A stretch of 56,838 bases of DNA, the filler included, from Sphacelaria rigidula (Eukaryota), in assembly GCA_964200075.2 (NCBI GenBank). It is 7 parts of 7 records of this genome, joined end to end, with 100 filler letters (N's around TTAATTAATTAA, not from the genome) between each part and the next. Parts side by side here need not be neighbours in the genome. Positions count along the whole stretch, not along the records: positions 8,135 to 16,168 come from CAXNAA020012556.1; positions 16,269 to 24,302 come from CAXNAA020012557.1; 5 more parts are not named here. The stretch is one strand, 5' to 3'. The notes under the pieces are model-generated. The model made no database searches, had not been told where the DNA came from, and saw only the letters and a list, made by a program, of their open reading frames with translations. Below, in pieces: positions 1 to 56,838 of this stretch (positions are counted from its first letter, which is position 1; each line of letters opens with the position of its first letter). The position numbers were made by a program, and so were the translations under genes.

Positions 1-133
1 CTTTCGTGCAAGACAGATATGCCACTTCAGCCCCATATTTTGTATGAACCCCAAAATATAAAATCGGCTGTTAATTGGCCGCTTTTCACTCTCAATCGTA
101 CCCTCTGCTCTCAATTTCACGGAAACACTGTTT

Positions 134-927
134 ATTGTAGTCGAGAGTCTAACCAACGACTACGACCAAATAAAATACAACACCGAGCGAGACCCGGACT
201 TCAGCATCGGGGAGATCGAAAGTACCCTGCGCAACATGTATGCTGATAGACTGGCACGCAAGGAAACAGCGAGCAGATTCCATAGCCGTGACTCTTCAAT
301 GCTGGCAATATCCATACCGAACTCTTCGATTAAATCCTCGAAATTTCGTGGAAAATGCTTCTCATGTGAGCAACCAGGTGATCATACGCGTGACTGCCAT
401 ATAAACAAACACGACGACTCTGAGTGTAGAATCCAACTAAACAACAGGAACGTGAGCACCAACACCGGCAACCACAAAAATCAGCACCGTCGCAGCAACC
501 CCTGTCGTCGCAATGTCAAGAGCAAACAACAACAACCACAACAACGACAACGACAACGACAACAGCAACAACTTCGACGGACATCAACGCCAAGCTCATT
601 CTGCCATCGCCGATACAGCCTCCACGACAGTACCATCGAATGATCAAGGTCAACATATTTCGACACCTTCGGCTGAAACTGTCATCAATACATGTCAACC
701 ACCGAACGGCATGGGAATTCCCTTCCTTCTAGGTTCGCATGCCACTGACAACCACTGGACCGCAGATCAGATTTCCTTTTAGATGGCAGTTGACAGTGGC
801 TCCAGCGGGCATGTTTTGGATGATCAGCTATTGCCGAATATCGAACGTGAAATGGTTGACTACGTGGTTCTTGATCCATAAATGAGTATCCTTACTGCTG
901 GGCGCTATCTACCCTATGGTACCGTGG
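134..927 (+). mobile_element. Decayed Ty1/copia LTR retrotransposon fragment (gag with CCHC knuckle, then protease), cut by a gypsy insertion
   Basis: Frame from 134 reads IVVESLTNDYDQIKYNTERDPDFSIGEIESTLRNMYADR, then the zinc knuckle CFSCEQPGDHTRDC. From 783 it reads MAVDSGSSGHVLDD...ILTAG (copia protease DSG-x-x-x-H motif), with stops and frameshifts. Confidence 0.8.
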
Positions 928-1566
928 TGTTGTATGACCGCGTGCGAGAATTAAACTAGCACAGTAGGATATTACGATCGTTTCACAAACGATCGGCGGG
1001 TATGAGGAGATCCTAGTCGAAAGTGTGCTTCAGTGAAAAATAAATTGGACTATTTGCTTGGCTGATTCGGCGTTTTCATGAGTTTGTGTTCGGACATAGC
1101 CTGTGCCGGATTAGTCATATGGAGGACACGCGTGCCAACGCTTGATTGGTTGAAGGCACACGCCGGGACGATTTTGTAATATGACAGTGTTGAACGCGTG
1201 GCTAGAAGGTTTGCGAAGAAATTCGTCCTCATCGAGTCTCACTTGCCCACAGGCCGATCTACAGGCACCTTTTGGATCTAAGAAGAGCTTTCGATCGTCA
1301 CCTACCTCTCCTGTTTTACTCGGTCTCGAGTCCACAGCCAACCGACGTGAGTCTTTCAAGCTGCGTTGTAATGTAATCCTCCTCCCTTCACCTTATCCAC
1401 TGAATTTAACTATCGTCAGGCTCGGGCTGTGTTTTCCCCCAAACAGCTGGCATTACTCTGTTGAGATTGTAAACCTGCAGCTTGTTTAACGAGCCGAACA
1501 CAGCATCAGCTTGTCACATCCGTTCTTTGGGGTTCGGCTTGCTCTGCTATTGCATATACTACTACA
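928..1566 (+). repeat. Probable 5' LTR of the Ty3/gypsy element
   Basis: Starts TGTTGTA exactly where copia homology stops and ends TACTACA (6/7 inverted match). It is followed by a PBS-like TGGGGCTTCAG at ~1570. The 3' LTR is not in the contig. Confidence 0.65.
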
Positions 1567-4389
1567 GTTTGGGGCTTCAGAGGTAGCTTGTTTCATTTAA
1601 GCTGTAGGGCTTTCTCTCTCGCTCGGCCGCTGTTTGCGCACCAGCCAAACACAAGCCCACGTTTTTTTTTCCCAGTCTGAATATTTTGGTTTTTCGTTGT
1701 TGATTTTGACTCGGACATTTTGCACACGAGGTCGGCGTGTACACACCACATATCGGGTGTCTGGCTTTGTTTTTCAAAGACAGCTGTCTCTCTTTTTACT
1801 TGCAGTTTGACAGGCGTTACGATCCTGGTCTGACAGCAGGCCACAGATGGCTCACGACGTGCCTAGTGCCGTCTCAGACAGTGACGAACGCACCATCAGG
1901 CGCTTGAGGCGTGCGCGCATTCGCGACCTCTCCTTTTCTGCACAACCCACCCCCCCCCATCCACACGACATCGACAGAGTGCACATCAACATGCCGTGAG
2001 GAATGCGCTCTGTTTTGTACCGTTGTAGACGTGCGAAGAGAACAGCATGCCGTCACGCAAATTCAATCTGTACAATCGTTCCCTGTTTCATCCGCAAACG
2101 TGTCTCTGAAAATACAGCCGCTCAGTTTTGTTTTGTTTCAGCACGGCCGTTCTGGACACGCCACTACATTTTCCCCTTCGCTCCAACTCCCCCGTTCATT
2201 TCTCGTCGGTCCTGTACTCACTGACCCGACCGATGGGTGTGTAACTACCGATCTTTACTGGCAGACATGGTCTACACGGGCTGTTTCGAATTCACCCCGC
2301 TGTACAGACGGGGAATTTCTTTCTTCGAAGACTGAGCGTGGCACCCAACTGCTCGTTACGTACACCTTTGTTACACCCATGTCACACATGGTTCAGTACG
2401 ATGAATTTTTGTCTGTACACCCGCCTGATTTGACCACAACCAACGTGGGAGGTTCACAACCGCAGAGGAGCTCTTATATTTCCCCGATACCCACGAATGC
2501 ACAACATAGCCATCAGTTTCAGACAACATTTCCGCATACATGTACAACACCCAGATCCCTGACCAACCTCTTGATTTCCACCCTACCTATACCCAGGTAC
2601 GCATACCATGTCTGATGTCGGACGCACGCCGGGAACACCTGCCCAAGGTACACTCGTAGACGGTGCCCCCTCCTCGGACAACGGTATTACCAGGTCTGGT
2701 AGTGTCGATAGCAACGGTCAGGAACTAGGCGTGGACGATTTCTTTTACCACGGTCATGCTTTCGTCGATGCAGCTGTCGACGTAAATACGGGAACCAATC
2801 TCCCTTTGGCCCCCACACTTCGATCACTGAAAACAATGACACGCCACTCCAGTCAGCTGCTGCAGGCGGTGACGCGAATTCTTCAATAATAGACACCGCT
2901 TCCCCCCCGTAGGTCTTGACCCGGATATTGTCGTTATGCCCTCGACAGTAGACCAGGTAAACTCGAGCGCCACCGCAACGCGCCCTCCGAAAAAAGTGAG
3001 GGACAAAGCGAAAACACAGTGTCACCGCTCACGCCCAGATGCCATATCCCCTCATAGGTGGGAACAGTGGGCGGCTGCTGAAACAAGCCGATCACTGGGA
3101 TCACATGTTTATCCAGGCCAACCAGGCCAAAGCGGAGCGCCCTAGGCGCGAAGATGTTGAGCGTGACCAACTTCTAGCACGGACGCGACGTGATGTCGAC
3201 ACTCAACGACAGGCTCTTGCTCTGCAACAGAGCAAGCAGGGTAAGGTACTCCGCCAATCAGCAAAAGCTCTGCGCACTGCGCAGCTACAGTTAGAGCAAG
3301 CGCAACGTACTCATAAACTACATGCGAGTCATCCTACGATAGGGGGGGGGGTATTTGGTTGCCCGAAAAATGAGGCTCATAGGTGTGTCAGACATCCTTC
3401 CACACTTGCGTTGCGCTTAGTTTTGGTTCCAAACGGTGTGAGGTAGTATGGATGAGCGTTATTGATCCACGACAAGCTCGTTCGAACAACTGTTGCTGCT
3501 TTCAACGACGATCTGCCTCGAAATTTCGAGCAACAAAGGGCCCAAAATACCCCCCCCCCCCTATCGTAGGATGACTCATGCCGAACAATCCACTGCACGC
3601 CTATCAGTGTTACAGTCAGGGTTGGACGAACCACTTCGACGTCTTCGCTAACTGACTGTTGACCCCCCTGGGACCATGGATGGACCTCAAATTTCATCCA
3701 TGACTGCCGAGAGGTCCACACCAGTACGAGCGGAATCACCACGCTCTCTCCCTACAGGACTCCCCCCCCCACACACAACAGGTCTTTTCGGCGGCACCGA
3801 AACAAAACCGCTCAGTCACCACATTTCAGATCTCAGGTAGCCCTGTGCAACCCCCTCCCCCTTCCAACCCCCCCCCACTCAACAACCGAGTCCCACACGC
3901 TAACCCGCCGTACGCGATGGCGGCAATGGGCACGGCTCACGAAAAAGCAGCAACTGAGCCACTACGGCTACAAGAACCTGGTAAGTCTGCATGGGACTTG
4001 TCCGGTGTGCAAAACTTGGCGACTACCGCCCTGTCGTACTTCGTCGACGAACCCGCTAAGCTAGTACGTTATACATGTCAAGCACACCACCTCGCAGATC
4101 CAATCAAAGAGAAGGCCAAAGACCTCCTTCTGTGGTTCCCCAATAACCGCAGTACAGTTACACTCGCGGGGGTTGTTACATGTGTCCAGTCCCAACCCCA
4201 CCCCGACTACACGACGAAAAAGATCCAACACGAATATGTTGAGCCCCTCATCACCATGTTCCGCGACGTTGAAGAAATACGGAAAACGGTATACTCGTAC
4301 TCACAACAACCCACGCACCACGTCGATAACTCGTATGATGATTGGGATCGGGGTTTTAGGGGAACATTGTACGAGAGCAGCTCGACACA

Positions 4390-4968
4390 TTGTCAAAGCC
4401 ACCAATTCTGGTGTTTCCAGACTGGTCAGCTGCTGAAAATGGCCCCCGTCCGTTTCGACTGCACACGGATTGTTCGAAAATAGGGTTTGGCTGCACACTG
4501 GAACAGAAACAAGACGATGCTAGTGTTCGCCTCATTGTATATCTGAGCCGAACCACCTACCCAAACGAACAGAACTGGTCCGTTATGGAACAAGAAGCAG
4601 GTGCAGTTGTTTGGGGAGTGCGCCGGCTCCGGCAATATCCGTATGACCTCCCGTTTGTGATTTATACAGGTCATAAGCCTTTGGAAAACCTCGCCAAAAT
4701 GGCGGAACACAACGCCCGGGTTCAACGCTGGTTTGAAATCCTGTCTTCCTACAGCTTCACGTTGAAGTACCGCCCAGGTCCCCAGAACGCAAACGCCGAC
4801 TTCCTGTCACGCTTGCCCTTACCAGCCCAACCCATCGTCAACTCCGCCTTGGGTCGCATCACAGACCCCACCGAATACATTGTATATTTCATAAGCACAA
4901 ATGGTCATCGCGGACTCTACACTCCACTCTCACTGAACCACAACTCGGCATTTTTTAAATTAAGCTGA
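4390..4968 (+). pseudogene. Gypsy RT-connection/RNase H fragment
   Basis: PPILVFPDW...FRLHTDCSKIGFGCTL...YLSRTTYPNEQNWSVMEQEAGAVVW...IYTGHKPL...RW...YRPGPQNANADFLSR. Confidence 0.92.
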
Positions 4969-5559
4969 CGCCTTCGGCTCACGCTTCTGTATTGGGCAGT
5001 TTGGCCCCACGATCGTTGTGTTCAGTCAGGAGTGAAATTCGTGCAACTACCGGCGGGCATGATCAATTTCGTGCGTCTGGTCATCGGATGGTTTGCACTG
5101 TAGAGCCGGTTTCTACTGACTGCGTCCTCCCGGTTCAAGTCCGAGACCTCATCTCGAGCCGGACCCGAGGCCGCCGGGCCGCGGAAACGGCTGCCGCCCT
5201 GGCAGCAGCCGGCCCAGACCTCCCAATCCCCAACCCCATTCCAGTCCCCGATAGCCTCCTTGCGCCCCCGCTACCTCCACGGCGAAAAGCCCCCAGAAAA
5301 TCTACACCTTCCAAACCATCTCTGCCCACCATAGTCGAGACCTGGACTGTGCCTCCTCCACCCCGTGATGGTACCACTTCCGGTACCACACCATCCGACA
5401 CCCTCCACAACGTAGGAATAGAGGTGAACGTTCCGTTTGAGAATACACTGACCACCCCTTCTGACCTTGATCCAAATAACACCTCGCGTCCATCCCACAG
5501 CGATTCGATCCCCTGCGTTTTGGATATCTCCTCCGACAGTGTATTCAAGGAACTGACCC

Positions 5560-6719
5560 TCTTTTTTCACGCCGATTGGGCCCGCGAACAGCAAGCTGAA
5601 CCTGCTTGTAGAGCAGCTATACATTATCTATCCGAAGGATGCCCCTCCCCCTTTCCGGAAACTGAGTTCCTTTTGCCAGTAGGGCCCCACCGAGCCCCCA
5701 CGCAGGATGAAGTTACTGAATTATCGCGTAAGGGCATGCTTCATACGGATGATGATGGCGTTGTTCTTTTAGTTCACCGGCCCCCCACGAACCCTCCTGG
5801 AGGGAAATCTACAAGTAGTCACGCCCGTTTGTTGGGTGATGCCCCCGTACGTATTTATGTTCCGATGCTCCTGCGTCCATGGGTTCTCCATGAATGCCAC
5901 TCACAAGCATCCACACATCTGGGCGTCGCTAGGACTTCCCAAATGCTTCAGCGTTTGTTTTGGTGGATTTGTATGGATCAATGTGTGCGTTGGTGGTTTC
6001 GGCGGTGTCTTCTTTGCCAAGCACGCAAAACTTCGCGTTAAACAGTTAGATGGCCGGCAATCTCTATGCCCCTTCCCAATGGGCCTGGTGAAATAGTTTC
6101 ATGGGACTACTTTGACCCCCTGCCCCTCACTGATAGTGGTAACAGGTACATTTTGTTGTTTACGGATCGGTTCAGTCGACATGCTGTGATGAACGCTGTT
6201 TCGGAGGCCAACTATAGTGCAGAAGGGACTGCCAACGTCTTTGTGTACACATACATCCCTCAGTGGGGTGTCCCCAAACGTTTGTTATCCGATAACGGCC
6301 CACATTTTGCCGGCAAACTTTCTGCTGTGATCAGTAATCTCCTGGGTTTCCATCGTATTTTTACTAGTTCACACCATCCGTCCACAAACGGTGGGACCGA
6401 ACGAGTTAATCACACGATGGCGCAAATGCTTGCCACAGTGACCAATGAGCGACAAACGGACTGGGACCTGCGCTTACCCCTTGTCCAAATGAAGTACAAC
6501 AACTCCGTCAATGCCGCCACAGGCTTGGCTCCCAATGAAGTTTATATTGGTCGTATGCCCAGGTTGCCATTGACAGTGTTCGATAGGAAACCCCCTGGTG
6601 GTCATCAGAGTTTGGATCGGTACATTGTGGAGTATCATATGCCTGTTAGTAATCGTCTTCGTCTTGCATTTGAGGTAGCACGGGAGCAGAACTTGATCAA
6701 CGCAGCAAAGGTAGCTTAG
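5560..6719 (+). pseudogene. Gypsy integrase (HHCC zinc finger plus rve core), disrupted
   Basis: HECH...HLG...CLLC, then WDYFDPLP...FTDRFSR, LLSDNGPHF, HPSTNGGTERVN. There is an in-frame stop at 6039-6041. Confidence 0.92.
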
Positions 6720-7057
6720 GCAAACAGCGTGTTGGATGATGCAGTGAACAACCGTCCGGTGTGGGAAGTAGGTGAATGGGCATGGGTGTATAACGATGTG
6801 AGAACTGTAACCCAAGGGGCCAGCTCTGCTAAGTCGTCGTCGGATAAGGTGTTGAAGTCGAAGCTTTGCTTGAATTGGACTGGTCCTTGGAAGAGTTTGG
6901 CAGTTGGGCCCTGTGATACCGCACCTGACGATAAACCAGTAGGTGAGAAGCTTTTGGATTTGGATTTTCCCACGGATGAACCTGGCGTCAAACCCAAAAA
7001 CCGGGTCTCGATGCTTCGGTGCAAGCCGTGTCTGCCCCCTCACGACACTAGTGTGAT

Positions 7058-7318
7058 ATGCCCAAGCAATTGCCTATGGGGCTCAGTCAGTTTGTGCTAA
7101 CCAGGTGTGCGGCGAAATCCTCACCGTACCACATGACGGTTGAAGACGCTGACGGTCCTCTTGAACGTGTAGTGGTAGATCGCATCTCGGGCCATCAATT
7201 AGTTCGAGGTCGAGGCGGTAAAATTGCGGTTATGTATCAGACGCACTGGAAAGGCCTCATGCGTGTTACGTCGGAACGGGAGGAGGATTTGCGTCATTTT
7301 CGAAGAGGGATACTATAA
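7058..7318 (+). pseudogene. Chromodomain-like C-terminal segment of the gypsy pol
   Basis: VVDRISGHQLVRGRGGKIAVMYQTHWKG...TSE resembles the chromodomain pattern V-x-x-I-x-x-H...Y-x-x-x-W-x-G. Confidence 0.55.
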
Positions 7319-7440
7319 ATTGGGTCAGAGATGTCGTCCAACACCGCCTGTTGAACAAACGATGTAGATCTATGCGAAAAGGCGCAGCCGCCCGTGAACT
7401 GGCCCGAGAACACTCGGCACGATTTGTCATTTCGGGCTAT

Positions 7441-7855
7441 AACAACAAATTGTGCGAATTGAGGTTTAACTCCGAAATGAGGTTCAAGCCTATAACAGTG
7501 CTTTCCCCACACTTTCAGCGATCGTGCCCAATGACGTTTTTGTCGGCCTAATGCCCCTCGATCGCGTAGATACTTTTTCAGCGCAATTCGCCGACCCTGT
7601 GAGCTTGCAGCGCTGACCGAAACCGTCATTTCCTTCTTTTTTTTGAGGGGGTTAATATCAGGAAAAATGGCGGTTTCGGTCAGCGCTGTAAGCTCACAGA
7701 GTCGACGAAGTGCGCTGAAAAAGTATCTACGCGATCGAGGGGCATTTGCCTGACAAAAACGTCGTTGGGCACCATCGCTGAAAGTGTGGGGAAAGCATTG
7801 TTTAAGGCTCGAGCCTCCTCTCGGAGTTAAACCTCAATTCGCACAATTTGTTGTT
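7441..7855. mobile_element. Foldback MITE with AAC...GTT termini and CTAT 4-bp TSD
   Basis: ~190-bp arms (7441-~7635 and ~7661-7855) are imperfect reverse complements. CTAT flanks both ends, and removing the insert restores the gypsy frame (GGC TAT AGT CTC). Confidence 0.9.
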
Positions 7856-7971
7856 CTATAGTCTCATTTCTCGTTCGCAATACCTGCGCTCTTTTTTGAA
7901 AAAACGTTTGCCGAAAGGTTCATATTTTTGGTACAGGGCTATGGATTCGCGGTGGTGGCTGGGGGGGGGCG

Positions 7972-8034
7972 CACTCATTTGTTGCTTGCCTTAGTCATTT
8001 GACCATTGACCACGCATCCCTTTCGAGACGGAGC
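7972..8034 (-). mobile_element. 3' end of the LINE family also found at 26619
   Basis: actcatttgttgcttgccttagtcatttgacc...ctttcgagacggagc closely matches 26619-26679. Confidence 0.75.
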
Positions 8035-8134
8035 NNNNNNNNNNNNNNNNNNNNNNNNNNNNNNNNNNNNNNNNNNNNTTAATTAATTAANNNNNNNNNN
8101 NNNNNNNNNNNNNNNNNNNNNNNNNNNNNNNNNN
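8035..8134. other. Artificial 100-nt contig spacer (N44-TTAATTAATTAA-N44)
   Basis: Identical spacers occur at 16169, 24303, 32437, 40571 and 48705. Confidence 0.99.
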
Positions 8135-9242
8135 GGGGGGGGGGGGGGGGGCGTCAGTGCTTATATTCCGTAGGCACGATTTCAACGTTAAGAAGGCAGT
8201 CAAAATGCTACTACAATGGATATCCTTGATGCGACATCCATTTGGTGAACTGTTGGTTGTATTACACACGAGAGTTTGAAGGTAAAGGGTGTCTTCTATC
8301 TACACTGCGAGGAGGGATATGCCTGCTGGTACTTTTGAAGTAAAGCGTACCGAACATTGTGGGGAGCAGCGGATTCTTCACAAGTTTAATTTCAGAATGA
8401 TGACGCTCTTCTCAACCAAAGCAATATCATCTGAAAACACTGTGTTCAAGAACGCACGTAAATCATGATTGCGAACCTGGCGAAGCACGTACCGGTCATG
8501 CTTCAGCACCGAGTGTGGTTATCGCCCCATCGCGCACGTTACCATGAACTCACCATCGCGCAAGACGAAAGTATGTACTCACTCTATCAAAGGGAGATTC
8601 GCTGCTGCTCACATTTCCCCCCGTACCTGTTGGCACTAATATCCAAACAGCGTGCAGGATTGAGTGCTCTACACTTGCTCCACGCACGGAAGTAAATCAG
8701 GACTGGAAATCGCCCTGACGCGATAACTAACGCCTACACCATCCTATTTTCAATATCGCTGCCCATCCTCTCTCTTTATTTCTCATTATTCCCTTGTATT
8801 GTCATTCTTCATTTCACCTGGCCATGACCGTCTCTTCTGTTTCACTGGGTAGCGTCGCCACGCAAACGCGATAATTTTGTTCATATTTTACCAACAAGCT
8901 GAAGTTTTCTCGTGTGGGCTGTCACTCACGCATTGTAATTTGAAAATAGATTACCTTTCCACAATTGCATGGTAGTGTGCTAAGCTCACGTCAGGCCCCC
9001 CATCATATTTTGGCTTGCTGAAGTTTTTCGCTTACAGCGCTTGCGGCGATCTTCGCCGAATTCAAAGCATCACGTTCTGATCCCGTGATGAATGGTGGTA
9101 CCATCGGCACAATTGTGACAAGGGGTTTCTGCCCTCCAAAGATACCTGTAGGAATCATCCTCTTCTAGCATTATCCACATTTCAGATGTAAACCCTCATG
9201 AAGAGAAGGACACGTCTCATGAACAATCGATGGTCAACAAAG

Positions 9243-9499
9243 TAGCAATGCTACGGTAGGGGTGCACTTTTTCCGCGAAATTGTGTCTGGTTCAGGGGCT
9301 CCTAACGATTCTAGATGCACCAAAATATGGGTCAGGGCATCCCCATTTGCATATTCATTCGGGATATCCCCGGCACATTGGAGTAGTAATCCCGGCGTAC
9401 TTTCACATATTTTCATAGGTCGTATTTCGCATTAGATAAAGGGCTCCTAACAATTCTAACCTCAGAAAATATTTGTGCACCCCTACCGTAGCATCACTC
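9243..9499. mobile_element. MITE sharing TIRs with the 16834-21364 element
   Basis: Left end tagcaatgctacggtaggggtgcac; right end gtgcacccctaccgtagcatcactc. Flanks are aaag/gaag. Confidence 0.85.
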
Positions 9500-9551
9500 G
9501 AAGTAAAGATATTTTATCCTGGTACCTACTGTTGCGCCCCAGTTGTCTCAC

Positions 9552-9671
9552 CGCGCGCGTGTCAGTCGCCCCGGTATGTTGCAGCTTTCCCTTCTCCCAG
9601 TCGTGCACAGCGAGACAGTGGTTCTCATCTTGACCCACGCTAGCCAGTAGTGCACCATCTTCGCTGAAAGC
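9552..9671 (-). CDS. EML-family (echinoderm microtubule-associated protein-like) exon, WD40
   Basis: CAG|...|GTGAG, 120 nt, AFSEDGALLASVGQDENHCLAVHDWEKGKLQHTGATDTRA. Continues in frame from the 10680-10775 exon. Confidence 0.9.
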
Positions 9672-9977
9672 CTGTGGTTTCCGGACATTGCAATTTTGGT
9701 CATTTCGACTTGTTTCTCGTCAGCTGTCGCACCGTTCTGCCCAGATCTGATTCTGTTCATTCTGGTTCGATTTGTTCCGTTCGGTCGTGTCCTTTCTGAA
9801 CCGGTTGGGATGGGGCTGGTTTCCCTCCGCGTTCTCCCAATTCCAATCCAATTGAAGTGAACTCAATTCGCCTTCATTATCGTATCCGCTTGACATCGTC
9901 TTGTTGGGCAGTCATGTGTTCGTGGGTGAACCAGAGGTGCCCTCACCCCGACAGTTTTTTTCGCTCGCTCAATGCTC

Positions 9978-10012
<35 letters not shown>
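9978..10012 (+). repeat. (CAA)n microsatellite
   Basis: Run of CAA units in an EML intron. Confidence 0.95.
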
Positions 10013-10014
<2 letters not shown>

Positions 10015-10679
10015 AAGGTCGCAGCACTGCAGCGGACGGAGTGCACGGAAATAATGTATGACAAACCCATCACTTTGCACCACCATGTTCCTCAAAACGA
10101 TATTGTGCGCGAGACAAAACCATTGGCTGTACACCAAGACATGAAATGGAGCACCGGTACACGCTTAGCGCCGCGTCGGAATCCACATAGCCTTACAAAC
10201 CCGCCCTGGCTACAGTGCTGCTCTGTAGGCGCCAACTTGAGCACAATACCTTACCCTTCTCGTTGAATTGTGGCTGTGACGTGGAGACATAAGGGCTACG
10301 GATTATTGCGCTGCTTCGATGAGAGGAAGAACCACAAACACTGGACTACATGATACTTCACACACGGTGTACATGATGCCTCTGAAGTAGAGAGGAGATA
10401 TGCATATGGTCAACGGGTAGACAGCTAAGACATGCAACGAGCAGTACCCACCCGCCCTTTCCCCGTGTCTTTACAACACAAGGCGAGAACCGTCGCTTGT
10501 GAGGCCGGCGAATCGTTCCTGAACCACCTTTCCCTAGATCAAAGGGGGGCGATTGGCTATAGTATTGGCCGTTGTTGACTGATCTATCCGGAGTCAAGGT
10601 TGCGTTGCCAATGGTCTACGAGGTAAGTAAGGCATGCAAGAATAGCTACGCCCATATGCGCCCTCGGCCCGCCTCTCAC

Positions 10680-10775
10680 CAGCAACGTGACCGCTCGTTG
10701 ATGGAACCCCCTGAGAACCTTGATGGTCTGCATTGTAGCCGTGTCCCACACGATGATCTTTGGCTCCCTACCGAC
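10680..10775 (-). CDS. EML-family exon, WD40
   Basis: CAG|...|GTGAG, 96 nt, VGREPKIIVWDTATMQTIKVLRGFHQRAVTLL. Confidence 0.92.
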
Positions 10776-11543
10776 CTGATTGCACGCAGCACCCACGAGG
10801 GCATGCATCGGTTGTAGGTGTGTCCCGGACTGTTTGGCATTCTTGCTCACTTGATCGCTCTTCTCAAGTTTTGTTTTCTCAGAACACTTCCCATCATCCC
10901 CCCGTTCAATTGGTCGACACAGCACTGATCGACCAACCGTACATACAGCACTGTGAAATACATGCGCGAAGAGCGTTCCATAGACTAGTACTTGGAGTAG
11001 GTGGAGTCGACGTGAATCTTTCCGGGGAGCGGGGGTGCAGTATTGCCGCCGGTCGGTTGCCGTTGTGCTTTCATAACCGGGGACGACTTTTGCACATGTT
11101 TGATCGTCAGTCCAGGCAGAAGGGAATATCACACTGGTCGTGGCTTACGAACATGCGCTTACATGAGTCGCAACCGTAAGCCATGTGTTACAGTCACAAG
11201 ATCGCTCTCTAAATACACACAACGATACACCGGTACACTTATGTATTATTCGCCTTTGCTCGATATTTCGGGCTGCTTGGATGCGCCCGAAACGATATTA
11301 TACCTATTATGGATCTCTCGTCCAAGTTCAAATATTGACGAGCGATCGACATTGTGCTGGACAATTCGACAAACCAGGAGAAGTAGAAAATGGCAGTCGT
11401 TGGAGGGAAGGGGGGGGAGGGGGGGAAGGGCATCCATTCTTTTCTGTTGAACATGGTTCAAGGGAGTAATTGGAAACGTGGTAGAAAGAAGTGGAAACCA
11501 TGTGCGGGTAAAACGCGATCGTTGTAGATGGGCCTTAGTATAC

Positions 11544-11678
11544 CTCTCCAGTTGCTGCCAGTCTCCCGGAAGGGTGCATGGCGAAGCTGCAAATGTCGTC
11601 AGTATGATCCAGGTTGAACCGCTGGCGGTGGTCTACCGCCTCGTACGTCACGCATGCCTTGCATGCAGGATATATAAC
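11544..11678 (-). CDS. EML-family exon (HELP to first WD40)
   Basis: CAG|...|GTATAC, 135 nt, VIYPACKACVTYEAVDHRQRFNLDHTDDICSFAMHPSGRLAATGE. Confidence 0.92.
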
Positions 11679-12913
11679 CTGGCTTGCGAGGGATCGTCAA
11701 AAACGTTCAAGTAGCACAACAGGTATTAACGTAGTTGCGGTGGCCGTGCTTCTACTAAACCATAGCCACCCACGCTGAAATTCGACCACAAGCACCTCTG
11801 ACAGTTTGATCTCCGTCGAGCGCTAGTTAGGGCGTCACGACAACCGAGCCGGCAACGACTATCAAACGGTGACGCAGGAGCAAAATCCTTTGGCACGGCG
11901 ACCTCTCGAGCCGCATACAACATTTGGACGACATCAGAAAAGAGAGCAACAATCCTGGGAATGGATGCAAAACGGTTGCAGATCAATCCCAGTGCGACAT
12001 GAGTGAGAACCAGAGCATGTTTCGGCAAGCTGGGCTCTGCTGATGGGCAGGTATCAGCAAAACGTGCTTTGAGATCCACGTGCTATCTCGATGATCGAGA
12101 TTCCATAGAGCATGACCCCTCGTACGTGTCGTAGTATCGAGAACTAAGATTAATTGTTGAGTGACCAAAGATTCTCGATTTCCGTATGTAACAGGATCTA
12201 AGAACAGATCGATCGTTGAAACATGCGGTATATCTTAGATGGGTAGACTGACGATTGTACGATGGAACCAGAGCTGCCTGTAAAGTGCATTTTGTCAGGT
12301 ATGTCAGGCACAGCGATGAAACGATGTGAGCGTTCTGTGGATACGACAAGACAGACCAATCATGGATCAGCGGCACTAATTCGATCCGGAGGACTGCTTC
12401 GATGCAGACTAGAGTCACCAATGACAAACAGGTGACTTGAACTCTCTGTAATACCGAACAGATACAACTTGCAAGTTACCCGGCAATCATCCTTCTGCAC
12501 CCTCCGACCGTATCTAAATTTCGATTCAATCTCGTTACTGCGCTAGTCGTACTGAGCACTGAACAGAGTTCGCTCTGTCCATCCCCCGAGACAATGTGCA
12601 GCTGCAGTTTGCATACACCAGATCTTTGGTTTTCTGTCGTGAGTGCCTTCACCGACGTCAAAGATGAGTGCCGAGATACAGACAATCACGATGAGATAGG
12701 TACGAGGATAGACGAGCCACGTACTCCGTACCATCAGGTGGGCAGTATTTTCTAGTACGGTCGATTAATGGATAGGTTGATTGATTTTCGCACATTAGCT
12801 CTAGCTTGACAAAAAGTAGCGACTTCACCCGACAAAACCCCGCACTACGGGAGCGGTATTCTTCGTAAAACCGGGCAAACTCTTGCAGTTTACCCGACAC
12901 GTCTCTCTCTACT

Positions 12914-13345
12914 AACACGGAATTTTACAAATTGGGGATGGTTTTTTTTATTGAGGATGAGAACACGGAGAATTACAATCTTCGTATCCACGCCGAATCT
13001 TCGAAGTATGCTCCCATTTGTTTACTTGCCGGTAGCTATTGACAGCTGCTACACGCCATGCAAATTTGGATTTCGATAACCGAAATGTCGGGGTCCTAGG
13101 TGAAAAAACAACTTTGGGGTCCGATCGGATCACCTAAATCCCCAAAAAATGGTTTTTCATCTAAGACCCCGACATTTCGATCATCGGAATCCAAATTTGT
13201 ATGACGTGTAGTAGTTGTCAATAGCTACCAGCAAGGGAAGAAATGGAACCAGGTTTCGAGGATTTGGTGTGGATACGAAGAATTTTATTCTCCGGGTTCT
13301 CATCCCCAATAAATAATCCATCCCCAATTTGTAAAATCCTGTGTT
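12914..13345. mobile_element. Foldback MITE with AAC...GTT termini and TACT 4-bp TSD, in an EML intron
   Basis: Left end aacacggaattttacaaattggggatgg; right end ccatccccaatttgtaaaatcctgtgtt; ~200-bp arms. A second copy lies at 37948-38390. Confidence 0.9.
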
Positions 13346-13758
13346 TACTCGTGCCGTCGATCTCCTCGCCTAGAAACGACTCAGTAACCCCATGGGATTG
13401 ACCGTTCTCTTCCAAGGTCTTTGCACTACATGTTTTTTTCGATGATTGGATCAGCACGCCCACCACCCCCTCAAATTTCATCGTTTTTTTGTTTTTCGCG
13501 TTATATTATCACGCTGTTAGACGACCAAAACAGAACGCCGCGGGAGACCGTCTACCTCACTGTAGGGGTACATGAACAAGCGACCATTACGCGCGTGCAC
13601 AGCTGGCGGTGTAACAGTCTGAACATCGTGGTGCGACAAATCTCGGAGTTGTATTGAATGAGGCGGCGAATGACAATTTCTGCTTTTTTTGTTTGTTCAA
13701 AAATTGGAGTTCGAAATATTGAGGGGTATTCATATTACCGTACGGAATAACGCCTCAC

Positions 13759-13863
13759 CTCGCCTCCGGCACTGTACCGCACGTTGTTGCGACAGGTGCG
13801 ACCCGAGTACCCGTGGATCCAGTCCAGACTAGCGCCAATGTCAGGTACGCTTTTGTCGATTGC
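13759..13863 (-). CDS. EML-family exon containing the HELP motif
   Basis: TAG|...|GTGAG, 105 nt, AIDKSVPDIGASLDWIHGYSGRTCRNNVRYSAGGE (HELP consensus L-x-W-[VI]-x-G-Y-x-G-x-x-C-R-x-N). Confidence 0.93.
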
Positions 13864-14684
13864 CTAAACGGATAGCAACGACAGAAAGTATATGAGACCC
13901 AGGACCTTATCATGAAGTGTACAAACAGCAGCGATGGGCTCCAGAGAACTCACGGCGGACTCCAGAGTCATCCTACGTTTTACTCGGGCGAGGGATTTCT
14001 GAGTCACCTCTTTCACGGAATTACACTTGAAGCCATCGTGGAAAGCAGCACCTCTTGTTCGAACGCGGTTGGTAGCTATAAGTCACACCTACTCATATTG
14101 CCTGACACCATTTTCACCAAAATACAAGCGCACCGCGAGCTTGTTGGGCCGTCTGACACACCTATGAGTCCCCATTTTTCGTGGAATCAGATCCCCCCCA
14201 ACTCCCCCACTCGTAGGACCACTCTCCAGTGCATGAAGGATGTGGTACCGGAGTTGATAGATACAGCTTACGAGAATTGCGCACAGGCGAGGCAAAACGT
14301 TCGCTGGGAAATTGTTGAGCTACGTGTTACGGTGGGTTACCAATGGAATAGCACGATAGCTGAGTTCAGTGCGTGTGCTGATGATCATGGGTTCAATGAT
14401 TTTTGACTTGGCTACCGGTAAGTTGGGTTAAGCATCGTGTGCGACATGAAAACGTGCGCTCCAGGTGCGTATAGGGTTAACCAGGTAGTGGAAGGTGGGT
14501 GAAGGGTAAATCAGGTAGTGGGAGAAGCCTCACAGAGGGGTCGATAAACCAGTGGTTAATGACACAGTTCGTCGTCGGGACAAGGGAAACTCGATCCACG
14601 AGATGATTGGGAACCATGCAGCCGGCGAGGCAGTTGTCATATTGATATTATGTATACGTGATTCGACGCTTTGCACTACGCATT

Positions 14685-14906
14685 GTGTGGGTGTTGTCGT
14701 CCTATTCATTCTGGACGCCGGTGTACACCTTTCGGTATATGTGGGCGCACCAGCCGGGGTCACACAGGAGGAAGGTCAACACAGGAGCTTTTTCTTTCGT
14801 GTTTGTTTTTAGTTCTCCACCTTCCTTCTGCGGTGCTTGTCTTGACTTTTTTTCGCGTTAAGGGTTCAGCAATCCCTTTTCCTCGTCGATAACCGAGTCG
14901 AATTTT
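14685..14906 (-). mobile_element. 3' half of the tRNA-derived SINE
   Basis: ctggacgccggtgtacacctttcggtatatgtgggcgcaccagccggggtcacacaggag matches the copies at 34770 and 52245 (reverse). Confidence 0.85.
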
Positions 14907-15960
14907 TTGCTTCAGCGAATGTTATACCGATGATACCAGTTCCTAGCAGTGTCTGCGCAGAAGAGTGTGCCGAGACGCACGCAACACGGGATAGGCGTAT
15001 GTTTACACCGCCATGTATCGTCCGATGTAGCGATATGAATGTCACCGTTTACGCCGTAATCAAAATGTCTTGAGAATCAGGTGCCGTATTACGCTGCGGC
15101 AGGCATCCTACATATCTACACCGGAACTTAGACAAACCTTTCCACTGAAAGCGCTTGGCACAAGGCTCTTGATAGCGTCCGTCCAAGGAGGCTTGTGTTT
15201 TTCGTCGCTTGCCTGGATCGTCCAATTGAGAAACGCGGGCGACACAAAGCGGATGGGCAAGCCATGCAGGTTGCCTCGCACTTCCATTCATCCAATCTTG
15301 AACAATAGCCAAGCGGTATTGTTTTCATATCTTTATTCACGAGCATCTCGCTTGCACTTACTACAAACTGCCAACGTCGCGTCAGGGGTGATGCTGCATC
15401 ATCCTCGGGTTCGTCAGGAAGGCGCGTTCGTTTCGGTAACATGATGTTATGGGGCAGCACAACAACACGGGAAATACGACGGACTGACGGTGTCCCGGGG
15501 GTGCTGAGAGCATAGTAATGGATCGATATTAGAGTACTGTTTATGACTCCATATGGCAGGCGAGTGTATGGTCCTCTCTCTGTTGCACTCGTCCGGTCAC
15601 TCCTAGTCCATCAGCAAGTGTTTTGTGAACGTTGCGTGGAGCGTCGGAAATATCACGAATTCAATTCACGTGTAGATATCTTCGGATCACAAAATGTGCA
15701 GATACGTTCGGAGACAGATTTTCTCGGGTCAAAGTGGGGATCTTATAGACGCAAAGACATGCCAACGTGTTTTGAAAATCCGATTTGATCACGAAATAGT
15801 CACGTCAGTCACATTAGCTGAGATGCCACGAACTGCTTAATTTTTCCGTTGCGTATGCAACCCCTTCCCTTCGTCCGAGCGAGTCAGTAGTCTCAAGTGA
15901 TCTATCCACCTCTCCCCTGGTACCCGTTTTTCCCGCCGAGCATTACATCATTAGATCGTT

Positions 15961-16007
15961 AGATCAATAGATCAATAGATCAATAGGTCAATAGATCAAT
16001 AGATCAT
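15961..16007 (+). repeat. (AGATCAAT)n short tandem repeat
   Basis: About six 8-nt units. Confidence 0.9.
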
Positions 16008-16999
16008 TCCCGTTGTCTGAACCAAGAGGACGAGAGCAGCAAAGAATATTTGGCGCATATCGACGCGATGCAGGAGTGCTCATCCAATCCACGATGAGGT
16101 ACCAAAATGTCAGGCATGTACCAGGGGGTGTACTCATGATCATGCATGCCATAGTCATGAGACCATCGNNNNNNNNNNNNNNNNNNNNNNNNNNNNNNNN
16201 NNNNNNNNNNNNTTAATTAATTAANNNNNNNNNNNNNNNNNNNNNNNNNNNNNNNNNNNNNNNNNNNNAATGGGGGGGGGGCTTCATTTCTTCTTCTTCT
16301 TGTAGCGGTTAGGGCGTTCTCGTGAAGAAATGGTCTATACCAAAGTAGAACGCCCGGAGCCAGTGAAGCAGATTGGAAAACAGCAACCTGGCCCACTTAT
16401 TTTCGGCAGTTATGACTCAGAGAGCGTCGACACAACATTTCAATACACGAACACCAAACACGGGCCGGTGAGTGGCCTGCGAAGTATTGCTCCGAATTCG
16501 TACAGACAGACCCGGTTTTGTGAATGGTGGAGAAACGCATGACAACCGCCAGAAATATATGTATTTCCTGTCAATCACTGTTCACGTACAGCTCGTCAGG
16601 TCTACTGCGCTATTATTGTTATAGTTGGCGACCATCAAATAATCCCGATCCATCAACCAAGATTTGGACAAATGATCAAAACATTGAACCAACACGAACA
16701 AGAGATTTGAAGCTACGGTGTACAATCCATTTGTTGCGAAACGCGCGAGCAATCATGTATGTTTAGATGTGACAAGTTGGGCAAGCCTCCATGAAGAAAT
16801 GACGCGATGGCTCGGTGGTCACGCTGACGGAAAGAGTCGTGCTACGATAGGGTTTCACTTTTTCGGCTAAAATGTTCACCTAGTAGCCAAAATCGAGGTT
16901 GCAGGCGAGGAGGATGAGCTCGTTTGGGGAGGTCCGCTTGCAAGGCGATGGGCTCCCGGTAGGCACGACTAGTGATTCGTTGGCATTTCTGGAGAGCTT

Positions 17000-19750
17000 T
17001 ACCCTGGGTGAAGGTCATGATGTCCGTTTTTGTGGGATTTTACGTGTATCATTCAAGCGGTGATCCTACTCCACGCACCACAAACTCCTTGACACGCATC
17101 CTACTTCACACACCGAACTTCGAATCGGCATCAGCACCGCGGAGACTCGCCGACGTCGACTACCTGGTTTTGACCTTGTAATATTCCACGTATCCTTCTT
17201 CTACTATCCACTCGACCTCCGCAGCGAAAAGAAGGCTCGATTCCCCCCCGCAATGCAGTTTGCATCTGTGACGTCTCGACTTGCGGTCTGTTTGAACCGA
17301 AGTGACACTGGCTCTAAACGCTTTCTTGATCCTCCATAGTTTCGCACCCTGGGACGAATATGGTCCCGTGAACGTTTTTCGACTTTTGTTTCGATGCTGA
17401 AAAGCTTGGGACATACTGTGCACCGGCGGATATCCTCCTTGAAAAGCAGTTCTGCTTCAAAGTCGCTGAAGGCGGATAAGGAGTTTGTCGAGAGAAGGAC
17501 AACATTCGAGTGTGCATTCGCGACTACGTCATCTCGTAATTTGAAATGATTGCTCTCCCCGCCCTGCATTGCTGTCGGCGGTAACCCCATTCGGAACCAC
17601 GTAATGAACATACTCCATTTCTGCGGCTCGCTCAAAATCAACCATCCACAGAATCGTGTCTCCGTTGAGGAACATGCCGTCGTGTGAGTTGTCAGACGAA
17701 CTCCACGGGCTCGGCGCTTTCCGGGCTATCAGCACTGGCACTATATCCTGACCGCGTTGTTACGCGGGGTCGACTCGAATAAGAGCAGTATACCCACAGG
17801 GCAGGCGTTCCGGAAGATGGTCGGACAGCTAACATTCCCTAGCGCTGACTTCCTCATCGTAGTTTCCGCCGACCTCTCTTCTGCTGTATTCGGATGGTCC
17901 GGACATGATCCTGCGGCGGATGGGAGGATACCACTCTGGGTGCCGGTCGAGGCACATTTCGCAGCTGTATGAGAATCCGCGCAGATGTGGGGGGTGAAAG
18001 AGGCAGGTGTTAGGGTGTATCCGGAGACGTTGCCATCGATAAAAATCCCGGAAGCGAAGGTATATCCATTTATCGGAAAAGCTTGGCAAATTCGTCTGTT
18101 GTTGGGGGAACTCACAAGCAAGATAGCTGGTAGACGGCGATGATGTCTGGTGTGCCCGTTGCTGCTACCCTGCCAATAGCTTGGCATCCTGAGACTTTGA
18201 TCTCCTTTGGTACCGACCGGGCCGCCTGGCGCACAGCAGGTGTCACGTCTTCTTCACCAACAAACAGGAACTATCTTCCGAGAAGGTTGTTCGCCTGCTT
18301 CGTGAGTAGGAAAGTCTTCTGCTGCGGTGTGCTTCGCCCCTCGCCGATTCACGTCTGTTAAGAAGCAGAGTAGGTGGAGTCCACCTGTAAAAGTCTTTCC
18401 TCGTTCATCGATGCCTGGCTTGGGAAATACTACACATGACATTAGCTGCACAACTGGGTCCGCTGGGGATCTGCTACGTGTATGACGGGCAGGAGATCGA
18501 CGATTAGAACGAGACTCACATATGAAAACGTTCACTAGAGCGCGATGTCATCGCCTGCCCATTGCGGGAGGTGTTAGCGTCCCGCAGTCACGGATGGGGT
18601 AGAGAATATGTTTTCCCGAGTCTATTATGAACAACGATGCGATCGTCTATATTGTCGAGCAATTGCCATGGTTACGCCTGTGTGGCACATGTTGTCTGAC
18701 CGCCTCTTCCATCTCTGTCATGATGTCGTCGTAGAAGTTCACCTTCGTGTCCATCAAGTACCGAACAGGCATACGAGAGCATAGCTCGGGTTTAACGCAC
18801 ACCAGCGGGTGGTCTCCGTCTGAGCGTTTGTGGTTGCCGGGTGAATAGTCGTGCTTCCATTTCACCTCATACGGAGACGGCTGGGTGTGAAATGTGACCC
18901 GTTCTTCAATCCAGGCCAGTGCGTTGGGACACGTGACCTCCAGTCGATCTGATCGCGGCTTCCTGTCGGGCACGCTGAAAGACGGCAGCATGGCATAGGT
19001 GGATGCCGGATACGCGAGGGGGGTGGATACGCATCATACTCTATTTTCATACACACGGGATGCTCGGCAGCCGACGCATCATCGCGACTGAGCGTTGATG
19101 AAAGTATTCCGTCTTCAGATTGGTGGATGTTGTAATGGGTGTGTCTATCCATGGCACTTGTGGGGAGGAATACTGTTGGTGTACGCATCATCGATATCCA
19201 CCTCAGTCGTCGTGACTCACATGCGGTGCGGCTCTCCGTTTTCCATGGCGTCCTCTCGCCTCCTCTTCGCGCCATAAAACGCTTCTCGGCTCAGGAGTCC
19301 TCCAATGAACTCTTTGGCGTCTGCATCTGTTGTGGATTCCCCGCACATAGCGCCTAAAACGGACCTGCGGATTTTCCTCCCTCAGAGGCGACGATATCTG
19401 GCTCTGACAGTTGCGCCCAAAGTTCACGAATGTTGTCGCATATCGCGCCATCACCGTTCCTCATCGTTCTGTCACTTGCCAGGTTGGGATCAATCAGGTT
19501 CACAAACCGAGGGTGTTTCTGGAGGAGAGACCTGGTGAGCTCCCTGATTTCGTCCCATGTCGTCTCTATATTCAGCCACTTCTGCTCTTCATCTGACTCC
19601 ACAGCGTTGAGAAATACGTCTGCGGCTTTGTACAGTGAGTTTTTGAGGTTCCATGCTGACGTCCTTCCCATTGCTTGAGGTCGGTCTCGCCCCACAGTCC
19701 TGGGTGATATCAAATACGTGCTGAGGTGTGACATCCTTTAGCTTTACCAC
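17000..19750 (-). pseudogene. Fragmented transposase-like coding sequence
   Basis: The pieces RKPRSDRL...WIEERVTFHTQPSP...PVRYLMDTKVNFYDD, VFPKP...LHLLCF and FLFVGEEDV...IKVSGCQAIGRVAATGTPDIIAVYQLSCL occur in the order of Sola2-type N- and C-terminal blocks. No DDD core was seen. Boundaries are approximate. Confidence 0.55.
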
Positions 19751-19829
19751 AGTTCGGCCATGCGAACATATGTTTCAGCACGCCATACGTTGTCGGCGCC
19801 TCATCTCTTATTCGAATTCGGAATGTCCT

Positions 19830-21030
19830 TGCCTCGCCGTCGACTGGCGCTGGCTAGCCTCATATACGAAGGAGATTCCCTTCGAGGTCTTTGTATTTTG
19901 ATATCCGTTGCGTGCCTTGGAGAAGGCGATCAAAAGATGTCGGCTTATGTCTCCGTAGGGCAAGGTGATTTATCTATAGGTTAGGTTGTGTTGGCGTGTA
20001 CCGTAGCAACAACGCATATCCTATTAGGGGGCGGCCTCTGACTCGATCAAAGATTGCCACGTCTGGATCTCCTTCGTGTACGACGCTCTCATGAGGCCCA
20101 TCTAAAAATATAAATACTATGCTTGCTGCTTTGCCGGCGATTGGCGACGGCGAGCCTCATATATGAAGGAGACTCCCTTCGAGGCTGTTCTATTTTGATA
20201 CCCGTTGCGTGCCTTGCAGAATGCGATGAAAATATGTGGGCGTGGGCCTATCTCTTCATAGGGCAAGATGATTCATCGATAGAACAGGCAACGTTGTTAT
20301 TTACCGTAGCAACACAACGCGTATCCTACTCGGGGGCGGCCCCTGACTTCATCAAAGATTGTCAAGTTTGGGTCTCCTTCATGTATGAGGCTCTCACGAG
20401 GCCCATCCAAGAATATATATATTATGCTTGCTACTTCGCCGGCGATTGACGACGGCGAGCCTCATATGCGAAGGAGATTCCCTTCAAGTTTTTGGTACTT
20501 TGTTATCCGTTGCGTGGCTTATTTATGCGATGAACAGAAGTGGGCCTATACCTCCATATGGCGAGATGACTCATGATTCATCGATAGATTAGGTCATGTC
20601 GGCATGTACCGTAGCAACAACTCATATCCTATTCGGGGGTGGTCTCTGACTTCATCAGAGATTGCCGAGTTTGGGTTTCCTTCGTGTATGAGGCTCTCGT
20701 GAGGCCCGTCTTACAACATTAATATTATGCTTGCTTCGTCGGCGACTGGTGATGGCGAGCCTCATATACGAAGGAGATTCCCGTCAACGTCTGTGTATTT
20801 TTATATCCGTTGTGTGCCTTGTAGGGCGCGATGAAACGATGTGGGCCTATCCCTCCATAGGACAAGATGATTCGTGAATTGATTTTGTTATTATGTTGTT
20901 GGCATGTACCGTGGCACCACACTGCATATCCTATTCGGGGGCGGCCTCTGACTTGATCACAAATTGCCGAGTTTGGGTCTCCTTCGTGTATGAGGCTCTG
21001 ATGGGGCCCGTCGAAGCATAAAAGTATTAT
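19830..21030 (+). repeat. Four diverged ~300-bp tandem repeats
   Basis: The anchor gcctcatat...gaaggagattccc recurs at 19857, 20154, 20459 and 20759 (spacing 297, 305, 300). Confidence 0.95.
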
Positions 21031-22500
21031 GCCAGATGTTTCTGTACTGCTATACCTAAAATGCCATGGTAGACATTCGCGTCTCATTTCATGTTGCGAT
21101 TCATTCATGTGTTGCTCTTCGTTACAATTCTCTGGGGTTACGAGTCCATCCCTGGCGTTTCGAAACCGTGCTCTACGGAGGGTAGTATTCCCCCTCGGGT
21201 GGATGAGGTGAATCGGCATCATTTCCATTGTTTTTCAAAAATAGCTGATGCCAGGTCACATAATGGCCCCTGTGTGCAGACACTAGGTTCGTTGAATACC
21301 GGTCCCGAAAGAATTGACGCCGCATTCTCGGAACTATTACCGCACCCCTACCATGGCATCACTTAACGTGTGGTCTCCCCCCTTGGCAGGGTCTCCTAAT
21401 CGGTTGTCACGTCTGTATCTGCCGGGGACTTCGGACAATTCTTTAATGCGGTCGTCCTGGGTTATGGACATGTGCAGGGGTGTTAGGTGCCTGGCTGAGA
21501 TAGCCGCGTAGGGAACGAGAAGAAACAGCGCATTCAACGCGGAGGCGTGGCGCTTGCTAAATGGTGCATGTCATGCCACTTCCGGCTTGTACGAGCTTGG
21601 CCAGCCTCGAAACGGATATAAGCTCTCAAAGCAATATCTCAACGACACAGACGAGTTGGGCCGTGATCCGCATATCGTATTAATTTCTAATCAAGGGGAA
21701 GGTACCCATCTGCTCAAAATTCTGGGCCGATTTTTTTCGTTGATTAAACCCCATGTCTAGTAATTCCTATACCTAGCGGAGAGAGCGTCCACACTAAAAT
21801 TTATATGAAACCCCGAACGATAGATTACGCGGATGATGACAATATTTTATGCGAACCGTCCCTGGAGGACGGGGAGACGATATATACCCTCACTTTCACC
21901 TAATTCGTAATCTATCTCGAGATATGGCGCACATAATGTTTCATACTAAAATCAGTATATTACGAGCAGAGGCACTAGATTACTTCAATCTGGATATCGC
22001 GTCTCAGTTTTTGAGAGTTATGCTATGAAATTATGTATGGAGAACCGCTAGTATGTAATAAAATAAAAAACACAGCATTTTCGTTTTTTATCGTTTTTTT
22101 CCCCATATGTTTTCGTCTCTTCTAGGAGAGTTTTGAGGGGAAATGAACATTGCTCTTGGGCCTTATCTCGAATTTTCAACTCAATTTTGAAAACTTTAAT
22201 TTGAAACTTGGCACGGAGAACGACGGAGGTATGCTGAGTGAAAAAAATGGGCCTTTTTTTTTTTTTCACGAGAGGTTCGGGCGTTCTTGCAAAAAAATGG
22301 TCGTTATCATACAAAACGCCCTCAATCGGTGAAAAAACAAAATCACACATTTTTCTTGGTCCATCATGACCTAGCGAGGTCCCACACAAAGTTTCAACTC
22401 ACGAGTACCAAACGTGGACCGATAAACGGCCTGCAAAATACTCTTCCAAATTTCCGCCAACCCGGTTTTTCGAAGGTACACACGCATTTGTTTTCTTGGA

Positions 22501-22741
22501 GACACTTTCTACGATAGCCCCCCCCCCAAAACCAGCTAAAAGTGTCACGGAACAAATGGCCATACAGCGCCTGATGTTCGGGTTCAGGCTGCATGAAGCG
22601 CCTCATAATTGGCTAGAACCAACCCAAGCGTGGGAATTCCCAACTTCTCGTTGTGCTCGGCTTTTCCCATTTCGATTTACGTCAAGATTTTGCCTCCCGA
22701 AACCGTGCACTTTTTGGGGGGGGGCTATCGTAGAAAGTGTC
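22501..22741. mobile_element. MITE with GAC...GTC termini and TGGA 4-bp TSD
   Basis: Left end gacactttctacgatagcccccc; right end ggggggctatcgtagaaagtgtc. A sister copy lies at 28882. Confidence 0.92.
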
Positions 22742-22744
22742 TGG

Positions 22745-22962
22745 AGTTGGACAGTGAAATTTGGTATGGACAATCAACATGGTATGAAGAAACGCTGTCT
22801 GTGAGGTCCTGAAGTTTTTTTCATTGTATTTCATGAGTGAAGGGCAATATTTTGTAAAATGACCTTCACTCATGAAAGAAGTTGAAAAAACTTCGGGACC
22901 TCACAGACAGCTTTTCTTCATGCCATGTTGATTGTCCATACCAAATTTCACTTTCCAACTCC
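22745..22962. repeat. Long inverted repeat inside a repeated non-autonomous element (~22036-23025; related copy ~31597-32300)
   Basis: agttggacagtgaaatttggtatggacaatcaacatgg pairs with ccatgttgattgtccataccaaatttcactttccaact. A comparable hairpin lies at ~32040-32305. Confidence 0.8.
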
Positions 22963-24562
22963 TAGAAGAAAAATGCGAATTCGCCTGCAAAGTACAAATC
23001 CGCTTTGTAGGCTGGCCCAGCCTGTATGTATGGTGCGCACTACTGTCTCACCACTTCGTTTTTCTTTTCACGTCACAAAGTTTAGTGACGCATTAGTTTT
23101 TGCCCCATACATATATGCTCTTGTGCCCGATTTCGTGCTCAAATTGCTGGCGCTAGGCAGCTGGAATTTACCGTGATTTCGGAGAGATGTGGAGCCGAAT
23201 GGCGTAATTTCCTTGCCTCCGGCGGCGTCCCCTCACCAGCCGGGGGGGGGCGTTTACGCGACTCCGCCGCGTTGCCTCACCAGGTAACGCCGGCGGAGTC
23301 GCGGGGTGGCTTCGCCGCCAGTTATTTAGTTTTTAGTGGAAACTGTAACTGGTTGTAATTTTAATTTTCTGAAACCACTTCACCCTTAGACCCCGATGCG
23401 GGTTGTCCATCTGGATCACGCATACTTTGTTCAAGAGAAAAAATGATGCCGATTCAGCAGGTGACCTACCCTCGCCGTCCAAGGCTTAACTGATTAGCCA
23501 AACCAGTTCATAACTCTACTAGATATGGGCCGGTTAATGAGCCTGCAAATACAAATTCGCTTCTCGGCTGGCCCAGCTCGTACCTCTTGGGGGTGACAAG
23601 CAATGTGACGTCAAAAAACCTTCGACCGCAAAGTGTGTCGACACTTGAGCAGGCATCATGTTCCGAGAATTCGGATGAATGCCATTGGAATTTCCGGCCA
23701 TGCTTACTTCAAAAGTGGCAAAATGATTTGTGATTTTCGATGCCGGTCATGCTATCCCTACACCCGCAGCATAGCATATCCTGTACTTCGTGATCGATAA
23801 CCTTAGACTCACGTGTGCTGTCATACCGGAGCAGTCGCAGGGGGATCAACGGCATCTACTCCCAACAGTGCTGTGCTTCCAGATAAGAAACTACGGACTA
23901 CGAACCGGTTATGATCGAGTGCATATACAGGAGCGCCAAACCGCATTGAACGCGACGTGATGTGAGAAATGTTGTATCTTGATTCCGTAACGGCAAGAGT
24001 AGGCCATCTGTTGAATCGGCATCAATGTCACTTGAAAAAGGTTTATTTCATCCAGACAGACTACCCTCGCGATCTACACTCGGGAGCAAGAACGACATCT
24101 ATCTATGACTTCATCACTTCTCTGCACGAGAGACAAGATGTGTTGGCGTACGTCATCCTTGTGACACGAAAAGGATCAACTGCTTGTTCATTCACGCCTT
24201 GTCGCCTATCGATGTTGCTGTTACTGTACAGTACCGGCCCGCTAGTAAGAAACTGAAAATTCGGCCTGAGGCTGGGTTTCTTATTTCCTGGGAGCATGAG
24301 CANNNNNNNNNNNNNNNNNNNNNNNNNNNNNNNNNNNNNNNNNNNNTTAATTAATTAANNNNNNNNNNNNNNNNNNNNNNNNNNNNNNNNNNNNNNNNNN
24401 NNCCCGACGCTAACCCTAACCCTAATCCTAACCATAGGGATATTCAAATTCCGATGCGGTCCTCTAAGCACGCGGTCCTCTCACGCATTACACGCGCCAT
24501 ACGGAGTGACGAATAAAAATCACACCAACTAAGTAAACTCGATTAATCAACAGCGCACGCGC

Positions 24563-24718
24563 CTTGTGCGGAGATCCCACACGCTCACGCTGCCGTCTTC
24601 TGATCCCGTGACGAGAAAATGTGCAAAAGAGTCGGATCGTACGGCGCAACACATCACCGGCGCGCGATGGGCCTTCGAAATCTCCCATCTCTGTGAAGCC
24701 GTAGCTGCGTCATGGCAC
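24563..24718 (-). CDS. CFAP52/WDR16-like WD40 protein exon (3' boundary 24563 if GC donor, 24559 if GT donor)
   Basis: TAG| phase-2 entry, CHDAATASQRWEISKAHRAPVMCCAVRSDSFAHFLVTGSEDGSVSVWDLRTR. Confidence 0.85.
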
Positions 24719-24866
24719 CTAGCCCGCGGAGATGGACAATACAGTGCGATCGGTAAGACACAAAAGAAAAGGCGTAGTGGTGAGAGTGGTTCGAGATGAG
24801 AGCGGGCATATACAGAGGCAGACGATTCGCTTGAACTTCATGCGCAGCAGCAGCAGCCGTGCTCAC

Positions 24867-25132
24867 CTCACGAAGCAGTCACTCCATCCAGTGACCACAG
24901 CTTCCTCCCGTAGCCAGCACAGGCACAGAGCACTCACACCGCCTCCCGCACCCGTTTCGCTGCCTGCACTGCCACCGCCTCGCGCCCGCTGCTTGAGCGC
25001 GGCCTCCGCCACAACCCCGAAGTCGCAGAGGTCCCACACTCGCACTTTTCCGTCCTGAGAGCAAGTCGCGAAGGCGTCCACACGAGACCCGCAGGCTATA
25101 GCGAGAACTGGGCTCTTTTGCGATGAAGATAC
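24867..25132 (-). CDS. CFAP52/WDR16-like WD40 protein exon
   Basis: CAG|...|GTGAG, 266 nt, VSSSQKSPVLAIACGSRVDAFATCSQDGKVRVWDL...VVTGWSDCFVR. The phase matches both neighbouring exons. Confidence 0.9.
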
Positions 25133-25393
25133 CTGAGCGTTGGGGTGTTACAGCGAGGACAGGCGGGTGGTAAGGAGGCGGCGGACTGGAGTTCGGGGCG
25201 AAGATATTTACACTTCTTCATACAGGTTATTATTGCAGTTGTGAACATGATGCACAAAAATGATGGACAAATGTGCTACTATAGCTGCGGGATGACTGTT
25301 AATATGAAGATAGTGGATAATACGAGCTTCGGACGACAAGGCAACGAACGGGGCATTTAGCACGTTTTTCTGGCTGGGGTAAAAGCCACTGAA

Positions 25394-25815
25394 AACAGTG
25401 GATTCTCGAAAGTGGGGTTGAAAATGATGAGGTTCAACTCAAAAGCCGTGCTTTCCCTGACCTAAAATTCATGACAAATGACTTTCATATGGACCACCCC
25501 ATCCCTCCCGACCTCCACAAAACTATTTGGAGGGATTTCTAGCCTTCCATTCCCCCAAACGGTTTGTGCGAAAGCACGATTTTTTTAACAAAAAACGTCA
25601 CTTTTTCACCCCGAAATCGAGGCAAAAATGTGCTGTCGCATACACCCTTTGGAGGAATGAAAGGCTATAACTCCCTCGAAATAGTTTTAGGGAGGCCAGG
25701 AGGGATGGGGTGGTCCATATGAAAGTCATTGGTCATGAATTTAGGTCAGGGAAAGCACGGCTTTTCAGTTGAACCTCATTTTATTTTTCAACCCCATTTT
25801 GAAGAATCCACGGTT
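25394..25815. mobile_element. Foldback MITE with AAC...GTT termini and TGAA/TGAG flanks, intronic
   Basis: Left end aacagtggattc...ggggttgaaaa; right end ttttcaacccc...gaatccacggtt. The arms are long imperfect reverse complements. Confidence 0.88.
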
Positions 25816-26399
25816 TGAGGTCTCTGCGCCATCTGTCCTTTAGAGGTTGGCATCGTACCGGTTCGACTCCGGTCGCTTTCACGCAATAATTGAGCGTCCG
25901 CAACCCCGGTAGATAGCCTATATCGAATAGGCTTCTATCTCGGGTATTGAGCCGTGGCAATCAAGAGCTACCAACGATCGATCCAAATAACGTACCAGTT
26001 TTGAACTGGTTTGAGAACCGGGCCGCTACTCATATACATATATATAGTTCGTCATGAGTTGCTCCCTTTCACGCACACAGAAGCGACTCGCATGATGAAT
26101 ACGCGAACGCGATTCCCCCACAATCTCAACAGTAGCCTCGATGTCTAAGGTCATTTTGGGTACACGGCATGTTCAATTTAGCTGCTTTTCAGGTTTGGCG
26201 AGATGAACAAATACGGGTGGGAAAAAAAAAAAACACTCAGACTTGGAAACAGAGTCACGAGAATAAGCAGTTTTTCATCTGCTTTCTACAGAAAAAGCAA
26301 AGAGGGCAAGTAAGTGCGTGGGAAGGGGGTGAGGGGACGGGAGGGGGAAACGGAACAGACGCATCACTTCGAGTTGCTTCACAAGCAAGTGTAGTGTAC

Positions 26400-26558
26400 C
26401 TTCGATGTAGAAAGATCTGACAGCAACACCCTGTACACCGACCCCTCTTGAGTCCCTGCCAGCAGCTCCGACCCGTCTGCTTCTATGCTCAACGACACTA
26501 CTCCTCCGTCTAGTCGCGTCTCTATCTCTTGCTGCCACACCATGTCGCCGCCGCTGAT
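26400..26558 (-). CDS. CFAP52/WDR16-like WD40 protein exon
   Basis: CAG|...|GTACAC, 159 nt, ISGGDMVWQQEIETRLDGGVVSLSIEADGSELLAGTQEGSVYRVLLSDLSTSK. Confidence 0.88.
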
Positions 26559-27083
26559 CTGCCAGTTTGGTTGGGGATGTATAGGTGCGGCGGGCGTGTT
26601 GAGCGATTGGCTGTGTGGACTCATTGTTGCTTGCCCTAGTCATTTGACCGTTCACCATACATCTCTTTCGAGACGGAGCACCCTTCCTACTCCTAATGGA
26701 AACACCTGCAACATTTCGGTGCTCACGGCGTTTCTTCCATACATTACATATAACCTTTTACATATCTTGCTCCCTTTTTCTGTTTCGCCATCTGCGACCA
26801 CCATCTATCTCCTGGTAGAACGATCATTTTCTTTCTGCTGTCTAATGCATCAAACGATTGCATGCCACCTTCGTTTAGTTCTCACATTTCCCCCTCCAAC
26901 GCGTCCCTTTCTTCCTTGTATAGCTCTCATTATCCCACTGTGTGAGATTTACTCTGTTGCTTTGTTGTGCATCTACTTCCTCCTCCACCCGACTACTGGT
27001 GTACCCTCTTTTTTGCTCTTTGGCAGGGCGAGGTCCCTCACCCAAAATCGCACTTTCAACTTTTTCGCGTAGTTCATGGGACG

Positions 27084-27335
27084 GACTGCTGCCGAGATAG
27101 CCCCCCCCCCCCGAACCGGCCAAAAACGTGCACGGGGGCGATGATCATAAATGCCGTTAGAGCTGGTGTCGTACTGTACGGCGCGACTCATTTGAGCGTT
27201 ATAGATGATTTCGGACTGATACACGCCTCTCATGCGGGCGAAATGGCTGCAAACGAGCCTAATGGTGGGATTCCAGCCGGTTCGTCCGACGGTCTCCGGT
27301 GCACTCTTTGTGGGGGGGCTATCTCGGCATTAGTC
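27084..27335. mobile_element. MITE with GAC...GTC termini and GACG 4-bp TSD, inserted in the LINE
   Basis: Left end gactgctgccgagatagccccc; right end gggggctatctcggcattagtc. GACG flanks both sides. Confidence 0.9.
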
Positions 27336-28881
27336 GACGCGCGGATACGTTTTCATCCCTATACCCTCTCAATGCGTTGTATATCTTCAGGTGCTCTTCC
27401 TCGTCTAGTTTCCGCCTTAGCGTTTATTTTCCCCTTATTTCTATAATGTCTCTTACTTTTGTGTCGTAACCTCTACAGTCACCAGTGGACACTATCTCGT
27501 CTTGGTTTCCTCCTATCCCCTTCCATACTTTCTCGACTACGCTATCCCACCTTACTTCCAGCCTCCCCTTTCATTACTTTCTTCTATATAGCACTATAAA
27601 ATATGGTTGGCAATCTCTATCTTGGCATGTTCCTTGCGTTATATTGCCGTTCCATTCTCTTCATGTTTCTCTTATTTTTCATACGTGGGCGCATTTCCAC
27701 TTCTGCTCTCAATACTGTGTTTCTCGTCGTTTTTGAGCATCCAAGTATTACCTTACCTGCTGTGATCTGTACTGTTTCCAGCTGCTTCGCAAACTTCGCG
27801 CTCCACTCCCATACCCCCCCCTGCTGCATATTCTAGCTTCCTTACAATCGTTTTCATCAGAATACATTTCTTACTCCTATATCGAGGTTCGAGTCTCTTA
27901 GGATAAAGTCCATCTTGCCTATCTATATCTCACCATTTCCTCTCACTGTCTATGTACATCTCAAAAACATATAATTTCGATATCTAGGCCAGGGTATGAA
28001 TTCTGGTCTACGATCGGCCATTCCTCTTCTCCCCACTTCTTCCACCTCCATTTGAACTCTACCGGGTTCTTCCAATCTTTGCTACATATAAGTACCGCGC
28101 ACTGTTTCACGTTCGCTGTCGATCTTTATTTCCTCGTGTTTTCTAGCGCTATCCCTGTTTGTTTCTGCATCGATTCTGGGGTTTCTGATATCTCTACGAC
28201 ATGACCCACGTACACCGATCCCGACGCCATACTTTCTCTCGCCGTGGCTCCATACTTTGCTGCTTCCACTGCCACCATCATGTCGGCAATAAATACCTTG
28301 AATCAGGTGGGTGATAATGTACGTCCTTATGTAACTCCTTGTACAATATCAACATAATATTTCGCTATCCCCATCTAGCATCACAGCACGTCTTAAATAC
28401 TCTTTCATCTTTGTTCTTAACCAAGTTTCCCTAGTCTTTCCCGCAACTCATTCATCCATACTATGCCATAGGCCTTCTGTATTTCTATATAGAAATAGCA
28501 CGTTGTTAGCCCTGCGCCTTTCCTACCTTGACTAACCTTATATATTGTGTACACATGATCTACGCAACTACGGTTTGGTCTAAACCCTGGTTGCCCCTCG
28601 TTGATTTTCACTTCCTTCTCCAGCATCTGGCCCACTCTACCGTTCAGAATTCGACAGGGTGTTTTTCCTAGGGTGCCCAGTACCGATATCCCTATTGTTC
28701 CCTGGGTCGACCTTGCCTTCTTCCTTGGAAAGGGTTTGCTACTATTATTTCCCTCGTTTTGCCATATCCAATTATTCTATATAACCGCCATCATGGTAAC
28801 CATTCCCGCTATCCCTCACTTTAGAAATTCATTAACTATTTTGTCTGCCCCTGCTACCTTTTCCCTTTTAAGTTTAGCTAA

Positions 28882-29132
28882 GACACTTTCTACGATAGCC
28901 CCCCCCGAAACCAGCCCAAAATTGTCACAAAAAAAATGGCCATGCAGCGTCTGATATTTGGCTTCAGGCTGCATGAAGCGCCTCATATTGGCAACATTGG
29001 CGAGAGCGAACCCAAGCGTGAGAATTCCCAGCTGCTCGTTGTGCTCGGATTTTCCCCTTAGGGTTTACGTGAAGATTTTGCCTCCCGAAACCATGCACTT
29101 TTTTGTGGGGGGGGGCTATCGTAGAAAGGGTC
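28882..29132. mobile_element. MITE with GAC...GTC termini and CTAA/CTAC flanks, inserted in the LINE
   Basis: Same family as 22501-22741. Removing it restores the LINE frame EFVAKLKR. Confidence 0.9.
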
Positions 29133-30121
29133 CTACAAACTCCTTTACTTCCTCTCTTGTGTATCATATCTACAATCCTTTCGAGCCACTATCTTCCCGT
29201 TTTGATGCTTCTACATTTGCCTCTGCCCACGCGTCGGCATCTTTCTCGAATCCCGCATCGAACGTCTTGGTAGTAGTTGGCGTTCCTAGTTTTGGGTAGT
29301 GCTCTACTAGTAGTTCGCTCTCTTTCTTCGAACAACAATCCATTCCGCCGTTCTCCGCTCGTAGTGTGACTATTCCCTTGTCTGCCTCTCCTGCCTGGAT
29401 TCCTATCATCCTTTCTAGCCCTACCCACATTTGCTTCATCCCGCCATCAAAATCTTCGCTGTTCTATTGACTACCTCTTCCCATAACCCCGTCCTATTTT
29501 TCTCTATCCTCCTATTCACCTCTTTCTTAGCTTCAGCACACTCCTCCCACCCAACCGTAGTTTTCTCGATGTCTATCTTGCATGGGCCTTTCTTCTTACC
29601 CTTGAAGCCTATTTTGATTCCTCATCTCACCATTTTATTTCGCTGTTGCGCACAATCAGTTTCTTCCTTATGACTTTACTTGCTGTGGTTTTGACCAATT
29701 GCTCCCATCGTCCTTTAACTTTCGCTCGTGGCCGACCCCGTTCTATTTCAATATTATTAGCTGTGCCTACGCTTTCCAACAGCTCGGAATTTTCACTGCA
29801 CTTTTGGTCATTTCGTCTTGGAATTCTCCCTGGTTTTCTTAAGTCTCTACTCCATCTACTCTACATTTGAACAACATACTATCCCACCTCTTTACATAGC
29901 TCTCGTCTGTTGACTGGCTGTCCATATTATTAGGCGATGATTTGTAGTTACAACGTCCGCTGCACATACATGCGCTTCCGCTTCTTTCTCACTTCCACAT
30001 TTTTCTACTACATAATCAAGAATATAGCTTTCTCTCTTTTGTATGCATTGCCTAGTGCATGTATAGTGCGCCTTCCGCTTTTGTCTTCCATCGTTCGGCG
30101 TCTCTATCTCGCTACTTTAAA

Positions 30122-30510
30122 CGAGATGGGCCAGCCTAGAAATGGGCTGAAACTCTCAAAGCAGTATCTCATGGACACAGACAAGTTGGGTCGTGATCCG
30201 CATATCGTATCAATCATCTAATCAAGGGGAAGGTGCCCATTTGCTCAAAGGTTTGGGCCAATATTTTCTCGTTGAAAAAAATCCCATGTCTAGTAGTTCC
30301 TGTACCGTACGGAGCTGGCGTCCATACTCAAATCTAAATGAAACCCCGAACGATACATTCAGCGGATGACAATGATTTTTGGTGTGGGCATTACCTGTAG
30401 CACGGGGATATGATAGATGAGCTCAACTTCATCTAATTAGTTATCTATATCGAGATATGGCGCACATAATGTTTCATACTAAAATCAATATATTACGAGC
30501 AAAGGCACTA
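30122..30510 (+). repeat. Partial copy of the left arm of the 21592 element
   Basis: Colinear similarity with 21592-21980. Confidence 0.85.
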
Positions 30511-30752
30511 TCGTTATGGTATTCGAAGGGACTGGCCTCGATGAGGTACAGTACCCTCTTGGGCACACATGACTCGGATTAATAGCAACATTTGGATATG
30601 AATCTTTGATTTGGCCGTTGAGGGATGTGAGTTTCTTGGAAAGATCCAAATCGATGTTCCGAAGTGTTGGCAGCGGTTGATAAGGGGTTCAGGTTGCATG
30701 GTTGAACGGGCCTGTCGGCATAATATATATATATATATATATGCACAATGGA

Positions 30753-31028
30753 CAGCAATGCTACGGTAGGGGTTGCAATTTTTCAGCGAAAACGTTTCTC
30801 GGGGCTGCTCGGTGTGTTGGACAGGTTATTTCGTGAATCGGCATCATTTTTACTTAAAAAAGACTGAAAATGATGCCGATTCACGAAAAGGACCCTGCGT
30901 GCAAACACCATGTTTCCAGGAGCCCGGTCCCCGGAATTTTTGGGCTGCACGGTAAGCCCCATTTATATGGGCTCCTACAAAAAAAAGGCCCAGAAACAAA
31001 ACGTGCAACCCCTACAGTGGCATTGCTC
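30753..31028. mobile_element. MITE sharing TIRs with the 16834-21364 element
   Basis: Left end cagcaatgctacggtaggggttgca; right end tgcaacccctacagtggcattgctc. Internal palindrome tgaatcggcatcatttt...aaaatgatgccgattca. Confidence 0.85.
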
Positions 31029-31091
31029 CGAACAGCATTGCCCTAATATTCCTTGGACTGGGATCGACCATACGATAAACGAGGTATTTGC

Positions 31092-31567
31092 TGTTACAAA
31101 AGGACCGTTGGATGTATGGGCCAGCAATGTCTCGGTTTTCCTTTACCTGCCGTTGGCTTGCCGTTCTTGTATCATGACTATGTGTTAATATAGTTCTTGG
31201 TGTAGGATCGTATCGAGTGACTCAAGCCCCCCGTGATCACTCGCTTTGGCTACCTGGACACAATCAGCTTTGGCCTGCCGTTGCTCTGAGTTCCATGTAA
31301 ATCCTACTGGTAAGCCTTAGTTGTGGGGACTATTGGCTTCTGGTTAGTAGTGTAAAATACGAGTGGATATCTCGCTCTGTGAACGGCGTACTTTGAATTA
31401 CCCAACAGCAATTGGATTTAGGCGGGCTGTTAGTTACACAGTTTTGCCCGCGGCAGATGCACACACGGCTCGAGCCTCTATTCGTGAGAACACACCGGAC
31501 AAGGGTGTAGTGTGACTTCCCTTCTCGGAGGGTACTGCACTAAATCACTTCATAATTGGGGCTTCAG
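31092..31567 (+). repeat. Possible LTR remnant plus PBS
   Basis: Ends ...CACTTCA followed by TGGGGCTTCAG, identical to the motif after the LTR at 1566. The 5' boundary is uncertain. Confidence 0.35.
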
Positions 31568-32536
31568 CTGGCATCAAGCTGTGCTGCTAAATTCCGTATG
31601 GAGAACCGCTAGTGCATAACAAAGTAAAGAACAGCTTTTCATTTCGTCAGGTGTTTTTCATCTTTTTCGCTTTGAACGAAATTTGGGAAGAAACAAACAT
31701 TGCTCATGGGCCATATCTCGATTTTTTAGCTCAATCTTTAGAATTGTGGTTTGAAATTTAGCATGGAAAACTACAGAGGTATGCTGAATAAAAAAAACGG
31801 GCCTTCAATTCTTCTGGAGGGGGGAAGGTTCGGGCGTTTTGTAAAAAAATAATCGTTACCACACTAAAACGCCCCAAAGCAGTGATGAATGTATATAAAC
31901 ACTAACCTGACCCACGTGTTTTTGTTTAGTATGCCCTTGCAAGGTCCCACACAATTTTTCAATACGTAAACACCAAACGTGGGCCGGGAAGTGGCCTGCA
32001 AAATACTGTAACAAATTTATACCGACCCGGTTACTAAACGGCCCATCCGCCGGCCAATATTCAGAGTTGGATAGTAAAAATTGTTATGGACCATGAATAG
32101 AGCATAGTAAAAAAATAACGCGTGCACCCCAAGAATTTTTTTTGCATGAACTAAAGGCAATTAATCGTTTTTCAGGTATCAATAAAATGTCGTCAAATCA
32201 TGAGAAAAAAATATTTGGATGCACGCGTAATTTTTTTTATTATGCCCAACTCATTATTCGTACCAAGTTTTAGGGCCCAACTCTAAATATTGGCCGGCGA
32301 ATGGGGTTGCGAACTAAACATTCGCCCCTAGGCTGCCTCCGGTTAGACACCCATGAGGCAGTCTAAAGGCTGTGGCTGACTCTGGAAGTGGCGATACCAC
32401 AGAATAAAGCAACCCATTGTTGGCTGTCATCCAAATNNNNNNNNNNNNNNNNNNNNNNNNNNNNNNNNNNNNNNNNNNNNTTAATTAATTAANNNNNNNN
32501 NNNNNNNNNNNNNNNNNNNNNNNNNNNNNNNNNNNN

Positions 32537-32584
<48 letters not shown>
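32537..32584 (+). repeat. (TAA)n microsatellite at a contig start
   Basis: Pure TAA run. Confidence 0.95.
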
Positions 32585-32589
32585 GGAGA

Positions 32590-34725
32590 CCCGCCAAGCC
32601 GAAGTGAAAATGAGGAGGCTCCGAGTGATATGTCGAACGGCAAAGCAACCGGTCCGGATGGTATTCCTGCTGAAATCCTGGAGCTTGGACTGAACGGGAA
32701 GGCGTCGGAGATGCTGTACCATCTCCACAGCATCGTCTCTGCGGTTTGGACATCTGGCGACGCGCCACGAGAATGGAAAGATGTCACCATCAAAGTGCTG
32801 CACAAAAAAAAAATGGGACCGAGTGTGGTAACCACAGAGGCATTTCACTTGTGGCCATACAGCTAAACTTCTCCTCACAATCGTAGCGAACAGGCTCGGT
32901 AATTTTTGTGAGGAAACAGGTTTCTGCCCGCAAGAGCAGTGCGGAATTAAGCGCCAAAGATCGAGCACAGACATGATCTTCGTATTACGCCAATTTCAGA
33001 ATTGGAGCGGGCGAGCAACGTCCCAATAAACATGTGCTTTATCGATGTTCAGAGAGCCTACGACTGCGCAGACCACATACTCCTGTGGGAAATGCTTGCT
33101 CGATTCGGAGCTCCGTCGCGAATTATCACGATCATCCTAACGTTTCACGACGACATGCGAGCTCGGGTACAGCTGGATAGTGGCGAACGATCAGCGTGGT
33201 TCCAAGTCTGTAAGGGCCTCAGACAAGGGTGCGTTTCGCTGTTGTTCAACGTATTCGGAGCAGGCTTGGTGGAAGTGATCGTTCAACGGCTTGCGGCGGA
33301 CCCAGTCATTGTCTCAGACTTGACCTTCATGGATGATGCTCCAAAGGTGACGGTGGTGAGCCCGTGGAAGAGACACCGCTTGAGAAGGTGCGACGCGCGG
33401 TGTGGGCAATGCTTTATGCGGACGACGCCGGCATAGCCTCGAAGAACTCAGAGGGCCTTGCTCGAGTGATGGCCGTGATAATGGTTTTCTGCCAGGAATT
33501 CGGCCTGATTGTTTCCGACAGCAAGACAGAGTCCATGCGCCTTTTGTCAGTACCCAGTCACGCGGAGGCCGCCCTGGATATCAAAGTTTCCGGTCAACGA
33601 TGTCAGCAGAAGGGGAAGCTCACTTACCTTGGAGCTATCAGCGCGGATGCGCAAGTGCCAATCGAAATCAACCGCCGCATTAGCGCGGCGTGGGCGCGTA
33701 TCCGAAAACATGGCTCCAGACTTCACGACCGATCCAACGCCGAGTTATCCTTCAAAGTTCGACTGCTTGAAGGGGAGGTCGTAGAAGCTCTGTTCTATGG
33801 GTGTGCCACATGGACGCTACATTCTGAGGACTTCGGCAGTCTGCGGACTGTCCATCACAAGCTCTTGTTGCGAATGGTCGGATTCCGCAGGATGGATCGA
33901 AATGGCTTCAAGACTCTCTCGTACAAAGCGGTGCTCGAGATGACCACCTGCGAACGTATCGAGACGACTACACGCAAACGTCAACCCTGGTTCGCGGGAG
34001 CCTTTGTCAGGCAGAAGGAAACACGCCTTCATACGCGCGTCGTGAATGGTCGGTTAACCACACGGGTCTCAACGAGGCCGCCCCCCCCCCCCCCCCCCCC
34101 CCTACCGCAAGCATTGGGAGCATCACCTCGAGGAAAACCTAAGTGCACTAGGGGCTGTCCCGCAAAAAGGAGCCCGACGGAAATGGTCCGTGTACGGTGT
34201 AGAGGTTAACGATGCATACGATTGGGTCACTGCGGGGAAGAACATAGACAAATGGCATATCGGAGTCGAAAAAGGAGCGGAAGACTTGGAGGATACGTAG
34301 CGACGCGCGTACAAACGAGAATAAGACCGCCGTCACAATGCGAGGCTGCTGGGTCGAAAACCGCCAATCGAAGAGTCCTGTCTACTCATATCGGTTGTTG
34401 ATTATGTCCTTAGTCGGTGGCTCTGCGGTGCCCACTGGTGTATCTGTATCTACTCTGCTGACCTGAATCCTTTGGCATTGTTTCATTTGTTCTTGCTCTC
34501 TTCGTTTCCTTTCCGTTTCCATTTTTTTGTTTTTAGATCCATCATTTCTTCCTGTGCTTTGCGTTTATTGTCATTTTTTGTTGTTGTTCACGTCTTAGTC
34601 TACTGTGTCGTTCTGTTCGACTTTTTCTGTTCCTTCTTTTTCTTCAGCGAGTGTTTCAGTTTTGATTTTTCTTGGGTACGTCCATCATGTCACCACGTCT
34701 GGATCCCTGAGGGGCCAGTTGAAGT
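32590..34725 (+). mobile_element. Decayed RTE-like LINE (RT domain plus 3' UTR)
   Basis: NGKATGPDGIPAEIL, FIDVQRAYD, GLRQGC, MLYADD, YLG and LFYGCATWTL across frameshifted ORFs. The 3' UTR recurs reversed at ~37345-37505 with an AATC-type tail. Confidence 0.93.
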
Positions 34726-34727
34726 GT

Positions 34728-35088
34728 TGTGTGTGTGTGTGTGTGTGTGTGTTGTCGTCCTGTCTTTTCTGGACGCCGGTCTACACCTTTCGGTATACGT
34801 GGGCGCACCAGCCGGGGTCACACAGGAGAAGGGTCAACACAGGAGCTTTTTTTTCTTCTTTGCTTTTAGTGCCCCACCTTCCTTCTGCGGTGCTTGCCTT
34901 CACTTTTTATCGCGAGGCGGGTTCAGCACTCCTTTCCCTCGTCGGCCATGAGGTCGATTTTTGTATACCCGCGACATGGTCGCTCTCCACTGTTGGGCAT
35001 GTTGTGCGAAAAAATCTCACATCGCTCCGAACCCACAATGCAACCGTCAGAGGGTTTCCAGATTACCAACTGAGCCACCGGGGCGACC
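34728..35088 (-). mobile_element. tRNA-derived SINE with (CA)n tail
   Basis: Head GGTCGCCCCGGTGGCTCAGTTGG on the minus strand; body matches the 51555 and 52006 copies. Confidence 0.88.
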
Positions 35089-36070
35089 AGCTCACTTGAA
35101 ATTCACCAATCAATAAATCAAAAAATCAATCTAATGACCGCTGGGTGCTCCTCGTCTCAAACATGATATAAAGTTGGTACCATCAGCTCCACGTGCGCAA
35201 TATCCCTCAGCAATAAAATGGTGGGCGTCGTCAGCCCATACCAGGCGGGTGAGTATCAAGAGGTGGGCGGCATACGCCGACTCATCTAGTCATAGCGTGC
35301 AGCCATGCGCTTCTGGAAGATACTACCCCACGACTATTGTACATGTCCTCCAGTTTTGCGTTCCCCGTTTTCGAGTATATTTTGGTGAGTGTTTCCGCTC
35401 ATCACCTCGAGTAAGTCCAGCTTGTGACTATGGGTGGATACGCGGCGACTTTGTTTGCGTGCGAAAATTGATTAAGTCGGTGCGGGTACGTAGGGGCTGG
35501 TCGGTACTACGGGCGATGATAGTATGGACTGGCAGGGGCATTGTGAGTTATGCTGCACTCCAAACGCGTCACCTGGAAGGGGGTACATAGAGTGGCATGA
35601 TAATGGGAAGCTGTACCCGCACCAGCTGCCCCGACCGCCACCTGTGCTAAAACCATGTAGCACCTTTCAACGCGGGAGGTTGGCGGCAACGTACCTTGCC
35701 CGGAAGGTGGTGCTACTACGCCACTGTTCTTCGGCTGAAGAGGGGTAAATAGGGGTACCTGTGACTCTTCGTAACCGGGACGAATGCAAATGGGACGGGA
35801 GAGCACTGGGCTTGGGTCAGTTTCGACACGGACGCCTACTGGCGTCAATAGGGCCGTCTGAAATGCTACCACCAACCGGCGCCCTACCGACACGAGCTGT
35901 TCGCACGACATGGAACAAGGAATGACAGTTTCTTCGAAACGAGTCTCGGTCTTCCAATATTGTTCAACCTCGAAACAACGATTCCTTTAACCTGAGACTG
36001 ATCATGCCAGCACCGTTTCTGTCCAGCTATTCTCGATCCATTGATACTTTTCGCGGTTTCCACCAGCTTC

Positions 36071-36168
36071 GTACGCCCACAGCGCTGAGGTAAGGATTAT
36101 TTCGACTCGATTTGGGGGTGATGGATTAACGAGCATGATAATATCCTCGCTCAGCGCTGTGGGCGTAC
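36071..36168. mobile_element. 98-bp mini inverted-repeat element
   Basis: Perfect 19-bp inverted repeat gtacgcccacagcgctgag / ctcagcgctgtgggcgtac. Confidence 0.7.
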
Positions 36169-37344
36169 AGAGTCGGTGAAGCCCGCTGAGAAAGCATCCA
36201 CCCGATCGAAGAGCGTAAGGTTGACGAGAAGTTCATGGTCAAAGTTTCACATCGGGCAAAGCGCTGTTTCGGGGTTTATCCTCATTTTCTTGTTGAAACT
36301 CTGTTTTCGCGGAATCTTCCTTTGGTGCTTTCGGCGGGTCATGGGGACAGGGACAGTGAACTTCCGGCTGGTGGATCAGCAGGACCTTGACTAGCTGTGC
36401 CACAAATTTATTTTCTTGGTGCGGTTGACGAGCGCAGGTTGTAGTGCATTTTGAAATGGGATGGCTCAAGTGCCGCATTTGTGAGGCATGGATATAGAAA
36501 GAAAAACAAATGCCTCGTGGTGTCTGCGCCGCTGGGCATGAATGTGTCCTGGCGTTAGTGCGATTGGAAAGCGGTTTTGCCCAGGGGAATGGTTGGTGAC
36601 AATGCAAGCAATAGGTGCCTGCCCTCTTACAGGTAAGCTTGAGTGAAGCTAAGCCTGACATATTCCGTCGAAACAGGACATGGAGGTCTCAGGAATGAGC
36701 CGAGATAGTACGAAAGTAGACACCATCTTACGGGGAGAAGACCACGTACTGGATAGTGTGGACCTCTACACAACAGTGACGGTGGCCGTCCAGCAACGAA
36801 TACGCAAACAGTTCTACCCGAAGGAAATAACTCATTTTTGTCAACGTTCCCGGCCCTTTCCATCCATTGGTATTGCTTGTAGACTGAACCAAATTGCATG
36901 GCCGGATGGCATACCGACCAAGATTCAACGACGAAAAGGAACGTCAACGGATAAACGAGTGAAAACGCGCAGCCCAGGTAATGCAACTGCACAGTACGTG
37001 ACCTTCAGGAGGGTACAGTGGTTGATAGCTCAGTCTGCGTTGAGGTCAAACCATTGAATGTGAATACAAGGTGGCTTCGCCAAATTACCGACCCTAACTC
37101 GAGTCTTCCAGAGAGCAGGCTACCCGACACGCACAACACCATGCATGGCCGAATCAACAGCCATACCGACAAGCGAATGAGGTTGCCAATAACGCTAACA
37201 CCTACCAGCAGCGATAGCGTCATGCAGTGTACCCCGATATTCTGATCAGCCCGGTGCAGTGAGCAACATGACGGCCGTCTACGTTCGTAACGGTTGCCAG
37301 AGATAACTAGCCGCCTACGTTTGTAAAAGTTGCCAATGGTGACT

Positions 37345-37505
37345 GATTGATTTGATGATTGATTGTCGCACTTGACCTGACCCCCCAGGGGTCCAGCCGT
37401 GGTGTCATGATAGACGTCCCCAAGAAAAACGAGACTGAAACACGCTCTGAGAAAAAGAAGGAACAGAAAAAAAAGAGGGTCGAACAGAACGACATAGCAG
37501 ACTGT
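37345..37505 (-). mobile_element. Isolated 3' end of the RTE-like LINE
   Basis: Reverse complement of ~34600-34725 followed by an AATC-type tail. Confidence 0.8.
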
Positions 37506-37947
37506 GACTACCCTGCATGAACGCAAAAAATTGTCTCGGTCGCCGGTGGTGCGATCGGCGGACCGTGCTGTATACGACTTCAAGACGATCAAGAAACGGA
37601 GCTGTGTATGGAATACATGCCCAAAGAGAAAAGGCATGCTTTGTCTACCCACCCGGGTCGTTTTGGTCTGCGCGTCCGGCACATGGGGCGATAGATAGCC
37701 AATGAGACCACCCACAGGGTGCTCGCTGCGAATCCCGTTTCCGTACGCTTACTACCATACTCTTTTTTTATTGCTGTATAGTACTTCGTAAAACGAAACG
37801 CCGGCAGGTGATTGATTGTCTTCAATCGAAAAATTGCTCCCCGTACTGCACTGCCCAACTGAGAAGTGTTTGCATATGTTAATTGTGTTGCTTCTTGCTG
37901 ACTTTCCGTCAGGGATACCGTAACTATTGCCAAAACACAACGCTGTT

Positions 37948-38390
37948 AACACGGGATCTGACAAATTGGGGATGGATGTTTTATTGGGGATGAGAAACGC
38001 GGAGAATAAAAATCTTCGTATCCACACAAGTCTTCGAAATATGCTTCCATGTCTTGACCTACTGATAGCTTTTGACAACTACTCTACGTCGTACAAATTT
38101 GGATCTCGATAACCGAAATCTTGGGGTCCTAGGTGAAAAACCATTTTGGGGGAATTTCGGGTGTCCGAACGGACGCCAAAATGGTTCCGATATTGCTTTT
38201 TCACCCAGGACCTCAACATTTCGGTGATCGAAATCCATATTTCTATAGCGTGTAGCACTTGTCAATAGTTATCAGTAGGTGAAGACATGAAACCATATAT
38301 TGAAGATTTGGTGTGGATACGAAGAATTCAATTCTCCGGATTTCTCATCTCCAACAAAAGATCCATCCCCAATCTGTAAGATCCCGTGTT
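37948..38390. mobile_element. Foldback MITE with AAC...GTT termini and TGTT 4-bp TSD
   Basis: Same family as 12914-13345. TGTT flanks both ends. Confidence 0.92.
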
Positions 38391-40229
38391 TGTTGCACTC
38401 GCATGAGGCCGGGAGCCACATCGGTTTGAGATATCCTTCGACAAGGAATTGCACCACGTCCACAACCGTCTAGGTGGCGATTGGTACCCATGAGAGGTAC
38501 AAGTGAGTCCGAGACTTCCGCGAAGCCCTAAATCCGTCTGGGGTAGAGATTATACGGTTGAGCAGGGCCGTGTATACTACGTGTAGCGGTGGGTTATCAG
38601 TTACAACGCAGTCAAGCTCAGCCGGAGTTAGTGCGAAATCGTTGATGCTGTACTGACGGACATTTCAAAAAATGATCTGGAGGACGTAAGGATGGTAGTC
38701 CAGCTCCTCGCAACGTCGATTTTACCGTGTGTGATGTGAGAAAGCGCCTGATACTGTAAACGCAAGAGTGTCGTTGGATGGCTCCACGGACGTGGGCGTC
38801 TCTCTCTACAGCACCGTGGCGGAAAATCATGTAATGAAGCCTTACAAGACAAACTTAATGCTCACGCTGTACGACCTGCCGCTGCGGTCCACTTCATCCA
38901 CAGCGGCAAGGAGTCTCCTATCGACACGTGTGACCTTCGTTGGATGATCATAAAGTTCGGGGGGGACGGCGACATGGTGCAACTACATCGTAGGAGAGAG
39001 ATCCCTTGGGAGCGATGAGGAGGCCGCCGAAAATGGATGCCCAGGAGGTGACATAGCCAGAATATCGGCCGGCAACCGGCTCGGTAGCATAAAACACCCC
39101 GGCTGGTCTCATCTGATACTGTCGCCTCAAACGGTAGGTACGGGTAGCTTTCCGTCTGTATCTTGCTGAGGCACTGTACAACCCAAGGGCAAGGTAAAAG
39201 AAAAACCCCGACTGACCATAGATGAGGTACTTACTGTACAGCCCGAAGACAATGTGAGCTACCTGCCGGCTGGGCTGGTGCAGGTACCGCACAACCGGCG
39301 GCGGCGGCCAACAAAGTAGGATGCCAGAAGGCCTGACGGGGGAGGCGGGGGCAGGATAAAGTCTGGGTGGAGGAGAAGTGGCACAGGGTATGCACCGAGC
39401 ACAGGGTGACCAACATGGGGTAGTGCAAAGCAATGTGGGCGAGAGAGAGACGAAAAACGGCCAATCTTCGTTTGCGGGTGGCGACGTGGGTTCATGGCAG
39501 TGGAGTAGGATATCGGAGAGACGGATTGGACGGTTGGGGGATGAGGTGCTCCGTTGTCGCGCGATGAGAAAAAGCTGTGCGGTCGAATGCGAGAGGTCCC
39601 CAGACGGTGCCTCGGACCGTTCACCTTCGCGTACGGTTTGCACGTGACGCCGTGATGTGTGAGTGCTGTGTGGTTACAATATGATGATATCCATGGCGTA
39701 CCGTGCGTTTGCACACCTTCGTGACTCAGAGAAAAGGTTTTACGGCTTACGGCCGGGAAGCCGCGCGTACAGTACCGAAAATTGACGGTGCGTATCCTCG
39801 GGATACCGCTCCCATACTAGCACACCCGAGTCGACATTTTTTCATACACTTCATGGACACACATCATACCGTGTGGTTGTTGTCTAATTCGACAGAACTG
39901 TGATTGCCAAATTACTCGAAAGTATCGTCCACCCTGTTTCACGGGAAAGTTAAGAGGGTGACTCGGCTGGTCGAAGCTACAGGTGATGCTCACATTGCTT
40001 TTCTATACATGGTTGCCTTTGCTATTTTTCAAACCAGCATCTGGTGTACCGGGCAGGGCCGGGAGAATAACACCCGGGACGGAATAGGTTTCGGATTCCA
40101 AACACGGATGGCCCCCGGGGGTCATATATACCGTGACCGACATATATTTGGTGTTCACCCCCAGAAGTTTCCGTGGCACTGAGGGGAGAGTTTCTCTCCG
40201 TCCTATCGAGACACGCATCAGCAGTCTTG

Positions 40230-40570
40230 TCAGGGTTTGATTGTTTGCGGGATCTGCGTCTTTCTATAGTTACGGATCGCATGCTTTGCACCGCATGCTT
40301 CTCTGCACGCAGTCAGGCTTTCTGGTCTCCCTGAAATCCCCACAAAATCATCCGCCAACATCAGCCCTGATACCATGTCTTCACCCACCTGAACCCCTTG
40401 CTTTGCTGCTTCTATTGCTATTATCAAGTCATTGATAAATACCTTGAACGAATTGGATGATGACGTACATCCTTGTGCAACTCCTTGCAGAATATCAAAA
40501 TAACTCGATATTTCCCCGTCTAACATCATGCACTTTTGGCACATTCTGTCATCTTCTCCATCATTCTCCA
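40230..40570 (-). mobile_element. LINE RT fragment
   Basis: YFDILQGVAQGCTSSSNSFKVFINDL...GLMLADDFVG; related to the 26619-30060 family. Confidence 0.9.
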
Positions 40571-41349
40571 NNNNNNNNNNNNNNNNNNNNNNNNNNNNNN
40601 NNNNNNNNNNNNNNTTAATTAATTAANNNNNNNNNNNNNNNNNNNNNNNNNNNNNNNNNNNNNNNNNNNNGCAATACGATGCCAGTCGAACAGTGACGCA
40701 GTCCTTTGTCATCAGGTGGTCAGCAGTCACAGTGACATGCTTACGTCGGGTTCATTCGGTAAACTGGGGAAGCTGTGGTGTGAGAAACTTTTAGCAGCTT
40801 TTAAGCTGGCCCAGCTCGTACGCCACGACTGGAAATTGCCGTTGACTGAGGTATTGACTTCACAGGATTCGAATGAGACGCTGTCTTTGAGTGACCATGT
40901 TCGAGATTGTGTAAATGATTATTTTCTTTCTGGAACATGACATTGCATGGTCGTGTGTCACGAACAGGCGGACAAAGGTAGCATGAACGTGATTATCTGT
41001 GTCTACTGTTTGTCAAACTCGCATTCTACTTCAAGTAGTGTGAAGTGTTGGGGGTGCTGTAGAGTAGTCCATCTCTAGTACGTACAGGGGCATGACGAGC
41101 TGCAGGTTCGTGCAGGAGATTTGGGTATGAGGTTAACGTTATGATATTAGGTCATGGGATATTCTCTGGAGTATGACTATGACTGCTTGACATTATATAT
41201 GTTCAAGAATGTGCAGCAGGTTACTTCCGATAACGGAGATTGTGTGTTTGTGAACAATAACTATCTTGAAGTCTCCGAGCCCTAGTGAGGGAGGAAGCCC
41301 TTGGAGCAGTCTTGTGACCTTGTTCTGAGTCCAGGAGGGGTCTACAGGC

Positions 41350-41488
41350 CTCTTCGTGAACCGGCATCATTTTCAGTCTTTCTAAAGTAAAAATGATGCC
41401 GATTCACGAAGTGACCCGTCCAACACCCCGAGCAGCCCCGAGAAACCTCCTTGCCCAAAAAGTGTAACCTCTACCGTAGCATCACGTC
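41350..41488. mobile_element. One-ended fragment of the same MITE family as 30753
   Basis: Reverse complement of ~30753-30890, ending acctctaccgtagcatcac. Confidence 0.8.
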
Positions 41489-42331
41489 TATCATATTACA
41501 ATCTTGATCCGTTGAATCAAAACGACCATCGCAAGCTGGGGAAAGGTGCGAGGTTTGGGTTCGGCCAGACGATCGAGGATATGGTCGAATACTCTCAAAA
41601 ACCGTTTCTGGAATTTGCATAGAACGATTGGTGTAGAACAGAACTGAAGTGGACCCGTTCATGTTCGAACTTGAGATTTTATCCTAGAAAATGCTTGACG
41701 AGTTGAACAGGCGGAACTTGATTTGAAGAAAACTATCTGGGCCCGGCAATGTTTTTTACAGCTTGCAATTACTCAAGCATCGTTTTTAGATACCTGGCGG
41801 GAGGGGGGAAATGCGCATTGTGGCAGCTAGCGAGAGCCGTTTTCATTCAAAGCATTAGCATTCAAACATAATACCCTTTCTCCCTTACGAGGCTTGTAAA
41901 ATTGAATTGCTACAGGCAGTCAGTATATGCGGCAACGAAATTTCAATAATCATTCGGGCTTGTCCTACTGCCGACTACTGTCTGTACGTCGCTCGATAGC
42001 TATTCTCGGGCAAGACCTTCCTGGTCAGCGCTTAACGGCGTGGGTCACGAATGCAATGGCAGGTGGTTCATCATAGAACACCCTTAGTCCCAACCATCTC
42101 TCGCCTCACACTAGGATGACTCTCCTCACATGACAACTTTTTGCGACACGCGCGCGATCGTTTGTACGTAGGAAAGCTCAGATGAGAGGATGCCACGGGT
42201 CACACCAGCAAGAGTTGAGTCACCCCCAGAGTCATATTTTCCCCCTCCGCATGCCAAGGTCTACACGAGTGTTTGATCTCTCATGCATCCCCCCGACTGG
42301 GATGTGGCAGACTCTTGTCCTTGTATTGCAG

Positions 42332-42499
42332 ACGTCGGGTGGAATCTACGATTACGATACCACTCCCCAGCTTGCGATGGTTAGACCTTGGCGAAACGGT
42401 GCAACCGTCCTTGCTCGCGCGCGTGTGTGTGAGAGAGGATAGTAGCAGCGACGGGAACATCACCCTGCTTTTCGACGACGTGTTCTACTGCCCACCGAG
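42332..42499 (+). CDS. Candidate exon of an unidentified gene
   Basis: Pyrimidine tract plus TTGCAG| and AG|GTACAT, 168 nt open (RVESTITIPLPSLRWLDLG...FDDVFYCPP). No recognisable domain or partner exon. Confidence 0.3.
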
Positions 42500-43445
42500 G
42501 TACATTCTGTCCAAGCAGAGAGGCAGAGAGGAATCGATCTTCGGATTGGTCAGCGCCACAGACAGGAGACGACAACCGTGGGTATCGCGATCTCGTTTAT
42601 GGGGCTGTGCTACAACAACCCACCCACCTACACATGGCAAGTTGGATCTGTGATGGTAACATGATGTCAATCTCTTGAGTGATCGGGAATCGCCGAACGC
42701 GGACACACGAAGGACACCAACGAAGAGATTCCTCTCCGCCGTTGCTCCTCTGCTGATATCGTCATCGACACGCGTGTACACCGCATCCGTTCGGTGTACC
42801 CAGCCACACCTGCTTCATAACTGCTGCACCTGCTTCATGACTGCTGTAGGTTGTTTATGGGGGAAGACCTGTTTCCTTGGTGTAACCGTTTTGCACCATT
42901 CCTGAAAATTAGCGATGCCATTTGAACCCTATTTAAGTGTTCAACCCCATTTTTTATAACCGCTTGTTTTTTGTACGCATATACATGAATCTCCTCTTAT
43001 CAGCATGCCAGAAAAGTTCCTGTTAGTGCTTCAACAGACCAGGCGACGATCCCCCCACGCCACCCGCACAATTGACGCATGAGGGATGAAGACAACGACG
43101 AACTCAGTTTGCCCATGTAGTAGGTAGGAAAAGAAGAGCAACACGAGTTTGTTTTATTCTACTTCAAGGTGAACGACGTTTGGGGCAACGTCTTGTTCTA
43201 GACGTATCTCTCGAGCACGAAATACGGGCCTTACACTCCTGTTGTACTGTCTCTAGTCATTTCCGGTACTTTCGTGTGAACAGAAAGAACAGCAGCAGTC
43301 TTGAACATCAGTTCCATGGCGACACCAGCGTGAACATCTTTCCAGACGGTAATCCTTTCATGTTCAGGGCCTCCGATACAACACGTGCTGCAGTCATTAC
43401 ATGATATTTCAGTCTTGCACCGGACGGTATGCTGTCTGTACTGCC

Positions 43446-43628
43446 GGTCTCCCCGGTGGCTCAGTTGGTAACCTAGAAACCTTCTGACGGTGGAGTTGTG
43501 TCTTCGAGTATCGATGAAGTCACATGATCTGGGATTTTTCTCACATCATGTCCACCAGTAAAGAGCGACTATGTAGTGCGTACACAAAATTCGACTTCAC
43601 TGTCGACGGGGAAAAGGGACTCAGAACG
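43446..43628 (+). mobile_element. 5' half of the tRNA-derived SINE
   Basis: GGTCTCCCCGGTGGCTCAGTTGGTAACC A-box head with a degenerate B box. Confidence 0.8.
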
Positions 43629-44978
43629 ATATTCTGTTGTTGTTGTGGTTGTGGTTGTTGTTGTCTTCACATGAAAAACGTCCCCATGTCTGCGCAGTGA
43701 CTGAATGTCAGTGAAAGCTAGTACACAAAATATGCAGTGGACATTGCTACTTGGTGGAATGACCCTTCAAAGGGTGATACTACTTCCCCAAGTGCTCCTA
43801 GCGTGCGCAGAACGCGTTTTTATCACAATCGGCGCCAATTTGAGGTCTGCCAGCGCCGCACTTTGCCTATGGAACACTCGGCATCCCCAACAAGGGCATT
43901 CCAAGAACCTCCGGGCAAGGCGAGGGTTGTCCATGGCTGGCAGTTCAACCTTGACACCTATATCGTCGACAGCCTTGGAAGCCCTCTCCGTCAACACCAA
44001 ATATACAGGCGAAGACATCATGACGTTGACCCATTCAGCATGGAGTTAACAATCATCAAGCAAACGAAAAATGATCGAACCAAAAAAAAAATCCGGTGTT
44101 TTACTCAACAGCACCCTTCACGGCAAGGAGAAGCGCTACGTTCGGGGCGGTACGGCGCAAGCTGCGAGGAGTTGGTGGGCATGGCGTGCGGTGCAGACAG
44201 TCGGTGAGGACTTCCCATCTACTTGATTCACGGCCTGTCGTGGTGTTCTGTTGTGTATATCTCCGCACACCAACTGTCGTCTCCCTGGGCTCACTGTGTG
44301 GGCCAAAATTGAGAGATTAATGGACTGTAGTATAAAAATCTGACACAGGAAAAAATCTCAAGTGTGTGTTGGGTAGGGTATTTCCGACAGTTGGGTACTT
44401 TAACTTGTGAAACAGACAGCGCCGTGTATATCTATTCATCCGCTTACTGGATTGAGTCGTGTTGAGCAAGATTGCATCGGACAGCAAGGGTTGAGGTGCT
44501 TTTGTATTTCAGTACTCGTCCATGCTTGCAAAGAAATTTGTGCATTGACTGCCATACTGCACTCTTCTCTACGGGCTACAATCCAAAGCTGTACGGCGCA
44601 GGCTCTCGCGGGCATGGCGCACGGAGTACCATGTCGGTGAAAAGGTGGGGCTATGGTGATATATACAGTAATATGTATATACCACCGAGAGAGAGCGTCA
44701 CCGCGTCAGACAGAGTGTGTATTGTAAAAAATGTTCCGAAAACGATCAGGTCGAACTTGGATTTAGTACGGATCTGAGCTTCAACGTGATGGTGATTCAA
44801 GTATCGGGCGGAGAGATGTTTATGCTATTCACATGAATGATGATTGGGCAACACCACTTGCGAAATACCTACTGTGCTGCAAGCTGATATTGCAAAACAA
44901 GGTTTCTCGAATATCCTCTGCTGTAGAAATCCTATACTGTACGGGGTTTCTCGTCCGCTACGTAGTCGTTGGGGCCGT

Positions 44979-45213
44979 GCGATGGTTTAAAGGATGGCTA
45001 CGGACTGAGTGAGTGCATTTCAGGTGTTGCTGAGTCCATACGGAGCTCATGGGGCGAAGAGGATTTGCATACATCTCTGTCGTGTACGTAATTGTTTGGC
45101 AACTTGTAGCAAGCGCGTTATCTCGTCCACTCCGGAGCCACTTGCGCCGCGCGATGGCTTGAACGATGGCTACGGACTGTGCGAGTGTATTTCAGGTGTT
45201 GCTGAGTCCATAC
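44979..45213 (+). repeat. Direct repeat pair of ~60 bp
   Basis: gatggctacggactg...atttcaggtgttgctgagtccatac occurs at ~44993 and ~45166. Confidence 0.85.
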
Positions 45214-48200
45214 TGAGATCTTCGGGGTCTTCGGGCGAACGCTGACGGTTCTTCAAATTGATTGACATGGATGTAACTAAATTCATAGACGTCCATGGAT
45301 TTAGCACGAATCTTTCGAAAATGTCCGATCTGCTCATTTCGTTCCCTGTGCGACGTTTCGAGAAGACGGGGGGGGGGCACGAAAGAACTATGATGTACCT
45401 CGTAAGCCATGCCCTTATAGTACTCCGTGCACGTGCACCTCCTTCCCTGAATTTTGGTTCTATTATTTTCTTTGAATGAATCTAGACGACAAGTTCTCTT
45501 CGAACACCAATGCCATCCCCAATGAGCGCAACAGCGGTGTACGGCTATTGCAACTCGGCGGCGTGACATCAATCACGGTTAGCATCCTTTTGTGGTCAAC
45601 TGTTGATGTGCCACCACTTGTAAAGTAGTACACATCCGTTTTACTCGAAGGGCGCGGGAGGTTTTTGCTTCTTCAGAAAATGTCAGGACAACCACCAAGG
45701 TACGATGCGTTCAGTCTGCACCTACTAAATAACTCGACACCATGGCATCCGAAATGGAAATAACTTTAAAACCAGTCGAAGAGCTCACGGCGGACTCGAA
45801 ACGGCACCTGCCAAAAGTGAGAGAGTAAACCCCCAGGCACGAGAAGAAGTCCCCTAAGAAGACGTTTTCCTGCATCCCCACGAGGCCCGTAGCAAGCGAC
45901 GCGCTCAGGTGGCACCTGGACGCGAAATATTCAGTGGGAGAGGCGTTGGTGTATCTTGGAAACCTGCTTGCGCGGCGGTGAGGGCTGGGGTATCTCACTG
46001 GGACATGTGATGAACAAACAAGGCCTTGCGGGCAACATGTACCGTCGTCAAGAGTACTGTTCATAGCTCAGACGCGCACCACATGTTATCGGCTTCTCGT
46101 CGCGCTACGGTACCACGCACTGCCAACTCTAGGCTTTACGGCACTAGCAGACAATAACGGAAGAAAAATCGAGGGGATTGAAGCGCACCTCTTTAGAGTT
46201 TGTACATCCGGCGAAGCTCGCCAAGCGTCCGCTCCCAGAACCATCATGCGCGTCTTCTGATTCGATGACGAGGCGTGCGCAACAGCCCGTGGCGGGCGCC
46301 TTCGCTTCACGGGGGGTTTCCTGTGGAGATAAACGCAATCATCTTCCTTTCCTGCCGCGATGCATCGACTTTATTGGCGTTGTCAGCGCGGGTTCGTCCA
46401 GAAAGAAAGAGGAAACGGCGATGCGGCTTGGTTAACGACAAACACGGGCTTGCGCGGCAACCACGTTGCAAACACGTTCTGCTTCTTCACTTGATGCTGT
46501 GTACTTGTTCGTGTATTTGTTTTCGCCAAAGCTGGCCCTTTTCAGTCCTAGGGACGAGTCCATTTCTCAAGGAACTCACCCATCCCCCCCCGCTCCCCGA
46601 TACATACCTAACAGCTTGGGGCATCACACATGGGACCAGCACTTTCGTACTGCGTCAACATTCTCAAATGTTCTCTACTACTCACGTCCTCATGCATCAA
46701 CGACGGAAATCAGTCCTTGAGAAAACACCGCATTTATCGGGAGTTGAACCCTCAACTCCGCCCCAACAGGTTTATGTAACAGTCATTAGAACGGGGCGGG
46801 GCGCGGCGATATCCTTACGCCTTCAACAGATTTTCATCATAGGGAAAATCAACAGGGAATCATGGGCCGCGGCAACATCCTCGCAGACCAGGAAAACACA
46901 GCCGTACGGTAGTACAGGATATGAAGGAGGCACGAGAAGTGTGAGACGCCACCAGGGCAAGGATCATAATCTCTTCAATCCTCATCCCAACACCGATGGC
47001 TTGCCCTTTCGAGGCAACGAACACTTACCAATGCTCCGATACCCCGTTTTCTTGCAGGTATCGGCGCCATCGAGCGAACACGGAGGACACAACCGGTATC
47101 TCAGGGCGTCGCCGAAGCAGTTGCCAACCGCTCACCAAATCGATGGTGTTGCATTGACAGCACAGCACAGTAGTGGTAGGCATCACTTTCATGCATAGGC
47201 ACCGGTTTCCATCTTTCGTGGGGTAGTAACTCTCACGTCGAAAGCTGCACCGAATGAAAACTGTCGGCAGGGGATTTCCTGCGCAGATATTTCAATCTGG
47301 GCATAGAGTAAGGGTAAGGGCTCCGAACCACGTGAAAACCTATCCCGGAAAAGCGAAGATTTTACGCATTTTTTCATTTATTTGAACACCCACAAGGATT
47401 ACGCATATGGTACGGGCATCGACGAGAGGTGTGGGTAAAGGTTGATGTCAATACCTGGCTCTGGCTTGGAATTCCTCATGCATCCGTTTTCAAAATGAAA
47501 GAAGATGAGCGTTGGTTCTGCACGGTGATTCAATTTTCGCATCATTTGCTGAGCGAACATGATTTTCTGCGGTAGATCCTGCACAACGCTCAGACAGATA
47601 ATACGATGGAATCGTTGATCGAATATGCTTGCGCTCAAGGATGACATCAGTAACCAGCAGGGGAGCCGATCGATTTCGACCGCACCAAATCGTCCCGCGG
47701 AATTTTATCCTGGAGTCAGGGGCTTGTACCTCGGCTAAGGATCGGGTATAGACGGCCGAATGCAGGAAGTTTTGAAGCGGTTGAATTCGGCGATGAATCG
47801 GACAAACATTGTCGGTCGACACTCAGTGCTGGCTGTGGCTGCACACTGTTGAAACCTTCATGGGTATTTGGGCTGTTTCGTCTTCCGTAAAACGAACAAC
47901 GCGCTGTCCGTTGCTGCGACACTCCTGCTGGTGCTGTGCGTTGGGGGGCTGTACTGTACCGTACCGCTGTTATGCCCGTGAATGGGGCCCGATTTCGGGC
48001 AGTATATATCGGGAAAAAGGACCGACCAACTACACAGTTAGTTGAATGCAGAAGTGAAACCTACGTGAGCCAATCAGTATCAATCGCAGGTACACGTGTC
48101 AATCGAAAAGACGACCACACCCATACAAAATGTAATGTTACTATGGACAATGGCCTAGAAAAGGTATACCTTCTCGTTTTTTGTCCAAGAAAGGTACGAA

Positions 48201-50939
48201 AAATGGCCAGAAGCGCGAAAACAGCAAAACACGCCATTTTGATCGTTTCGTTCCGAATTTTTCATGCACATCATTCGGGGGTTGCAGTGGCACCCGGGTC
48301 CCGAAAAGAAACGGGCAAAGCAAATGTTACTCGAGGGATATGGCCACGCGAAAATGGACGTTTCGCCTGCAGAAATCGCTTACCTTTTCGAGGCCAAATT
48401 TCGCCCAGGTTTACCTACTCTAGGAATCATTTTTGAATCGTACCTTATCTGGGCCACCGATCGGCCGAGAACGTACCTGTGCGAAGCCATCGCTCTCTAC
48501 ATTGTACCTGATGCGGCACATCGCGCGGAAGGGAGTCTACGCGCCAACCCCAACCATGGCGCCCACACATTCGGCTCTTTTCTCGCTCATTTGCCGTTGA
48601 CGGACGCTATAACGACCACGCCCCCTTTTCGCTGGATATAGTTCCCGAGTCTCTCCGCATCGACACAATAACTGGACTCACAACTCCCAGCGCGCCTGTC
48701 TTTTNNNNNNNNNNNNNNNNNNNNNNNNNNNNNNNNNNNNNNNNNNNNTTAATTAATTAANNNNNNNNNNNNNNNNNNNNNNNNNNNNNNNNNNNNNNNN
48801 NNNNAATCATTCGGTGCGGAACCGATGTGTTGCGTGCAGTGGATGCGCTAGTGATGCATCTCACCAAACAGACAACGAAATCGCTATCCAAACCGCCCTG
48901 CCGCTCACACGGCTGCGCCATCAATTCAACTGCGCCGCGGCACCTTCGTGCTATACTTCTCGCTTCTGTGGGCTCTGATTGGCTGTGCACATCAACGCAC
49001 ATCAATGATTTTTTTAATTGGCAGGCGTTATTTAGGTCATGACGTGAGAAAAAATATGGGTCCTATACTTTGATCAAGTCGCGCACATCAATGCACAAGT
49101 TACCCTATGGGCGCGGAGCCGAGAATTGCCCAGAACGTGCAAGGGAGCATGCAGCGGCAGCTGCTGCGTCAGTCGGAGAGGCATACTTGACAGTACTGTA
49201 CTATACTGTTGTATGCATGCGCGCCACGACGCTAAAACCGTTGGAAGAGAATTTGTCGCATGCAGCAAGGTGGGAAACGGCGGCCCACCCCGACCACAAA
49301 GGGCTGTGTGGCAAGGTGATGGGGACGAAAGTATCATCCAAAGTCACAAGTGGCGGGCGGCCCGCCGGTCGTCGCATCCTGTTGGAAGCTCTTTATCACG
49401 ACCCATCCTGCTTGCTACATTGGATGTACACCACCTAATGCGCACCCTGCACGTGAAAATAGATTGGAACTTTTGGTCTTTGTCATAACCCTGCGGTGAC
49501 ATAAGTAAATTTTCAGCAACACGCCACTGTTTCGTGCAGACGCCAGACACGTCATTCCCGACCAGCCTCATTGGTCGTTCTGGAGGCCCGGTCCCAAAAG
49601 GTTAATGTGAAGACAACAACAGCAACAATAACGATATTCCGTCGAAAGGCCCTCAAAACGGCCAGCTCGCAGCCCAGATTATGTGCGCTGTGATTGAATG
49701 CATATGTGGACACGTTGCTGCACTCACCCGCACATTATGATCACCTGGGAGGGTAACGTGCTGGCACAGATAGGTCAGTACTGGCACACCCTCTGGATAA
49801 TGACAAAATATAGAAAAGTCATTTTCCGGTATTGCCTGTAGAGATGCTCAGCGCGGGAGGCACGATCGTACGCGCGCTGTCGTCGCTGCAAGGCGTTGAA
49901 ACTTCGGTCACATGTCATGTACCCCACATTTAGCAATCTCATGCGTCTGGATCTGAGGTTGAGCGTTGCAACAGTTACAGTGGTGCGCAAGGGGATGAAA
50001 AGAGCTCAGATTTTGCTCAGATTTATTTTATTTTATTTTGGCGCCAGACTGAAACGTTCAAACGTTTCAACAGTAACCGTAGAGAACAACGACTGACCCA
50101 GGGAGTCAAGTTGCACTTGTATTCGATTGACTGTTGCACGTCGATTTATCCGCCAGGGATCCAGCGTTGGTCACCTGATAGTGTGTTTCAGAACAATCGA
50201 CGAGAAATAACCCAAGTACTTGCTACCGTGTATCTTCACTGCTGTAGACAAACTACGGAAGTGGGTATCCGGTATGTCAATCCCGGCACCAGCGACTACT
50301 GTCTGTACGATGTGTGTACAGTAGTACTGTTGTACGGTTTACTGTTTGTACTTCACCCCCCGCCCCCCCCCCTCCAACGCCGTAACGTCCGCAGCAGGGA
50401 GGTGAGTCAAAGCGGAAAAATACCTGCCCAGTCTTGGTAATGCGAGTTTTCGATTTCAGCACGATCCCCTTTCCCTTGAACTGGTCCCCCCTCCTACCAC
50501 TTCCGAAGCTTATCTTGCACGACACGTCAGATAACTACCAAAAGCGCCGACGCTGTGAGAGCTTGGTGAAATCGTAAGATGGGGGGGGGTAAAGTGCACC
50601 GAACTATCATGATCCAATCCCATACGTTCTGTTGTACACCCGTTTTCATGGACTCATTTCATATTGATTTTTTATGCTGGGTATTCGCCCTTTCTAGATT
50701 ATGCTATTACTTGCAGCTCATTGATGTTTGTTTTTGTTTTTTCCTGCCGGAGGGTCGCACTATAAAAGAGAATGTGTGCGTGCTGTCGCAACAGCAGGTC
50801 TGAATCGAAATGGGCCAAGCGAATGTACATATGAAAATAAAGAGTATTTTCCGCATGATGTAATGTTGCCACAGTCCTGTTCCTGGTCCCGATCTACCCA
50901 AGACGATTGCGCACTCTGTGCACCAACCAGATAGTTGTC

Positions 50940-51161
50940 ATGAAGTCGTCTATGGGTAAGTCCCTACTCGCCGCTCTAGTAGTCTCTGCAGCGACATCTG
51001 TATGCTCGACATCAGCTTCTTCTGCTGGGGTGGTCGGTGGGGTCAGCTCCCGCCCTACCAGCTTGTTGCACAACGACAAGAAGAACGAGCTTGCTGCACT
51101 CAAGGGAGATGCATTGCGTACCGCTGCGGTGGGTTTAGCGGGAGGGCAGGAAGTGCGAAAG
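50940..51161 (+). CDS. Probable first coding exon of a signal-peptide-bearing protein
   Basis: ATG at 50940, MKSSMGKSLLAALVVSAATSVCSTSA..., 222 nt, ending at a consensus donor AAG|GTAAGT. Confidence 0.65.
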
Positions 51162-51335
51162 GTAAGTGTGCGCTTGCAGCGTGAGTGATACTGTTGTATG
51201 TGCATAAGATTAAACATGATGACCCCAGAAAAAGATTGATGATGGGCGGTGAGATCTTCGATAACGTGCTGTGCGGCGGTACGTTTTTGTCCGTCCAAAA
51301 CAGCTAGACCTGCGTGACGTTTGTCCAACATGCGC

Positions 51336-51371
<36 letters not shown>

Positions 51372-51554
51372 TCCCATACGATACTATTATACAGTACTGT
51401 TTCTACCATTGCCCCCATCTGTGGTGTTGTGTAGTGTGAAGATAGCCTGTACTTCGGTATTGTGGGTGCGGTCGGTATAACAGCCTTTCGTAGATGCCGT
51501 GTTGTACCTTGTACCGCACAAGCTGCAGATGAAGTTCAAAGCCACTCCATAGCC

Positions 51555-51904
51555 GGTCGCCCCTGTGGCTCAGGTGGTAACCTCGAAACCTCCTCATTGC
51601 TGAGATGTAGGTTCGAGTCTCGGTGAAGTCATACCATCTGGGATTGTTTCGTACCTCATGCCCAACATTGTGGCGCGATCAAAACTTTCGACATTGCGCA
51701 CGATCAGGAAAGGCGGCCGCTGAATCCTTCGCACGCGCGATAAAAACATGAGGCAGGGACCGTAAAAAGGAAGGTGGTGTGCTGTTTTTTTGGAACAAGA
51801 ACCAAAATCTCGCATGTTGAGTTTTGACTTTCCTCCAGTGTGATTCAGCCTGGTGCGCCCACATACACCGACATGTGTACACTGGCCAGAATGAATGATA
51901 TGAC

Positions 51905-51986
<82 letters not shown>
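51555..51986 (+). mobile_element. Full-length tRNA-derived SINE with long (CA)n tail
   Basis: A box TGGCTCAGGTGG (51566), B box GGTTCGAGTC (51610), conserved body, ~80-nt CA run. Confidence 0.88.
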
Positions 51987-51988
<2 letters not shown>

Positions 51989-52005
51989 ACAGCAATGCTT
52001 CGCGT

Positions 52006-52319
52006 ACCTTCTGACGGTTGGGTCGTGGGTTCAATCTCGGAGCGATCTGGGATTTTTCCTCACACAATGCCCAACAGTAGTGGAGAGCGGCCATGTCGAG
52101 GGTACACAAAAATCGACTCAATTGAAGATGAGGGAAAGGGACTGCTGAACCCCTCTCGGCATAAAACGAAAGGCAAGCACCGCAGGAGAGGGGTGGAAAA
52201 CTAGAAACAAATCAGAAACGAAACAACTCCTGTGTTGGCCTTCCTCCTGTGTGACCCCGGCTGGTGCGCCCACATATACCGAGAGGTGTAGACCGGCGTC
52301 TAAAATAGATGGGACAACA

Positions 52320-52391
<72 letters not shown>
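52006..52391 (+). mobile_element. 5'-truncated SINE copy with (CA)n tail
   Basis: Lacks the A box. The body matches the other copies and ends in a ~70-nt CA run. Confidence 0.88.
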
Positions 52392-52395
<4 letters not shown>

Positions 52396-55300
52396 CCGAG
52401 GTCATTACAAGGAATTCCCAGGAACCCTAGGCTTTTGCTTATATGCGCATTTTCCTCATTTTTTATGCTTTTTGGTTCATTTTTTCTTGGTGAGAATTAT
52501 GCGCCGATTAATGCATATTTTGGTGAAATATGCGCAACGTATGCGCCTTTTTGGCGTCCTTCTTGAGGCGGTTCCTGCCGGTGCCCCCCATGGAACGTAC
52601 CTTACAGCGTGAAGAAGAAAAATTGGGATAAAAAGCTAAAGCCTAGTCTGGTGTGGAAAATGAAACGTTTATTTTTTCAATCAGCTTCACATGAAAACAT
52701 GAAGTAGTTCACATGTAGCACAAAAACCGATATCAGACCCGCAACGAGGTTCGAAGAAAAAAACTACGAGCACAAACGCCAGGCCCGCACCGCGTTGACT
52801 CGTGCCGAACATTTTTTCTTTGCTACGCACCTCGCTCTTTCAACGACTGAAGTCAGACATTTCTCAATCCCCTGCCTCTACGCCCCCAAATGCACCTGCA
52901 AGGGTTCGAAGCCGCTTCCTTCTGCCGGAAGGCTCTTGCTTGTCCCATTATTTTCAGTACCGTTGCGCATTTGCACTACAGTGTTCAAGCGTGGCCCCTA
53001 CACCCAAACTCAACAAGGCCTCCTGAGTTGTACTGACATATTAATTCTTGTTTGGAGAAACACTGAAGCAGATACCTCGCTGTAGGGATTGCCTGCTGTA
53101 TAAACAAAGACGACGCAGAACCGTTCGAAATATAGTCAAACGTCTGTCTCGAGCAGTAATTCAAGGTAACTTCCGAGTACCGTTTCATATTTGTCAGTGT
53201 AAATGGCGCAAAGGCTGGATCATGGTCCACCTTCTGATTGACGCAGTGGGAGGCCAAACGAAACACGATCTTGCAATATAGATTCCTATTACACTCTAAA
53301 CCTGATGCATGCTTCGCCCACCAAAAAGTCCAACAGTTTTCTAGACAAGATTCAAAGTCAATTCGACCCCCCGAAGTTTCCACTCGTCCGAACACTACAT
53401 TTGTGTCATGTCTCCCCCTCCGCGTGCTGCTCCTTCATGAGGGAAAAAAATGCCCATTTTTGGTTGCTGGCCGCTTGATCGACCCCCCTCTGCTAATGCG
53501 ATAATCTTGTAAACTTGAAGCCAATTTCTCGGCAGTTGTGGTTATCTCTCTAGGATATTCGCATGTTTCCAACGTTCGTTTTTCTCACGGTTGCAGAATG
53601 TGACACTGTGACACTTTTTTTTGTCGCACTTTGAACCCCTCCTCTTCTCCGGGACGTGTCCGTGGTCTCAAGGGATCAACCCATCTCTCCCCGGTACAGT
53701 GTGACAGTGTAATGGGCCCTACCAACTACCAGCCAGAGGCCACAGCCGCCCACCCACCCTTGGAGGCTATCGAGAATGAGGGAAAACTAGGAGAGGAACC
53801 TTGGTCTTTCTGTTTCTCTCCAAGGACACGCAGTTGAACAACTCGGTCAACACCCAGGGGTTGCCTTTGCGTGAGCACCTCGGAACCGAGACGTTTTGGC
53901 GTCTCCCCTGTAGTCGGCAGGGGGTATGGGATCTCAAGGCACTCTGTGTCGAAGTCGAAATTACCAAGGAGTCAGATAACCACTGGATCATGAGGTTTTC
54001 ATTACGTCACCTCAATGCTCAGAATGTATTGTTTGACCTTAGTCTGAGATTATTTGACTTTTTTTCAATGTGGTACCGAGCATACTTCACTACAGTATAG
54101 TATAAAAAATGGCTCGAGCGTATTGGATAACTTCTTGTTTCTAGTGTATCGAATAAGTGCTTGGTTTCGGTATAATCAAAACAAATCGGTTCCAGCATGT
54201 TGAAAAAAATGATCGATTTCAGTAGTAAAATACTACTTGGTTCCACTGTGATTGGTGACCAGTCGCATCGGCCCCTGCTGCGGTTGGCTTACCACACCAC
54301 ACGCCGTGTAATGTTCTGGCACTATACCCCACCCACTATCACCATTATCCACGGCATTGAGGGGGTAGTCATCACTGAAAAAAAAGGTACCTCCCTCCCC
54401 CCGACCCAGCTTCGCCCATGACAACTTTATTTCTGCATGTAGGGGGTTGTGGCTCCACACTGGCCGTCGGTGGGGCTCGATGGGAAGTGCCATGGGTGGA
54501 AGAACTTTGGAGTGCGTATCCATATATTTTCCTGGGGTATGTTATCCTACCCACTACGACGAGCACGTCTCTCAAGTTTTTTCAACTTTCCGGCATGTCT
54601 GATTTGTTTGTACCTTGTCTGTACCACACCCCGATCAACTCGAGAGACTGTCTGCTGTCCTGTTTTCTCGACGTTTCTGTCGCTTTCCTGAATCGCCTTG
54701 TTCTGTTTCTGAGTCTCAGAAAAATCCGCTTTAATGTGCGCTTCAATCTCAATCAAGGAATAACAGTGACGGTACTAAAGAGGCGAGGCGACGTCTGTGA
54801 CCACGGGACTAAAATATCGGGTTGGTGTGCGGAAATAATAATACTTGTGATGATGGTGATGATGACAATCCCAGAAATAGAAGCCACACCTGTGGTCATG
54901 GTTGGGCCCCATGTTAACATCAGTCCCTCTGAATTTCTGGTTCGCATATTTTCGTTCATCCTCGACAGTGTACCATTTCCCTTCCGTTGTTGTTTCGATG
55001 ATGTTATTGGTTCGCCCTGTCGTTTGCTGTTGAATGATGCAGAGGAGATCAAGCGTGGGCGTGCTTGGAGTGCTGGGTGGAGCACTATGTCACCTCGTAC
55101 TCGGCACCACGTACTGCTGGGGCAACTTTGGCCCCTACATGCCTGCCAAGTGAGTAAAACCCTCATCTCGTCCTTTTTCCATCTCTAGATGGAAGTGTAG
55201 CCCCGCATATATCATCTTGGCGAAAATGATAGGTGGGGAGACTCTACTTCACACCCCTCTGTACTGATTCAGATGTTGAGGAATTTTCGATGCGAAGAAG

Positions 55301-56838
55301 GAGTCCTTGACAGCGAGTCATGATTTATCACTCATTTCCTTTTGTAGATTGATTCGCTCCCAGGCTCTGCAGCCTGACGCTGGCACATCTCGTTCGTTGC
55401 AGTGCGTTCATCTGTGCGCGAAATGTGAAGGGCTGTGTCCTGTAGGGTATACAGTACCGAAAAGTGGGGGATGTTCGCTTCGCCTACTGAACCGTACCGA
55501 AATGTGTACCAATCATTCCAGTATGGTTCGTCAGTATGTCGACCCTTGTTCCGAACAGTCCAGCATGGACGAGAAGGATATTTGCCGACAAATACCTCTC
55601 TAACACTTTTGTGAATCTCAGCCGAATACCCCCACAACATGATTTTTTTTCACATTTTTTGCTGTCAATCGTTGGAGGTGCTGAGAGTGTATGTGTTAAA
55701 CTGGAGCATCCTGACGGGCTGTTTTTGTGCATCTCCAGTCGTGTATTGTGCTCCCCTCGTGCCCGACAGCCGGGTTGCTGTATTCGATTTGAATTCGTTG
55801 CAAATCATCTGCGTGTACACGATGTGCTTCATGATCTAGATCAATCTAGTTACATGATGATACCATCTACGGCACTGCTGCCTGGCTCAACTTGTTGAGC
55901 ATCATATTTGCCGATAATTCAGTCACAGCGCGTACAAGTTTTATTGACAATCGGCATTGGTTCGTTCTGTGCTCGTATCCCCCCCCCCCTCCAAGGAATT
56001 ATTGCCCCGGTCCCGGGAAAAAAACATGTTGTCTCTCGAACCCCGTGGATAGGGCAGATAGGATCGGTTGAGCAGTATGTACTACTGATTCCGACCCCTT
56101 CTTGCCTCCATGTCAAGAGTCACACCGCATTTTCCCCTCCAGTTGGACCGAGGGCCCAGACACCTTGGCAGATTAACTTCGGGTGAGAGGGTCCCAGGTC
56201 TTGCGGCGTGCGAGTTTTTCCCACGCCTGGCCGTTTTTGTAGTGGCTCCGCCCAACCGTTGTCCTTAAGGCTGCTCATCACCTGGGACGATTATTGACCA
56301 AAGGAATGTGGCAAGGCTGAACCGCTTATCTCTCTTATTTAGGGAGGTGGTACGACTTTTGCCGCGTTTTTTCTGGTTGAGAAAGGTGCTTTCGCCGTCG
56401 CCCGGGACCAGGGTGTCCACCCTGTCTCATCGAGAGCAAACGAGTCATAACGACGGTACATCAAAGACGCGGGGTCATTTGCGATGCTGCTGTGTGTGTA
56501 CCTGGTGCACTTGCCTTTCCCATGTCTTCCCACCCCCCCTCCCCCTACAGCCTGGTCCGGTGAGAACCCGGTTTGCTCCGTCCCGGTTTTGTAGGGGCGG
56601 GCCCCCGATGGGGTTGGCTTCGGTTGGCGATGACGCTATATAACACGCCACTCACTGCGTGAGCTAGGCAACCAGGTTACCGATTTGGTTTTGCGCACTA
56701 GCGTTTTTTCCTTTGCAGTAACCATGATGGTAGTCGAGCAAGATCATGTTGTGCGGCGTGGGAGAACCTCAACTCCGCACAATGAGGATGATTGTACTAT
56801 GTAGTGTTCACATGGTGAGATACCCATGAGGCAGTGTA

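Follow-up and report, generated by a model that had tools for sequence, protein, structure and literature searches.

Sola3 elements have long TIRs and a TTAA target, and the termini of Sola2 elements are said, in the account given by Bao and colleagues in 2009, to begin 5'-GRG. Sola2-1_HM and other members of the Sola2 group (PMC3627910) encode a transposase with the motifs DF.E..Q..VQS.HW, SD..H/QD, SD...QY/FK and HGK..D, have a Cys-rich block upstream of the core and are bounded by short TIRs and 4-bp target-site duplications (TSDs). The motifs, the block and the short TIRs recur in the transposon family described here, and 4-bp TSDs in MITEs with the same TIR. In the description of Ectocarpus elements (PMC12477816), Sola2-1_Ec32 is likewise a brown-algal Sola2 element, with a TIR of 26 bp and a 4-bp TSD; compared by description only, it differs in its length of 4606 bp and its GGCGG termini, with no accessory gene noted there, and its GGC start indicates that the GRG rule is not universal. 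Reports from the same alga also include giant elements of the Sola1, KDZ and EnSpm types that carry accessory genes, Sola1-1_Ec32 being 21.5 kb long.

The window analysed here, 56,838 nucleotides of Sphacelaria rigidula, is made up of seven contigs with N44-12bp-N44 spacers between them. A sequence-only reading had correctly recognized TIR-like words in short elements at 9243-9499, 30753-31028 and ~41488, which therefore lie on other contigs than the transposon that concerns us (Table 1). Very probably, this transposon is a large brown-algal Sola2 element with the composite layout set out below, represented in the window by the left ~7.5 kb of one non-autonomous copy.

Table 1. Features of the transposon, its flank and the short elements (window coordinates)
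Feature	Position	Strand	Remarks
MITE, TIR-only likeness	9243..9499	.	flanks AAAG/GAAG
Host flank, one unit of ~930-bp tandem satellite	16270..16833	+	uninterrupted units on other contigs
Expected TSD, GAAA	16830-16833		last 4 flank bases
True left TIR, 30 bp, starts GAG	16834..16863	+	at 3' end of transposase gene
Transposase C-terminal part, P0002 aa 810-1181	17172..18357	-	frameshifted; tblastn, blastn
Deletion junction	18378..18425	.	48-nt filler replacing ~2.9 kb
Transposase exon, aa 242-332, RKPRSDRL...HTQPSP...PVRYL	18701..18973	-	58% identity to P0002
Transposase N-terminal exon, aa ~75-240 of P0003	19220..19740	-
Four tandem ~300-bp non-coding units	19830..21032	.	upstream of transposase; TRF period ~300, 77% matches
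Decayed nested MITE, palindrome-bearing 30753 type	21056..21364	.	~309 bp; fixed in transposon family
Internal transposon spacer	21365..21591	.	common to sibling copies
Nested high-copy element X	21592..23024	.	inverted ends flanked by TA; one subfamily only
MITE, GAC...GTC ends	22501..22741	.	TGGA 4-bp TSD; private to window copy among siblings compared
Element-internal sequence common to siblings	23027..24292	.	up to contig end
Palindrome-bearing MITE	30753..31028	.	TSD not preserved; family of 281-bp MITE in L020 (214/270)
One arm of 30753-family MITE	41350..41488	.

The transposase gene and its deleted core

The broken minus-strand ORFs noticed in the sequence-only reading match the Ectocarpus protein P0002 by tblastn at aa 169-230, 242-332, 810-889 and 887-1181, and the loss of a catalytic segment that it had placed near 18360 can be located exactly at the junction listed in Table 1, where siblings carry 2913 bp (L013) or 3009 bp (L014). 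The missing segment takes in the Cys-rich block together with the entire DDD core (aa 333-809, with D602/D691/D742 in P0002 numbering); the gene in the window thus has no catalytic core, while the core is present in siblings. An identical junction was found in C8631, and the filler is confined to the window and L015 among the loci compared. Deletion classes are common to 2, 7 and 2 copies, and a class other than that of the window copy displays a 6-bp microhomology. The intron-containing gene has decayed further in the window copy, which lacks 74 bp at 17573 that are present in L013 and L015 and has a frameshifted N-terminal exon that is open in the consensus of eight copies. None of the transposases found was intact.

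The core motifs DFQE-x-QDEVQSQHW, SDD, (S/T)DNC-x-KQFK and HYFG-x-HGK-x-SD, present in L014, L046 and P0001-P0005, line up with a published Sola2 alignment (PMC3627910, Additional file 10) and, to judge from this comparison by eye, the transposase is of Sola2 type, as had been proposed. In a model of P0002 that is poor overall (mean pLDDT 43), residues 586-739 match RNase H-like integrases and transposases, the best match being a retroviral intasome with a middling Z of 8.7 (rmsd 2.9, 93 aligned), and Mos1 scoring 7.2; the predicted catalytic fold is supportive of Sola2 rather than strong evidence for it. Pfam scans of the transposase pieces and full homologues yielded nothing above cut-off, and Sola cores are described in PMC5751038 as lacking a Pfam match. 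DUF7869, the only named neighbour in the atlas (0.93), was not confirmed by a Pfam scan of P0002, and a core-alignment search, which covered only proteins of 2087-5000 aa and is uninformative, returned none of 2372 proteins. The Sola3 features given above were not observed: none of the 13 TSDs of short elements is TTAA, and the TIR, 30 bp and the same at left and right ends, is short.

The ends of the element and the short elements

Position 16834 is a true element end, being the starting base for 14 distinct flanks. The family left ends start with GAG (13/14) or GGG (1/14), which fits GRG-type termini, as do eight of ten right ends with distinct flanks in starting with GAG. Over the TIR, sibling left ends agree with the family right end at 30/30 positions and the window copy at 29/30. 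Seven unbroken satellite units in C18857 and C25283 run through the insertion site and reveal the empty site, and the same continuation was met as loose ends at 16833 (runs X1 and X4). Contigs from two possibly-RNA runs cover pieces of the element, which has no bearing on transcription, and an Rfam search of 16500-24302 gave six weak matches, none at gathering score.

TIR-like words occur eight times in the window at ≤3 mismatches (0.11 expected), at 16834, at 21346-21364 and in the short elements, and the sequence-only reading had placed TIRs at both 16834 and 21364. The words are there, but the second, which begins AAG and not GAG, is internal: all eight siblings holding 21364 read through it into the same sequence, alignments with them carry on as far as 21464-21594, and that with L015 reaches the contig end at 24292, and the known empty-site continuation is absent after it. 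Position 21364 is not the right terminus, and the supposed 4.5-kb element covers just the left portion of a longer transposon, because siblings continue past this point. Over 159 bp, the right arm of the nested MITE at 21056-21364 shows 70% identity to a free MITE in C17404, which is 307 bp long and flanked by a 4-bp TSD (z 12.6-15.9); the left arm is far weaker (z 0.9-2.8, at most 2.2 without the TIR). The TIR and the palindrome are spaced 152 bp apart both in the free MITE and in 6/8 copies. Since 21364 belongs to an arm of this internal nested MITE, the window copy's missing TSD (gaaa vs aacg) had been read at an internal site. For annotation this is a warning: a nested MITE can mimic a terminus and halve the apparent length of an element.

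Sequence on either side of the nested MITE is also shared by siblings. The ~300-bp array comprises 3.0-5.9 units across six siblings, and units bear a TIR-core-like word on the minus strand; a protein repeat was rejected, the consensus having stops in all six frames. Element X, by inference of Tc1/mariner type, has another copy inserted at a TA within the left TIR of L122, and a CTC-GAAA at 21606-21612, tried as a right end, lies inside it and is read through by siblings. The MITE at 22501-22741 is missing from L015, L017, L024 and L029. L015 is 94% identical to the window over 22742-24292, C19911 and C2165 match to 24234, and the true right end lies off the contig on which this copy sits.

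With the same TIR, 13/19 two-ended short elements have a 4-bp TSD (mean 0.68 and maximum 6 in shuffled pairs; none at 3 bp, none at 6 bp and one at 5 bp), bearing out the 4-bp TSDs expected of such termini. The window MITEs were thought to descend from the transposon's lineage, but their similarity to the family ends stops by position 42-44 (left) and 25-34 (right); judged by alignment, they have nothing but the TIR in common with the true ends and are not collinear derivatives. The motif tgaatcggcatcattt (~21210), rightly said to be common to the 30753 and 41350 copies, where it lies at 30833 and 41356, comes from the nested 30753-type MITE. The left end of the 9243 MITE is nearer that of another Sola2 family (43/46 vs 30/36), and the L020 'left end', a candidate autonomous parent of the 30753 MITE, proved to be itself a 281-bp MITE with a TSD. 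For the mobility of MITEs with the TIR of the transposon family, the most likely explanation is a transposase of this clade acting in trans.

The model of the sequence-only reading, a complete 4.5-kb element at 16834-21364 with an eroded TSD and directly parental to the window MITEs, is refuted: the TIR-like words at both coordinates and the common palindrome would suit it, but not the read-through in 8/8 siblings, the missing empty-site continuation or MITEs that share nothing with the true ends beyond the TIR. An improbable alternative is that an ancestral Sola2 element of ~7.5 kb once ended on the right at 21364 and furnished the 30753-type MITEs with their arms; it would later have captured the right arm and a new TIR while its old end decayed. 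This would account for the contrast between the strongly homologous arm at 21208-21364 and the weak putative left arm, and for the resemblance of the 30753 left end to the family left end (31/37), and neither an empty site nor a TSD has been seen for the nested MITE. However, there is a TIR-like word at 21056-21072 whose distances to 21364 (309 bp) and to the palindrome (152 bp) match the 307-bp free MITE, and MITEs fixed within other Sola2 families are common here. Moreover, the head-to-head accessory gene described below occurs in three families whose transposases saturate at silent sites, and the long layout is therefore older than the window's family.

The right arm and the accessory gene

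Other contigs carry the family right end, marked by the identical 30-bp TIR; on them it lies past a second gene that faces away from the transposase. The two genes, with exon 1 of the accessory, stand head-to-head on single contigs in L025 and L112, in a third family L166 overlaps the contig that carries the transposase, and in L114 the transposase-side tail is joined to the right TIR; the accessory gene adjoins a GAG-type TIR in four families. The resulting layout consists of a 30-bp TIR, the transposase directed towards it, the ~300-bp array, an old nested MITE, a spacer, the opposed second gene and a 30-bp TIR. It was pieced together from overlapping sibling contigs, and its length of at least ~14 kb, of which the window holds the left part, is a composite of different copies; both end types, the sibling core, the deletion, the nested MITE arm and the head-to-head second gene in siblings were each observed directly. 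Because no contig spans both ends, the TSD of the large element is not directly visible, and matches between left and right flanks (1/140) are at chance level.

A dN/dS of 0.13-0.23 in the four computable between-family pairs, with five other pairs saturated, indicates that the accessory gene is under purifying selection. A HMMER library search detected 33 homologues, those named being from brown algae only, with CAM9349019.1 and CAM9476765.1 as Ectocarpus representatives, and a word-index search of longer proteins found none among 4171 candidates. Pfam scans of the accessory pieces and 17 homologues gave nothing above cut-off and no TnpB/Fanzor family match, and the best atlas score (0.79) is uninformative. 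The structure model, covering the central ~440 aa, is all-helical; its best fold match among 48,161 chains has a Z of 5.5 and Foldseek returned nothing at E<=0.001 from PDB or BFVD, which does not by itself prove a new fold.

It is conceivable, though less likely than not, that the subfamily of the window copy differs in its right arm and lacks the accessory gene, the family being otherwise as described. No bridge links this subfamily to the gene: the window departs from L013, L025 and L114 at 21594, beyond which it shares with C8631, C2165 and C19911 sequence absent from accessory-bearing contigs; the accessory N-terminal match is absent in the window and L043, and extension of C19911 (four matches) ended at contig ends. 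Nevertheless, the left TIR is the same, identity across the transposase is ~90%, only a single right-end type with an identical 30-bp TIR was found and the divergent stretch is largely a nested high-copy repeat.

Proposed mechanism and comparison with known systems

In the two-gene transposon proposed here, transposase supplied in trans would bind GAG-type TIRs and mobilize complete elements as well as deletion derivatives and MITEs, each insertion producing a 4-bp duplication. Loss of the core may have occurred in gap repair after excision, with filler here and 6-bp microhomology in another class, and the core-deleted form would then have transposed at least one further time. The protein encoded by the accessory gene may be a selected helper, most likely a DNA- or chromatin-binding anti-silencing factor or a transposition cofactor. 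More tentatively, and less likely than not, the brown-algal Sola2 clade might be a stable two-gene system of a DDD transposase and a selected, divergent partner, whose predicted ~400-aa helical domain, of a fold unmatched in PDB and BFVD, would serve as cofactor or anti-silencing factor, possibly via TIR-like words in the 300-bp array between the genes. If the accessory does aid transposition or counter silencing, it would offer a new handle on transposon persistence in brown algae.

A core-deleted TIR element with MITEs would alone be ordinary. Compared with the Sola2 group (PMC3627910), the algal protein, at ~1190 aa, is longer, has introns in its gene and extends ~370 aa further at the C-terminus; its second aspartate is followed by N (DN), as in PPa-1, and not by G (DG). 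The element, at least ~14 kb, is large, and the TSDs, seen on MITEs with the same TIR, are not AT-rich whereas those of amoebozoan elements are. In the description of the Fanzor-carrying Sola2 elements DFa-1/2/3 and PPa-1/4/5 (PMC3627910), there is likewise a second gene, and the transposase is largely deleted in some families; however, that gene is a variable 3' cargo, whereas here the same accessory, whose scanned pieces have no TnpB/Fanzor family match, is kept across families. A giant Sola2 element with a conserved non-Fanzor accessory was not found in the literature covered, most subscription papers and Repbase Reports being outside its scope. The Ectocarpus giants, as far as their description goes (PMC12477816), are alike in exceeding 10 kb, in nested TEs fixed among copies, in a pseudogenized transposase moved in trans and in an extra gene on the opposite strand; they belong to other superfamilies or groups, and the Sola1-1 accessory is a ParB plus DNA-methyltransferase, unlike the all-helical domain found here, for which the tested parts gave neither a Pfam nor a fold match. 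Given these giant Sola1, KDZ and EnSpm elements, the present transposon is a modest variant, which extends the pattern of a giant DNA transposon with an accessory gene to Sola2 and defines a conserved accessory protein family with brown-algal named homologues only and no known domain, linked to transposon ends in four families.

Ends and length of the element

The element under study lies on C12557 in an assembly of 244 Mb in 27,214 contigs, and the window joins seven size-sorted 8034-bp contigs through spacers of N44, 12 bp and N44 (8035-8134 and five further ones), on either side of which the contigs are unrelated. The TIR-like word picked out in the sequence-only reading is indeed repeated in the window (eight occurrences against 0.11 expected), and the left end that it placed at 16834 is genuine, 14 copies with different flanks starting at the equivalent base. 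The left flank is a ~930-bp satellite; seven uninterrupted units exist elsewhere in the genome, and the empty site is therefore known. The same satellite continuation is found at the insertion site in contigs from two sequencing runs. The satellite unit (L169-L173; C18857, C25283) includes part of the TA-flanked element X, and thus seems to be transposon-derived.

The right end had been placed at 21364, which proved untenable: the same bases continue after the word in 8/8 siblings that have it, sibling alignments extend to 21594 (in L015 to 24292), and the empty-site continuation occurs nowhere on the contig. The absence of a TSD at 21364 is explained, because this is not the right end. We read the position as the probable end of a decayed MITE fixed in the transposon family, since 21208-21366 matches a free 307-bp MITE, which carries its own 4-bp TSD, along one of its arms at 70% over 159 bp (z 12.6-15.9 in eight copies), and since a TIR-like word lies 309 bp upstream and stands, in 6/8 copies, at the same 152 bp from the palindrome as in the free MITE. 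The upstream (left) arm of this putative nested MITE aligns weakly (z 0.9-2.8). That 21364 is instead an ancestral terminus of the element is improbable.

The exact TIR pattern has 50 hits in the genome, all of which were examined, and among them is a second, right end type that has ten distinct flanks and whose first 30 bases repeat the left TIR without a mismatch. In L114 this right end is joined to the tail that L013 has on its transposase side, and non-overlapping pieces of L013/L045, L114 and L093 add up to at least ~14 kb, a composite of different copies and not one contig. Only 1/140 left-right flank pairs match, the level expected by chance, the large element's own TSD being unseen. 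The window's subfamily departs at 21594, the site of the nested TA-flanked element, and no bridge from it to the accessory gene was found.

Coordinates of features in the window and in the genomic loci compared
Feature	Locus or contig	Coordinates	Observation
Contig carrying the element	C12557	window 16269-24302	
Filler at core deletion	C12557	window 18378-18425	48 nt, common to window and C8631
Element X	C12557	window 21592-23024	nested, TA-flanked, high-copy
Element X in a sibling	L122 (C24704)	2213-3441	in a TA within the left TIR, which is split
Satellite contig	L169 (C18857)	1-60	begins one base beyond insertion site of window's copy; may be its right flank
Far end of window's subfamily	L043	5960-6463	168-aa stop-free frame, no Pfam hit; possibly a captured fragment
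Second tandem repeat (~370 bp) between the two genes	L045	1553-2260	
Same	L156	1664-2668	~21-bp word shared with L118 and the 300-bp units
Same	L118	~6035-6214	~21-bp word shared with L156 and the 300-bp units
Sibling with internal inversion	L023 (C12143)	5416-5995	inversions in these two copies: left end inverted beyond tandem array; part of accessory gene inverted
Sibling with internal inversion	L113 (C22188)	2728-3847	see L023
Accessory homologue	L158 (C24619)	444-2124	two open exons, 99-100% identity to P0043; could be a young or a domesticated copy
Fourth GAG...CTC MITE		window 3326-3577	252 bp, perfect ATGC TSD; absent from the sequence-only list
MITE with GAC...GTC ends	C12557	window 22501-22741	TIR core shared, 4-bp TSD, deep coverage in run contigs; reads as a terminal variant of the same TIR system

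A Sola2 transposase without its core

The broken minus-strand ORFs are present as first described, and the deletion proposed for the transposase core is real: between 18378 and 18426, L013 and L014 have 2.9-3.0 kb that is missing from the window. Against P0002, an Ectocarpus homologue of 1192 aa, the window retains aa 169-332 and 810-1181 and has lost 333-809, which comprise a Cys-rich block and the core including D602, D691 and D742. This deletion derivative must have transposed on at least one occasion, because C8631 has the same filler junction, and two further deletion classes are represented by seven copies (with 6-bp microhomology) and two copies. Assignment to Sola2 was upheld by core motifs that fit, by eye, the published alignment of Sola2 (PMC3627910, Additional file 10). 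The AlphaFold model of P0002 is poor overall (pLDDT 43); its residues 586-739 match RNase H-like integrases/transposases (Z 8.7, rmsd 2.9, 93 aligned). The host is a brown alga, as the five named homologues show, all of them from Pylaiella, Ectocarpus or Hapterophycus; one contig is also matched at 99% by a protein to which NCBI gives the label Sphacelaria rigidula.

A genome search with the transposase core gave 45 matches from several families, among which no intact transposase gene was found; sibling copies diverge 3.5-5.1% from their consensus. In a more distant Sola2 family with core identity of about 44% (L047, L048, L051, L052, L054, L055 and L057), the same TIR-bearing insertion, flank included, is fixed inside the transposase gene in seven copies.

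The accessory gene

The right arm encodes a protein directed away from the transposase. In L025, and in L112 from another family, both genes lie head-to-head about 3 kb apart on a single contig each, and in a third family L166 shares an overlap with the contig that bears the transposase. The last accessory exon is present in 11/13 loci tested, and 10/11 have a GAG-type TIR, reading inward, at a distance of 0.64-0.86 kb from it; five of these ten were found via the TIR and are thus not independent, the other five, from three further families, having been found via the gene. Only a complete MITE lies near L161, and L158 and L159 are without link to an element end. Selection acts on both genes. 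Silent sites are near saturation between families, where accessory dN/dS is 0.13-0.23 in four pairs and not computable in five; within a family it is 0.42 (one pair).

The accessory protein has 33 relatives in the sequence library, the named ones being brown-algal (3/10 clusters), and is confidently modelled as nearly all helix (pLDDT 80, pTM 0.79); family and fold searches matched no known family or fold. It might be a helper, either an anti-silencing factor or a transposition cofactor, to which we give somewhat less than an even chance, the remainder being shared by a selected cargo with another role and a captured host gene. The 300-bp array upstream of the transposase might conceivably provide binding sites or a promoter.

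MITEs, mobilization and known elements

Among the loci compared, short elements that have both ends, with GAG...CTC intact, show a 4-bp TSD in 13/19 cases (shuffled mean 0.68), and 4/6 misses are pairings across nested elements. The MITEs at 9243 and 30753, neither of which has a perfect TSD, had been ascribed to the window's element as apparent parent, a descent that is not supported, since they match its true ends in the TIR only; the 9243 copy is nearer another family's end (43/46 vs 30/36). Transposases of this clade likely moved the MITEs.

DDE/D transposases bind the TIRs and excise the element, and deleted copies are mobilised in trans. The anatomy, the core deletion, the repeated insertion at unrelated sites and the 4-bp TSDs on MITEs are observed here; TIR binding and excision by the transposase, with deleted copies moved in trans, would proceed as for DDE/D elements, and the core deletions would have arisen by gap repair.

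Sola2 termini generally follow a GRG rule, and Sola3 elements have a TTAA target and long TIRs. The literature searched, the coverage of which is incomplete, yielded no report of a giant Sola2 accompanied by a conserved partner other than Fanzor. Some Sola2 elements carry Fanzor, according to PMC3627910, and PMC12477816 describes in Ectocarpus a 4.6-kb Sola2 together with giant Sola1, KDZ and EnSpm elements whose transposases are dead and which contain accessory genes as well as nested insertions that have become fixed.
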